From positions 1 to 47,718 of the forward strand of contig JAGOPG010000001.1 of assembly GCA_017992115.1 (NCBI GenBank): a DNA stretch of 47,718 nt, written 5' to 3'. Source of the DNA: Candidatus Shapirobacteria bacterium. GTDB taxonomy: Bacteria > Patescibacteriota > Microgenomatia > UBA12405. This document shows positions 1 to 47,718 of this stretch, piece after piece. The position numbers and the translations under genes are program-made. Numbering within the stretch: the stretch's first letter is position 1; every line of letters begins with the position of its first letter. The notes below the pieces were generated by a model. The model saw nothing but the letters and a program-made list of their open reading frames with translations, made no database searches and was not told where the DNA came from.

Positions 1-236
1 TCCCCCATAATTTTTTTTGGTGGCATATTGACGATAAATACCGTTTTAACATTTAGTAACTGTAGGGGTTCATACCATTTTCTTATTCCAGAAAAAACTA
101 TTTTTTTGCCAAAATCTTCACCAAAATCTACCACCATTCTAATTAACTTCTCAGATTTTTCGACTGCTTTTGCCTCTAAAATTTCTCCAACTCGAAATTC
201 AACTTTAGCAAAATCATCATAAGTAATTAATTCCAT
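1..236 (-). CDS. tRNA-binding OB-fold domain protein (CsaA/Trbp111-like, same fold as the MetRS C-terminal domain); 3' end runs off the window
   Basis: Not in the ORF track because it is open at the window edge. Hand translation of the reverse strand from ATG at 236 gives MELITYDDFAKVEFRVGEILEAKAVEKSEKLIRMVVDFGEDFGKKIVFSGIRKWYEPLQLLNVKTVFIVNMPPKKIMG. This follows the classic tRNA_bind pattern (DFxKvdxRVGxIxeAe...KL...VDxGe...IvSGi..Y.P..L.gk.v.v.N..P.K..G). An alternative in-frame ATG lies at 251. Confidence 0.7.
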   Translation of the reverse strand, partial: MELITYDDFAKVEFRVGEILEAKAVEKSEKLIRMVVDFGEDFGKKIVFSGIRKWYEPLQLLNVKTVFIVNMPPKKIMG

Positions 237-276
237 GAGCAATTTTAACATTTTCTCTTGTGTTATCCTTTACAAT

Positions 277-1635
277 ATGACAAATATCGATCCCTCTATT
301 TTCAAGTCTTACGACATTCGTGCTGTTTACCCTAATCAGGCCAATGAAGAATTGGCGGAAAAAATCGGTCGGGGCTTTGCTAAATATCTCAATTTTCCTT
401 CAAAAGTACTTGTAGCTCGAGACGGTCGTATTTCTGGCGAGTCTATGAAAAATGCCCTAATTTTGGGATTAACTAAAGTTGGTGTCAATGTTGTCGATAT
501 TGATTTGGCTTCTACCGATTCTTTTTATTATGCTTGTCAAACTCGTGACTTACCCGGAATTTCTGTCACCGCTAGTCATAATCCCAAAGAATACACTGGA
601 TTTAAAATGGTGAAAAAAATTCCTGAACTTCTCTCTGGCGATGCAGGAATAAAGGAAATTAAAGAGTGGATTTTAACTGATCAACTTCCTTCCGATGTAG
701 CTACATCTGGGACGATAGAAAATATAGATATCAAACAAGAATTTGTAGATTATGTCGCCTCACTTGTTGACCTATCTCAAGTAAAAGCCATGACCGTGCT
801 GGCTGACACTGCCAACGGTATGGTTGGTCCTTTTCTGGAAATTCTATCTCAAAAAATTCCTCAGATAAAATTTGTCAAAATGTATTGGGAAGTCGACGGC
901 AATTTTCCCAATCATGGAGGAGATCCATTATTGGCCGAAAACCGTCAACAAATCCAAAATCGGGTTCCTTTAGAAGGAGACTTGGGAATCATGTTCGATC
1001 CCGATGGTGACCGGTTTTTTGTTATTGATAAAAGAGGTCGATTCATTTCCGGAGATTTTATGACTGCTATTTTATCCGAATATTTTTTAAAGCGATATCC
1101 AGGCTGCGCCGTTGTCTACGATATCAGAGCTTCTAAAGTAGTACCTCAAACCATAGAAAAGAACGGTGGTAAGGCCTTAGCCAATCGTGTTGGACATACC
1201 CACATCAAAGCTAGAATGAAGGCAGAAAATGCCTATTTTGGAGGGGAAGTATCAGGCCATTATTATTTTAAAGATTTTTTTCTTTGTGACACCGGGCTAA
1301 CTACCTTTGTATATCTACTAGACTTTCTTTCTAAAAGCCCACGCTCTTTAGAAGATATAGTTGACCAGATGAGTTCTCAATATCACATATCCGGAGAAAT
1401 CAATTCGACGGTTACCGATGTATCGGCAACTATGGCCAAATTAGAATCTGTATACGGCCCAAAGGTACTTACTCCAATAGAAAAAATGGACGGTCTCACT
1501 TTTGAAATGGGGAATTGGCGCTTTAATGTACGCCCATCAAATACTGAACCTTTACTTCGTCTAAATTTGGAGGCTGACAGTCAGGAACTAATGATCTTAA
1601 AACGGGATGAAGTTTTATCCCTAATTCGGAATTAA
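277..1635 (+). CDS. phosphomannomutase/phosphoglucomutase (alpha-D-phosphohexomutase family)
   Basis: Phosphoserine loop TASHNPKEYTGFK, metal loop FDPDGDR and sugar loop GGEVSGH are present. The N-terminus FKSYDIRAVYP is the usual family start. ATG 277 is therefore preferred over the track start 235, which would overlap the divergent gene. Confidence 0.9.
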   Translation: MTNIDPSIFKSYDIRAVYPNQANEELAEKIGRGFAKYLNFPSKVLVARDGRISGESMKNALILGLTKVGVNVVDIDLASTDSFYYACQTRDLPGISVTASHNPKEYTGFKMVKKIPELLSGDAGIKEIKEWILTDQLPSDVATSGTIENIDIKQEFVDYVASLVDLSQVKAMTVLADTANGMVGPFLEILSQKIPQIKFVKMYWEVDGNFPNHGGDPLLAENRQQIQNRVPLEGDLGIMFDPDGDRFFVIDKRGRFISGDFMTAILSEYFLKRYPGCAVVYDIRASKVVPQTIEKNGGKALANRVGHTHIKARMKAENAYFGGEVSGHYYFKDFFLCDTGLTTFVYLLDFLSKSPRSLEDIVDQMSSQYHISGEINSTVTDVSATMAKLESVYGPKVLTPIEKMDGLTFEMGNWRFNVRPSNTEPLLRLNLEADSQELMILKRDEVLSLIRN

Positions 1636-1636
1636 G

Positions 1637-2740
1637 ATGAATAAAAAATACCTTATTTTGGCTATTATTTTTGCTGTGATTTTAGGAATTTCTATTCCCT
1701 TATTCTTTTATTTTAAGACAACTTATCGGCGTATGGTTGTTGTTCCCAACAAGATTGAACTAGCCTCACCCACAGCAACTCCTACTCCGGATCCCAACCG
1801 TCCCATCTCGCTTTTATTATTAGGCTACGGCGGAGCTGGTCATGACGGTCCCTATTTAACCGATTCAATAATGCTGGTTAGAATCAACCCTAAACTTGAA
1901 AAAGTTGATTTAATTTCTATTCCTCGCGATCTTTGGGTTAGCATTCCTATAAGTACTGAATCGAGTCTTTCAGCTAAAATAAATTTAGCCTATACTATCG
2001 GTATTAATGATAAAAAATATCCAAATAAATCCGCCGAATATACCGGCCTGGCTGGTGGTGGTGAAATGAGTAAATATGTTGCTTTTCAAGTTACCGGCAT
2101 TAAACCTGATTATTTTTTTGCCCTCGATTTTAGTGGTTTTAAAACTATTATTGACAAGATAGGAGGAATTGACATTAATGTCCCTCGTTCTTTTATAGAT
2201 CCTCTTTATCCTTTAGACGTCGACTCCAGCGAAACTTGTGGCAAAAGTGAAGAAGAGGTCAAAGCACTCACTGCCACTATGTCAGGAGAAAAATTAGAAG
2301 AACAATTTCCCTGTCGTTACGAAACACTAACTTTTAATAAGGGTTTAAACCATTTTGATGGTTCAACAGCACTAAAATATGCCCGATCTCGCCATTCTCC
2401 CACTGAAGGGAATGATTTTAGCCGTTCAGAAAGGCAAAAACAAGTTATCGAAGCAGTAAAAAACAAAGTACTTTCTCTAAATTTCTTTAATAAAATTATT
2501 CCAGTTTCCGAAGCATTATCTTACCATCTTACGACTGATATGGATTTATCCACTATGGAAAAATTATTGATTCGAGCACCTGATTTTTCCAAGTACAAAA
2601 TAAATTCTATAGCTATTACCGATAAAAATTATTTAATGCAATCTGTTAGTGCCGATAGACAGTCTATATTAATCCCAAAAGCTGGAGATGGTAATTTTGA
2701 AGAAATAATAGAATTTTTAAACACATCTTTGGTAGAATAA
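1637..2740 (+). CDS. LytR-CpsA-Psr (LCP) family cell-wall glycopolymer ligase, membrane anchored
   Basis: N-terminal TM helix. LCP core LLLGYGG..YLTDSIMLVRINP..ISIPRDLWV and ALKYARSRH..DFSRSERQKQV. Confidence 0.85.
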   Translation: MNKKYLILAIIFAVILGISIPLFFYFKTTYRRMVVVPNKIELASPTATPTPDPNRPISLLLLGYGGAGHDGPYLTDSIMLVRINPKLEKVDLISIPRDLWVSIPISTESSLSAKINLAYTIGINDKKYPNKSAEYTGLAGGGEMSKYVAFQVTGIKPDYFFALDFSGFKTIIDKIGGIDINVPRSFIDPLYPLDVDSSETCGKSEEEVKALTATMSGEKLEEQFPCRYETLTFNKGLNHFDGSTALKYARSRHSPTEGNDFSRSERQKQVIEAVKNKVLSLNFFNKIIPVSEALSYHLTTDMDLSTMEKLLIRAPDFSKYKINSIAITDKNYLMQSVSADRQSILIPKAGDGNFEEIIEFLNTSLVE

Positions 2741-2768
2741 ACCAATTACATGTTATTAATAATTATAT

Positions 2769-3212
2769 ATGGCATTTAGTATCAATATCGCAATCATTAC
2801 TGGAAATCTTACTCGTGATCCAGAACTTCGTTATACTCCTTCCGGGACTGCAGTATGCAGTTTTGGTGTCGCCACTAATCATTCAATTAAAAAGGATGAC
2901 CAGTGGACAGATATTCCCACTTTCCACAATATTGTTGTTTGGGGAAAACAAGCTGAATACATCAGTAACACCTTAAAAAAGGGCATGAAAGTATCACTTA
3001 CTGGTCGTATAGATAATCGTCAATATGACGCTAAAGACGGCACTAAAAAATATATTAGCGAAATTATTGCAGACACTGTTGTACCTTTTACCGACAGAAA
3101 ATCAGTTGATACTGCAAGCACTGAGGTAGACAACACTCCGGCCCAGGATGCAGGTGCTGCAACAGAAGACAAGGTGGAGGATATCGTTATTCCCGACGAA
3201 ATGCCTTTCTAA
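2769..3212 (+). CDS. ssb: single-stranded DNA-binding protein
   Basis: OB-fold start ITGNLTRDPELRYTPSGTAVCSFGVATN, an acidic disordered tail, and a C-terminus ending DEMPF (canonical SSB tip D-D-I-P-F type). Confidence 0.93.
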   Translation: MAFSINIAIITGNLTRDPELRYTPSGTAVCSFGVATNHSIKKDDQWTDIPTFHNIVVWGKQAEYISNTLKKGMKVSLTGRIDNRQYDAKDGTKKYISEIIADTVVPFTDRKSVDTASTEVDNTPAQDAGAATEDKVEDIVIPDEMPF

Positions 3213-3414
3213 CCTCGTCTAATTTCTCTTCGAAAATTTTAACATACTTGATATTTTTGTGTCCTGTTTCTATACAATGTCCTAACCTTGTTTCTATTGT
3301 GGCAGATAACTGAGCGCAATCAATATTTCCTTCATTTTCTATTCTATAAATATCTCCCTCCCAGCCACAATCATTACATGTTGGTTTCACTCCGATTATT
3401 TCTTTTGGTGACAT
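3187..3414 (-). CDS. hypothetical 75-aa Cys/His-containing protein
   Basis: ORF track. A near-consensus promoter sits directly upstream. The N-terminal CNDCGWEGD resembles the core of the 36-aa peptide at 4339..4449. The 3' end overlaps ssb by 26 nt. No family recognised. Confidence 0.5.
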   Translation of the reverse strand: MSPKEIIGVKPTCNDCGWEGDIYRIENEGNIDCAQLSATIETRLGHCIETGHKNIKYVKIFEEKLDEVRKAFRRE

Positions 3415-3422
3415 ATAGCCGT

Positions 3423-3450
3423 ATTATATGTCAAATCATTATTATGTCAA
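3423..3450 (-). promoter_or_regulatory. sigma70-type promoter for the 75-aa ORF (TTGACA-N16-TATAAT), apparently leaderless
   Basis: The reverse strand reads TTGACA (3450->3445), a 16-nt spacer, then TATAAT (3428->3423). Only 8 nt (ACGGCTAT, no SD) follow before ATG 3414. Confidence 0.5.
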
Positions 3451-3540
3451 TATTATAGGATTCTTATATACTGCCATGATAAAGTTGGAATGTTTTTAAA
3501 GTAATTACGTTTTTAATTAAAGATAAGGTACAATATTTCA

Positions 3541-4239
3541 ATGTCATATAAAACATTGAAGGTATTGGAGAATTTGGTGTTAATCTGTGATACAAAAATC
3601 GAAAATACTAGAGAGGTAAAACGAAATCTAACGGAAGCGTATCAGACCAATAAAAAATTTTTTAACAGCGATACCCCTACGATTGCTGTTACTTTTGTTT
3701 ATAAAAGAACAGATCTTGAAAAAATTGTTCATCATCAAACAAAGGATTGGGAAGTCGCCTATGCATATAACAACGATGAGCTAAAAAATCAGATTGTTAT
3801 TTTTAGTCCCGAAGTTATTGAAACAGTATCCCGAAACACTAAAAGTTATTTTCCTTACTTGCTGACACATGAGATGGCACATATTTTTACTAATAATGTA
3901 TGTATTTTTTTTCAACCCAGATGGTTATATGAAGGCTTGGCTGGGTTTGTGGCCAAACAATACACAAAAATCAAAAAAATATCAAAATTTGTAGAATTTA
4001 AATTTATTCATGATAAAAATGGATGGAATAATAATCCAAGTTATGCCCAAGCTTATTCTTTTACCAAGTTTCTAATTGACAAATACGGAGAAAAAAAAGT
4101 ACTCAATTTTACAATTGAGAGATTAAGTAAACTGAATAGATATCACAAATTTGAGGAATTTAAAACGGAATACGACGACTTTTTTAAAGAGAAATTTGAG
4201 AAGGTAAGTGAGCTTTGGAAACAAAATACATTTTATTAA
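3541..4239 (+). CDS. clan MA (gluzincin) zinc metallopeptidase, Peptidase_MA_2-like, cytoplasmic
   Basis: HExxH in LLTHEMAHIF, followed by the third-ligand motif WLYEGLAGF. No signal peptide or TM helix. Confidence 0.65.
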   Translation: MSYKTLKVLENLVLICDTKIENTREVKRNLTEAYQTNKKFFNSDTPTIAVTFVYKRTDLEKIVHHQTKDWEVAYAYNNDELKNQIVIFSPEVIETVSRNTKSYFPYLLTHEMAHIFTNNVCIFFQPRWLYEGLAGFVAKQYTKIKKISKFVEFKFIHDKNGWNNNPSYAQAYSFTKFLIDKYGEKKVLNFTIERLSKLNRYHKFEEFKTEYDDFFKEKFEKVSELWKQNTFY

Positions 4240-4245
4240 TTATTT

Positions 4246-4289
4246 CCGGAACCTGCCTATTGTATAAGATACCTTTCGGCAGGTTCCGG
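4246..4289. terminator. 12-bp perfect stem-loop between convergent genes (possible bidirectional terminator or mRNA 3' stabiliser)
   Basis: CCGGAACCTGCC (4246-4257) pairs with GGCAGGTTCCGG (4278-4289) around a 20-nt loop. It starts 7 nt after the stop of 3541..4239. There is no clean U-tract on either strand. Confidence 0.5.
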
Positions 4290-4291
4290 TT

Positions 4292-4324
4292 GTGGTACTC
4301 ACAAACATTGTCTATGAGTACCAC
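4292..4324. terminator. 10-bp perfect stem-loop immediately downstream of the 36-aa peptide gene
   Basis: GTGGTACTCA (4292-4301) pairs with TGAGTACCAC (4315-4324) around a 13-nt loop. It lies 14 nt after the peptide stop codon on the minus strand. Confidence 0.45.
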
Positions 4325-4338
4325 TCTAGAGTTGGATA

Positions 4339-4449
4339 TTAACCTTCTTTGTCACACTGATCGCTGTCACAGCCAGAGCCTTCACACCAGCCATCACAGT
4401 CATCGCAGTTTGACGTTAACATGGTTATGATCCCTTCAAGTTGGTCCAT
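4339..4449 (-). CDS. 36-aa Cys/Asp-rich peptide, candidate RiPP precursor (below the 60-aa cutoff of the ORF track)
   Basis: Hand translation of the reverse strand gives ATG(4449) MDQLEGIITMLTSNCDDCDGWCEGSGCDSDQCDKEG TAA(4341-4339). A perfect SD AAGGAGGTG lies 6 nt upstream. The gene starts 18 nt after the radical SAM stop codon and is followed by two hairpins. Confidence 0.7.
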   Translation of the reverse strand: MDQLEGIITMLTSNCDDCDGWCEGSGCDSDQCDKEG

Positions 4450-4455
4450 TTTTCT

Positions 4456-4464
4456 CACCTCCTT
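4456..4464 (-). promoter_or_regulatory. Shine-Dalgarno site of the 36-aa peptide gene
   Basis: The reverse strand reads AAGGAGGTG, then AGAAAA, then ATG. This is the strongest SD I found in the window. Confidence 0.7.
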
Positions 4465-4467
4465 TCG

Positions 4468-5748
4468 TTACAAGAGTATTTGTTTATGCTTCAAATAGGA
4501 CACGACCTGTATTACTTTTTCAAGCTCAACTCCAAGAACCTTTTGGAACTCATCTATAGAAATCATCTCCTTTCCATTTTCGAACAATTTACTGAGCCTT
4601 TGGTCAACCGGCACCCAAGCACTAGTCGAAACAAACAACACTGATCCGAAAGGTTCAAGGCGTGTTTGCATCCTTGGATTTACCAAAAACTGGGTGTCTT
4701 GCGTTTGTGGTATCGGAACTTTGGGTAGGCCATGTTGTGGAATATATTTCTGATCACACATTGGATCGGCAGCCTTTTTTGATCCGAACGCGGTGAATGC
4801 ATCGGCCTTACAACCTCCCATGCAACGTGTCTTTATGGCACAACTTCCGCATACTTCAGGTAATAACACTTCTGACCGCCATTCCTCCATTCTTTTCCAA
4901 GCAAGTTGTAGACTCTCATCGATATTACCGTAGCTTTCTGATGCCCTATTACATGGTTTGACATTACCGTCAAAGCCAATAGTGCATGTGGTCTTCCCGG
5001 CAGTGCAGAACTTATATCCTTGAATTGGTATATGTCCTCCATAACTACATACTGGGTTTGCCTCCAGAGAGTTTACGTGCAGATCGAATTCTTTCCCAGC
5101 TATTTCTAGTTCCTCTTGCATCTGTCGAAATTCTGTCAGAGTCAATAGTTGACTGGTAAAGCCTCTTCCGGAAGAAGGATCCGAAGCTTTCGTAACTGCA
5201 AAACTCGGAAGGCCAAGTGATGAAACTAACGCTGCAGTTTGGTTAATTTGACTTAGATTGTATTTTGAAACAACCATATTTACATAAATTGGGAAGCCGA
5301 AACTTTTAGCCAGATTAATTCCATGGACTATTTTTCGGAGGGAACCCTTACTACCAGTAATTTGATCACATACTTTCGAATCACCTGAGGGTAGGGAAAC
5401 TAAAATTGACTTTATTCCACAATCCTTAAGAATTTTCGCTTTTCCTGGTGTCAGTAACGTAAGGTTACTATTCATAGAAACAGATACTCCGCCATCCGAG
5501 AGAGATTTTATATAGTCTCTTAGCTCCCTTATAACAACTAATGGTTCTCCCCCCGTAATAATGACAGAAAAAACTTTATTGCTTAGTATTTCCGATACTA
5601 TCTTGGGGTAAAGTGTAAAATAGTTGGAAGTAAGTGAACTAGTTGGTTGAACATCTCTCCAATAGTTGTAACAGTGTTTACAATTGTGATTACAAACGGG
5701 TGTTACTTCCCACTGGACTCCAATAGGTGCAGACAATGTCGTAAACAT
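4468..5748 (-). CDS. radical SAM / SPASM-domain peptide-modifying enzyme (RiPP maturase candidate)
   Basis: CX3CX2C at residues 19-26 (VCNHNCKHCY) and the SAM-binding motif ITGGEPL. Full SPASM signature: CTIGFDGNVKPC (GX4C) and CGSCAIKTRCMGGC (CX2CX5CX3C), plus a later Cys (DPMC). A roughly 85-aa C-terminal extension follows. SD AGGAG lies 8 nt before the ATG. Confidence 0.9.
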   Translation of the reverse strand: MFTTLSAPIGVQWEVTPVCNHNCKHCYNYWRDVQPTSSLTSNYFTLYPKIVSEILSNKVFSVIITGGEPLVVIRELRDYIKSLSDGGVSVSMNSNLTLLTPGKAKILKDCGIKSILVSLPSGDSKVCDQITGSKGSLRKIVHGINLAKSFGFPIYVNMVVSKYNLSQINQTAALVSSLGLPSFAVTKASDPSSGRGFTSQLLTLTEFRQMQEELEIAGKEFDLHVNSLEANPVCSYGGHIPIQGYKFCTAGKTTCTIGFDGNVKPCNRASESYGNIDESLQLAWKRMEEWRSEVLLPEVCGSCAIKTRCMGGCKADAFTAFGSKKAADPMCDQKYIPQHGLPKVPIPQTQDTQFLVNPRMQTRLEPFGSVLFVSTSAWVPVDQRLSKLFENGKEMISIDEFQKVLGVELEKVIQVVSYLKHKQILL

Positions 5749-5780
5749 AAACTTTTCTCCTGTATTTTAAGGTGCACGTT

Positions 5781-5818
5781 GTTACATGCTGATGGACTGA
5801 ATCTATCGTTACATGCTG
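5781..5818 (-). repeat. two copies of an 11-bp direct repeat (CAGCATGTAAC on the minus strand) in the radical SAM leader
   Basis: GTTACATGCTG occurs at 5781-5791 and 5808-5818 on the plus strand, a 27-bp period. Both copies lie between the predicted promoter and the SD. Confidence 0.5.
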
Positions 5819-5843
5819 GGCTATCCAGTAGAACAACAAACGA

Positions 5844-5872
5844 ATTATATGCCAAAACATCCGGAAAATCAA
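5844..5872 (-). promoter_or_regulatory. sigma70-type promoter of the radical SAM/peptide operon (TTGATT-N17-TATAAT)
   Basis: The reverse strand reads TTGATT (5872->5867), a 17-nt spacer, then TATAAT (5849->5844). This predicts a roughly 90-nt leader before ATG 5748. Confidence 0.5.
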
Positions 5873-5995
5873 ATAATACAATCCTATAAGAAGCGAATAT
5901 TCAGTGTTATACACCTTAAAGGCTCTTTATAAAAGGTAATTGTTAAATATCAAAATAAAGTGTTAATTATTTTTGGAGTAGCTCTTTCATTTTTG

Positions 5996-6067
5996 TGACC
6001 CCACGGAGAATTGAACTCCGGTTACCAGGATGAGAACCTGATGTCCTAGCCACTAGACGATGGGGCC
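5996..6067 (-). tRNA. tRNA-Glu (anticodon CUC), no encoded CCA
   Basis: The reverse strand GGCCCCATCGTCTAGTGGCTAGGACATCAGGTTCTCATCCTGGTAACCGGAGTTCAATTCTCCGTGGGGTCA folds by hand into a 72-nt cloverleaf. It has a 7-bp acceptor stem, D stem GTCT/GGAC, anticodon stem TCAGG/CCTGG with loop TTCTCAT, and T arm CGGAG-TTCAATT-CTCCG. Confidence 0.9.
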
Positions 6068-6093
6068 ATCTAGATGTTGTACAATTAAATCAG

Positions 6094-7221
6094 ATGAATT
6101 TTAACAAATATCATCACCAATTGCTCCTTCTATTAATTACCTTTTTCTCCTCAGCTTTAATTTGGTTTTTATTTTACAAAAATATTCCTAGGTTTTTAGG
6201 CTTTCCAGCCACCAGTCTAGAAACTATATACGCCAATTACGATGGTCCCAATTATATGATTATTGCCAAGTGTGGATACAATAAGGATTGTATTCGTCAG
6301 CAATTTTCCCTCCCCTTGCCTCTAGAATATTACCCTGCACATCTTCCGGCATTTCCTCTGCTGATTAAAATTTTTTCACTTTTTTTAACCACTCCCAAAG
6401 CAATGCTTTTAGTTTGTCTATTAGGATCGGCATTTTTTACTTTATCTTGTTATTATTTTTTTCGATTATTTTTTAGCGAGAAAAAATCATTTTGGCTTTC
6501 ATTCTTAATTATTTTCTTTCCGGCCCGACTTTTTATCTTAAGACTGATAGGTGCACCTGAAACCTGGTTCTTGGGCTCAATCTTATTCTCCATCGTTTTC
6601 TTTAAGAAAAACAAATTCTTACCATCAGCTCTTTTTGGAGTATTTGCCCAACTCTTAAAAAGTCCGGGAATCTTGCTCTTTGTTGCCTACGCTTTTACTT
6701 TCTTGTTCGAATATATAAAAAGCAAAAAAATAAATAAAAATTATTTATGGTATTTGTTAATTCCAATTTCCGCCTTAGGAATTTTTTATCTATACTATCT
6801 ACAAACAGGGGATTTTTGGGCATATTTTAATTCTGGAGACAACATTCACCTGACGCCTTTTCCTTACCAAGTTTTTGTCAGTAACCGTTCATGGATTAGT
6901 ACAATTTGGCTGGAAGATATTATTTACATTTTAATTTTTTGCTTTTCTGCCCTAAAAAAATTATGGAAAAAATATTCTCGTGATATTGTTTTTATTTTTC
7001 CATTTGTTTTTACTCTTGCTACTATCATGGTGGCTCATCGTGACATCAGCCGTTATATTGCTCCAGTCTATCCCTTTGTTTTTCTCGCTTTTGGAAATAA
7101 AATTACCAAGAAAAAGAATCGTCTTCTCTTTTATCTACTTATACCGGCAGTTCTCCTTTATGCTATCAATTTTGTAATCGGCAATACTGCCCCTGTTGAC
7201 AACTGGACACCTTATCTTTAA
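6094..7221 (+). CDS. polytopic membrane protein, putative GT-C-type glycosyltransferase
   Basis: About 10 predicted hydrophobic helices with the loop ANYDGPNYMIIAKCGY. No specific family assigned. Confidence 0.5.
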   Translation: MNFNKYHHQLLLLLITFFSSALIWFLFYKNIPRFLGFPATSLETIYANYDGPNYMIIAKCGYNKDCIRQQFSLPLPLEYYPAHLPAFPLLIKIFSLFLTTPKAMLLVCLLGSAFFTLSCYYFFRLFFSEKKSFWLSFLIIFFPARLFILRLIGAPETWFLGSILFSIVFFKKNKFLPSALFGVFAQLLKSPGILLFVAYAFTFLFEYIKSKKINKNYLWYLLIPISALGIFYLYYLQTGDFWAYFNSGDNIHLTPFPYQVFVSNRSWISTIWLEDIIYILIFCFSALKKLWKKYSRDIVFIFPFVFTLATIMVAHRDISRYIAPVYPFVFLAFGNKITKKKNRLLFYLLIPAVLLYAINFVIGNTAPVDNWTPYL

Positions 7222-8087
7222 ATATAAAGATAAATTCTTCCATTATCTTCTGATATCTTACCCTCAAGACACATCATGCTAATTTTGCTGGTTAATTCCG
7301 AAGTTTCAATTTTTAATTCATTGCATAATTCATCGACACTTTTAGCTTCTATTTTAAGCAATTCAATAATTGAATTTTCCAACGGATCGCTGCTTTCAAA
7401 TAATACTCCCTGAGTTAAATTATCCATATTTCCGACAATATCTTGAGCCTTTGTTGTTATCTTTCCCTGTTTACTTTTAATTAAATAATTTGTGCCTTCA
7501 GCAATACTGTTATTAATTTGACCCGGTACGGCATATATTTTTTTTCCCTGTTCTCTGCCGATCCTGGCAGTAATCAGAGATCCGGATTTTATTCCCGCTT
7601 CAACCACCAACACTCCCAGAGTAGATAAACCGGAAACTATCCTGTTTCTTTGTGGAAAACTCCATAAAGTTGGTTGGAAATTTGGTGTATACTCCGAGAT
7701 CACCAAGCCATTGTTTTCTAAAATTTCGCTATAAAGATTGTCATTTTCCGGGGGAGTTAAAATGTTTAAACCACCTCCCAGCACGGCTATAGTCTTGCCA
7801 CCAAATTCCAGACATTTTTTATGTGACTCGGCATCAACTCCGTACATAAATCCGGATATTATGGTTATATTATTAGCCACAAAAACAGGCATAAATTTGG
7901 CAATTACTTCCTGGCCATATCGGCTCATTCTTCTACTACCCACTATTGATAAACTTTTTTTAAAAACATTATTATCCCAGTTACCTCTGTAAAATAATTT
8001 CTCTGGGCATTTCTTTATTTCTTTTAATTGTTTAGGAAAATCACTTTTTTCAATAGTGTTAATTTTCCACTCCCTCCAATTTTTCAT
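7218..8087 (-). CDS. dprA: DNA processing protein DprA (Smf)
   Basis: Rossmann-like core SIVGSRRMSRYG..GVDAESHKKCLEFGGKTIAVLGGGLN..YP.EN, and a C-terminal winged-helix-like tail. Confidence 0.9.
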   Translation of the reverse strand: MKNWREWKINTIEKSDFPKQLKEIKKCPEKLFYRGNWDNNVFKKSLSIVGSRRMSRYGQEVIAKFMPVFVANNITIISGFMYGVDAESHKKCLEFGGKTIAVLGGGLNILTPPENDNLYSEILENNGLVISEYTPNFQPTLWSFPQRNRIVSGLSTLGVLVVEAGIKSGSLITARIGREQGKKIYAVPGQINNSIAEGTNYLIKSKQGKITTKAQDIVGNMDNLTQGVLFESSDPLENSIIELLKIEAKSVDELCNELKIETSELTSKISMMCLEGKISEDNGRIYLYI

Positions 8088-8458
8088 TCAATATTCTCAT
8101 AATGGCTAATCTTATCTCCCAAGATACATACGGCATCAATTCGGTATTTTTTAAATTTATACATTTCTTGTCGTTTTTCAACAATATAACTCTCTGCGAC
8201 TTTTTTCACCTGCCATATCTTATTTTTGCTAATCATTTCTTCCGGAACTCCAAACTTATCGTCACTTTTATACTTTACTTCAATGAAAACCAACCAATCA
8301 TTATCGGTCATTATCAAATCAATTTCTCCGATTTTATTTTCAAAGTTTGCCTCTATAAAATTAAAGCCCTTTTTTATTAAAAAATCCTTGGCTATATTTT
8401 CCCCATACTTTCCTTTATGATAATTTTCCTCTTTAACTTTAACTGTATTTAACATCAT
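8084..8458 (-). CDS. yraN: YraN family (UPF0102) endonuclease-like protein
   Basis: GENIAKDFLIKKGFNFIEANF..GEIDLIM...LVFIEVKYK is the PD-(D/E)xK signature of UPF0102. The conserved neighbourhood with comM and dprA is present. Confidence 0.85.
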   Translation of the reverse strand: MMLNTVKVKEENYHKGKYGENIAKDFLIKKGFNFIEANFENKIGEIDLIMTDNDWLVFIEVKYKSDDKFGVPEEMISKNKIWQVKKVAESYIVEKRQEMYKFKKYRIDAVCILGDKISHYENIE

Positions 8459-8460
8459 CT

Positions 8461-9996
8461 CTATTCTCCCGTTCTTACTCTATATTGTAATGCCTCAGCA
8501 ATATGTACTTCCTTGATTGTGTCAGAAGCTGCTAAGTCGGCAATTGTTCGACTGACTTTTATTAACCTAAAATAAGTTCTGGCAGACAGAGAGAATTTAT
8601 TTACCGCGTTTTTCAACAACAAATTTGCGGATTCTTCTAGTTTTGCCCATTCTTTTAAGTGTTTATTTTTCATATCTGAATTGCAATAAACACCTTTAGC
8701 ATTTTTAAATCTTATCTTTTGAATTTCACGGGCTTTAATTACTCTTTCCCTGATTACTTCAGATTTTTCAGAAGTATTATCGACATTTTTTACCATTAAT
8801 TTATTTACATCAACGGATGGTACATTCAAGTGAATATCAATCCGGTCCATAATTGGGCCTGATAATTTTTTTTGATAATTCAATACTTGATGAACATTAC
8901 ATTTACATTCCTTTTTTTCATCTCCTAAATATCCACACGGGCAAGGATTTGCCGCTGCTACCAACATAAATTGGCATGGAAAAGTTACTGATCCCGAAGC
9001 TCTGGAAATACTTACATATCCATCCTCAATTGGCTGACGTAAAGCCTCTAAACTAATTCTACTCAACTCAGGAAACTCATCAATAAAGAGTACTCCCCGA
9101 TGAGCCAAAGAGATTTCACCGGGTCTCGGGTTACTTCCACCACCAATTAAACCTACTTGAGAGGTGGTATGGTGGGGACTTCTAAAGGGACGATTTCTAA
9201 TCATTGACCCGCCCGAGGGAATATTACCGGTTATAGAATAAATTTTTGTCACCTCCAAACTTTCATCCTCAGACAGAGGAGGCAAAATTCCCGGGAGAGC
9301 TCTAGATAACATTGTTTTTCCACTCCCGGGAGGGCCCATTAAAAACACGTTATGGCCTCCAGCTGCAGCAATTTCTAAAGCTCTTTTTGCTGATTCCTGG
9401 CCTAAAATTTCAGAAAAATCAAACTGAATTATTGATTTATCCAACAATTCATGACTTTCAACATATTTTAAAGGTTCGATTAACTTATCACCACGTAAAT
9501 GTCTAATCAGATCTTTTAAACTGTTGACCGGATAAACTTCAATCCCTTCGACCACTGCTGCTTCATTGGCACAAAGTCTGGGTACAAATATTTTTTTAAC
9601 TCCTTTTTCTTTTGCCAAAATTGCCAATAAAAAAACACCTCTTGAATGTCTGAGACTTCCGTCTAGTGACAATTCTCCAAAATAATATTCCTTATCATCG
9701 GGTAGATTTATTTGATCACTTGAGGCCAGAATTCCGACTGCAATTGGTAAATCGTAATAAGCACCTTCTTTTGGTAAATCAGCTGGCGCCAAATTTACTG
9801 TAATTTTGGCTGTTGGAAATTCCATATCACAGTTAATAATGGCTGTTTTGACTCTTTCCTTGGCTTCTTCTACTGCCTTACTGGCCAAACCAACAATCGT
9901 AAAGCCAGGAAAACCTTTTTCAGCCACATTAACTTCAGTTTCTATCTGGACTGCTTCCAGTCCATAATTTGCCGCACTCCATATTTTTGTTAACAT
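8461..9996 (-). CDS. comM: Mg-chelatase-like AAA+ ATPase YifB/ComM
   Basis: N-terminal Lon-protease-like domain, Walker A GPPGSGKTM, Walker B LFIDEF, and the zinc-ribbon-like insertion CPCGYLGDEKKECKC. Confidence 0.92.
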   Translation of the reverse strand: MLTKIWSAANYGLEAVQIETEVNVAEKGFPGFTIVGLASKAVEEAKERVKTAIINCDMEFPTAKITVNLAPADLPKEGAYYDLPIAVGILASSDQINLPDDKEYYFGELSLDGSLRHSRGVFLLAILAKEKGVKKIFVPRLCANEAAVVEGIEVYPVNSLKDLIRHLRGDKLIEPLKYVESHELLDKSIIQFDFSEILGQESAKRALEIAAAGGHNVFLMGPPGSGKTMLSRALPGILPPLSEDESLEVTKIYSITGNIPSGGSMIRNRPFRSPHHTTSQVGLIGGGSNPRPGEISLAHRGVLFIDEFPELSRISLEALRQPIEDGYVSISRASGSVTFPCQFMLVAAANPCPCGYLGDEKKECKCNVHQVLNYQKKLSGPIMDRIDIHLNVPSVDVNKLMVKNVDNTSEKSEVIRERVIKAREIQKIRFKNAKGVYCNSDMKNKHLKEWAKLEESANLLLKNAVNKFSLSARTYFRLIKVSRTIADLAASDTIKEVHIAEALQYRVRTGE

Positions 9997-10087
9997 TCTT
10001 ACTAAACTGTATTCCTCATTGTCAAATATATCTAGTCCCTACTAATAACTATAGTAATAGTTTAAACTGCATGTATTACGTTGTAAT

Positions 10088-11725
10088 ATGACCAGGGAAC
10101 AAAGTATAAACTCACCCGAACATGTTCAGAAAATGTCTCTTCCTGTCGAATTTAAGGATTGGTTAAAGCCCTCTGAAGTCGGAGAACATCAAACTCTATA
10201 TCTTGTCAATACCAGATTGTGGATTGATCAACTATCAAAAAAATACCACCGACAGATAACTATCGATACTATCCCCAATAATGAGTGGGATAAACTCTTC
10301 GAAAAATACGATTATTTTTGGTTTATGGGAATTTATGCTCCAAGCAAAGCCAGTCAGGAGCATGCTAAAAAATGGTGTCATGAGTTTCGTTATGCCCTGC
10401 CCGATCTTGATCCTGAAAAAGATGTCGTTGCTTCACCTTTTGCTATTCCAGAATATGTTCCCAACCCAAAAATTGCTAAAAACTGGCAATCTTGGGATAA
10501 AATGCTTAACAAATTGCATCGGCATGGAAAAAAAGTAATGATCGATTTTGTTCCCAACCATACTGCTTTGGATGCCGAATTGGCCAAAAGCCATCCTGAA
10601 TATTTTATCCAGGGTAACCTGGATCAGTATAATTCCCAACCAAATTTTTTTTATCCGGTAGTGGCCAATAACGGCCAAACATATTACATCGCGCACGGAA
10701 AAGATCCCAATTTTCCCGAATGGGCTGATACCCTTCAATTGAATTATGGAGTTCCGGAATTACATGACGAGATGACAAAGCAACTTTTAGAATTAAGTCG
10801 ACATTCTGATGGTGTAAGATGCGACATGGCTATGCTACTAGATCCTTCTACCTTTATCAGAACTTGGGGTTGGCTTTTATCAGGAGAACAAAAGTCGTTT
10901 ATCGAAAAACATTCCTTTTGGCACGAAAAAATTCCATTGATAAAAGAAAATCTCTGCCGGCAGTTCGACTTTTTAGGTGAAATTTATTGGGATAAAGAAT
11001 ATCTTGGCCACGTTTTTGACTACATATATAACCAGGATTTTTATAAAATTTTATTGGAATCACCTCAAGCATTAAAATCACAAGTTCAAAAAATTCTGGC
11101 TGCTGGGAAAAACGGTAGGCATTATCATGACGCCCTATATATCGAAAATCATGATGAGGAACGTGCTTCACAGATATTAAGATCAGAACAATCCAAGGCG
11201 GCTGCTGCTTTGGCAGGGATAATTCCGAATTCAATTTTTATGGTCAATCAAGGCCAAGAAGAAGGATGGAGGATCAGACCACCAATGCAAATTTCACGTT
11301 TTCCAAACGAAGTAGTTAATACCGATACTCAGTTATTTTACGACAAACTACTTCACTTGTTTCATTCCCGTTTGTTTAAACAAGGAGAATGGGATTTGAC
11401 TGATATCAATCCAATTTGTGGGGACATAATTGCCCTTAAGGTTTTGTCTCCGGATAAAAAACTTGGTGCTATTGTTTGTATAAATCTTTATTCTAATTAT
11501 GCTAAATGTACTATTCCTGAAATTACCGCCAAAAAAAATGTTAATGTCATAAGTTTGACTGAATCCAAAGATATTATCACAGACACTGTCCGTTCTAATG
11601 GTATTTTTATAGGTTTAGATCCGGGTGAAGTTCAAATTGTCTATTTTTCAAATATAAACCCTGAAGAAGTTCCTGAATCTCAATATTATAGGAAAAACTT
11701 GTCAATTCTCTTGGATCAAAATTAA
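10088..11725 (+). CDS. alpha-amylase family (GH13-like) glycoside hydrolase/transferase
   Basis: GH13 conserved regions VMIDFVPNHTA, GVRCDMAM and YIENHDEER. Specificity not assignable. Confidence 0.75.
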   Translation: MTREQSINSPEHVQKMSLPVEFKDWLKPSEVGEHQTLYLVNTRLWIDQLSKKYHRQITIDTIPNNEWDKLFEKYDYFWFMGIYAPSKASQEHAKKWCHEFRYALPDLDPEKDVVASPFAIPEYVPNPKIAKNWQSWDKMLNKLHRHGKKVMIDFVPNHTALDAELAKSHPEYFIQGNLDQYNSQPNFFYPVVANNGQTYYIAHGKDPNFPEWADTLQLNYGVPELHDEMTKQLLELSRHSDGVRCDMAMLLDPSTFIRTWGWLLSGEQKSFIEKHSFWHEKIPLIKENLCRQFDFLGEIYWDKEYLGHVFDYIYNQDFYKILLESPQALKSQVQKILAAGKNGRHYHDALYIENHDEERASQILRSEQSKAAAALAGIIPNSIFMVNQGQEEGWRIRPPMQISRFPNEVVNTDTQLFYDKLLHLFHSRLFKQGEWDLTDINPICGDIIALKVLSPDKKLGAIVCINLYSNYAKCTIPEITAKKNVNVISLTESKDIITDTVRSNGIFIGLDPGEVQIVYFSNINPEEVPESQYYRKNLSILLDQN

Positions 11726-11774
11726 TCTCTACATTTTACCCAAAATAAACCCGAATATTTGATAAAATATCAAG

Positions 11775-13778
11775 GTGGATTTTAATTTAATTTCATCTCT
11801 AAAACCTGCCGGTGATCAGCCGGAGGCTATTAAATCACTTTTTAACGGCTTAAAGAATAATAAAGATAAACAAACTTTGTTGGGAGTTACGGGATCTGGA
11901 AAAACCTTTACCATCGCTAATATCATTCAAAAAACGCAACTTCCTACCTTGATTATCTCTCACAATAAGACTTTAGCCGCTCAGCTTTATCAGGAATTCA
12001 AGGAACTTTTTCCTGAAAATAAAGTTTCCTATTTTGTTTCCTATTACGATTATTATCAACCTGAGTCGTATTTACCGGCTTCCGATACTTATATTGCCAA
12101 AGAAGTAGAAATTAATGACTTAATCGACAAACTTCGACTTGAAACTACCTCTAATTTATTTTCAGGGAAAGATAATATTGTTGTTGCCTCAGTTTCTTGT
12201 ATTTATAATATCGGTGACCCCAGGGATTTCAGTGGTAAAACTATTACCCTAAAAGTAGGTGATATCTGGAGTCAACGCCAGCTTTTTTCTGCTTTAGTAT
12301 CTATTTTTTATAATCGATCTCAAATGGAATTTTCTCGTGGTCAATTCCGTGTCCGTGGTGAAAGCGTTGAAATCTGGCCATCATATGCCGATTGGATTTT
12401 AACTTTAGAAATGAATATGTCTGGCAAAATAACCAATATCTTTGAACGAAACCCTTTTACCAACAATCAATTTTCTCTATCCTCATATCAACTTTTTCCT
12501 GGCAAACAGTTTGTTGGGGCTTCTGGTCCAGGATTGAAGGAAATAATCAAAGAAATAAAAGCAGACGCAGTCAAAGAATCTGCTGTTTTTGAATCTCAAG
12601 GTAAAATTTTAGAAGCTCATCGTCTTCGTCAACGGGTAGATTACGACATGGAAATGCTTGAAGAAATTGGTTACGTCAACGGTATAGAAAATTATTCAAT
12701 TTACTTTGAAAAAAATCGCCACCGTGGTGATCCACCATATACCCTTATTGATTATTTTCACCATCTTTATGGCAATAATTTTTTAACTGTTATTGATGAA
12801 TCTCATGTTACCATTCCCCAAATTGGAGGTATGAGTGCTGGTGATGCTTCCCGGAAACAAAGCCTTGTTGATTTTGGTTTCCGACTCAAAAGTGCATACG
12901 ACAATCGACCTCTGCGATGGAATGAATTTTACGAACGCATCCCTAAAGTGATTTATGTGTCTGCCACCCCTGCTGAATTTGAAATTGAAGATTCTCATAA
13001 TCAAGTAGTCGAACAAATCATTCGTCCTACCGGTCTTCTTGATCCTCCCATTGAAATTCGAAGCAGTTTAGATCAAATTCCTAATTTAATTTCTGAAATC
13101 AAAAAAAGAGTAGTCAAAAGAGAAAGAACTCTTGTAGTTACCTTGACCAAAAAAATGGCCGAAGAACTTAGTGCTTACCTTTCTGATTCCAAAAAAACTG
13201 GAGAAAATTTTAAAGTAGCATATCTACATTCCGACATTGAAACTTTAGAAAGGACAGAAATCCTTGACAAGCTTCGAGTAGGAGATTTTGATGTCTTGGT
13301 GGGAATTAATTTATTACGTGAAGGTCTAGATTTACCCGAAGTTTCATTGGTGACAATATTAGACGCTGGCAACCAAGGTTTTTTGCGCTCAAAATCATCA
13401 TTAATTCAGATAATGGGTAGAGCTTCTAGAAATGTTTCCGGCTCAGTTATTTTATATGCTGACCAAATATCGGAAGCTATGAGGCAGGCTATTTCCGAGG
13501 TTAATCGCCGTCGTAAAATTCAAATAAAATACAATCAAGAACATAATATTACTCCCCAAAGTATCACTAAATCTATTCGTCCAAAATTAATTGAATCTGT
13601 TGACAAAGATACTGTGCTTATACCTGTTTTAGAGGTTGATCCTGGATCCCTGACTCCAAATCAACGAAAGGGACATTTGATTAAATTGAGAAAAGAAATG
13701 CGTGCCGCCGCCACTAATCTTGACTTCGAAACTGCTATCAAAATCAGGGACAGGATTAAAGAGATTGAAACTCTATAA
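11775..13778 (+). CDS. uvrB: excinuclease ABC subunit B
   Basis: GTG start. The N-terminus FNLISSLKPAGDQPEAI matches the E. coli UvrB start. Walker A GVTGSGKTF, helicase motifs, and the C-terminal UVR motif FETAIKIRDRIKEIE. Confidence 0.96.
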   Translation: MDFNLISSLKPAGDQPEAIKSLFNGLKNNKDKQTLLGVTGSGKTFTIANIIQKTQLPTLIISHNKTLAAQLYQEFKELFPENKVSYFVSYYDYYQPESYLPASDTYIAKEVEINDLIDKLRLETTSNLFSGKDNIVVASVSCIYNIGDPRDFSGKTITLKVGDIWSQRQLFSALVSIFYNRSQMEFSRGQFRVRGESVEIWPSYADWILTLEMNMSGKITNIFERNPFTNNQFSLSSYQLFPGKQFVGASGPGLKEIIKEIKADAVKESAVFESQGKILEAHRLRQRVDYDMEMLEEIGYVNGIENYSIYFEKNRHRGDPPYTLIDYFHHLYGNNFLTVIDESHVTIPQIGGMSAGDASRKQSLVDFGFRLKSAYDNRPLRWNEFYERIPKVIYVSATPAEFEIEDSHNQVVEQIIRPTGLLDPPIEIRSSLDQIPNLISEIKKRVVKRERTLVVTLTKKMAEELSAYLSDSKKTGENFKVAYLHSDIETLERTEILDKLRVGDFDVLVGINLLREGLDLPEVSLVTILDAGNQGFLRSKSSLIQIMGRASRNVSGSVILYADQISEAMRQAISEVNRRRKIQIKYNQEHNITPQSITKSIRPKLIESVDKDTVLIPVLEVDPGSLTPNQRKGHLIKLRKEMRAAATNLDFETAIKIRDRIKEIETL

Positions 13779-13832
13779 CACCCGAAGACAAACCGAAACT
13801 TTTCTAGTATAATAAACATTTGTTGATATTCT

Positions 13833-13860
13833 GTAGAGACGTGATTAATCGCGTCTCTAC
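13833..13860. promoter_or_regulatory. 28-nt near-perfect palindrome between uvrB and uvrA (hairpin or operator)
   Basis: GTAGAGACG-TGATTAATCG-CGTCTCTAC. The 9-bp arms are perfect, and the centre GATTAATC is itself palindromic. It lies downstream of a TATAAT at 13807-13812 and 10 nt before the uvrA ATG. Confidence 0.4.
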
Positions 13861-13869
13861 CTTTCAAAA

Positions 13870-16548
13870 ATGCAAAATAAAATTGTTATCAGGGGAGCTC
13901 GAGAAAATAATCTAAAAAATATCTCCTTTGAAATTCCTAAAAATCAATTCATTGCCTTTACCGGCGTTTCCGGCTCCGGCAAATCTTCTATGGCCTTTGA
14001 CACCCTTTTTGCTGAAGGCCAACGTCGTTATGTTGAAAGTCTCTCTTCCTATGTTCGCCAATTTCTGGGAAATATTAAACGTCCTGAAGTTGATCTTATT
14101 GAAGGCCTATCTCCCTCTATTGCCATCAATCAAAAAGCTATTTCACACAACCCCCGTTCCACTGTTGGTACCATTACTGAAATATATGATTATCTCCGAT
14201 TACTCGTTGCTAGAATTGGACATCCACATTGTCCAAATTGCGGTCGAGAGGTAATTCCTCAAACAAGTAAGCAAATTGTAACGCAAATAATTAATACCTT
14301 AAAATCGGAAGTTGTTAGTAGTCCCAATCGCTTTTTAATTCTTTCTCCACTAGTTCGTAATAAAGCTGGTGATTTTCGGGGTTTATTAGAAAATCTTCGT
14401 AAACAGGGTTTTAAATGGATTAGAGTAGATGGCCGCATTGTCGATTTGTATTCTGATTTTGGGATTGTTAAAAGCAATAAACACAATATTGATGCCATTT
14501 GTGATCGAATTTCTGTTGACAAACAAGCTTTAAAAAATACAGATAACCTGTTTTCCCGTCTTATAGATGATGTTGAATTAGCCATAAAATTTAGCAATGG
14601 CCAGGTAATAATGGCCACTATTCATGATTCCGGTTTTGATTTTCCCGAGAATCCAAAAGATGTCTCTGAAATTCTTTTTTCAGAAAATTTTGCCTGTCCA
14701 GTCTGTAATCTTTCTTTACCCACAATTGAACCTCGTTTGTTTTCTTTTAATGCCCCCCAAGGTGCCTGCCCCGAGTGTAAAGGCATTGGATCAAAATATC
14801 AAATTGATCGTAACAAATTTCCCGAATGGAAGGCTAAAATTTTAGAAAATCGTTATTTTACCACTGAAAATGAAGTTATCCGTGAAGAATTGGAAAAATT
14901 TATGATTAAAGAAGCCTGTCCATTATGTCACGGTGATAGATTAAACCACGAAGCTCTTTCTGTTACTATTCTCGACGAGAATATAGCCCAAATTAGTCGA
15001 TATTCTATTGCCAATCTATATAAATGGGCCAAAGATTTACCTCAAAAACTAGAACGCACCCAAGAAAAAGAGGTTATGGAATCTATCAATCGAGAAATTT
15101 TCTTTAGATTGGAATTTTTACTGGCTGTAGGGCTTGATTATTTAAGCATCGATCGAGAGGCGGGCAGTTTGTCTTCTGGTGAATCTCAGCGTATTCGTCT
15201 TGCTTCTCAAATTGGCACTGGCTTAACTGGAGTTCTCTATATTTTAGATGAACCTACTATTGGCCTTCATCCCCGAGACAACAATCGTCTTATTGTTACC
15301 CTAAAAAAATTAAAAGATTTAGGCAATACCGTTATTGTTGTCGAACACGATGAAGATATCATAAAATCTGCCGATCATATCGTTGACTTTGGTCCATATG
15401 CAGGTAAGAACGGTGGTGAGATAATCGCACAAGGTTCTTTAAAAGACATTATTTCAAACCCAAAATCTATTACTGGCCAATATTTATCTGGTAAAAAAAC
15501 TGTTAATCCAAAACAGGAAATTCTTCTCCCCACTCTGTCAAAAGAAAGTGCAGGGAAGATTTCGATTACTGGATGCCGTCAATGGAATCTTAAAAATATT
15601 ACTGTTGATTTCCCTCTCAATAAACTGATTTCCGTTACTGGTGTCTCAGGATCGGGCAAATCTACATTAGTCCACGACACTCTTTACGGTGGAGTCCGCA
15701 AAGCTACTTTAGGTGCTTATTATGGAACTATCGGTGAATATGACAAAATTGACGGTGCCGAATACTTGAATGACGTATTGTTGGTCGATCAGTCTCCAAT
15801 TGGCCGTACCCCTAGAAGTAATCCAGCAACCTATACCAAGCTTTTTGATGATATTCGCAAATTGATGGCTGAAACTGTTGAATCAAAAATTCACGGCTTT
15901 GATTCTGGACATTTTTCTTTTAATACTAAGGGAGGTCGTTGCGAAGCTTGTGAAGGTCAAGGGCAAATAAAAATTGAAATGCAATTTTTACCCGATATTT
16001 ATGTTACTTGCGATCAATGTCACGGAACCCGATACAAAGATGAAACTCTTGAAGTAACCTATAAAGACAAAAATATTGCCGATATATTAGATATGACTTT
16101 TGATGAAGCTGCCGATTTTTTCAAAAATATCAATTCCATAAAAAGAAAAATATCTACTATTCAAGAAGTTGGTTTAGGCTATCTAAAACTTGGTCAACCG
16201 AGCAATACCCTCTCAGGAGGTGAGTCACAACGCCTTAAAATTAGTCGTGAATTAGTAAAAAAAATCAATGGCCGTATTCTATATATTCTTGATGAGCCTA
16301 CTACTGGACTTCATTTCTATGACATTGATAAATTGATTAAGGTTTTACGAAAATTAGTTGATATGGGCAATACTGTTGTCACTATTGAACATAATTTAGA
16401 TGTTATCCGAAACAGCGATTGGGTAATAGATCTTGGTCCTGAAGGTGGAGATAAAGGCGGGGAAATTGTCGCCACCGGAACTCCAGAAGATATTACTAAA
16501 GTTGCTAAATCTTATACTGGTCAATACCTACGGCGCTACTTTTCCTGA
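13870..16548 (+). CDS. uvrA: excinuclease ABC subunit A
   Basis: Two ABC modules (GVSGSGKSS and GVSGSGKST; LSGGESQR twice). Zinc modules CPNCG, CPVCN..CPECKG and CEACEG..CDQCHG. A UvrB-binding-domain-like segment follows the first Zn module. Confidence 0.96.
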   Translation: MQNKIVIRGARENNLKNISFEIPKNQFIAFTGVSGSGKSSMAFDTLFAEGQRRYVESLSSYVRQFLGNIKRPEVDLIEGLSPSIAINQKAISHNPRSTVGTITEIYDYLRLLVARIGHPHCPNCGREVIPQTSKQIVTQIINTLKSEVVSSPNRFLILSPLVRNKAGDFRGLLENLRKQGFKWIRVDGRIVDLYSDFGIVKSNKHNIDAICDRISVDKQALKNTDNLFSRLIDDVELAIKFSNGQVIMATIHDSGFDFPENPKDVSEILFSENFACPVCNLSLPTIEPRLFSFNAPQGACPECKGIGSKYQIDRNKFPEWKAKILENRYFTTENEVIREELEKFMIKEACPLCHGDRLNHEALSVTILDENIAQISRYSIANLYKWAKDLPQKLERTQEKEVMESINREIFFRLEFLLAVGLDYLSIDREAGSLSSGESQRIRLASQIGTGLTGVLYILDEPTIGLHPRDNNRLIVTLKKLKDLGNTVIVVEHDEDIIKSADHIVDFGPYAGKNGGEIIAQGSLKDIISNPKSITGQYLSGKKTVNPKQEILLPTLSKESAGKISITGCRQWNLKNITVDFPLNKLISVTGVSGSGKSTLVHDTLYGGVRKATLGAYYGTIGEYDKIDGAEYLNDVLLVDQSPIGRTPRSNPATYTKLFDDIRKLMAETVESKIHGFDSGHFSFNTKGGRCEACEGQGQIKIEMQFLPDIYVTCDQCHGTRYKDETLEVTYKDKNIADILDMTFDEAADFFKNINSIKRKISTIQEVGLGYLKLGQPSNTLSGGESQRLKISRELVKKINGRILYILDEPTTGLHFYDIDKLIKVLRKLVDMGNTVVTIEHNLDVIRNSDWVIDLGPEGGDKGGEIVATGTPEDITKVAKSYTGQYLRRYFS

Positions 16549-18063
16549 GGGACATTTTTCTCTTATTTCCAATTTTGTTTTCCACTCTGTTTGCCACTCA
16601 TCTTTCACGCAATAATTTTTAAATTGCCCTAACCATTCGTAATATCTAAATCTTATTTCATAAGTAAGGGCAATCATATTTTCATCATCTCTTTCATTTA
16701 TTTCATTAAAATTATCTTTGTTGGCGACATATTCTGGCACTAAATCTAAGCTATAAGATATTCTATCCGGCAAATAGTTATATGTATTTTTTGCCTTCCA
16801 CCAAAATAGGTATTGTTGACTATAATCATAAATTTCTGGAACATAATTATAAGCTCTAAATCCTTTACCATCCATTTTTTTATATATCCACTCAATATTT
16901 TTTTCTAAATTATTTAAATTTTTCGGATCGTCACTTAAAACGTATTTTCGATATTTTTGTTGATCGGATACAGTTAAAATAAATGATCGAAGTAAAAATA
17001 AGAACACTATTAACCAAATAACTTTGTTAATTTTCAGCAAATTACTCAAAAAGAAGCCAATTACAAAAGTCATCCACACCCTCAAAATATCTATATACCA
17101 TTCTTTTAAGGGATAATGGTAAAAAATGATATAGAAAATAAAAGAAAAAAATAATAAGCTAAAAAAATATTTATTTACTTTTTTATATTTTTTAAAAAAT
17201 ATACTTGCAATAAAAGCTAATATTATTAATATCAAACCCCCATAATATGGCAAAGAAAATTGACCCTCAAAAACATTAACAATGCTTTTGAAGTGGGAGG
17301 AAACGCTTGTTAAAAAACTTAATTTATTTTCTAAGACCTGATTACTATTATTGAAAATACCCAAGAACAATTTTGTCATCTGGAATTTATTTTTTATTTC
17401 CAAAAGCAACTGAGGTAAAAACCAAGGAATTACTCCTGTCAAAAAAGCTTTCCAGTATTTAATTTTATTGTTTAATACAACTATTAATACTGAAAAACAT
17501 AGACATATTATTCCAAATGCTGCTTCAAATTGGGTTAATATCGCCGCCGTTAATCCTAGCCAAAAAACTGATTTTTTATCTTTATTTTCTATAAAAAAAT
17601 ATAAAGATAAAAAAAAGAAAACAGATAAATAAACAGCACTATTTGCATTCCAAAAATATCTTGTTGTATCAAATAACCTAGGTGCTAATAAAAAAATAGT
17701 GCTGATTAGAAATCCAGTTGTTATATCTCTTTTCCTAAAAAATAAAAATATACTTACCCCTGAAAATAAAAATAAAATAATATTCCAATTAACCAAAGCT
17801 TGGGGATTGCCGTCTCCTATCCAATAAGCCGGAAGCATTAGATAATAGTAAAAAGGTCCTAACCTGAGGCCGTTTATTGAGGTTGTCGGTCCCATTACCA
17901 TTATGTCTTTAAATTCACCTAAAGTTCTAATATCCAACATGTCTCTAGCCTGATCATAGGTGAAAGGAAAATTTCCTTTTTTTGTTTGTTCAAATCTTAA
18001 CCAACCTGATAACAAAACAATGACCACAAAAACTATTGTTAATATTTTTTCTTTTAGCGACAT
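16528..18063 (-). CDS. polytopic GT-C-type glycosyltransferase-like membrane protein (ArnT/PMT_2-like), paralog of 41318..42742
   Basis: More than 10 hydrophobic helices. The first loop DQARDMLDIRTL...GPTTSINGLRLGPFYYYL is shared with 41318..42742 (DQGRDLIIIRDF...GPQTSIGNMYLGPFYYYL). Confidence 0.65.
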   Translation of the reverse strand: MSLKEKILTIVFVVIVLLSGWLRFEQTKKGNFPFTYDQARDMLDIRTLGEFKDIMVMGPTTSINGLRLGPFYYYLMLPAYWIGDGNPQALVNWNIILFLFSGVSIFLFFRKRDITTGFLISTIFLLAPRLFDTTRYFWNANSAVYLSVFFFLSLYFFIENKDKKSVFWLGLTAAILTQFEAAFGIICLCFSVLIVVLNNKIKYWKAFLTGVIPWFLPQLLLEIKNKFQMTKLFLGIFNNSNQVLENKLSFLTSVSSHFKSIVNVFEGQFSLPYYGGLILIILAFIASIFFKKYKKVNKYFFSLLFFSFIFYIIFYHYPLKEWYIDILRVWMTFVIGFFLSNLLKINKVIWLIVFLFLLRSFILTVSDQQKYRKYVLSDDPKNLNNLEKNIEWIYKKMDGKGFRAYNYVPEIYDYSQQYLFWWKAKNTYNYLPDRISYSLDLVPEYVANKDNFNEINERDDENMIALTYEIRFRYYEWLGQFKNYCVKDEWQTEWKTKLEIREKCPSGKVAP

Positions 18064-18069
18064 TTATCC

Positions 18070-18079
18070 ATTATATAAT
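18070..18079. promoter_or_regulatory. palindromic double -10 element ATTATATAAT serving two divergent, apparently leaderless genes
   Basis: TATAAT 18074-18079 lies 5 nt before ATG 18085 (uvrC). TATAAT 18075->18070 on the other strand lies 6 nt before ATG 18063. The whole intergenic region is only 21 bp. Confidence 0.45.
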
Positions 18080-18084
18080 AGTCA

Positions 18085-19326
18085 ATGATTGATTTTTCCG
18101 TTTTACCTGAATCGCCGGGTGTTTACATTTATCGAAATTCAATGGATGAAATTATTTATGTGGGTAAAGCCATTAACTTAAAAAATAGAATTTCTCAATA
18201 TTTTTTAGGTGATAATGCTTTAGGTCCTAAAACAAAAGTACTCGTTTCCCAGATTTATTCTGTTGAAACGAAAACTGTAAATTCTGAAATTGAGGCACTA
18301 ATTTTAGAAGCTTCACTTATCAAAAAATACCACCCTAAATATAATTCCCTGTTAAAAGATGATCGTTCGTACCTTTATATTTGTATAACCAAAGAAAAAA
18401 TTCCTCGAATTTTTACTGCTCACTCAAGTAATCTCCCTCCAAAAGCAGCTATTTACGGCCCCTTTCCTGATGCTTCTGCAGCTAAATCTCTTTTAAAAAC
18501 AATTCGTAATCTTTTCCCTTATAGAGGTAAAGAAAATCATCCTAAAGTAAAATGCCTTTACTGCCATCTTGGTCTTTGCCCGGGTCCGAATCCTGACCCA
18601 AAAATCTATAACCAAAACATATTAAAAATTAAGAAAATTCTCAACGGGAAAATCACTTCACTTTTAAATATATTGACAAAAGAAATGAAAATTGCTTCAA
18701 AATCCCAAGACTACGAACTAGCCCTAAAAATAAAACGACAAATCGATTCTCTTAATTACATTACCTCTGGATGGCAAAGTCTCAAATCAATGTTTGAAAA
18801 TATTAATCTTCCTGATGATAAAAATTCACAAGCGATTGACGAATTGCAAGCAATATTAAAGCCTTATTTCTCGATAAAAAAAATTAACCGTTTTGAAGTC
18901 TACGATATTTCTCAACTGGGAAATAACTATTTTGTCGGATCGATGGTAGTATGGCAAAATGGTTATATTGATAAAAGTCAATATAAAAAATTTAAAATAA
19001 AAAGTAAACAAATCCCCGACGACCAGTTTATGCTCCGTGAAGTAGTATCGCGAAGACTTCGTCACCACGAATGGGATTTTCCTGACCTAATCGTCGTTGA
19101 TGGGGGCAAACCTCAAGTATCGTCTGTTTCCCAAATTACTAATCTTCCGATAATTGGTTTAGCCAAAAAAGAAGAAACCATTGTGATTAAAGGGAAAACA
19201 AAATGGGTCGACATAATTCTTCCCAAATATTCTAAAGCATTGTTACTATTAGAAAATCTTCGCAATGAGGCTCATCGCTTTGCTAATAGTTATCGAAAAC
19301 AGTTAATCAGTCGCGCATATAAGTAA
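18085..19326 (+). CDS. uvrC: excinuclease ABC subunit C, short form lacking the C-terminal (HhH)2 domain
   Basis: GIY-YIG motif GVYIYRN..IIYVGKAINLKNRISQYF, Cys cluster CLYCHLGLCPGP, UVR motif DYELALKIKRQIDSL, and RNase H-like endonuclease domain FEVYDISQ...VVDGGKPQ...LRNEAHRF. The ORF stops right after this, at 413 aa. Confidence 0.88.
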   Translation: MIDFSVLPESPGVYIYRNSMDEIIYVGKAINLKNRISQYFLGDNALGPKTKVLVSQIYSVETKTVNSEIEALILEASLIKKYHPKYNSLLKDDRSYLYICITKEKIPRIFTAHSSNLPPKAAIYGPFPDASAAKSLLKTIRNLFPYRGKENHPKVKCLYCHLGLCPGPNPDPKIYNQNILKIKKILNGKITSLLNILTKEMKIASKSQDYELALKIKRQIDSLNYITSGWQSLKSMFENINLPDDKNSQAIDELQAILKPYFSIKKINRFEVYDISQLGNNYFVGSMVVWQNGYIDKSQYKKFKIKSKQIPDDQFMLREVVSRRLRHHEWDFPDLIVVDGGKPQVSSVSQITNLPIIGLAKKEETIVIKGKTKWVDIILPKYSKALLLLENLRNEAHRFANSYRKQLISRAYK

Positions 19327-20773
19327 TTCCATTTTCGATGGCAGTCATCTTTCTGATATGCTCTTTAGCCCAACGTGTTTTTACAGCTTCTAACCAATTT
19401 TTTGAAACATTTAATTTGTTATTGGTTAATATCTCAATCTCATCTCCATTGTTCAATACTGTGTCAATTTTACACATTTTATTATTAATCTTGACACCCA
19501 TACATCGGTCACCAATGTTAGTATGAATTCGATAAGCAAAATCTAAAGCAGTCGCTCCTTTTGGTAATTGAATTACATCCCCCTTAGGAGTAAATACATA
19601 AACAAAATTATTTAATACATTGATTTTATAGTTATATGCATTTTTATCATCAATTTTTTGCCATTGAATTAAGTCTTTTAACCATTCAAATCCTTTACCT
19701 CCTTCGTCATTTTGACTCATTTTGTAGGCCACGTGAGAGGCAGGTCCAAATTCATTAAATTCATGCATTTCAAAAGTTCGGATTTGTACTTCGAGCGTAG
19801 TTTTATTTTCAAAATTTAACGTTGTTTGAAGTGATCGGTATCCATTTGGTTTTGGATTGGAAATATAATCGTCAAATTCATCTGTCAGGTACTTATATTT
19901 TGCATGCAATAATCCCAATACGTTATAACAATCAGCTACACTTTTGCACAAAATTCTAATTCCCACTCTATCTTTAACCCTATCCTCACCCTTATTTTTA
20001 ATTTTTAAATAGGTACTATAAAGACTTTTTATTCGGCCTTGAATTTCATAGTTATTAATATTATTTATCTTTAGATTATTTTCGATTTCTGATTTAACCT
20101 TTGCCAAAGCCTTCAATTCAATATTTTTTCTTTCTTCAAGAAAATCTTCCATTTTTTTAGCTTCGGCGGGATAAAGAACCCTAAAAGAGATGTCATCAAA
20201 TTTTCTTTTAAAATAATGCAAACCCACATACTCTGAAATGGGGGAATAAAGACTAGCCACCCTTTTGGCATATGCTATTTGCTTTTCAGTACTGAGCCCG
20301 TCGATTGTCAAGCCATCATGTAATTTATCAGATAATCGAACAATCATTACCCGAACATCATTTAATGAAGAAAATAAGAACCTTCTAAAAAACTCAACAT
20401 TATTTTTTTTAACTTCAATTCCACCAGTTTTTTTTCTAACTTCTGATAACCCTTCCGCCAACAGGGCAGTTTCGTCCCCAAATCTATTAGCTATTTCATC
20501 AACACTTATACCATCTTTTTCAGATACCATCTCGTGTAATAGAGCGACAACTACTGCTTCTTCACCAATTCCTAGCTGGGCAATCAGACTGGCTACCCAC
20601 ACGGGGTGAGAAATAAAATCTTCCCCCGAATCTCTTTTTTTACCTTCATAATATTTTTCCGCCAGTAAATATGCCTCTCGAATTTTTTCTGTTGGCAAGT
20701 TACTTTTTTCCAACCAACCCAACAAAGTCTGCCAATAATCATATCTTTCTCTGTTAACGCTTAAATCAATCAT
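19307..20773 (-). CDS. long RelA/SpoT homologue (HD-like domain, (p)ppGpp synthetase, TGS), C-terminally short
   Basis: HD region SHPVWVA..ALLHEMVSE. Synthetase region GRIKSLYSTYLKIK..DRVGIRIL..DEFDDYISNPKPNGYRSLQT..EVQIRTFEMH. TGS region VFTPKGDVIQLPKGATALDFAYRIH. Start taken at ATG 20773, which overlaps the upstream stop as TAATG; the track start 20827 would overlap the sortase gene. Confidence 0.88.
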   Translation of the reverse strand: MIDLSVNRERYDYWQTLLGWLEKSNLPTEKIREAYLLAEKYYEGKKRDSGEDFISHPVWVASLIAQLGIGEEAVVVALLHEMVSEKDGISVDEIANRFGDETALLAEGLSEVRKKTGGIEVKKNNVEFFRRFLFSSLNDVRVMIVRLSDKLHDGLTIDGLSTEKQIAYAKRVASLYSPISEYVGLHYFKRKFDDISFRVLYPAEAKKMEDFLEERKNIELKALAKVKSEIENNLKINNINNYEIQGRIKSLYSTYLKIKNKGEDRVKDRVGIRILCKSVADCYNVLGLLHAKYKYLTDEFDDYISNPKPNGYRSLQTTLNFENKTTLEVQIRTFEMHEFNEFGPASHVAYKMSQNDEGGKGFEWLKDLIQWQKIDDKNAYNYKINVLNNFVYVFTPKGDVIQLPKGATALDFAYRIHTNIGDRCMGVKINNKMCKIDTVLNNGDEIEILTNNKLNVSKNWLEAVKTRWAKEHIRKMTAIENGITYMRD

Positions 20774-21480
20774 TAAATTAATTCTCCAAAAATTAGTAAG
20801 CGGTTCCAATCTGTACCTATAGGCCAACAGGTTTGTAAAATCAATACTTCTTTTTCTGGGTCACTATATTCTAAGTAACCAATGTCATTAGCTTTAATTA
20901 TTTTTTTATCATATACCGAATAATTTTTGATAGCTCCGTGATAATCGATTTCAATCACATCTCCAATTTCCAGTTTTCCTAGTAAATAAAAAACAGCGTT
21001 ATTACGCACACCACTAATACCCGATTCACTTGAATGAGCAAAAATATATGTTGATTTTCCCTTACCACTTCCTGGTGCCCGAGAAGTGTCTGACTGAGCC
21101 ACTACATTTTCTTTTAAAACTCGATTGTACTCTACCGGATCATAAGGGGAAACATCTTCAACTACTTTTGAGTTAGCCAAAATTTTGGGAATATATATCC
21201 AATACCCTTTATCCACCGGAGTGGGAGTAATGGCTATACTTCCAGTATTTACTACAACGGATTTCTCTATCTCTTGATGTTGGTTATAAGCAGATAATGC
21301 TCTAATTAGGGGTAAATAAAGATACAAACCATAACTAAGAACTGCCAAAAAGATTACATTTGCAAAATAGAACGGTAATCGTTTATTAAGTGGAGGATTA
21401 AAAAAAATAATCCCTTTTTTATTATTTATCCTAACTTTCCGTTTTTTAGGAACAAATCTGAAAAAATTTATGAGGCTCAT
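20773..21480 (-). CDS. sortase family transpeptidase, membrane anchored
   Basis: N-terminal TM helix, catalytic His in YIFAHS, Cys in LILQTCWP (TLxTC-type) and Arg in NRLLIFG. Confidence 0.85.
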   Translation of the reverse strand: MSLINFFRFVPKKRKVRINNKKGIIFFNPPLNKRLPFYFANVIFLAVLSYGLYLYLPLIRALSAYNQHQEIEKSVVVNTGSIAITPTPVDKGYWIYIPKILANSKVVEDVSPYDPVEYNRVLKENVVAQSDTSRAPGSGKGKSTYIFAHSSESGISGVRNNAVFYLLGKLEIGDVIEIDYHGAIKNYSVYDKKIIKANDIGYLEYSDPEKEVLILQTCWPIGTDWNRLLIFGELI

Positions 21481-21516
21481 TTGACAAATTTTACTCTCTA
21501 GTTTAACATAACAACC

Positions 21517-21537
21517 TGTGACCTATATGCGGTCACA
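21517..21537. promoter_or_regulatory. 7-bp inverted repeat TGTGACC-N7-GGTCACA upstream of greA
   Basis: Perfect arms at 21517-21523 and 21531-21537, in the 74-bp divergent sortase/greA region, just upstream of a TATATT -10-like box at 21543-21548. Confidence 0.35.
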
Positions 21538-21554
21538 ATTTTTATATTTGGACT

Positions 21555-22013
21555 ATGAAAAATCAATTAACCAAAGACGGTTTTCAACAGCTCAGTCAAG
21601 AATTAAAAAAATTAACTCAGCGAGCTGACAACCTTATTATTAAAATCGAAGAAGTAGCTCAACCAGATGAATCTGGTGAGGATAGCCTGGCGTCTCAACT
21701 TAAGGCCGAACTAGAGGTTGTCAATTCTAAAATTATAGCCATTGAAGAAGTTTTAGAAAATCATGAAATCATTTCTGAAAACAAAAAAGTTTCCGACAAA
21801 GTTGAAGTTGGAAGTAAGGTAAAAATAAAAATTTCCAATAACGGAGAACGTACTTTTCATATTGTCGATGAATTAGAAGCCGACCCCTCAATCAATAAAA
21901 TATCTCTTTCTTCACCTTTGGGTGTAGCTATGATGGGTAAAAAAATAGGTGATCAGTTTGAAGTTGATGCTCCTGTCGGTAAACTTATCTATAAAATTAT
22001 CGCCATCAACTGA
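21555..22013 (+). CDS. greA: transcription elongation factor GreA
   Basis: Typical size (152 aa). N-terminal coiled coil, and a C-terminal domain with EADPSINKISLSSPLGVAMMGKKIGD. Confidence 0.88.
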   Translation: MKNQLTKDGFQQLSQELKKLTQRADNLIIKIEEVAQPDESGEDSLASQLKAELEVVNSKIIAIEEVLENHEIISENKKVSDKVEVGSKVKIKISNNGERTFHIVDELEADPSINKISLSSPLGVAMMGKKIGDQFEVDAPVGKLIYKIIAIN

Positions 22014-22024
22014 TAAAATAAGTC

Positions 22025-23467
22025 ATGTCTGACTTGATATTACAGCGACAACAAAAACTTTCGCGTTTAAAAGAATTAAAAATTAATCCCTATCCTCAGC
22101 CAGATTTAAGCCGTAAAGATTCAATTGAAAATGCTCGTAATAAAATAAATAAAACTGTCATTGTAGCTGGTCGATTAATGTTGCTTAGAGGCCACGGTAA
22201 AATTCTTTTTTCTGATTTAGTTGATAGAACCGGCAAAATCCAACTTTTTTTTGAAGAGAACACTTTAGGTTCAAAAATGACTTTAGTAAAATTACTGGAC
22301 CTGGGTGACATTATTTCTGTTTTTGGTCAGGTGTTTAAAACACAAGCTGGTGAAATTACCATAAGAGTGGCTAAATTTGAAATTTTAGCCAAAAATTTGC
22401 GTCCTTTACCTGAAAAATGGCATGGTCTAACCGACACCGAAGAACGCTATCGAAAACGTTATGTTGATCTAATCGTCAACCCTCAGAGCCGTCAAGTATT
22501 CATTACTCGAACAAAAATAGTCACCGCCCTACGAGAATTTTTAGATAAAAACGGTTTTATGGAGGTGGAAACTCCGGTTCTTCAGCCTATTTATGGAGGT
22601 GCTTCGGCTAAACCATTTATCACTCATCACAATGAATTAGATCAAGATATGTATTTACGTATTAGCGATGAGCTTTATTTAAAAAGACTAATCGTTGGTG
22701 GTTTCGAAAAGGTTTATGAATTTGCCCGCGATTTTAGAAATGAAAGTGTCTCTCGCTTCCACAATCCTGAGTTCACTCAATTGGAATTTTATTGGGCCTA
22801 CGTAAATTATGATGTTTTAATGAAATTTACAGAGAAACTTTTAACATATGTAGTAAAAAAAGTTACCGGAAAGTTAAGCACAGAATTTCAAGGCAAAAAA
22901 ATTAATTTTAAAACTCCTTTCCAAAGGATTACCTTTAGAGATGCGGTTTTGCAAAAAACAGGCATTGATATCAATAAAATTAAAAGTGAACATGAGCTAA
23001 AAACTGTCCTTAAAAACAAAAAATTACATGTTGATTTTTCCGGGGCTGTTGGTTTAGGCGCCTCATTTGACGCTCTCTACAAAGAACACGTTCGCCCTTA
23101 TTTAACTGGACCAATTTTTTTGACAGATTATCCAGCGGAAATGATTGCTCTAGCAAAAAAGAAATATGATGAACCACAAAAAATTGCATCCTTTCAATTG
23201 TTGATACAAGGCGCTGAGTTGCTTAAGGCTTACAATGAGCTTAATGATCCTGCTGATCAAAAAAGTCGCTGGTTAGAAGAAGAGTCATTGGCCAAAAAAG
23301 GTGCTGAAACTACTATGAAGCTCGATGAAGACTATATTCGAGCTTTAGAATATGGCATGCCTCCTACCGCCGGATGGGGGATGGGTATCGACCGATTAAC
23401 TCAATTTCTTACCGATTCTCCCACCATTAAAGACGTCATACTTTTCCCTTCAATGAGAAATGAATAG
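22025..23467 (+). CDS. lysS: lysine--tRNA ligase (class II)
   Basis: OB anticodon-binding domain VAGRLMLLRGHGKILFSDL, RYRKRYVDL, motif 2 FRNE, and motif 3 GMGIDRL. Confidence 0.95.
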   Translation: MSDLILQRQQKLSRLKELKINPYPQPDLSRKDSIENARNKINKTVIVAGRLMLLRGHGKILFSDLVDRTGKIQLFFEENTLGSKMTLVKLLDLGDIISVFGQVFKTQAGEITIRVAKFEILAKNLRPLPEKWHGLTDTEERYRKRYVDLIVNPQSRQVFITRTKIVTALREFLDKNGFMEVETPVLQPIYGGASAKPFITHHNELDQDMYLRISDELYLKRLIVGGFEKVYEFARDFRNESVSRFHNPEFTQLEFYWAYVNYDVLMKFTEKLLTYVVKKVTGKLSTEFQGKKINFKTPFQRITFRDAVLQKTGIDINKIKSEHELKTVLKNKKLHVDFSGAVGLGASFDALYKEHVRPYLTGPIFLTDYPAEMIALAKKKYDEPQKIASFQLLIQGAELLKAYNELNDPADQKSRWLEEESLAKKGAETTMKLDEDYIRALEYGMPPTAGWGMGIDRLTQFLTDSPTIKDVILFPSMRNE

Positions 23468-23664
23468 TTGCGGAAAATATCCGCTAGAGAAAACTTATAA
23501 GACTTTTTCGTTATAAATTTTACATACGATATTATCCCTAAGCATAGGTTAAATATTTATTTTATTTTTACTTTTATATACATAAAATATCACTTTGATA
23601 TATTTTTATACGGAAAAACTTGCGGAGAAAAAGTTCTCATTTCATGGTAAAATAGCTTCATCTC

Positions 23665-24930
23665 ATGATTGATATTAACTTAATTAGAGACAATCCCAAC
23701 ACTGTTAAGACAGCTCTGTTAAACCGACATAAAGATGTCTCACTTTTAGATATAGTAATAAAATTAGATGGGGCTTACCGCCAAATCTTAGGTAAAGTCG
23801 AAACACTCAGATCTGAACAAAACAAAATAAGTAAAGAAATTAAAGGCAAACCCAGTTCCAAACAACTTCAATCAGCCAAAAAAATAAAAGACCAATTGAA
23901 ATATCTTGAAACAAATCTCAAAGATGCCGAAAAGAAACTAAACTCATTTCTTGAAGAAATTCCAAACATTCCGGCCGAAGATGTCCCAATCGGTAAAGAT
24001 GAAGCCGATAACGTAGTTATAAAAACTGTCGGCCAAAAACCAATTTTTGATTTCCAACCTCTTGATCATCAGGATATAGGTGAAAAATTGGATATTATTG
24101 ATACCGTTAAGGCTTCTGAAATTTCTGGCTCCAGATTTGGTTATTACAAAAATGATTTGGTTATATTAGAAATGTCTCTAATGACCTATGCTGTAAAAAA
24201 GCTCCAGAAGAAAGCTTTTGTTCCCATGCTTCCACCTCTGATGATTAAATCTCAAACAGAATGGGCCTGTGGATACGCCAGCAACAAAAATCTATTTGGT
24301 GCCTATTATTCACTACCTGAAGACGACTTAGTTTTTATCAGTAGTTCTGAACATTCAGTTGTGCCTTATCACATGAATGAAATTCTTAATAAAGATATAT
24401 TTCCCATAAAATACGTTAATTTTTCTCCGTGTTTTCGTCGTGAATCTGGTACCTATGGTAAAGATATGAAAGGCATGCTTCGGGTTCATCATTTCAACAA
24501 AGTAGAAATGAATGTATTCACTCTCCCTGATTACAAAGTTTCTGATGCCATGTGTTTAGAAATGCTCTCCATAGAAGAGGAAATTCTCCAAGAACTTGGT
24601 CTTCACTACCAAGTTATGAAATGCTCTACCGGTGACCTACCTCAACCCAACCGACGTATGTACGACATCAATACTTGGTTTCCCGGTCAAAATGCCTACA
24701 AAGAAACCAGTTCTTGTAGCAACTGCGGTGATTACCAAGCTCGACGCCTTAATACAAAAGTCAAAATCAATAATCAAAATGAATATGTTCACATCCTCAA
24801 CGCCACTGTCGTTAATGATCGTTTAATGCTGGCCTTAGTTGAAAATTTCCAACAGAAAAATGGCAGTGTTCACATTCCTGAGGTACTTTGGCCATACACA
24901 GGCTTCAAAGTCATCTCCCCCAAAAAGTAG
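23665..24930 (+). CDS. serS: serine--tRNA ligase
   Basis: N-terminal coiled-coil arm, class II motif 2 CFRRESG, and motif 3 region NATVVNDRLMLALVENFQ. Confidence 0.95.
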   Translation: MIDINLIRDNPNTVKTALLNRHKDVSLLDIVIKLDGAYRQILGKVETLRSEQNKISKEIKGKPSSKQLQSAKKIKDQLKYLETNLKDAEKKLNSFLEEIPNIPAEDVPIGKDEADNVVIKTVGQKPIFDFQPLDHQDIGEKLDIIDTVKASEISGSRFGYYKNDLVILEMSLMTYAVKKLQKKAFVPMLPPLMIKSQTEWACGYASNKNLFGAYYSLPEDDLVFISSSEHSVVPYHMNEILNKDIFPIKYVNFSPCFRRESGTYGKDMKGMLRVHHFNKVEMNVFTLPDYKVSDAMCLEMLSIEEEILQELGLHYQVMKCSTGDLPQPNRRMYDINTWFPGQNAYKETSSCSNCGDYQARRLNTKVKINNQNEYVHILNATVVNDRLMLALVENFQQKNGSVHIPEVLWPYTGFKVISPKK

Positions 24931-24943
24931 AGGAGCCACCCAT

Positions 24944-24987
24944 CCCGATGGCCGATGAAAATCGTCCATCGGGACAAGGTTTTTTTC
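24944..24987 (+). terminator. intrinsic terminator after serS
   Basis: CCCGATGG (24944-24951) pairs with CCATCGGG (24966-24973). A T7 run follows at 24980-24986. Confidence 0.75.
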
Positions 24988-25012
24988 AAACTTATTAAGC
25001 TATAATATCTTC

Positions 25013-27685
25013 ATGTTTAAATTTATAAAAAACATTTTTGATGAAAATAAACACCAATTGGGTAGTTTTGCTCCAATAATTAATAAGATTAATTCATTGG
25101 AAGCAGAATATAAAAAACTTTCAGATAAAAAATTAAAAGATAAAACTGCAGAATTTAAAAAGCGATTGGAAAATGGAGAAACTTTAGATAATCTTTTGCC
25201 TGAAGCATATGCTGTTGTCCGTGAAGCCATCTTTAGAACTGTTGGCGAAAGAGCCTATGACGTCCAGTTGATGGCAGCCATTGCTTTGCATCGAGGCTCT
25301 GTTGCTGAGCAGAGGACTGGAGAGGGTAAAACCCACTCTGTTATTTTTCCAGCCTACCTAAACGCTCTTAGTGGCCTAGGAGTACATGTGGTTACTCCAA
25401 ATGATTACCTTACCCGTGTTGGTGCCGGGTGGTATCCAAAGGCACTTCATTTATTGGATATTAGTACAGCAGCTTTGGTTCATGAACAATCATTTTTATT
25501 TGATCCTGAATTTACCGATGAATCGGAAAAATTCGATGATCGATTGGCACATCTTCGCCCTATTTCCCGCCAAGAAGCCTATCAGGCAGATGTTACCTAT
25601 GGCACCAACAATGAATTTGGCTTTGATTATCTTCGCGACCACATGGTATCTGATTTTTCTCAAAAAGTTCAGCGTTCTGTTCACAATTTCGCCATCGTTG
25701 ATGAAGTTGATTTTGTACTCATTGATGAGGCCAGAACCCCACTAATAATTTCCTCACCAAACAATCAACCTACCGATAAATATTACAAATTTTCCCAAAT
25801 TGCCAATCAATTACAACCTACTGACTATGTTATTGATGAAAAGGCCAAATCGGCTACCTTATCCGAATTTGGGATTAGAAAGGTCGAAAAAATTTTAGGT
25901 GTCAACAATCTTTACGAAGAATCTTTCGATACTATTCACTATATTGAAAATGCCATCAAAGCTCAGGCACTTTTTCACAAAGACAAGGACTATGTTCTAA
26001 AAGATGGTGAAATCATTATTGTTGATGAATTTACTGGTCGACTTATGCACGGTCGTCGCTGGTCTGATGGCCTCCATCAGGCTGTTGAAGCCAAAGAGAA
26101 TGTTAAGGTTCAACAGGAATCCCAAACATGGGCTACCATTACTTTTCAAAATTATTTCCGCTTATATTCTAAACTTTCCGGTATGACAGGTACTGCTGCT
26201 ACAGAGGCGGAAGAGTTTAGAAAAATTTATAATCTCGAAGTAATCGTAATTCCTACAAACAAAATTACCCAAAGAACTGACGAAAACGATTTAATTTTCA
26301 AAACCCAGCGTGCTAAATATGCCGCTATTGCCTCCAAAATTGAAAAGCTTCACCAAAAAGGTCAACCCGTGCTTATTGGTACCACTAGTATTGCCAAAAA
26401 CGAAATTATTTCTTCCATGCTTCGAAACAAAAAAATATCCCATCAAATGCTTAATGCCAAGAATCACCAATCTGAAGCTGAAATAATTGCCAAAGCTGGC
26501 ATGAAAGGAGCCGTAACTGTAGCTACCAATATGGCTGGCCGGGGAGTCGATATTATTCTTGGAGGTCCAAAAGATAAAGTCTCTCCTGAAGAATGGCAAA
26601 AACAACATGATGAAATAGTTAATTTAGGGGGCCTTTATGTTATTGGTACTGAACGACATGAATCTCGTCGTATTGACAACCAATTGCGGGGGCGAAGTGG
26701 TCGTCAAGGGGATCCTGGTTTTTCTCAATTTTATGTAGCCCTTGACGATGACCTAATGCGTATTTTTGGTGGTGACAAAATTTCTGCTCTTATGGGACGT
26801 TTCAATATGCCCGAAGATACTCCTTTAACCCATCCTTTAGTTTCACGGGTTTTGGAACAAATTCAGGTAAAAGTTGAAGGCTACAATTTTGATGTCCGTA
26901 AATCCTTGGTTGAATATGACGATGTTATTAACAAGCAACGTCAAATTGTTTACCAGCTTCGTGATGAAACTCTAGCCAATGCCATAAATAATCCCGAAGA
27001 TAATAAAAAAAATATTTTCAGATATCTGCAAAAAGAAATTAATCGACTGGTTGGACAAAGTACCGATTATACCGGCAAAATAGACTATCAAAGGCTATCT
27101 TTAGAGTTTATGGAAATTTTACCTATGCCATCGGTTGTTCGCTCCCAACTGATAAAAGATCTTAAAAAGGCGGAAGATGTGACTAAACATTTAGAAAATA
27201 TGCTAACAGCTCAATGGGCTGAGCGAGAAAAATTTTTTGGTTCTCAAATGGCAAACAATATTTTATGTTATGCCGTCATTCAATCACTTGATCCTTTGTG
27301 GGTAGAACATTTAACCGCTTTAGATGATTTACGTGATGGTGTCCGTCTCCGCGGTTATGCTCAAAAAGATCCTCTCATAGAATATAGAAAAGAGGGTTTT
27401 GAAATGTTCCAATCGTTAATGGAACGTTTTGAGTCTAATCTTGCTCGGATGCTTTTCCGTCTCGAACCAGTGCCTTCACAATTTAATTCCCCAGCCTTAG
27501 CTTCGGAGGGTAGAGGAAAAATGATTACTCCTGATAATATCGATAATACCCAAAATAGTGGCGATGAATCATTAGAAATGCCCAAGCGTCAGCCGGTAGT
27601 TGCAAAAACTCTTGGCCGCAACGATCCATGCTGGTGTGGTTCCGGCAAAAAATGGAAAAAATGTCATTATCCAGATTTACAATAG
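25013..27685 (+). CDS. secA: preprotein translocase ATPase SecA
   Basis: DEAD motor motifs (RTGEGKT, VDEVDFVLIDEARTPLIIS, TNMAGRGVDI). The C-terminal zinc finger is CWCGSGKKWKKCH. Confidence 0.97.
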   Translation: MFKFIKNIFDENKHQLGSFAPIINKINSLEAEYKKLSDKKLKDKTAEFKKRLENGETLDNLLPEAYAVVREAIFRTVGERAYDVQLMAAIALHRGSVAEQRTGEGKTHSVIFPAYLNALSGLGVHVVTPNDYLTRVGAGWYPKALHLLDISTAALVHEQSFLFDPEFTDESEKFDDRLAHLRPISRQEAYQADVTYGTNNEFGFDYLRDHMVSDFSQKVQRSVHNFAIVDEVDFVLIDEARTPLIISSPNNQPTDKYYKFSQIANQLQPTDYVIDEKAKSATLSEFGIRKVEKILGVNNLYEESFDTIHYIENAIKAQALFHKDKDYVLKDGEIIIVDEFTGRLMHGRRWSDGLHQAVEAKENVKVQQESQTWATITFQNYFRLYSKLSGMTGTAATEAEEFRKIYNLEVIVIPTNKITQRTDENDLIFKTQRAKYAAIASKIEKLHQKGQPVLIGTTSIAKNEIISSMLRNKKISHQMLNAKNHQSEAEIIAKAGMKGAVTVATNMAGRGVDIILGGPKDKVSPEEWQKQHDEIVNLGGLYVIGTERHESRRIDNQLRGRSGRQGDPGFSQFYVALDDDLMRIFGGDKISALMGRFNMPEDTPLTHPLVSRVLEQIQVKVEGYNFDVRKSLVEYDDVINKQRQIVYQLRDETLANAINNPEDNKKNIFRYLQKEINRLVGQSTDYTGKIDYQRLSLEFMEILPMPSVVRSQLIKDLKKAEDVTKHLENMLTAQWAEREKFFGSQMANNILCYAVIQSLDPLWVEHLTALDDLRDGVRLRGYAQKDPLIEYRKEGFEMFQSLMERFESNLARMLFRLEPVPSQFNSPALASEGRGKMITPDNIDNTQNSGDESLEMPKRQPVVAKTLGRNDPCWCGSGKKWKKCHYPDLQ

Positions 27686-27737
27686 ATAATAATCTGCCTA
27701 TGGAGGACCACTATCCCGAATTAGGTTAAAATAAGCT

Positions 27738-28481
27738 ATGTTTAGTGACAGATTTTTTTCAAATAACCAGAAAGAAACTAAAAAAGTTTTAGCTCTTCCC
27801 AGAGCTTATGGTGAAACCAATATAGGACTTCGTCGGAGAAATAATGAAGACTCTCTTTTAATCTTTAATGCTGCTGATTTTCCTAACAAAAATTTACATA
27901 ATGTTTATGCCGTTACCGATGGTGTCGGTGGCTGCAAATATGGGGAAATCGCCGCTAAATTTATTACTTCATCTATTTCTAAATTTGCGACTAGAGGCCT
28001 ATACATTACCCGGGAAAGTCTCAAACAAATTGACTCTAGTATTGATATGGGGGCAAGTACTTTAGTTTTAGCTCAACAATCAAGAGAAAATCCCAATGAT
28101 TATCATATTTTTTCTGTTGGAGACAGTTCAGCCTTGATTATAGATACCCGACGGGGTACTTTAGAGGAAATTACCCGAAGAGATGAAAATGCTCAAGGTT
28201 TAGTAACTCAAGTTATGGGTCCGGAAGCCCCTTCTGTTCGATTTAACCGGGCCCATGAAAGCAGGGTTTTACTTAAACCTAATCAAACTTTAGTTTTAGC
28301 TACCGATGGTTTTACCCGATATATTGATAAAAAACAAATTACTGTTTCCCGCATTTTAAATCTTAGAAATCACAGTCAAAATGAATCAGATTTTGTCAAA
28401 TCACTTATCGACGAATGTAATCATCTTGGTGGTGTCGATAACATTACTATTATTAGCATTCCCCACCAACCTCAGCTATGA
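27738..28481 (+). CDS. PP2C-family Ser/Thr protein phosphatase
   Basis: RRNNEDS, AVTDGVGG, LATDGF and GGVDNITII are the PPM metal-binding motifs. Confidence 0.85.
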   Translation: MFSDRFFSNNQKETKKVLALPRAYGETNIGLRRRNNEDSLLIFNAADFPNKNLHNVYAVTDGVGGCKYGEIAAKFITSSISKFATRGLYITRESLKQIDSSIDMGASTLVLAQQSRENPNDYHIFSVGDSSALIIDTRRGTLEEITRRDENAQGLVTQVMGPEAPSVRFNRAHESRVLLKPNQTLVLATDGFTRYIDKKQITVSRILNLRNHSQNESDFVKSLIDECNHLGGVDNITIISIPHQPQL

Positions 28482-29476
28482 ACAATATTTACTCTCAAAT
28501 AAATTCTACTATCGACAATTCCCAGCATATTCTTCTTCATCTTCACCCTTCTCCCGACGCCGATTCTGTCGGTTCTGCACTGGCCTTTTACCACTATCTA
28601 AAAAGTATAAAGAAAAAAGTTACCTTAATTACCGGTGATTCCAGATTGTCACCCTCTCTTTCTCATCTTCCCGGAGCCAAAAAAATAATTACCAAAAATT
28701 TTTTTGATTTAGATTTAAATAAATTTGACCTTTTTATTATTCTCGATTCATCTGCCCCGGATCAAATATCTAAACTCGCTCCGGTTGTTTTCCCTGAAAC
28801 TATGAAAACGATTGTCATTGATCACCACGTAAGCAATGCCTCCTTTGGTGATCTCAATTTAATTGATATTGATTCTCCCGCTACCTGTCAAATTGTTTAT
28901 CATTTTTTTAAAGATAATTACATAAATATTACCCAAAAAATGGCTGCATGCCTTTTAGCTGGCATCTATACCGACACTGGTGGTTTTAAATACCCACCCA
29001 CTTCTTCAGAAACTTTTATGGTCGCTGCCGATCTTTCCAAAATTTATCCTAGTTTTACCCAAATGATTTTTGAAATAGAAAATAACGATAATCCAGAAAA
29101 TCTCCGTTTTTTAGGAAAAATTTTAAGTCAAATTGAAACATATTTTAATAATCATGTCGCTATTGCTTCAATTTCTCTTGAAGATATGCTTTCGGCTTCT
29201 CTTTCTCCCGATAACGCTACTGGTGGTATTGCCAACATGCTCAAATCAGTTGTCGGTTGGGATATCGCTATCTCCATGGTTGAAGTTGATACCAATAAAA
29301 TCAATGTTAGTTTTCGTACCCGAAATGCCAATAAATACGATGTTAGTAAAATTGCCTTAGCTACCGGTTTTGGCGGTGGTCATCGTGCTGCCTCTGGAGC
29401 AACCATTCCACTTTCTCTTCATGGCGCTAAAAAATTAGTTTTAGATACTATTAAAAAGTTATACCCAAATTTGTAA
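28478..29476 (+). CDS. DHH/DHHA1 phosphoesterase (NrnA-like nanoRNase/pAp phosphatase)
   Basis: HPSPDADSVGS, ILDSS, IDHH and GGGHRAASG motifs. Confidence 0.85.
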   Translation: MNNIYSQINSTIDNSQHILLHLHPSPDADSVGSALAFYHYLKSIKKKVTLITGDSRLSPSLSHLPGAKKIITKNFFDLDLNKFDLFIILDSSAPDQISKLAPVVFPETMKTIVIDHHVSNASFGDLNLIDIDSPATCQIVYHFFKDNYINITQKMAACLLAGIYTDTGGFKYPPTSSETFMVAADLSKIYPSFTQMIFEIENNDNPENLRFLGKILSQIETYFNNHVAIASISLEDMLSASLSPDNATGGIANMLKSVVGWDIAISMVEVDTNKINVSFRTRNANKYDVSKIALATGFGGGHRAASGATIPLSLHGAKKLVLDTIKKLYPNL

Positions 29477-29493
29477 AAAGTTTATAATTAACT

Positions 29494-29793
29494 ATGACCG
29501 ATTGTCTTTTTTGCAAAATTGTCGCTGGGGAAATTCCTTGTCAAAAAGTATACGAAGATGACAAATTTTTGGCATTTTTAGATATCAAACCTCAATCTCC
29601 CGGCCATACTTTACTTATTCCCAAAACCCACTATCGTTGGGTCTATGATGTTGAAAATTATTCTGAATTTTGGGAAAAAGCCCGTGAGATTGCTTTTCAA
29701 TTAAAAGATAAATATCAAGCTAAATTTATTAGTTTCCTCACTCTTGGAGACGAAATCCCCCATGCCCACATCCACCTTATCCCCAAATACTGA
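29494..29793 (+). CDS. HIT (histidine triad) family protein
   Basis: CLFCKI start. The histidine triad is HAHIHLIP. Confidence 0.88.
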   Translation: MTDCLFCKIVAGEIPCQKVYEDDKFLAFLDIKPQSPGHTLLIPKTHYRWVYDVENYSEFWEKAREIAFQLKDKYQAKFISFLTLGDEIPHAHIHLIPKY

Positions 29794-30031
29794 AAAGAAT
29801 AATCAATTGTTGATAGAAGTAAAAAAATTAACACAACAATTAGAGATATTAAACCAACCTTGGAAACAGGCGAAAAAATCTTTTTTAACTGGAATTTTTA
29901 CTGCGCTTGGATCAACCTTTGGAACTGTAATTGTTATTGGCGTTCTTGCATACATTTTTTCCAGATTACCTTTTACCAAAAACCTTATTGAACTTTTTAA
30001 AGATCCTAAAAATTTCTTCCCTAAAGTTTAG
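29744..30031 (+). CDS. small membrane protein, start uncertain
   Basis: One or two hydrophobic helices (FLTGIFTALGSTFGTVIVIGVLAYIF). The track start overlaps the HIT gene by 50 nt. In-frame TTG codons at 29807 and 29810 are alternative starts. The 3' end overlaps typA by 11 nt. Confidence 0.45.
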   Translation: METKSPMPTSTLSPNTEKNNQLLIEVKKLTQQLEILNQPWKQAKKSFLTGIFTALGSTFGTVIVIGVLAYIFSRLPFTKNLIELFKDPKNFFPKV

Positions 30032-31862
30032 CTCTTTGTGTTCTCACTCGGTCGACCTTGGTTAAATGCCTTTTTCTTAGCCTTACAGCTTTTGGTGTAA
30101 TATCAATTAATTCGTCAGCTTCAATAAAATCTAATGCTTCCTCAATACTATATTTTACCGCTGGAGCCAAAATAATCGCGTCATCGTTGCCAGCAGAGCG
30201 CATGTTAGTTAATTGTTTTCCTTTACAAACATTAATCTCCAAATCACCAATCACTGGCCTTAAACCCACAATTTGCCCCTCATATACTGGTTCTGTAGGT
30301 TCCACAAAAGTGATTCCCCGTTTTTGTGCTAAATCTAATCCAAAGGACAATGCTTTTCCACTTTCTGAGGCAATCATAACTCCGTTTCTATTTTTTAAAT
30401 TATCTTCATTTTTTAGTTCATATCCTAAAAACAGGAAGCTCAAAGACACCTGACCTCTAGTTTCAGTCATTAGATTACTTCGCAAACCAAGCGCATTCCT
30501 CTCCGAAATTTTATATATCATTTTTATGCCATCTTTTTCGTCTTTTGTCATATCCAACATTTCTGCTTTTCTTTTACCCATTTCCGCACTAATTGTACCT
30601 ACAAAATCTTCTGAAGTTAAAATAGTTAATTCTGAAAAAGGTTCATAATTCTTCCCTTCAATCGTTTTTAAAATTACTTCAGGTTTTCCTACTTCCATAG
30701 CAAAACCTTCTCGGCGTAACTTCTCAATTAATACTGCTAAATGTAATTCTCCTCGTCCAGAAACTACCATTCTAATACTGTCCTGAGAATCATCACTTAC
30801 TTTTAATCCCAAATTAGTTTCCGCTTCTTCCCGAAGTCTTTCCTTTAACTCGCGGCTTGTCAAAAACTTTGACTCATCTTTGGCAAAAATTGAACTATTT
30901 GGCCCAAATGATGCTTTTAATGTCGGTTCGGTAATATCTATAGTTGGCATTGCTACCTGATAGTGGATATCAGTCAAAGTTTGTCCAATTTTAATCTGGT
31001 TTATACCTGCTAAATATACAATTTCTCCTCTACTGGCTGATTCTGTTTCAATCTTATTTATTCCTTCATTAACATACATTTTTTCAATTTTAAAATTACC
31101 CAATGATTTCTGATCAGGATCTAAAAGCGATACATACATACCTTTTTTTATGGTTCCGTTATGTACTCTACCTACTGCTAATTTTCCTAAATATTCATTT
31201 TTTTCAAAAGATGAAACCAACATTTGAAAAGGAACGTCGTCATCACTATTTGCTTTTGGTATATATTCCAATATAGTTTCAAAGAGGGGAGTCATGTCAC
31301 CATTTTCAGTAAATTCAGTCGGCATTTTTTTAAAAGTTTTTCCTTCCTTACCAATAGCGTAAATTATTGGAAAATCTAACAAATTTTCATCAGCAGCCAA
31401 ACTTAAAAATAAGTTTTCTGTATCTTTTATTACTTTATTTACCTGTTGGTCTTTACGATCGATTTTGTTTATTACTAATATAATTTTTAAGCCATAATCC
31501 AGAGCTTTTTTTAAAACAAATTTAGTTTGTGACAATGGACCTTCAGCCGCATCTACAATCAACAGTGCGCCATCTGCCATATTCAAAACTCTCTCGACTT
31601 CACCGCCAAAATCAGCATGACCGGGAGTATCTATAATATTAATCTTTGTGTTTTTATAAAAAACAGAAGTATTTTTTGATAATATAGTAATTCCTTTTTC
31701 TCTCTCCAAATCGTCACTGTCCATAATCCTTGTCATTTGCATTTCATTTTGATTTTCACGAAAAGAGTGAGTTTGTTTCAACATTGCATCGACCAGTGTT
31801 GTTTTACCATGATCTACATGGGCAATTACGGCTATATTTCTGATATCATTGGCAGTTTGCAT
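30021..31862 (-). CDS. typA: translational GTPase TypA/BipA
   Basis: G motifs AHVDHGKTT, DTPGHADF and NKID, an EF-G-like domain order, and typical length (613 aa). Confidence 0.95.
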   Translation of the reverse strand: MQTANDIRNIAVIAHVDHGKTTLVDAMLKQTHSFRENQNEMQMTRIMDSDDLEREKGITILSKNTSVFYKNTKINIIDTPGHADFGGEVERVLNMADGALLIVDAAEGPLSQTKFVLKKALDYGLKIILVINKIDRKDQQVNKVIKDTENLFLSLAADENLLDFPIIYAIGKEGKTFKKMPTEFTENGDMTPLFETILEYIPKANSDDDVPFQMLVSSFEKNEYLGKLAVGRVHNGTIKKGMYVSLLDPDQKSLGNFKIEKMYVNEGINKIETESASRGEIVYLAGINQIKIGQTLTDIHYQVAMPTIDITEPTLKASFGPNSSIFAKDESKFLTSRELKERLREEAETNLGLKVSDDSQDSIRMVVSGRGELHLAVLIEKLRREGFAMEVGKPEVILKTIEGKNYEPFSELTILTSEDFVGTISAEMGKRKAEMLDMTKDEKDGIKMIYKISERNALGLRSNLMTETRGQVSLSFLFLGYELKNEDNLKNRNGVMIASESGKALSFGLDLAQKRGITFVEPTEPVYEGQIVGLRPVIGDLEINVCKGKQLTNMRSAGNDDAIILAPAVKYSIEEALDFIEADELIDITPKAVRLRKRHLTKVDRVRTQRAKL

Positions 31863-31891
31863 CCGACGATTTTACCACTAAAATATCCTTA

Positions 31892-32635
31892 ATGAAAACA
31901 GTTTCTATTCTTGTTTCTTGTCTCTTGCTTCTTTTCTCCTGTTCCTATTTTCTTTTTCATTTTCGACCCGGTTTACCCCAAAAACATCAGATACAAAATA
32001 TAGTTGAGGAAATTGCTCCAAAACCAACCGAAATTATAGAAGAGACTCAATTACCCGACCGCCACTTGATTAGGACTGCATTTATTCCCCAATCACCCGA
32101 AAAGAATTGGGATCAACCCTGGCAGGATGCTTGCGAAGAAGCATCCCTTTTAAATGTCTATTTTTATTATCAGGAACAAAAACCAGATATTCCCCAAATG
32201 CTTTCTGCCTTTCAGAAGCTTTTTGATTATCAGCAAGAAAAAAAATGGACTCACGATATTAACCTAACTCAAATGGCCACTATGTCCGCCGATTTATGGG
32301 GTTATCAAACTAAAATTGTTGAAAATCCTTCACTTGATGACATAAAAACTACCATTTCTCAGAATATTCCAGTGATAGCTACCGCCAATGGTAAAACCCT
32401 TTTTAAAGAAAATAAAAATTTTAAAAATGGTGGCCCTTGGTATCACTCACTTGTCATCCTTGGTTACGATGATGACCAACAACAATTTATTGTTCATGAC
32501 GTTGGCACTCGATTAGGAGCTTATTTTCGTTATAGCTATCAAATCTTATTAGAATCTATCCATGATTTACCTCCCTCACATAAAAAAGAAGATATAGATC
32601 AGGGTAGCTCTCGGGTACTTCTTTTGCTAAAATAA
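31892..32635 (+). CDS. exported papain-like cysteine peptidase-fold protein (Peptidase_C39_2-like)
   Basis: Signal/TM N-terminus. Candidate nucleophile in PWQDACEEASLL and His in WYHSLVILGYDD. Confidence 0.55.
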   Translation: MKTVSILVSCLLLLFSCSYFLFHFRPGLPQKHQIQNIVEEIAPKPTEIIEETQLPDRHLIRTAFIPQSPEKNWDQPWQDACEEASLLNVYFYYQEQKPDIPQMLSAFQKLFDYQQEKKWTHDINLTQMATMSADLWGYQTKIVENPSLDDIKTTISQNIPVIATANGKTLFKENKNFKNGGPWYHSLVILGYDDDQQQFIVHDVGTRLGAYFRYSYQILLESIHDLPPSHKKEDIDQGSSRVLLLLK

Positions 32636-32638
32636 ATA

Positions 32639-33217
32639 ATGAAAATTTTTATTGTCCTAATAACAGCTTTTCTTCTATCTGCCTGTGGCACCAAAAACAA
32701 CACTCAAACACCCATTACCCCCACCCCTCCTCCAGAATCAGAAACTATTACAATTTCCCCTAGTAAAGGGCAAAATAAAATTGAAAATATGGTCGGACTA
32801 AATACAAAAGACGGACAAATCGTCATCAAACTTTATGAAAAAGAGGCTCCCAACACCACTGCCAATTTCCTCAAAAAGGTTAACGACGGCTTTTACAATA
32901 ATCTCACATTTCACCGGGTAATTGAGGGATTTATGGCTCAAGGCGGTGATCCTACCGGTACCGGTATTGGTGGAAATCGGCAAAAATCAGAGTTAAACCA
33001 AATTCCATTTAAGCGAGGTAGTCTCGGTTTGGCTCGAACTGCAGATACAAAAGAATTCAGTAACGATTCTCAATTTTTTATTTGTTTTACTACCGAAGGT
33101 TGTCAACATTTAACCGGTGACTACGTTAATTTTGGAGAAGTTGTCTCCGGGCTTGATGTTTTGGATAAGATTGTTCAGGGCGACAAAATTATTTCCATGA
33201 CCACAGATACCAAATGA
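32639..33217 (+). CDS. cyclophilin-type peptidyl-prolyl isomerase, lipoprotein
   Basis: Lipobox LLSACG. Cyclophilin signature FHRVIEGFMAQGGDPTGTG..SLGLAR..SQFFI. Confidence 0.9.
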   Translation: MKIFIVLITAFLLSACGTKNNTQTPITPTPPPESETITISPSKGQNKIENMVGLNTKDGQIVIKLYEKEAPNTTANFLKKVNDGFYNNLTFHRVIEGFMAQGGDPTGTGIGGNRQKSELNQIPFKRGSLGLARTADTKEFSNDSQFFICFTTEGCQHLTGDYVNFGEVVSGLDVLDKIVQGDKIISMTTDTK

Positions 33218-33591
33218 AAAAAATAATAATTATTTTATTTATACTAGTTAGTATTGGAGCTTATATTATTTTTAAACCCCAAACACAGCAATCAGGGCAA
33301 GCTTTTCCTGATTCAGATGCTGATATAATTTTATTCTCTAGTCAAACTTGTCCACATTGCCAAAAAGTTGAAGCCTATATTGCTGAAAACAACCTTAATT
33401 CTCGCCTAAAAATTGCAAAAAAACCAGTCGACAACAATTCTCAAAATCAAAATCTAATGCTTGAAACTGTTGCCAAATGTCCGGAAATTGATAGTTCCCA
33501 AGGTATTGGCGTTCCCTTGGCCTATAGTGTTGCGGAAAATAAATGTCTATATGGTGATACTCCGATCATTAATTGGTTTGAAGGCAAGTGA
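33214..33591 (+). CDS. membrane-anchored thioredoxin/glutaredoxin-fold protein (CPHC)
   Basis: N-terminal TM helix, then ILFSSQTCPHCQKVEAYI, a CxxC redox motif in a glutaredoxin-like context. Confidence 0.65.
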   Translation: MKKIIIILFILVSIGAYIIFKPQTQQSGQAFPDSDADIILFSSQTCPHCQKVEAYIAENNLNSRLKIAKKPVDNNSQNQNLMLETVAKCPEIDSSQGIGVPLAYSVAENKCLYGDTPIINWFEGK

Positions 33592-33603
33592 TACACTAGT
33601 TTA

Positions 33604-33951
33604 GTGGCAAAAAAACATAAAAAACGTAAATTTCATCTTAGTATTGGGGTAATTATACGTTGGCTTATTTTTGCCTTTTTGTTTTATTTAGCTATAGGTT
33701 ATCTTTCCGTTAATCATTTCAATTCAAAATCAAAATTAAAACTAGACTTACCATCTGCTACCACCTCGGCTATAATATCCGAAGCTGATACTCAAAACCT
33801 CCAGCAAAAATTTATTTATTATCAGGACCAAGCTATTATCTATATTGAAAAACAATTGGCGGAAATAAAAAAAGGTCTTGTTACTAAAATTTACGACGAT
33901 ATTATAAATAGTATAGACAAAAAAAATGAAGCCACAGGATCTGCAAACTAA
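33604..33951 (+). CDS. hypothetical membrane-anchored protein
   Basis: GTG start, a basic N-terminus followed by one TM helix. No recognisable family. Confidence 0.45.
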
Positions 33952-34996
33952 ACTTGAATTTATAAAAAATAAGTTGAATTACTCTCAGATTTTAGAGTCC
34001 GAAAGTAAATTAAAACTTAAAAGCCAGGATCAATCCCTTTGGTCTAATCCTTCCGATGCCGGTAAAATAATGCAGGAACTTTCTGATTTTCAAAAAACCA
34101 TTACCACCATTTCTACTCTCGAAAAAGAACTAACTGACCTACTCGAATTTACCAAACTTTTAGAAGAAAACCCTGACTCTTCTTTGGAAAAAGAATTGGA
34201 CGACCGCCTCGATGTTGCCTCTAAAGACATTGAAGAATTGGAATTAAAAACGTATTTATCCGGTAAATATGATAAAAATGATGCAATACTTTCCATTCAC
34301 GCTGGTCAAGGAGGTACCGAAGCTATGGATTGGGCATCTATGCTTCAACGGATGTATGTTCGTTATTTTGAAAAAAAATCGTGGAAACATGAACTATTAG
34401 ACATGACTTCGGGTGATGAGGCTGGAATAAAATCTGTTTCATTTAAAATCACTTATCCTTTTGCCTATGGATATCTCCGCGGGGAAAATGGGGTACATCG
34501 TTTAGTTCGCTTGTCGCCGTTTAACGCTGACCAACTTCGACAAACTTCTTTTGCCAAGGTAGAGGTCTCTCCTGTTATAGAAAACAGCAATGAAGTCGAT
34601 ATTCATCCAGATGAAATTGAATTCAGTGCCTTTAGAGCAGGCGGTCATGGTGGACAAAACGTTAACAAAGTCTCTACTGCCGTTCGTCTCGTTCATAAAC
34701 CCACGGGTATTACCGTCTCTTGTCAAAGTCAACGTTCTCAAGATCAAAATCGACTTATAGCCATGCAAATGTTAGCCGGAAAACTTTGGGCAATTAAAGA
34801 GGCAGAAATGAATGCGGAAAAAAAAGATATAAAAGGAGAAAATGTTCTTGCAGGTTGGGGTCATCAAATACGTTCCTATGTTCTCCACCCTTATAAAATG
34901 GTTAAAGATTTGCGGACTCAATACGAAACTTCGGATACTACAGCAGTATTAGACGGTGATTTGGATAATTTTATTAATGCCGAACTTAAATTATGA
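33926..34996 (+). CDS. prfB: peptide chain release factor 2, encoded in a single frame
   Basis: The RF2 tripeptide SPF (VRLSPFNA) and the GGQ loop ([13 protein letters not shown]). The reading frame is continuous from the N-terminus. Confidence 0.93.
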
Positions 34997-36003
34997 AAAC
35001 ACTATCTAAAATATTCTTGCTTCTTGTTTCTTGTCTCCTGCTACTTGTTGTATTTGTTTTTTCCCAATGGTCCAGACAAACGGGACTAAATTCCAAATAT
35101 TGGCGCAGTACCTTATTTAGTGCTCTAAAGACTTCTACCCAGCCGACTCTAAACATAATGATTCTGGGTCTCGATAAGCGTGACGATAGTTTAGAACATA
35201 GCTCGGTAACGGATACTATTATTTTAGCTCACGCAGATTTTCAAAAAGGGACTATTCATATTTTTTCACTACCTCGTGATTTATGGGATTATTCCCTAAA
35301 TTCTAAAATAAACGAAATTTATCCAAATTCCTTAAAATTAACCGACAAATACGAACAGTTTAACTACATTAAAAATAATTTCAGCCGTATTACTGGTCAA
35401 AAAATTGATAATGTCTTAGTTTTAACCACTGACAATTTAAAAGAATTGGCAGATTTATTAGGTGGTGTTGACTTGTATTTAGAAAATTCTTTTATTGATT
35501 ACAAATATCCCAACCCAGACTACGTAAAAAATCCTTCTCCAAGTATTCCTGTCTACAAAACAGTTGAATTTAAAACAGGCTGGAATCATTTAGACAGTAC
35601 TAATATTACTGAGTTTGTTCGTTCACGCAAAAGTGCTGATACCGCCGCTGCTGGTGGCACCGATTTAGGTCGCTTAGAACGCCAGCAACAACTTATTAAT
35701 GTTCTTTTAGATGCTCTAAAGACTGATTTAAAACCAAAACAACTTCCTCGCCTCTATCAATTTTGGCAAAGCCTAGAACATGATTTTTATGATTCAGAAA
35801 TCTTGGCATACATAATCAAAAATTACAAAATTATCAGCAGTCTAAAAATTCAACGTCACTCTTTATCAGCCGGTGAAAACCCCCAAAATAATCTTTTTTA
35901 CCACCCTCAAAAATTTATCAACAAACAATGGGTTTTTCTAACGAAAAATCGCGATTTTACCGATTTACATCAGGCTATAAAAGATAAAATTGATGAGTCC
36001 TAA
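34993..36003 (+). CDS. LytR-CpsA-Psr (LCP) family protein, second copy
   Basis: TM anchor. [31 protein letters not shown] and [19 protein letters not shown]. Confidence 0.85.
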
Positions 36004-36667
36004 CTATCTTGAAATACACCAATATCGACTCGACAAATTACTGTCTCTTATTGAATCTCTAAAAATTCCCCCGAAAGGACGGGTTTTAGATCTCGGATGT
36101 TACCCCGATTATCTCCTGAAAAATCTCAACAAATCTGGTTTTGAAGTCTATGGAGTCGCTTCAGTTCAAGAAAGCATGGTGCAAAAAAACGTCAGTATTT
36201 TGAATTTAGAAATGGATAAATTACCCTATAAATCAAATTCTTTTGATCTAATTATTTTAAGTGAAGTAATTGAACACTTAGGTACTGGTCTAACAAAGCT
36301 CTATTCGGAAGTTACTCGCTGCCTAAAGCCTGGTGCATTTTTCATAGTTACCACACCAAATGTTCTTCGATTACATAATTTATTTTCCTTAATCATAGGA
36401 AAAAACATTTATTTTCCACTTTTTCAATTAGAGCAAGCTCACAATTTCCGACACCAAAGAGAATACACTCTCCCGGAAATAATTTCTTTTGCCCCAAAAA
36501 ATTTAACAGTTGAACAGACTCAATACTTAATTGCTTACCCACCTTTCCGCCAAAAAGTATCTAAAGAACCATTTTTGACACGTTTATATAAATGGTTTTT
36601 TTACCTCCTATTGCTAATATTTCCTCGACGGCGAGATACTCTGATAGTTGTATTTAAGAAAAGATAA
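35990..36667 (+). CDS. class I SAM-dependent methyltransferase
   Basis: Motif I RVLDLGCYPD, and motif post-II/III FDLIILSEVIEHL..LKPGAFFIVTTPN. Confidence 0.8.
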   Translation: MMSPNYLEIHQYRLDKLLSLIESLKIPPKGRVLDLGCYPDYLLKNLNKSGFEVYGVASVQESMVQKNVSILNLEMDKLPYKSNSFDLIILSEVIEHLGTGLTKLYSEVTRCLKPGAFFIVTTPNVLRLHNLFSLIIGKNIYFPLFQLEQAHNFRHQREYTLPEIISFAPKNLTVEQTQYLIAYPPFRQKVSKEPFLTRLYKWFFYLLLLIFPRRRDTLIVVFKKR

Positions 36668-36701
36668 CCTGCTATACTGGATTATTAGCATTTATTCAAA
36701 T

Positions 36702-37196
36702 ATGGACATTCCACATATTTCTAAAAACCCAACACCATCTCAAATCAATCCAATTTCCTCAACAAAATCAGGACCATCAGTAAAAGTTATATTAATTGTT
36801 TTGTTATTATCAATCCCCGTAGGTTTCTTGCTTTCTCGTCTGACACCGGCAAAAAGTTTTCAAAAAACGTCTGCTTCACCCGCTACCAAAACAGACACAA
36901 TTAGTACTGAATACATTCAAAGTAAAGATGAGATTCAAGTTGGCAAAATTTATGGTGATTCTTCCGCTGAATTTGCAGATACTGCTACTGGTACTATCGA
37001 AAAGGGTAGTATAAATGGAGTCGGCACCCATATCCTTGAAAGAGAAGGTGGAGTATCTCAACGAGCTTCACTTACCTCGTCCGCCGTTGATCTTGATTTA
37101 TTCGTTGGCCGCAAGGTTGAAATTAAAGGTCAAACCAACGCTTCCAACAAAACCGGTTGGCTTCTCGACGTTGGAACGGTCAAAGTCTTGGAGTAA
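36702..37196 (+). CDS. hypothetical membrane-anchored protein
   Basis: ATG 36702 is preferred to the TTG track start, which overlaps the previous gene. One TM helix (VKVILIVLLLSIPVGFLL), then a soluble C-terminal domain. No family recognised. Confidence 0.5.
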   Translation: MDIPHISKNPTPSQINPISSTKSGPSVKVILIVLLLSIPVGFLLSRLTPAKSFQKTSASPATKTDTISTEYIQSKDEIQVGKIYGDSSAEFADTATGTIEKGSINGVGTHILEREGGVSQRASLTSSAVDLDLFVGRKVEIKGQTNASNKTGWLLDVGTVKVLE

Positions 37197-37197
37197 A

Positions 37198-37854
37198 ATG
37201 AAAATAGTTTTTGATAAAGTTTCCAAGAACTATGGCTTAATTAATGTCTTCAAGAACTTGGATCTCAAAATCAAGCCCGGAGATTTTGTTTTTGTTACGG
37301 GCCCGAGCGGATCAGGCAAGTCTACCTTGGTTAAACTAATCCTCAATCAGGTTAAGCCTACCAGTGGTGAAATCATTATCGATGATTACCATCTAAATTC
37401 TATAAAAGACAAAAAAGTTATTGATAGAATTCGCAAAAAAATTGGAGTTATCTTTCAGGATTTTCAGCTTATCAATGACTTAACAGTTGAAGAAAATATT
37501 GCCTTAGCCTTAGATATTGTTGGCTATCCTTCCAGCAAAATTCCTTCACGTATTGATGAAGTTGTTAAAATGGTTAAACTTCAGCATCGCTATTTTCTTT
37601 TTCCTTCCCAGCTTTCTGGTGGTGAACTCCAACGAGCTTCCTTGGCCCGTGCTCTTGCAATTGAGCCGGAAGTAATTTTAGCCGATGAACCTACTGGTAA
37701 TCTCGATCCTGCAAACGCTTGGAACTTAGTAAAGATACTTCAGGAAATTAACGAAAAATTCAACACCACTATTGTTATGACTACACATAATCTTGATTTT
37801 ATTGAATCTCTCGACAAAAAAGTTATACATTTAGGTAAAGATGAGACTCTTTAA
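37198..37854 (+). CDS. ftsE: cell division ABC ATPase FtsE
   Basis: Starts at [13 protein letters not shown]; the track ORF is extended upstream in frame. Walker [10 protein letters not shown], signature LSGGELQR, Walker [15 protein letters not shown] lies upstream. Confidence 0.93.
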
Positions 37855-38710
37855 ACTTACTCTCCACCACATCCGTCGTTCTCCTTTTCAAAGCATAATT
37901 GCTTTTTTAACTGTTTTTACTTCTTTTTTTCTCTTAAATTCCTTTATTTTTTTAAACCGTGGTCTTGGAAACGTTTTAAATTATTTCGAAACCAAACCAG
38001 AAATTACCATTTTTCTTAAAGACGGTTTAGACGAAGGTACCATTAAATCATTGGAAGAAGAAATCAATGCTATTCCGCAAGTCAGAGAAATTAGAAAAAT
38101 TTCAAAAGAAAAAGCTCTTGAATTATACAAGGAAATGAATAAAGACAATCCATTATTAACCGAAATGGTTACTTCCTCCATGCTTCCTGCTTCTTTTGAA
38201 GTGTCATCAAGTGACCCCCGTGTCTTAGAAGTTATCGCCCAAAAATTTACTTCCAAAAATGAAGTAGATGAAGTTATTTATCAAAAAGATGTTGTTAAAT
38301 CTTTACTCTCTTGGACTCAAATTGCCAGAATATTCGGTATTGCTTTGGTTGTTATCTTTTTTGTTATTTCCTTTTTAGTGATTTTTACTCTGATGGGAAT
38401 GAAAATTACTAATCGGAAGGATGAAATAAAAATTTCCCGATTACTTGGAGCTTCCAAGTTTTATGTAAAAAGGCCATTCATACTTGAGGGTGCAATCTAT
38501 GGTTTTGTTGGTAGCTTTCTCGGTTTTCTGGTTAGTTTTTTGATTATCTACAATTTACGCCAGCCCATTAATAATTTTTTCCGCCCCATCAGTTTTATTC
38601 CTAATGTTAGTTTTATGGAAGTTGTCATCATGATTATGGAAGTACTTGTCGGGGTCATCATCGGTCTTAGTGCTGGCTGGTTGGGAGCCAAAAGATACAT
38701 TAAATGGTAA
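37841..38710 (+). CDS. ftsX: cell division permease-like protein FtsX
   Basis: TM1, a large extracytoplasmic loop, then three C-terminal TM helices. Overlaps ftsE by 14 nt. Confidence 0.9.
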   Translation: MRLFKLTLHHIRRSPFQSIIAFLTVFTSFFLLNSFIFLNRGLGNVLNYFETKPEITIFLKDGLDEGTIKSLEEEINAIPQVREIRKISKEKALELYKEMNKDNPLLTEMVTSSMLPASFEVSSSDPRVLEVIAQKFTSKNEVDEVIYQKDVVKSLLSWTQIARIFGIALVVIFFVISFLVIFTLMGMKITNRKDEIKISRLLGASKFYVKRPFILEGAIYGFVGSFLGFLVSFLIIYNLRQPINNFFRPISFIPNVSFMEVVIMIMEVLVGVIIGLSAGWLGAKRYIKW

Positions 38711-39867
38711 AAAAGATACTTTTCTTGTTACTATTTTTTCTTTTTTCTTTATACGTTCCTGTATACGCAGAAACACAACAAGAGTATGAGCAACAAGAAC
38801 AAGAATACAGGAATAAACTAGCTGAATTAAGTAAACAAAAAAATACTCTAAGTAATCAAATAAAAATTTTTGATACTCAAATTGCTCAAACCGAATTAAA
38901 AATCAAACAAACTATTTCATCTATCGAAATCCTTAAAAATGAAATCGCTGATTTAGGTGTAAAGATTGGCAATCTTGACGTATCGTTAAATAATCTATCA
39001 GCTGTATATATCCAGCAAGTAGCCCAAAATTATAAACTAGAAAAAAGAATGCCGTTTAAAGGTTTATTAAATTTCTCTTCTCTAAATAATTTTTTACAAA
39101 ATTACAAATATATTTCCGTTCTTCAACAAAATAGTCACAATACCCTTATGGAAATGGAAACTAACCGCACCAATATGGACATTCAAAAACAAGCCAAAAC
39201 TGAAAAACAAAAAGAACTGGAAAACCAGGAGAAGACATTAAAATCACAGCAAAAATCCTTAGCAAATCAAAAATTATCAAAAAATGAGTTGTTACAAATT
39301 ACAAAAAATGATGAGAAAAAATATCAAGCATTACTATCTCAAGTACAAGCTAAACTATCTACTTTTAGTAACACTACAGTTGGATGTTTGTCATCAAATG
39401 CTCCAGCGGGTAGTGATGGAAATTATTATAGTCAACTAGATAATCGATGGTGTAGTCAATATATTGGACCGCAAACAATATATACCATAGGGAATGCAGG
39501 CTGTTACTTGACTAGCATGTCAATGTTATTAAAAAAGATAGGGTATGATATTAGTCCTAGCGCATATGCAGCCGATATAAGTCGTTTTACTTCTAGCGCC
39601 GATTTGGCTAATCCTTCTGTTCCAGATGGATATAAATATCAAAAAATAAGCTCATACGACACTTCAGCGATAGATAGAGAACTTAGTAATAACAGATATG
39701 TAATTGTTCAAGTGCCAATGAGAGGAAGTCCTTCAGGCTATCATTTTGTTGTATTAATATCAGGGTCTTCAGGTAATTACATTATGCACGATCCCGTATA
39801 TGGTCCCGATAAAAACTTTAGTCAATATTACTCAAGAGTTATTAGTGTTAGGTTAATTACAAAATAA
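38704..39867 (+). CDS. secreted coiled-coil protein with a C-terminal papain-like cysteine peptidase domain (PcsB/CwlO/EnvC-analogous FtsEX partner candidate)
   Basis: Signal peptide. About 200 aa of heptad-rich Q/K/E sequence. The C-terminal domain has NAGCYLTSMSMLL (Cys), GYHFVVLI (His) and MHDP. Overlaps ftsX by 7 nt. Confidence 0.7.
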   Translation: MVKKILFLLLFFLFSLYVPVYAETQQEYEQQEQEYRNKLAELSKQKNTLSNQIKIFDTQIAQTELKIKQTISSIEILKNEIADLGVKIGNLDVSLNNLSAVYIQQVAQNYKLEKRMPFKGLLNFSSLNNFLQNYKYISVLQQNSHNTLMEMETNRTNMDIQKQAKTEKQKELENQEKTLKSQQKSLANQKLSKNELLQITKNDEKKYQALLSQVQAKLSTFSNTTVGCLSSNAPAGSDGNYYSQLDNRWCSQYIGPQTIYTIGNAGCYLTSMSMLLKKIGYDISPSAYAADISRFTSSADLANPSVPDGYKYQKISSYDTSAIDRELSNNRYVIVQVPMRGSPSGYHFVVLISGSSGNYIMHDPVYGPDKNFSQYYSRVISVRLITK

Positions 39868-39892
39868 TCCCCCCGAATTATCGAGGGGATTA
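39865..39892. terminator. 8-bp stem-loop between convergent genes
   Basis: TAATCCCC (39865-39872) pairs with GGGGATTA (39885-39892). It includes the stop codon of 38704..39867. Confidence 0.45.
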
Positions 39893-39922
39893 ACTATTTA
39901 CTATTCACTACTTACTATTTTC

Positions 39923-40513
39923 TTAGTATCCTCTAGCACGTTTACGTATACCTAAAGCTCCAAGAGCCATAGTTACGACACCCACACTTTGGATCAACAA
40001 GTCACTTGAACCGGTCTTAGGTGTAGTTTTTTTAGTTATATAGAAAGTAGCAGTATCACGATCAGAAACATTATTATTTCGAACAGTAGCTACATTAGTT
40101 TGGGAGCTAACAGCACTATCAGTAGCCACTTTAGCTCTTAGCATATAGTTTCTGGTTTCACCTACTCCAAGGCTGGAAATTTCCCAAGTAACAGTTCTAT
40201 TTTTAGTATCAATTTTACCGGGAGCCAAAATGATCTGGTTGACAATAGGATAACTATCAGTAACCACCAGGTTATATAGAATATCTTTACCGGTATTACG
40301 GACTAAAATATTAAAATCCATTATATCTCCGGTCACAAAGAGTTTTTGCTCAGTGCCAATATTATCGTAGTATTTAGTATCGTTTATAGGTCTGATCTTT
40401 TTATCAATAGATACTTGATATTCCACCTTTTCCTGGGAATAGCTATCAGCTAAAACTCCCTTAGGAAAAACAAAAACTGCCATTAAGGCTAAAACTAAAA
40501 TAACTTTTTTCAT
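39923..40513 (-). CDS. cell-surface protein with DUF11-like beta domain and a C-terminal sortase-type sorting signal
   Basis: Signal peptide MKKVILVLALMAVFVFPKGVLA and the motif VRNTGKDILYNLVVTDSYP. The C-terminus has TPKTG, a hydrophobic stretch SSDLLIQSVGVVTMALGALGI, and a basic tail RKRARGY. Confidence 0.75.
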   Translation of the reverse strand: MKKVILVLALMAVFVFPKGVLADSYSQEKVEYQVSIDKKIRPINDTKYYDNIGTEQKLFVTGDIMDFNILVRNTGKDILYNLVVTDSYPIVNQIILAPGKIDTKNRTVTWEISSLGVGETRNYMLRAKVATDSAVSSQTNVATVRNNNVSDRDTATFYITKKTTPKTGSSDLLIQSVGVVTMALGALGIRKRARGY

Positions 40514-40596
40514 ATTATTTTTGATTAATAATTTATATTACAGGTTATTATACCTCAAATAATTGTGCTGTCAACATATTTTGCTATACTCTCTAT

Positions 40597-41325
40597 ATGT
40601 CTTCATACCTAATAAATGAGTTATCCGTTTTCTTTCCTTGTTACAACGAAGCTAAAAATATTAACCATACTGTAGATAAGGCAGTCAAAATACTCAAAAA
40701 AATTGCCCAAAAATGGGAAATTATTATTGTCAATGATGGTTCAAAAGATAATACGGCCGAAGTTGCTCAAAAACTCAAAAAAAAATACAGCCCAAACATT
40801 AGAATAATTACTCATAATCCCAATCGTGGTTATGGAGCCGCCCTCCAAAGTGGTTTTTATAATTCTAAATATTCCTGGATTGCCTTCACCGACTCCGATG
40901 GTCAATTTGATTTTTCTGAGATTACAAAATTTATTGAAACTCAAAAAAAGACAAATACTGATTTAGTTATAGGTTATTATTTAAAAAGGCAGGTTCCTAA
41001 AAGTGTTATTCTAACTTCAAAAATTTGGGAAATTATTGTCTATATTCTTTTTGGTCTAAAAGTCCGTGATATTGACTGTGCTTTTAAATTAATCAATAAA
41101 AAGGTTATTGACACCATCCCTCGCTTGGAAGCAGAGAGGGGAGCCTTTATAACTAGTGAGTTGTTAATCAAGGCTAAAAAATCTGGTTTTAAATTCGCAC
41201 AAGTCGGTGTTAGCCATTTTCCCCGCACCGAAGGTCAGGCTACTGGTCGTCAGTTAAAAGTAATTATCAAAAGCTTTTCCGACCTTATAAAACTTTGGTT
41301 TAAACTAAATTTTAAACGTGATTAA
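40597..41325 (+). CDS. GT2 glycosyltransferase (polyprenol-phosphate sugar synthase, DPM1/GtrB-like)
   Basis: FFPCYNE, IIIVNDGSKDNT, NRGYGAALQSG and FTDSDGQ (DxD). Confidence 0.85.
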   Translation: MSSYLINELSVFFPCYNEAKNINHTVDKAVKILKKIAQKWEIIIVNDGSKDNTAEVAQKLKKKYSPNIRIITHNPNRGYGAALQSGFYNSKYSWIAFTDSDGQFDFSEITKFIETQKKTNTDLVIGYYLKRQVPKSVILTSKIWEIIVYILFGLKVRDIDCAFKLINKKVIDTIPRLEAERGAFITSELLIKAKKSGFKFAQVGVSHFPRTEGQATGRQLKVIIKSFSDLIKLWFKLNFKRD

Positions 41326-42742
41326 AAAATTTCTTAAAAAAAATTGGTTGATTCTGTTAATTCTTTTCTTAGCCGCTTTTTTAAGACTTTACAAAATTGC
41401 CGATTATGCTGAATTTTTAGGCGATCAGGGACGGGATTTAATTATTATTCGCGATTTTCTAAAAAACGGTAATCTATTTTTCATCGGTCCTCAAACCAGC
41501 ATTGGCAATATGTATTTGGGCCCTTTTTATTATTACCTAATCGCTCCTGCTTTACTTTTAACCAATTTTCATCCACTAGGTCCTGCTGTATTTATAGCCC
41601 TAGTTTCGGTATTAACTGTTTATTTAATCTATTATGTTGGCAAAAAATGGTTCAATCCTACCACTGGCTATATCGCCGCCTTTCTTTATGCACTTTCTCC
41701 TGTAGCTATAAAATTTGGTACCTTTTCCTGGAATCCAAACATTATGCCTCTATTTTCCCTACTATTTATTTATTATGTAGCCGAAAAAAAATATCCCTTG
41801 GCTGCCATTGCCTTCGCCATGTGTCTCAATTCTCATTATTTAGCCTTAATTTTATTGCCTGTTGCCGGTATTATATGGCTAAAAAACTATTCACCAAAAC
41901 TTATCAGGCCCACTCTACTGGCTATACTTATTTTTCTGCTAAGTCTCACTCCTCAAGTTCTTTTTGATATAAAGCATAAAGGTCAAAATATTAATGCCCT
42001 TAAAACATTTTTTGTGGAGAGGGAAAATACTGTTAATCTCAAAGTATATAAATCCATACCTGTTATCCCAAAACTTTTTAATCAAATCAATACCAGCCTT
42101 TTGGCAGCACACCAATCTCCATTTGGACTGTATATCTCTATACTTCTAGCCACCGGTCTAATTATTCTTTTATTTGAAGATAAAAATAAAAATAAATATT
42201 TTATTTATTGTCTACTATGGTATTTTTTGGCACTTATCGGTCTTGGTCTTTACAAACAACACATTTACGATCACTACTTTGGATTTGTCTTTCCAGTAGT
42301 ATTTCTACTCACCGGCTACTTACTTAGTCGTATTTCTCTTTGGATTTCTCTACCCACACTTATTGTCTTATCTTACATATCGATTACCAACTTACACTTT
42401 AATTACCCTGCCAATCATCAAATTGCGAACGCACAAAATGTCGCTAATTATATTCTCGAACAAGCTCAGGGAAAAACTTTTAATTATGCAGGTTTAAGTA
42501 AAATGGGTTATGCCTTTACTTATTTTCTAGTTGATCAACCTAATTATCGAGATTTAAAGGATGAAAAAGGTGAACAACTTTTTGTTACCTGTGTTCCCCA
42601 CCCGGATATAAACTGCCAGCCGATAAACAATCCTGAATGGGCTATTGCTGCCTTTGGTTGGTCTAAAATTGATACCGAATCTGAAATCGATGGTATAAAA
42701 ATATACCGTTTAATTCCCAACATTGAAGGGAAAAATATATAA
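41318..42742 (+). CDS. polytopic GT-C-type glycosyltransferase-like membrane protein (ArnT/PMT_2-like)
   Basis: GTG start. More than 10 TM helices. First loop FLGDQGRDLIIIRDF..GPQTSIGNMYLGPFYYYL. Paralog of 16528..18063. Confidence 0.65.
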   Translation: MIKKFLKKNWLILLILFLAAFLRLYKIADYAEFLGDQGRDLIIIRDFLKNGNLFFIGPQTSIGNMYLGPFYYYLIAPALLLTNFHPLGPAVFIALVSVLTVYLIYYVGKKWFNPTTGYIAAFLYALSPVAIKFGTFSWNPNIMPLFSLLFIYYVAEKKYPLAAIAFAMCLNSHYLALILLPVAGIIWLKNYSPKLIRPTLLAILIFLLSLTPQVLFDIKHKGQNINALKTFFVERENTVNLKVYKSIPVIPKLFNQINTSLLAAHQSPFGLYISILLATGLIILLFEDKNKNKYFIYCLLWYFLALIGLGLYKQHIYDHYFGFVFPVVFLLTGYLLSRISLWISLPTLIVLSYISITNLHFNYPANHQIANAQNVANYILEQAQGKTFNYAGLSKMGYAFTYFLVDQPNYRDLKDEKGEQLFVTCVPHPDINCQPINNPEWAIAAFGWSKIDTESEIDGIKIYRLIPNIEGKNI

Positions 42743-42749
42743 TCACTCT

Positions 42750-43514
42750 ATGACTGCTTTATCTGTCATCATCCCCTGTTATAACGAAGAAGAAAATTTG
42801 AAGAGGGGAGTTCTAGAAGAAGTTGATCAGTATTTTAAAACAGCCAAATACCCCTACGAAGTATTAATTTGTAATGACAAATCAACCGATAATAGTCTAA
42901 AAATAGCTCAAAGATTTGCCAAAACTCATCCAAAATTTAAAGTCCTGGATTTACCCAAAGGTGGCAAGCCCGGTGCACTTTGGGGTGGTTTACAGCAGGC
43001 CAAATACCCACTTGTACTTTTTACAGACATGGATCAATCTACACCTATTACTGAAATTGAAAAATTACTGCCATATTATTCTAAAAAATACGATATCGTT
43101 ATCGGCTCTCGTGGTGGTGAACGAAGCGGTTTTAATTTTATCCGTGTTTTAGGTTCAAAAACATTCACCTTCTTTCGTAAATTGCTTTTAAAAAGTAAGA
43201 TTGATGACACTCAATGCGGATTCAAATCAATGAAAACTGATGTTGCCAAAACGATTTTTCCGCGCCTTGACGTCATCAAAAACATTCAAAGTGGCCAAGG
43301 CTGGCGGGTATCCGCTTACGATGTTGAAATGCTATTTATTGCCGATAAAATGGGTTATAAAATCAAAGAAGTACCGGTTTTATGGCAGGATGAAGATGTC
43401 AGTACTACTAAGGGCGACGCTACAGCCAAATATTTTAAAGAATCCAAAAGAATGGCCGCAGAAGTTTGGCGAGTATTTACTAACAATCTTCAAGGACTTT
43501 ATGAAAAAAAATAA
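42750..43514 (+). CDS. GT2 glycosyltransferase (DPM1-like), second copy
   Basis: ATG 42750 is preferred over TTG 42723. VIIPCYNEEENL, LICNDKSTDNS and FTDMDQS (DxD). Confidence 0.85.
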   Translation: MTALSVIIPCYNEEENLKRGVLEEVDQYFKTAKYPYEVLICNDKSTDNSLKIAQRFAKTHPKFKVLDLPKGGKPGALWGGLQQAKYPLVLFTDMDQSTPITEIEKLLPYYSKKYDIVIGSRGGERSGFNFIRVLGSKTFTFFRKLLLKSKIDDTQCGFKSMKTDVAKTIFPRLDVIKNIQSGQGWRVSAYDVEMLFIADKMGYKIKEVPVLWQDEDVSTTKGDATAKYFKESKRMAAEVWRVFTNNLQGLYEKK

Positions 43515-44931
43515 GAATTACCTATACTTAGGCATAATACTAGTTTTTTATTTCATTTCCCGTTTAGTAAATCTAAATTCCTTACCTGTTTTTGGCGACG
43601 AAGCTATCTATGTTCGTTGGGCTCAAATTATTAAAAGTGTTGATACTCTCCGCTTTATCCCTCTCACCGATGGTAAACAACCGCTCTTTATGTGGCTAAA
43701 TGCTGCTACTCTTAAATTTATAGTCGATCCCTTAATAGCAGGACGTATTATTTCTGTCTTTGCTGGTGCGGGTATTCTTACTCTTCTTTTTTTGATTACA
43801 AACTCATTGATTGCTCCACTTTTATATCTATTTGTTCCCTTTTCTTTCTTTTTTGACCGCCTGGCAACAGCCGATAATCTCCTTTCTTTTTTTGGTCTTT
43901 TTAGTTTTTTTCTTTCTTTAAAATTAGCCCAAAAACCAGCCTGGGATAAAGCTATGGTTTTGGGTGCAGTTCTGGGCCTAGCCTGGTTGACAAAGTCTCC
44001 GGCCATATATTTTATTGTTCTCAGCTTATTTACCTATGTTGCTTTTAAAAAGGACAATTATAAAAAAATATATTATCCCCTAATTTCCGCTTTAATAGCT
44101 ATCATTATTTATAATATTCTTCGCCTTGGACCTTCATTTTCTCAAATTGCCCTCAGGAACAAAGACTACGTCTGGCCAATTTTAGAGATACTTAAGCACC
44201 CTCTTGACCCCCTTGTCCCTCATCTTCACGATACTTTCACTATTTTTCATTATTACCTTACCCTCCCTATTTTATTAATTCCCTCACTTTACTTCTTTTT
44301 CAAAAAACATATTAAGTTCGACTTCTTGTTTCTCGTTTCTTGCTTCTGGTTTCTTTTACCACTTTTAGCCAACGCCGCCATGGCTAAGGTTTTTACCGGC
44401 CGTTATATACTCTATACCTTGCCCTACTTACTGATTATTATTTCCTATTTTCTAAAACCCTTATTTCAACGCCGTTATTTTTGGTTAATTGCCCTTTTTT
44501 TAATTCTTCCTCTTACTAGAACCCTACACATATCTCTCTTCCCTTATACTGTAAAATTACCCCAAACTGATTCTGGCTACAATACAGGCTGGACTTCAGG
44601 TTGGGGAATTCGCTCTAGTGCTGATTATCTTCGTAATCGGGCCAAATACGCCAATATAATCGTTGGTACTGAAGGTTATTTTGGTACTTTACCTGATGGA
44701 CTTCAAATATATGGCAATCAAGTTTCTCAGTTGACAATTTTTGGAGTAGGGCTAAATATTACCAAAATTCCTGAAAAGTTAATCGATGCTCGAAATTATG
44801 GAGATGAGGTATATCTCCTTTTTAACCAGTCTCGCTTAAAATTAGACAGCAGTGAACTTTCCAAATTAATTTTGGTTAGGAAAACCCCCAAACCCGACGG
44901 TGATGCTCTTCTTTTGTATAAACTCCTGTAA
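43501..44931 (+). CDS. GT-C glycosyltransferase (GT39/GT83, PMT_2-like)
   Basis: Starts at MKKNKNYLYLG; the track ORF is extended in frame through the previous gene. The first-loop acidic motif FGDEAIYVRWA is typical of ArnT/PMT enzymes. More than 10 TM helices. Confidence 0.75.
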   Translation: MKKNKNYLYLGIILVFYFISRLVNLNSLPVFGDEAIYVRWAQIIKSVDTLRFIPLTDGKQPLFMWLNAATLKFIVDPLIAGRIISVFAGAGILTLLFLITNSLIAPLLYLFVPFSFFFDRLATADNLLSFFGLFSFFLSLKLAQKPAWDKAMVLGAVLGLAWLTKSPAIYFIVLSLFTYVAFKKDNYKKIYYPLISALIAIIIYNILRLGPSFSQIALRNKDYVWPILEILKHPLDPLVPHLHDTFTIFHYYLTLPILLIPSLYFFFKKHIKFDFLFLVSCFWFLLPLLANAAMAKVFTGRYILYTLPYLLIIISYFLKPLFQRRYFWLIALFLILPLTRTLHISLFPYTVKLPQTDSGYNTGWTSGWGIRSSADYLRNRAKYANIIVGTEGYFGTLPDGLQIYGNQVSQLTIFGVGLNITKIPEKLIDARNYGDEVYLLFNQSRLKLDSSELSKLILVRKTPKPDGDALLLYKLL

Positions 44932-44934
44932 AAT

Positions 44935-46692
44935 ATGACTATGCTCAAAAGATTTTTTCATTCTTCGTTCTTTTGGCCAGTTTTACTTCTGGTGTTAATA
45001 ATCCCTACCTTTAGCTTTCTTATAAAACCCGGTCTATATTGGAATATGCACGATGACATGCAATTAGTCCGCCAGTTGGAAATGGATAAATGCCTTAAAG
45101 ACGGTCAAATTCCTTGTCGCTGGACTCCCGATTTAGGCTATGGTTATGGTTATCCACTTTTTAATTTCTATCCTCCTCTACCTTATCTCGTGGGTGAAAT
45201 AATACATCTTACTGGTTTTTCCTATGTTGAAACCGTCAAAATAGGCACTATTTTACTAATCTCTTTTTCTGCCTTGGCAATGTATTTATTAGGAAAGGAA
45301 CTAAAAGGTCCTTTTGCCGGTTTTTTGGCCGGATTATTTTATACTTATGCACCTTATCATGCCATGAATATTTTTGTTAGAGGAGCATTCAATGAAGCTT
45401 GGGCAAGTCTGTTTTTCCCCCTAATTCTCCTATTCTCTTATAAATATTTCAAAAATTTAAAAAATTCTACTTCACTATCTACTACTAACTATTCACTATT
45501 TACTCCTTTACTCCTCCTCTCCCTTTCCTGGGCTGGACTTTTTTTATCTCACAATCCCATGGCTCTAACATTTGTTCTTTTTTTTGCCCCCTGGTGTTTA
45601 TATTGGTATCTGACTATTACCAAAAAGATTGACTTTAAAATTATATTACCGTTAGTATATTCCGGACTTTTCGCTTTAGCCTTATCAGCTTTTTTTACCT
45701 TACCAGTACTTTTTGAATCAAAACTAACCCAAATAGAAAGTATGTTTGAAAATTATTATCACTATGGGGTTCATTTTTTGAGTATCAAACAATTACTTTT
45801 CAGCAACTTCTGGGGAGATGGTCCTTCAGTTTGGGGGTACCCCGACGCCATGTCATTTTCTATCGGTTACCTTTACTGGTTGATTCCGTTGATAATTCTC
45901 ATTTTTTATTCAGTAAAATTTTTCAAAAACCGCTCTTTTAAAAATTTTTTACCGATATTAATTGTCTTACTAGGCTTTTTTGGAGTAATTATGACCCACG
46001 AAAGGTTCTCTTTTTTGTGGATAATTCTCTCACCTATACAAAAAATACAATTTCCCTGGCGTTTTCTTAACCATTCTCTTTTCTTTTTCTCTCTTTCCTT
46101 TATTTTTATACCCGAAATTATCGATTCTTTTTCCAAGAAATTAAAATATTTTATTTTGCCAGTTTTAGTTATTGCTGTAATTTCCTTAAATTATAAATTT
46201 TTCTTTCCTATTTCATACGGCCCCTTAAAAGATGCTGAGAAATTTTCTGGCTTGGCTTGGACTAATCAGATAACCTCCGGAATTTATGATTATTTACCCA
46301 AAACTGCCTCTACTGCCGCCAAGGCACCAGCTAAAGAAATTCTTGATGCTGTCGATCCTGCAGATGCTAGTTTTGAGCTTCTTTCCTTCAAAAAGGGTAC
46401 CAATTGGTGGCTTTTTAACCTCAAAAACCAAGATCAAGCCAAATTTACCCTCTCTACTCTTTATTTTCCCAATTTTGAAATTTACGACAACAACCAGTTA
46501 ATAGACTACGAAATCGAACCAGAATTAGGGCGTATTGTAATTTCACTTTCTCCAGGTGAGCATCAAATCTATTTAAGGTTTGTCGATACTCCAATAAGAA
46601 AAATTTCTAATTACATTTCACTTTTCGCTTGGATATATATTCTTGTCTACTCTTTTTCACTTTTATGGAAAACAAAGAAATCGAAAATATAA
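44935..46692 (+). CDS. large polytopic membrane protein, putative GT-C-fold enzyme
   Basis: About 13 hydrophobic helices. First loop HDDMQLVRQLEMDKCLKDGQIPCRWTPDLGYGYGYPLFNFYPPLPY, and a soluble C-terminal beta-rich domain. Confidence 0.55.
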   Translation: MTMLKRFFHSSFFWPVLLLVLIIPTFSFLIKPGLYWNMHDDMQLVRQLEMDKCLKDGQIPCRWTPDLGYGYGYPLFNFYPPLPYLVGEIIHLTGFSYVETVKIGTILLISFSALAMYLLGKELKGPFAGFLAGLFYTYAPYHAMNIFVRGAFNEAWASLFFPLILLFSYKYFKNLKNSTSLSTTNYSLFTPLLLLSLSWAGLFLSHNPMALTFVLFFAPWCLYWYLTITKKIDFKIILPLVYSGLFALALSAFFTLPVLFESKLTQIESMFENYYHYGVHFLSIKQLLFSNFWGDGPSVWGYPDAMSFSIGYLYWLIPLIILIFYSVKFFKNRSFKNFLPILIVLLGFFGVIMTHERFSFLWIILSPIQKIQFPWRFLNHSLFFFSLSFIFIPEIIDSFSKKLKYFILPVLVIAVISLNYKFFFPISYGPLKDAEKFSGLAWTNQITSGIYDYLPKTASTAAKAPAKEILDAVDPADASFELLSFKKGTNWWLFNLKNQDQAKFTLSTLYFPNFEIYDNNQLIDYEIEPELGRIVISLSPGEHQIYLRFVDTPIRKISNYISLFAWIYILVYSFSLLWKTKKSKI

Positions 46693-47718
46693 AAACTCAA
46701 ACAACTCACAGTGTATTTTTCTTGACACTTAGAAATTTTGGAATTCAAGGAATTTCCACTCTTGGATTTTTTCTATTAACTATACTCTTGGGTACAGGTG
46801 ATGTTGGTCTATTTGCAATTGTTGCCGAATCTATAGGCATATTAGGTTATTTTTCAGATGTAGGCTTAGCCTCTGCACTTATTCAGCAAAAAAACGAACC
46901 TGATACCAAATCTCTTAGGACTACATTTACTATTCAACAAACTTTAGTTCTCCTTTGTTTGATTGTTTTAGCGATTTTTTACCCTCGCTTAGCCATATCA
47001 AAAAGTTATGGTGATAGGGAACTTTGGATTTTAATATCACTAGCTTTTTCCTTTTTTACTTCCTCTCTAAAAACTATTCCCTCTATCCGCTTAGAAAGAA
47101 AATTAAACTACAAATTAATTTCTACCGTTGATATTATCGAAAATATTCTTTTCTATTTGATAGCGGTAATCTTTGCCTGGAGAGGTTTTGGTACTTATTC
47201 TTATGCCATTGCCACCTTTATCAAATCCATAGTCGGACTAATAATTATTTATCATCTTTCCCCTTGGCCCATTGGTTTTGACTTCGACAAAAAAACAGCC
47301 AAAAAGCTTTTTTCATTCGGTATTCCATTTCAATTAAATTCCTTAATTTCCATGGCAAAAGACCGTTTTTCCAACATTTTTGTTGCCGGAATTTTAGGAC
47401 GTGAAGGCTTTGGCATTCTATCTTGGGCTCAAAAAGGTCCTCGTATCCCTTTAAGTTTTATGGATGCGGTAATGAGGGTTTCCTTTCCCACTTTTTCCCG
47501 TCTTCAGGGTGAAAAAGAATATTTAAAAAAATCTCTAGAGAAAAGTATTTATTTTATAGCTCTTTTGGTTTTCCCTTCTCTTTTAGGATTATCAATTTTA
47601 GCTCCCGACATAATAAATTTAATTCTTAAATATGGCAAATGGTTGCCAGCAGTAACCCCACTATATTTTTATGCCGCTTCATATGCAATTGCCTCAGTTA
47701 CCACCCCCATTACCAACG
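46665..47718 (+). CDS. Wzx-like oligosaccharide/polysaccharide flippase (MOP superfamily), 3' end runs off the window
   Basis: Not in the track (no stop in the window). Hand translation from ATG 46665 gives MENKEIENIKTQTTHSVFFLTLRNFGIQGISTLGFFLLTILLGTGDVGLFAIVAESIGILGYFSDVGLASALIQQK... The frame stays open to 47718, and the multiple-TM pattern is typical of Polysacc_synt flippases. Confidence 0.75.
   Translation, partial: MENKEIENIKTQTTHSVFFLTLRNFGIQGISTLGFFLLTILLGTGDVGLFAIVAESIGILGYFSDVGLASALIQQKNEPDTKSLRTTFTIQQTLVLLCLIVLAIFYPRLAISKSYGDRELWILISLAFSFFTSSLKTIPSIRLERKLNYKLISTVDIIENILFYLIAVIFAWRGFGTYSYAIATFIKSIVGLIIIYHLSPWPIGFDFDKKTAKKLFSFGIPFQLNSLISMAKDRFSNIFVAGILGREGFGILSWAQKGPRIPLSFMDAVMRVSFPTFSRLQGEKEYLKKSLEKSIYFIALLVFPSLLGLSILAPDIINLILKYGKWLPAVTPLYFYAASYAIASVTTPITN

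Follow-up and report, generated by a model that had tools for sequence, protein, structure and literature searches.

In mycofactocin biosynthesis, the MftA precursor ends in a C-terminal Val-Tyr and the peptidase, MftE, is of the creatininase type. The maturases AlbA, SkfB, StsB and SuiB all carry a recognition domain (RRE) at the N-terminus, and in the systems of SuiB (streptide) and SkfB a short peptide is cross-linked under the guidance of its leader. In the ranthipeptide and SCIFF systems (PapB-PapA of freyrasin, CteB-CteA and Tte1186), a SPASM maturase is encoded beside a short Cys-rich precursor, as is also the case at the locus described here. PapB forms six thioethers from Cys-S to Asp-Cβ in CX3D motifs (PMC10177961), and the cores of the peptides in this study are likewise rich in Cys and Asp. 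StsB comes from a group of MftC-like enzymes in which the precursors are of the CxCxC type (PMC10288494).

The locus was analysed within a 47.7-kb stretch of DNA, referred to below as the window. It consists of a gene for a radical SAM/SPASM enzyme, a 36-codon peptide gene and a convergent metallopeptidase gene (Table 1). This three-gene module very probably represents a new and conserved family of enzyme-modified peptides.

The peptide gene and its relatives

The first-pass annotation of this DNA had placed the 36-codon ORF 18 nt past the stop codon of the enzyme gene, behind the best Shine-Dalgarno sequence of the window, with a 6-nt spacer. This arrangement was found as described: the TAA stop codon is followed by the 18 nt CGAAAGGAGGTGAGAAAA and then by the ATG of the peptide gene at 4449, whose stop codon is at 4339-4341. 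Both genes are on the minus strand. The Shine-Dalgarno sequence AAGGAGGTG (4464..4456) occurs once in the window, although 22 of 100 shuffles also contained at least one copy, which makes its one occurrence unremarkable. As an alternative GTG start (4458) lies inside AAGGAGGTG, the ATG is the likely start.

Table 1. Features of the three-gene locus, in window coordinates.
Feature	Coordinates	Strand	Evidence
Promoter-like site TTGATT-17-TATAAT, 10/12 matches	5844..5872	-	consensus match only
Radical SAM/SPASM peptide maturase, 426 aa	4468..5748	-	Pfam, translation, AF2, Foldseek
C-terminal fused RRE-like (MftB/PqqD-type) domain, ~residues 350-426	4471..4701	-	conservation, AF2, profile matches
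Shine-Dalgarno AAGGAGGTG, 6-nt spacer to peptide ATG	4456..4464	-	single copy in window
Precursor peptide gene, 36 aa	4339..4449	-	translation, homologous peptides, codon comparison
Hairpin 1, 16-nt arms, 88% complementarity (4292-4307/4309-4324)	4292..4324	.	hairpin search + RNA fold
Hairpin 2, perfect 12-bp stem (4246-4257/4278-4289), 20-nt loop	4246..4289	.	hairpin search + RNA fold
HExxH gluzincin-type zinc metallopeptidase, 232 aa, putative leader peptidase	3541..4239	+	motif, Pfam, AF2, Foldseek

The product of the ORF, MDQLEGIITMLTSNCDDCDGWCEGSGCDSDQCDKEG, is composed of a leader, MDQLEGIITMLTS, which carries the family motif (E)GI(I/V)xxL, and a core, NCDDCDGWCEGSGCDSDQCDKEG, with 5 Cys, 8 acidic residues and 1 Lys. 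The peptide ends in …CDKEG and contains no Tyr. The 36-codon ORF is a real gene and no mere chance reading frame. Relatives with an enzyme 48-65% identical to that of the window encode homologous peptides at the same position. When the window was compared with two of these loci, 7 codons differed synonymously over 24 conserved residues (L082) and 6 over 14 (L081). These synonymous changes at conserved residues indicate that selection acts on the protein sequence of the peptide. The identical 36-aa sequence has been gene-called on 15 public contigs, and the GenBank annotation of near-identical genomes has apparently skipped the gene.

Orthologous loci were sampled from species-level genomes (80 loci). 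A small Cys-rich, mostly acidic ORF adjoined the enzyme gene in ~72 of them, usually between -29 and +145 nt from the enzyme stop codon. This was the comparison by which the first-pass annotation had proposed to be judged, and the outcome favours it. The family peptides have in common a leader motif, G-[IFY]-[VEI]-[ST]-L or, more narrowly, G-[IF]-[VE]-S-L. In the cores of 73 peptides, Cys made up 24% and Asp 18% of the residues, and the median number of Cys was 6. In 69 curated peptides (median net charge -5), the residue after Cys was Asp in 44% and Glu in 12% of cases, and Asp was found at position +4 from Cys in 23%. PapB-type CX3D spacing was rejected as a conserved feature because the enrichment of Asp is at +1 and not at +4; the conserved unit is a C-D/E dipeptide with CxC spacing, in contrast to the CX3D of PapB. 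The consensus for the subclade of the window was C[DE]xCD(x)WCEGS[GST]C..[GD].C[DEQ]xEG-COOH. Core sequences were hypervariable between lineages, and six family peptides had no acidic residue in the core (e.g. …ACYCHCACACHVTG).

The claim that the window peptide lies outside every named precursor family was confirmed by scans against NCBIfam and Pfam, in which it matched none. For 41 family peptides, one marginal match each was recorded for the FibroRumin (E 0.012) and CXXX-repeat target (E 0.13) models, and neither these peptides nor that of the window qualified as SCIFF or another named Cys-rich precursor.

Two hairpins follow the peptide gene, as had been reported, but the original description of both as perfect is a slight overstatement: one has a perfect 12-bp stem, and the other is 88% complementary. 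Hairpin 1 is placed in the gap that separates the converging peptide and peptidase genes, and hairpin 2 directly past the peptidase stop codon. Folded as one RNA, the two gave -50.2 kcal/mol (z = -8.9), a value equalled in 0 of 200 shuffles. Neither hairpin is accompanied by a T-run and neither was called by a consensus terminator scan; hairpin 2 could be a bidirectional terminator or a stabiliser. The promoter-like site is flanked by tRNA-Glu on one side and the radical SAM gene on the other, and its consensus match makes it a candidate for the operon promoter; 7 such sites were counted in the region, compared with 5.3 expected from shuffles.

The radical SAM/SPASM enzyme and its fused recognition domain

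The CX3CX2C motif, the GGEPL motif and the full SPASM signature attributed to the 426-aa enzyme were all seen in its translation. The SAM-cluster motif is C19-x3-C23-x2-C26, with TGGEPL at 65-70, and every position of the SPASM pattern is occupied (C248-x12-G261-x4-C266, C300-x2-C303-x5-C309-x3-C313 and the distal C331). Residues C19, C23, C26, C234, C248, C266, C300, C309 and C313 were invariant over 26 homologues. The Pfam searches that had been suggested as a check placed both Radical_SAM (74.8 bits, cut-off 29.5) and SPASM (23.9 bits, cut-off 21.5) above their gathering cut-offs, as was Fer4_12. The AF2 model of the enzyme had a pLDDT of 93.6, and the closest solved folds in Foldseek were SuiB, SkfB and PqqE, with anSME ranked behind.

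The last ~75 residues of the enzyme form a fused MftB/PqqD-like domain, a β-sheet followed by a winged helix, which is absent from the first-pass annotation. The topology of the AF2 model in this part (E, strand; H, helix) is E353-356, E361-365, E368-374, E377-382, H383-389, E395-397, H398-405 and H409-421, and residues R363, E365, F367, G368 and W378 are conserved. A profile of the domain matched winged-helix chains, and the NCBIfam MftB model (TIGR03967) was matched by 16 of 26 family members, with a best E of 1.5e-5. The C-terminal domain of the window enzyme alone matched neither the MftB nor the PqqD model, and a search of it for Pfam PqqD was likewise negative. Among 107 representatives, the domain was found almost only at the C-terminus of proteins of ~420-470 aa. 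The enzyme has the features of the generic radical SAM/SPASM peptide maturases, namely the SAM motif and fold, the SPASM domain, an RRE-like domain and an adjacent, co-conserved precursor. The initial proposal of a precursor peptide gene beside its peptide-modifying radical SAM/SPASM maturase is supported by the ~72 of 80 loci, by the fused RRE-type domain and by the SuiB, SkfB and PqqE folds.

Within the curated Pfam and NCBIfam collections, only generic radical SAM/SPASM domains passed their cut-offs and no specific family claimed the enzyme. The best NCBIfam scores were those of AhbD (114 bits) and NirJ2 (102.9 bits; cut-off 500 each), and GeoRSP, MftC (TIGR03962; 95.8 bits, cut-off 265) and PqqE (TIGR02109; 93.7 bits, cut-off 381) were also among the best. 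The thioether synthases scored lower, with 65.7 bits for PapB (NF047865, cut-off 340), 53.8 for StsB (cut-off 625) and 52 for AlbA (cut-off 850). As the best score overall was 114 bits, no SCIFF-maturase model reached its cut-off. The genetic logic of sactipeptide, ranthipeptide or SCIFF systems that had been recognised at this locus is present, but membership of these families is not supported, every curated model being far below its cut-off.

The module also differs from the described systems in its parts. Unlike SCIFF systems, it has a C-terminal MftB-like recognition domain and a gluzincin peptidase partner. It resembles the mycofactocin system in its small size, in the absence of an exporter, in the recognition domain, which is similar to MftB, and in having MftC among the best-scoring relatives of its enzyme. 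The RRE is fused to the enzyme here, whereas it is a separate protein in mycofactocin; the precursor is Cys-rich, ends in …CDKEG and has no MftA-type C-terminal Val-Tyr; the peptidase is an HExxH gluzincin, unlike MftE; and the mycofactocin dehydrogenase partners have no counterpart conserved with the module. The Glu-x3-Tyr of PqqA has no equivalent in a peptide without Tyr. The precursors of AlbA, SkfB, StsB and SuiB are unrelated in sequence to that of the module. The anSME and AhbD-NirJ equivalog models scored below cut-off, and the module has an RRE and a precursor.

An anti-phage defence system was considered and rejected, as PADLOC showed only generic pVip core similarity for the enzyme (residues 11-167). 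Neither the peptidase nor the peptide had a match in PADLOC.

The metallopeptidase gene and conservation of the module

The locus had been described as a "minimal" two-gene unit. This description was not sustained, as the convergent HExxH gene is a conserved third member. An HExxH ORF was present within 2.5 kb of the enzyme gene in 61 of the 80 loci, typically 170-350 nt past its stop codon, and at least 52 loci had both the Cys-rich ORF and the HExxH ORF. The HExxH neighbour was absent in ~19 loci, mostly from Clostridia, archaea and short contigs.

The 232-aa peptidase of the window has the motif H110-E-M-A-H114, followed after 16 residues by E131 within WLYEGLAG. This H110-E-x-x-H114-x16-E131 pattern was invariant in 7 homologues, and no obvious signal peptide was seen. 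No curated Pfam or NCBIfam family was above cut-off for the window protein, Peptidase_MA_2 being a weak match in Pfam (24.9 bits, cut-off 32.4) and flagellinolysin the NCBIfam similarity. The precomputed annotation of its homologues lists BSP and Peptidase_MA_2 domains, and the family member from locus L034 was above the gathering cut-offs of both. The AF2 model (pLDDT 91.7) matched M9 collagenase, the M1 enzymes LTA4H, ERAP and IRAP, and EryP in Foldseek, with a probability of 1.00 and E down to 6e-5 for the M9 and M1 matches. By its HExxH motif, its further Glu ligand downstream and a thermolysin-like fold, the protein is identified as an MA-clan gluzincin. The EryP/AplP-like M1-type peptidases of class III lanthipeptides are likewise zinc gluzincins of this clan, and the PDB annotation of EryP reads lanthipeptide zinc-metallopeptidase. 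The window peptidase, at ~12% identity and 232 aa, amounts to a minimal catalytic domain, whereas EryP-type enzymes are multidomain proteins of ~850 aa.

The same three genes are found in the window and at L081 and L082 among unrelated neighbours: tRNA-Glu and ssb in the window, PNPase and an AAA/Lon-like gene at L081, and NUDIX and an SMC-like gene at L082. Clustering of the ORFs in the flanks revealed no other recurring protein family beside the module. The absence of a transporter or immunity gene, noted earlier for the window, was borne out in this clustering, in which none was conserved with the module. At a clostridial locus (L070), the flanks encode CAP/SH3 proteins, copper-amine-oxidase-N-domain proteins and an NMT1-type ABC importer; these genes were rejected as module members because they are not conserved with it. 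At locus L028, from the cultured Lachnospiraceae bacterium 10-1, a 389-aa ORF without a Pfam match overlaps the start of the enzyme gene.

Proposed pathway, alternatives and distribution

It is likely that the locus is a self-contained RiPP-type module of three genes, in which Cys cross-linking is guided by a leader that is then removed by proteolysis. The minus-strand genes of the enzyme and the peptide would be co-transcribed, and a strong ribosome-binding site of its own would drive translation of the peptide. The short N-terminal leader of the peptide (…EGIITML…) is predicted to be bound by the C-terminal MftB/PqqD-like domain of the enzyme, and this would bring the acidic, Cys-rich core into the active site. 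There, the SAM cluster would generate a 5'-deoxyadenosyl radical that abstracts hydrogen from the core, and the two SPASM auxiliary clusters may hold the Cys thiolate and accept the second electron. By analogy with the described thioether synthases, each Cys thiol would most probably be joined within the peptide, as a thioether, to a carbon atom of a residue close by, and every such link would lower the mass by 2 Da. The cytoplasmic gluzincin, which is encoded convergently, would then remove the leader and leave a compact, polyanionic peptide of ~22 residues with several bridges.

Several observations count against this explanation. AhbD and NirJ2, which gave the top NCBIfam scores, act on tetrapyrroles, and the thioether synthases scored lower; PapB-type CX3D spacing is not conserved, and six peptides have cores without acidic residues. 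The C-terminal domain of the window enzyme had no MftB or PqqD match by itself, the Pfam match of the window peptidase was below cut-off, and ~19 loci had no HExxH neighbour. The absence of an exporter is unusual for a secreted antimicrobial peptide. Alternatively, the product of the same genes might stay inside the cell as a cofactor derived from a peptide, or as a factor that binds metal, comparable to mycofactocin, PQQ or a metallothionein/bufferin-like chelator, and not be a secreted bioactive peptide; after modification, the Cys array and the carboxylates would bind metal or carry a redox function. The nearest RiPP-type sequence relatives of the enzyme are the cofactor enzymes MftC and PqqE and the fused domain is like the MftB chaperone, no exporter or immunity gene is conserved, the peptidase lacks an obvious signal peptide, many tiny-genome CPR and DPANN lineages have kept the module, and the CxC/CxxC spacing together with 24% Cys is metallothionein-like. 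Nevertheless, this role is considered rather unlikely, as flank clustering found no co-conserved redox partner enzymes of the kind present in mycofactocin, the hypervariable cores are more typical of diversifying bioactive peptides, and the family is patchy. There is a similarly small chance that a polyanionic, Cys-bridged peptide serves inside CPR and DPANN cells as a metal-handling or redox factor with links at Cys-Asp/Glu, neither sactionine nor PapB-type CX3D, and as a mycofactocin- or PQQ-like cofactor or chelator of a distinct lineage with a fused MftB-like domain.

That the HExxH protein is a tailoring enzyme (an alpha-KG-dependent hydroxylase or backbone-cleaving oxidase), or a protease for immunity or turnover, is doubtful. 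Oxidative, non-hydrolytic HExxH enzymes are reported for RiPP pathways in PMC12636437 and elsewhere, and four of the five clusters of HExxH neighbours had only marginal peptidase-family matches. However, the window protein has the third gluzincin ligand in a WLxEGxA context, it shows MA-clan Pfam and flagellinolysin similarity, its model can be overlaid on peptidases of the M9 and M1 families, EryP among them, and the NCBIfam HExxH-modification models were unmatched. A non-peptide substrate for the enzyme, like the tetrapyrroles of AhbD and NirJ or the substrate of a sulfatase-type maturase, with the small ORF being an unrelated metallothionein-like gene or no gene, is very improbable. The top scores of AhbD and NirJ2, the name "AdoMet-dependent heme synthase" given by JGI to some homologues, and the presence of anSME among the structural matches would be concordant with such a function, but these scores fall 3-5 fold short of the curated cut-offs, and the AhbD match spans, in its best stretch, only the generic core (residues 11-214). 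The fused RRE-like domain, the synteny of a small ORF with a common leader motif, the codon-level conservation of the peptide, and the lack of heme or sulfatase genes conserved near the module all argue against such a function.

The family was present in 245 of 185,579 species genomes, in ~100 clusters at 50% identity, and the module occurs mostly in tiny-genome CPR bacteria. The CPR bacteria (Patescibacteria) and the DPANN archaea have very small genomes, with few or no BGCs in surveys: one reported 9 BGCs in Patescibacteria (PMC8692599), and another found zero in its Patescibacteria MAGs (PMC11613949). The module described here is a compact one, found repeatedly in many of these lineages. 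No description of this radical-SAM peptide family was found in the full-text literature outside subscription journals. If confirmed, it would be a new radical-SAM RiPP family with its own recognition-domain architecture, a minimal gluzincin peptidase dedicated to it, and Cys-Asp-rich substrates. With only three genes, the module may offer a tractable handle on the small molecules of these episymbionts, and a relative is present in a cultured Lachnospiraceae strain.

The probable precursor gene and its family

The first-pass annotation had placed a 36-codon Cys-rich ORF behind a radical SAM/SPASM enzyme gene, and this was confirmed by ORF calling, translation and Pfam. The TAA stop codon of the enzyme is followed by 18 nt (CGAAAGGAGGTGAGAAAA) and then by the ATG of the peptide gene; both genes lie on the minus strand, a point on which the earlier description is corrected. 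The ribosome-binding site of the peptide gene (AAGGAGGTG) is present as a single copy in the 47.7-kb window, but at least one copy was found in 22 of 100 shuffles, so this uniqueness is not rare by chance. The gap between the peptide gene and the next, convergent gene is filled by two hairpins (−50.2 kcal/mol when folded together, z = −8.9). Both had been described as perfect; this holds for one stem of 12 bp, while the other has 16-nt arms with 88% complementarity. Insertion of the module next to the tRNA gene is conceivable, and module contexts differ among relatives.

Features of the locus and its flanks
Feature	Position	Strand	Basis or remark
75-aa ORF, CxxC…C…C/H pattern (MSPKEIIGVKPTCNDCGWEGD…)	3187-3414	-	Overlaps ssb 3' end on opposite strand; no Pfam match; possibly a small zinc-ribbon protein, possibly spurious
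232-aa HExxH protein gene	3541..4239	+	Convergent to peptide gene
Precursor peptide gene, 36 codons, MDQLEGIITMLTSNCDDCDGWCEGSGCDSDQCDKEG	4449..4339	-	ORF past enzyme stop
Radical SAM/SPASM enzyme gene, 426 aa	5748..4468	-	ORF and translation
Promoter-like TTGATT-17-TATAAT			Consensus-like site upstream of enzyme gene, between it and tRNA-Glu
tRNA-Glu(CTC) gene	5995-6067	-	247 nt upstream of radical SAM gene
375-aa, apparently multi-pass membrane protein	6094-7221	+	Divergent from tRNA/radical SAM unit; no Pfam match at E ≤ 0.01
Three-gene run	7218-9996	-	First gene DprA (Pfam); then 124-aa and 511-aa ORFs, by eye presumably YraN-like and ComM/Mg-chelatase-like

When 185,579 species genomes were scanned for the enzyme, 245 loci were confirmed, of which the best 80 were kept. 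Small Cys-rich ORFs were sought by script just past the enzyme stop, and a wider search afterwards supplied further ones. Such an ORF adjoined the enzyme in about 72 of these 80 loci, usually at −29 to +145 nt from its stop, which supports the core of the precursor and maturase reading. An N-terminal motif, G-[IFY]-[VEI]-[ST]-L-[LIVM], is common to the family peptides (EGIITML in the window). In their C-terminal cores Cys makes up 24% of residues and Asp 18%; the median core has 6 Cys, most often spaced as CxC. Cys is followed by Asp in 44% of cases and by Glu in 12%, and the median net charge is −5. Clearly homologous peptides accompany the enzymes 65% identical (loci L082/L083; MDRLEGIVPMLIAAGCDECDSWCEASGCESGHCDQEG) and 62% identical (locus L081; …CDWCEGSSCEGGQCDQEG) to that of the window. 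In close relatives of these types, codons differ at many conserved peptide residues, a sign of selection at the protein level. A subclade profile search found 15 database peptides, among them the exact window sequence, which was present on 15 contigs. In two near-identical GenBank genomes (Ca. Shapirobacteria and Ca. Woesebacteria) the protein accessions of the enzyme and of the hypothetical protein next to it are consecutive, so the peptide is presumably unannotated in both. The 46-aa precursor homologue of locus L002 (P0131) is labelled "Fe-S cluster biogenesis protein NfuA" by JGI, probably a misannotation from its Cys content.

The enzyme and its C-terminal domain

The enzyme contains C19-x3-C23-x2-C26 and TGGEPL, and the SPASM signature claimed for it is complete (C248-x12-G261-x4-C266, C300-x2-C303-x5-C309-x3-C313, C331). 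Radical_SAM (74.8 bits), Fer4_12 and SPASM were each over the Pfam gathering cut-off. Homologues (n = 511 at E ≤ 1e-10) were in the majority from Patescibacteria/CPR. No equivalog cut-off was reached in the NCBIfam scan: the best scores were for AhbD (114 bits, cut-off 500), then NirJ2 and GeoRSP, both below cut-off, with MftC at 95.8 (265), PqqE at 93.7 (381), PapB at 65.7 (340), StsB at 53.8 (625) and AlbA at 52 (850). The nearest solved structures by sequence were PqqE and SkfB, and the AF2 model (pLDDT 93.6) was closest to SuiB, SkfB and PqqE, with anSME next. The AhbD score lies far under its cut-off and anSME ranks behind the RiPP maturases; a grouping with non-RiPP SPASM enzymes, which had been named as a point to check, is not supported by these tests.

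The first-pass annotation had also missed an additional domain. The C-terminal ~75 residues, kept across the family (R363, E365, F367, G368, W378), are modelled by AF2 as a β-sheet and then a winged helix; their profile matches winged-helix chains, and they are read as a fused RiPP recognition element. The model of MftB, the mycofactocin chaperone, was matched by this domain in 16 of 26 members (best E 1.5e-5); the window's own domain, searched alone, gave no MftB match, and Pfam PqqD was not found in it. The domain occurred 107 times among 1.84 billion representative proteins, in nearly every case at the C-terminal end of a protein of ~420-470 aa or of a fragment of one, and is thus a signature of this enzyme family.

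The peptidase gene and the proposed pathway

Flanking ORFs were compared all-against-all and clustered to detect recurring neighbours. The sole recurring kind was 200-300-aa HExxH-motif proteins (five BLAST clusters), typically encoded 170-350 nt past the enzyme stop on either strand; the remaining two recurring clusters were antisense ORFs within the enzyme gene. An HExxH ORF lay within 2.5 kb of the enzyme in 61 of the 80 loci, and together with the peptide in at least 52, so the proposed two-gene unit is replaced by one of three genes. No transporter or immunity gene was conserved with the module in this clustering, as had been noted before. The 232-aa protein has a gluzincin pattern (H110-EMA-H114 plus E131 in WLYEGLAG), with these residues invariant among homologues. 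It matches Peptidase_MA_2 and flagellinolysin weakly; its relatives have precomputed BSP and Peptidase_MA_2 domains, and the member at locus L034 is over both gathering cut-offs. Its AF2 model (pLDDT 91.7) matches M9 collagenase peptidase domains, M1 aminopeptidases/LTA4H and EryP, a lanthipeptide zinc peptidase. The four remaining clusters showed marginal similarity to M78, M91 or SprT.

In its workings the module resembles a RiPP pathway of the radical SAM/SPASM type, and it has the generic features of that class. Curated model tests failed for SCIFF/ranthipeptide and sactipeptide membership (the first-pass suggestion, with NCBIfam scores far under cut-offs), for mycofactocin, PQQ and anSME/AhbD, and for known defence systems. 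A full-text search of the literature outside subscription journals found no description of this enzyme/peptide family. Together these results indicate a system of a known general kind which is not a named one, and by the curated tests the module appears to be an uncharacterised family distinct from the named families. Surveys of BGCs have reported few or no clusters in Patescibacteria (PMC8692599, PMC11613949).

In the proposed pathway, the leader would be bound by the fused recognition domain, the Cys-rich core would be modified by the radical SAM/SPASM core, most plausibly through thioether cross-links from Cys to carbon, and the leader would then be cut off by the gluzincin peptidase. The analogy is with PapB, which forms Cys-S to Asp-Cβ thioethers (PMC10177961). 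The CX3D spacing of PapB is not conserved in the present family, whereas a C-[DE] dipeptide is; acidic residues are absent from a few cores. A less likely reading makes the product an intracellular cofactor or chelator; in its favour are the absence of an exporter from the module, a polyanionic core that resembles metallothionein, and the similarity to MftC, PqqE and MftB.

Distribution and variant loci

The three genes stay together in surroundings that are wholly different among the window, L081 and L082. The family (roughly 100 clusters at 50% identity) is centred on CPR bacteria and extends to DPANN archaea, Omnitrophica, Caldisericia, Bacteroidota and Clostridia; a cultured clostridial member is Lachnospiraceae bacterium 10-1. 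The locus of this isolate (L028, KE159801.1) has the enzyme, whose start is overlapped by a 389-aa ORF without Pfam match, and a peptide whose C-terminus reads …DKCDHCDFCDCDGGPSW; downstream, the sequence extends for just 920 nt, so the peptidase gene may lie beyond the end of the contig. Four Levybacteria-type loci (L034, L038, L040, L056) lack the Cys/Asp-rich ORF, and their HExxH gene overlaps the stop codon of the enzyme. This subclade has an 86-aa ORF 3' of the peptidase (e.g. L056, 6053-6313) with the family leader motif (…PQFVSILNG…) and a Pro/Cys-rich core, which may be a variant substrate class. At the WWE3 bacterium locus L012 (5581-8741), the first module is followed downstream by two tandem HExxH paralogues and what looks like another radical SAM ORF, which suggests a local duplication of the system.

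Follow-up and report, generated by a model that had tools for sequence, protein, structure and literature searches.

An acidic, Cys-rich peptide encoded beside a radical SAM/SPASM maturase in Candidatus Shapirobacteria: a putative RiPP precursor with conserved Cys-acid dyads

What becomes of a 36-residue peptide in which each of the five cysteines is directly followed by an acid, and whose gene lies directly behind that of a radical SAM enzyme? The question is raised by one short gene in the window, the whole 47,718-nucleotide stretch of Candidatus Shapirobacteria DNA that was analysed. The gene, its parts and its ribosome-binding signal are located as follows:

Positions 4339–4449, minus strand: gene of the precursor peptide, 36 residues followed by TAA (ATG at 4447–4449, TAA at 4339–4341).
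Positions 4408–4449, minus strand: leader of the precursor, residues 1–14, of which residues 6–11 form the recognition-like motif GIITM(L).
Positions 4342–4407, minus strand: core of the precursor, residues 15–36, with five Cys-[DE] dyads.
Positions 4456–4462, minus strand: Shine-Dalgarno sequence GGAGGTG, separated by 6 nt from the precursor ATG and located inside the 18-nt spacer after the maturase stop.

Translation of the minus-strand ORF at 4339–4449 gives MDQLEGIITMLTSNCDDCDGWCEGSGCDSDQCDKEG. The Cys residues are at positions 15, 18, 22, 27 and 32, and the residues behind them are Asp, Asp, Glu, Asp and Asp, respectively; in total, seven Asp and three Glu stand against one Lys, and Arg is absent. 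A sequence-only reading of this DNA had described a very acidic peptide (10 Asp/Glu versus a single Lys) with an acid behind each of its five Cys and with C15..D19 as the sole CX3D fit; all of this was confirmed by the translation. The five-of-five pairing arises by chance in 0.2% of core shuffles (P ∼0.002) and in 0.07% of whole-peptide shuffles. Among the 2664 Met-started small ORFs (20–100 aa) of the 582-kb genome (G+C 35.7%), the precursor is the only one that contains at least four Cys plus at least three C-[DE] pairs.

Homologues of the adjoining maturase, collected from genome and metagenome contigs, gave a set of 169 loci, with the window included, and in most of them one short Cys-rich ORF lies ∼0–100 nt behind the maturase gene. 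The relatives keep an SD-like AAAGG(A)GG sequence ahead of the peptide gene, which in locus L087 starts with TTG. Within the last 16 codons, the window and L006 peptide genes show nine synonymous and five non-synonymous codon differences; in relatives of the window peptide, the codons for the conserved Cys, Glu and Gly residues differ mostly by synonymous changes. Owing to its placement after the maturase in most related loci and to the synonymous changes at conserved codons, the precursor ORF is a real gene under purifying selection. The precursor matched none of the NCBIfam families at E up to 10. Pfam and NCBIfam scans of the precursor and seven relatives returned no family, except for a weak match of one distant peptide (L114) to TIGR04117, at 15.6 bits versus a cut-off of 50; the window peptide does not match this model. 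The 18-nt distance between the maturase stop and the precursor ATG, in the same frame, is shared by the window, L086, L088, L089, L166 and L167. Stop-codon read-through at 4450–4470 would fuse maturase and precursor, but the distance is probably mere inherited spacing.

The enzyme gene upstream of the precursor, and the promoter-like sequence ahead of it, are located as follows:

Positions 4468–5748, minus strand: radical SAM/SPASM peptide maturase, 426 aa (Pfam PF04055 and PF13186).
Positions 5844–5872, minus strand: promoter-like TTGATT-17-TATAAT, ∼100 nt upstream of the maturase start, a consensus match only (10/12).

In Pfam, the maturase matches PF04055 with an E-value of 1e-20 and PF13186 with 23.9 bits, versus a cut-off of 21.5. 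It has no N-terminal domain, and the radical SAM motif begins at residue 19. The cluster motif C19-x3-C23-x2-C26 is conserved in 99% of 114 maturases, the SAM-binding motif GGEPL (residues 66–70) is invariant, and the SPASM seven-Cys motif is present (C248-x12-G261-x4-C266, C300-x2-C303-x5-C309-x3-C313 and C331). One extra Cys, C234, is conserved alongside the SPASM Cys across the 114 maturases; the eight conserved Cys of this region could provide full ligation of both auxiliary clusters, leaving no open site. The auxiliary cluster of CteB has an open site.

Although the maturase matched 68 NCBIfam families, none of the matches came near its cut-off. The best is AhbD (114 bits versus 500); the sactisynthase models AlbA and StsB gave 52 versus 850 and 53.8 versus 625, respectively, and the SCIFF and QhpD models are absent among the best 25 of the 68 matches. 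The PapB model NF047865 gave 65.7 bits versus 340, and the relation to PapB at the family level that had been considered for this peptide is not borne out. As the maturase is below every curated family cut-off, its chemistry is not transferable by homology. The AlphaFold2 model of the maturase, built with 42 homologues, has a pLDDT of 95.2. Its nearest solved folds are SuiB at the top, SkfB, and then PqqE, anSME and TigE, with 15–20% identity; a PDB profile search concurs, with SkfB as a distant match (E = 6e-19).

Other radical SAM chemistry has to be weighed at this point. The enzyme might form a C–C or C–N crosslink at Trp21, epimerise residues or oxidise Cys, and the Cys-acid dyads would then bind a metal or Fe–S cluster in the product. 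SuiB, the top structural neighbour, is a Lys-Trp crosslinker; the best NCBIfam scores belong to AhbD, NirJ, MftC and PqqE, all of them non-thioether enzymes; the Trp before C-E-G-S is conserved in most near relatives, and the eight conserved Cys could leave no cluster site open. However, these similarity scores are all weak and generic for SPASM enzymes. Cys is common to all cores, including those of the acid-free clade described below, but Trp is not, being missing in L092/L093; the Cys density (∼21%) and the spacing of about 2–5 residues are like those of known radical SAM thioether substrates. We therefore regard such chemistry as distinctly improbable. With a SPASM maturase as the enzyme and Cys as the one feature that all core types share, thioether formation would be the leading chemistry; we lean towards it with moderate confidence.

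How the maturase could hold its substrate is suggested by its C-terminal part:

Positions 4471–4701, minus strand: RRE-like domain of the maturase, approximately residues 350–426, three strands and three helices.

The R363-x-E365-x-F367-G368 motif of this domain is invariant or near-invariant. Folded alone, the domain gave a pLDDT of 90.8, and in the fold search with it alone (88 residues), the PDB matches were almost all RRE, with TM scores of 0.50–0.56 and E-values of 0.07–1, weak as is usual for so short a domain; they include TbiB1 with leader, lasso B1, the PbtF RRE, LynD, McbB, ThcOx, MccB and MibB. In the PDB profile search, the RxExFGGIL motif of the domain aligns to the N-terminal RRE of SuiB. 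By sequence, no PqqD/RRE was detected in the domain with Pfam, and the PDB profile gave weak winged-helix matches. A profile of the domain identified 294 representative clusters in 1.84 billion proteins, most of them 420–470 aa in size with the domain terminal. According to these models, the maturase carries a C-terminal RRE fold, which is an unusual position.

The precursors also share a motif outside the core. G-[IVLFY]-[IVLE]-[STPNQ]-[LMIF] is located ahead of the core in 53 of 110 peptides, with a median start at residue 8; most other leaders contain looser strand-like variants, such as FFVNVY, FESLI, AILSM and VLSIV. The window leader has this motif as GIITM at residues 6–10, only four residues before the first Cys, which is the shortest distance in the range of 4–33. 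The leader had earlier been presumed to be short, and short it is; with the family hydrophobic motif at residues 6–10 and a partner maturase that has a C-terminal RRE fold, it nevertheless looks real and functional.

On the other side of the precursor, two more features were noticed:

Positions 3541–4239, plus strand: clan MA zincin-like protein, 232 aa, convergent with the precursor; HEMAH, then E in WLYEGLAGF.
Positions 4292–4324 and 4246–4289 (span 4246–4324), no strand assigned: two adjacent strong hairpins between the convergent precursor and zincin genes.

The zincin contains the metal-site motif HEMAH-x16-E. With the Peptidase_MA_2 model (PF13485; cut-off 32.4), it scores 24.9 bits, below the cut-off, and its homologue in L115 scores 35.8 bits, above it. 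Matches to the zincin were found by tblastn beside the cassette in ∼45 loci. ORF clustering gave two groups of ∼230-aa HExxH proteins, which show relatedness in the region of the metal site (80% probability in hhalign) and together occur in 115 of the 169 loci. Of the 131 loci with at least 1.2 kb of downstream sequence, 103 contain an HExxH gene, in either orientation and with a median distance of 247 nt past the maturase stop. The zincin is thus the putative third gene of the cassette and the putative leader peptidase. No recurrent transporter or other gene was found beside the cassette by ORF clustering of the 169 loci; the lack of a transporter counts against the RiPP reading proposed below. 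As RNA, the hairpin region folds with −49.8 kcal/mol (z = −9.4); a simple scan found no canonical U-tract terminator, and the paired hairpins are probably a bidirectional terminator.

In the window, the maturase and precursor genes are neighboured by ssb, the zincin gene, tRNA-Glu and a membrane protein gene. Beyond the tRNA, positions 6094–7221 (plus strand) encode a 375-aa multi-pass membrane protein, which has no Pfam or NCBIfam match and is unconserved beside the cassette. A 75-aa ORF (3187–3414, minus strand) occupies the interval from ssb to the zincin gene and is present just in the window and in its 99% twin L086. This ORF had been proposed as a second substrate; the proposal was rejected, as BLASTP detected no similarity of the ORF to the precursor and L087, a relative with 82% identity, lacks it. 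Its CxDC-GW-EG resemblance is probably due to chance.

Given how the genes are linked, and given the RRE, the leader motif and the peptidase, it is very likely that MDQLEGIITMLTSNCDDCDGWCEGSGCDSDQCDKEG is the precursor of the adjoining maturase and that the locus is a RiPP cassette; the peptide is supported as a radical SAM substrate candidate. An unmodified, small acidic Cys-rich peptide that binds metal and has a radical SAM gene as its neighbour by coincidence was the other reading offered from the sequence. Five Cys and 10 acids would bind metals, and both CxxC and CX4C spacings are present. However, peptide and maturase are adjacent across 30–99% maturase identity and several phyla, the peptide core types track the maturase clades, the maturase has an RRE fold, the peptides have a leader motif in common that lies outside the Cys region, and the peptidase gene accompanies both peptide and maturase. 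As the peptide gene is tightly linked to those of the RRE-bearing maturase and the zincin in over 100 loci, the unmodified peptide is disfavoured, and we consider it extremely improbable.

To which residue, then, would the Cys be joined? In the maturase tree, the window belongs to a clade of ten rows, with maturase identities of 48–83%. In the window peptide and the seven distinct peptides of its nearest relatives, every one of the 47 Cys has Asp or Glu directly behind it, and the same is true for all four Cys of the L168 peptide. Family-wide, 358 of the 666 Cys in 110 distinct peptides are of the C-[DE] type, compared to 157 expected from shuffled cores. The pairing, which the sequence-only reading had marked for checking in homologues, is therefore conserved. 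Among 86 acidic cores, +1 is the sole acid-enriched offset between −6 and +7, with 63% Asp/Glu versus a background of 27%. At every other offset in this range, the value is 20–31%; +4, the CX3D register of PapB, has 28% and is at background, so the donor/acceptor register is unlike that of PapB, as had been supposed. For 58% of the Cys, the first acid downstream is the +1 residue, compared to 26% in shuffles. When the +1 residue is not acidic, it is mostly Tyr, Asn, Gln, Phe, Val or His, and in most such cases Cys or an acid occupies +2. Overall, the acidic cores contain 671 acids versus 61 Lys/Arg, and Cys accounts for ∼21% of core residues.

The peptides of the near clade end with W-C-E-[GA]-S-x-C-[DE]-x-x-x-C-[DE]-x-E-G, which in the window core reads W-C-E-G-S-G-C-D-x-x-x-C-D-x-E-G. 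Upstream of this end motif are two to six CDxx units, whose number varies among relatives, resembling iteratively processed repeat RiPPs. In every near relative that has W-C-E-[GA]-S, the residue after Cys is Glu, whereas Asp and Glu interchange at the other sites; the acids after the first and the last Cys are both retained among near relatives. The retention of the first and last acids and the fixed Glu of W-C-E-[GA]-S suggest that the acids have a structural role and do not merely supply charge. The +1 rule suggests the Cys-acid dyad as the unit that is recognised and modified. Donor and acceptor inside one dyad, or an acid that is structurally integral, would fit the +1-only enrichment, the freely varying dyad spacing (2 to 6), the terminal acids that are kept and the one fixed Glu.

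Our preferred explanation, in which we place slightly more belief than doubt, is that the peptide is a thioether-crosslinked RiPP precursor from a three-gene cassette, modified at its Cys-[DE] dyads. The leader (MDQLE-GIITML-TSN) would be laid with its hydrophobic strand motif on the β-sheet of the RRE, and the acidic Cys-rich core would enter the radical SAM active site. The enzyme would then act iteratively on the Cys-[Asp/Glu] dyads, abstracting hydrogen from the acceptor carbon and joining this carbon to the Cys sulfur, with a loss of 2 Da per link and up to five links in the window peptide. The likeliest acceptors would be Asp Cβ or Glu Cγ; the acceptor acid might be the one right after the Cys (CX0D/E, small ring) or one in the neighbouring dyad (variable ring). 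In the last step, the zincin would cut off the leader and release a rigid, strongly anionic peptide.

The most specific form of this model, in which every Cys is linked to its own next acid (CX0-D/E), would give a string of six-/seven-membered sulfur heterocycles on a polyanionic backbone; we consider it speculative and rather unlikely. To our knowledge, no such topology has been reported for a natural RiPP. If true, the CX0-D/E linkage would explain the +1-only enrichment, the freely varying dyad spacing (2 to 6) and the acids kept by the first and last dyads. As a published precedent for our preferred explanation, PapB joins Cys to Asp or Glu and accepts CXnD in vitro with n = 0–6, with incomplete reaction at n = 0 (PMC9413430). 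Further precedents are the enteropeptins (PMC12395415) and CrpC (PMC13692751), which are described below.

One clade of the family bears directly on the role of the acid. This maturase clade (SH-aLRT 100; L025, L028, L031, L036, L039, L042, L046, L048, L064, L074 and L142) is accompanied by peptides with a GYVSL leader and alternating Cys in the core ACYCNCGCAC[HY]VTG, which contains no acids; the member type is ACYCNCGCACHVTG. In L074, Asp is present at two intervening positions. When the maturases were searched for residues that track acidic versus acid-free substrates, no basic-residue switch was found, only N157 versus Ser. As a related maturase clade serves acid-free cores, the acid is not required for catalysis across the family.

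Thioethers could accordingly be formed without the +1 acid as acceptor, either as sactionine-type α-carbon links or to other residues. An adjacent α link would possibly give a thiomorpholine-like ring, and the acids would have a role in recognition by the enzyme, in solubility, or in the binding of a metal or partner by the product. The maturase of the acid-free CYCNCGCAC[HY]VTG clade is closely related and shares the conserved residues; Tyr, Asn, Gln, Phe, Val and His at +1 would suit an α-carbon acceptor that is independent of the side chain; and the sactisynthase SkfB is among the nearest structures. A natural precedent is found in the enteropeptins, in which a radical SAM-made α-thioether joins adjacent residues in a six-membered ring (PMC12395415). 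However, the enrichment at +1 is specific for Asp/Glu, is 100% kept in the near clade and exceeds any need for solubility; Glu is fixed at one site while Asp and Glu interchange elsewhere, and the sactisynthase models are far under their cut-offs. We judge thioethers of this kind unlikely. If thioethers are formed, the candidate acceptors are thus three: the acid next to the Cys, that of a neighbouring unit, and an α carbon. That the acid side chain is the acceptor seems to us nearly an even bet, falling a little short of it; owing to the acid-free clade and the lack of a basic-residue switch in the maturases, an α-carbon acceptor or other chemistry may apply instead.

To judge from its sequences, the cassette would act like a ranthipeptide/sactipeptide system, and by every model compared it lies outside the PapB, SCIFF, sactisynthase and CXXX-repeat families. 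Like PapB/PapA, which makes freyrasin, it has a radical SAM/SPASM enzyme of presumably iterative action and a core of repeats with many Cys and Asp, for which a carboxylate acceptor is plausible. PapA, however, has the CX3D pattern, whereas the acids here are enriched at +1 and do not exceed background at +4; the C-terminal RRE, the much shorter leader, the zincin partner and the CPR hosts are further differences. SCIFF systems of Clostridia (CteB/CteA, Tte1186) are similar in their SPASM maturase, short Cys-rich peptide, absence of a transporter and patchy occurrence in one group. Different from the maturase here, CteB carries its RRE at the N-terminus, and SCIFF cores are non-acidic and do not follow the C-[DE] rule; with respect to TIGR03973/TIGR03974, the precursor matches no NCBIfam model and the maturase has no N-terminal domain. 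QhpD, another radical SAM/SPASM enzyme, introduces multiple Cys-Asp and Cys-Glu thioethers into a single small polypeptide, QhpC. Unlike the window peptide, QhpC is the gamma subunit of quinohemoprotein amine dehydrogenase; it has a CTQ cofactor, and the distances between its Cys and acids are long and variable. The window locus has no dehydrogenase context.

The enteropeptins (KgrC) share with the proposed product a natural radical SAM thioether from Cys to its immediate neighbour (PMC12395415), but they are made by a Firmicute and contain just one ring, in which the Cys is linked to the α carbon of the residue ahead of it (Orn-Cys). CrpC is a ranthionine-forming enzyme that acts on C-X-X-Q/D repeats (PMC13692751). 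Cys-rich repeats beside SPASM enzymes are common to CrpC/CrpA (TIGR04463), to the CXXX-repeat targets (TIGR04115–04117) and to our cassette. Compared to the window precursor, CrpA is large, with a leader-like region of 47 residues, and the RRE of CrpC is N-terminal. Our literature search for this peptide/maturase family in CPR found no paper describing the family or its crosslinks.

CPR/Patescibacteria have tiny genomes (582 kb here) with few recognised specialised-metabolite genes, yet this 2.3-kb cassette is patchily kept across many lineages. The Cys-then-acid rule is simple and testable, and is unlike that of PapB, the characterised Cys-Asp crosslinker. With its C-terminal RRE and very short leader, the system is small and attractive for finding a new thioether register or radical SAM chemistry, and it would also be of use for peptide-stapling enzymology. 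The cassette is, moreover, a handle on what episymbionts secrete or deploy against hosts and competitors.

The UvrB protein encoded in the window shares 75–77% identity with those of Candidatus Shapirobacteria MAGs, which places the host among the CPR bacteria of the Microgenomates group. Within Patescibacteria, the maturase was detected in 11 of 401 sampled genomes at E ≤ 1e-50. Relatives are also present in MAGs labelled Woesearchaeota (DPANN archaea), Anaerolineae, Bacteroidota and gut Clostridia/Saccharibacteria, although many public MAG labels are unreliable. L007, L010, L021, L036, L170, L171 and others come from 'binchicken'/SRP MAGs that are labelled uncultured Gammaproteobacteria and contain CPR-like genes; the UvrB proteins of these MAGs are 78–81% identical to that of the window genome, and the labels are probably wrong. 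The region of the maturase and precursor (4200–5400) has a G+C content of 0.42–0.44, compared to 0.30–0.38 in the flanks and 0.357 in the genome, and tRNA-Glu(CTC) is located at 5995–6067, just upstream of the cassette. The higher G+C content, the adjoining tRNA-Glu and the patchy distribution (11/401) suggest horizontal acquisition of the cassette.

Not all loci show the standard arrangement. The first filter left ∼36 loci without a peptide; about ten of them end at a contig edge, and five have alternative starts or a lower Cys density. In L034, L038, L050, L147, L164 and L165, no recognisable Cys-rich short ORF was found within 600 nt on either side of the maturase gene. The HExxH gene directly follows the maturase gene in this group, and two of the loci are labelled Levybacteria-type; the substrate of this Levybacteria-like group may be encoded elsewhere or be of another kind.

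Several variants of the precursor were also observed. The L121 peptide at 2224–2298, MTDVDGVVDISGGSDWGGDEGSGA, is like the L119 precursor minus an internal stretch that holds all its Cys, and it may be a decayed precursor. In L095 and L104, tandem precursor genes are located behind a single maturase gene; their leaders are similar and their cores are different. One clade from gut MAGs of animal and human sources (L057, L060, L061, L065, L067, L071, L076, L078 and L079) is labelled Clostridia, Eubacteriales, Saccharibacteria or Nanosyncoccus. In its peptides, an FFVNVY-type leader lies almost directly at the N-terminus and is combined with cores exemplified by C-F-[ST]-C-D-x-S-C-H-C-E-C-D-G-G-G-D-C-D-W-G.
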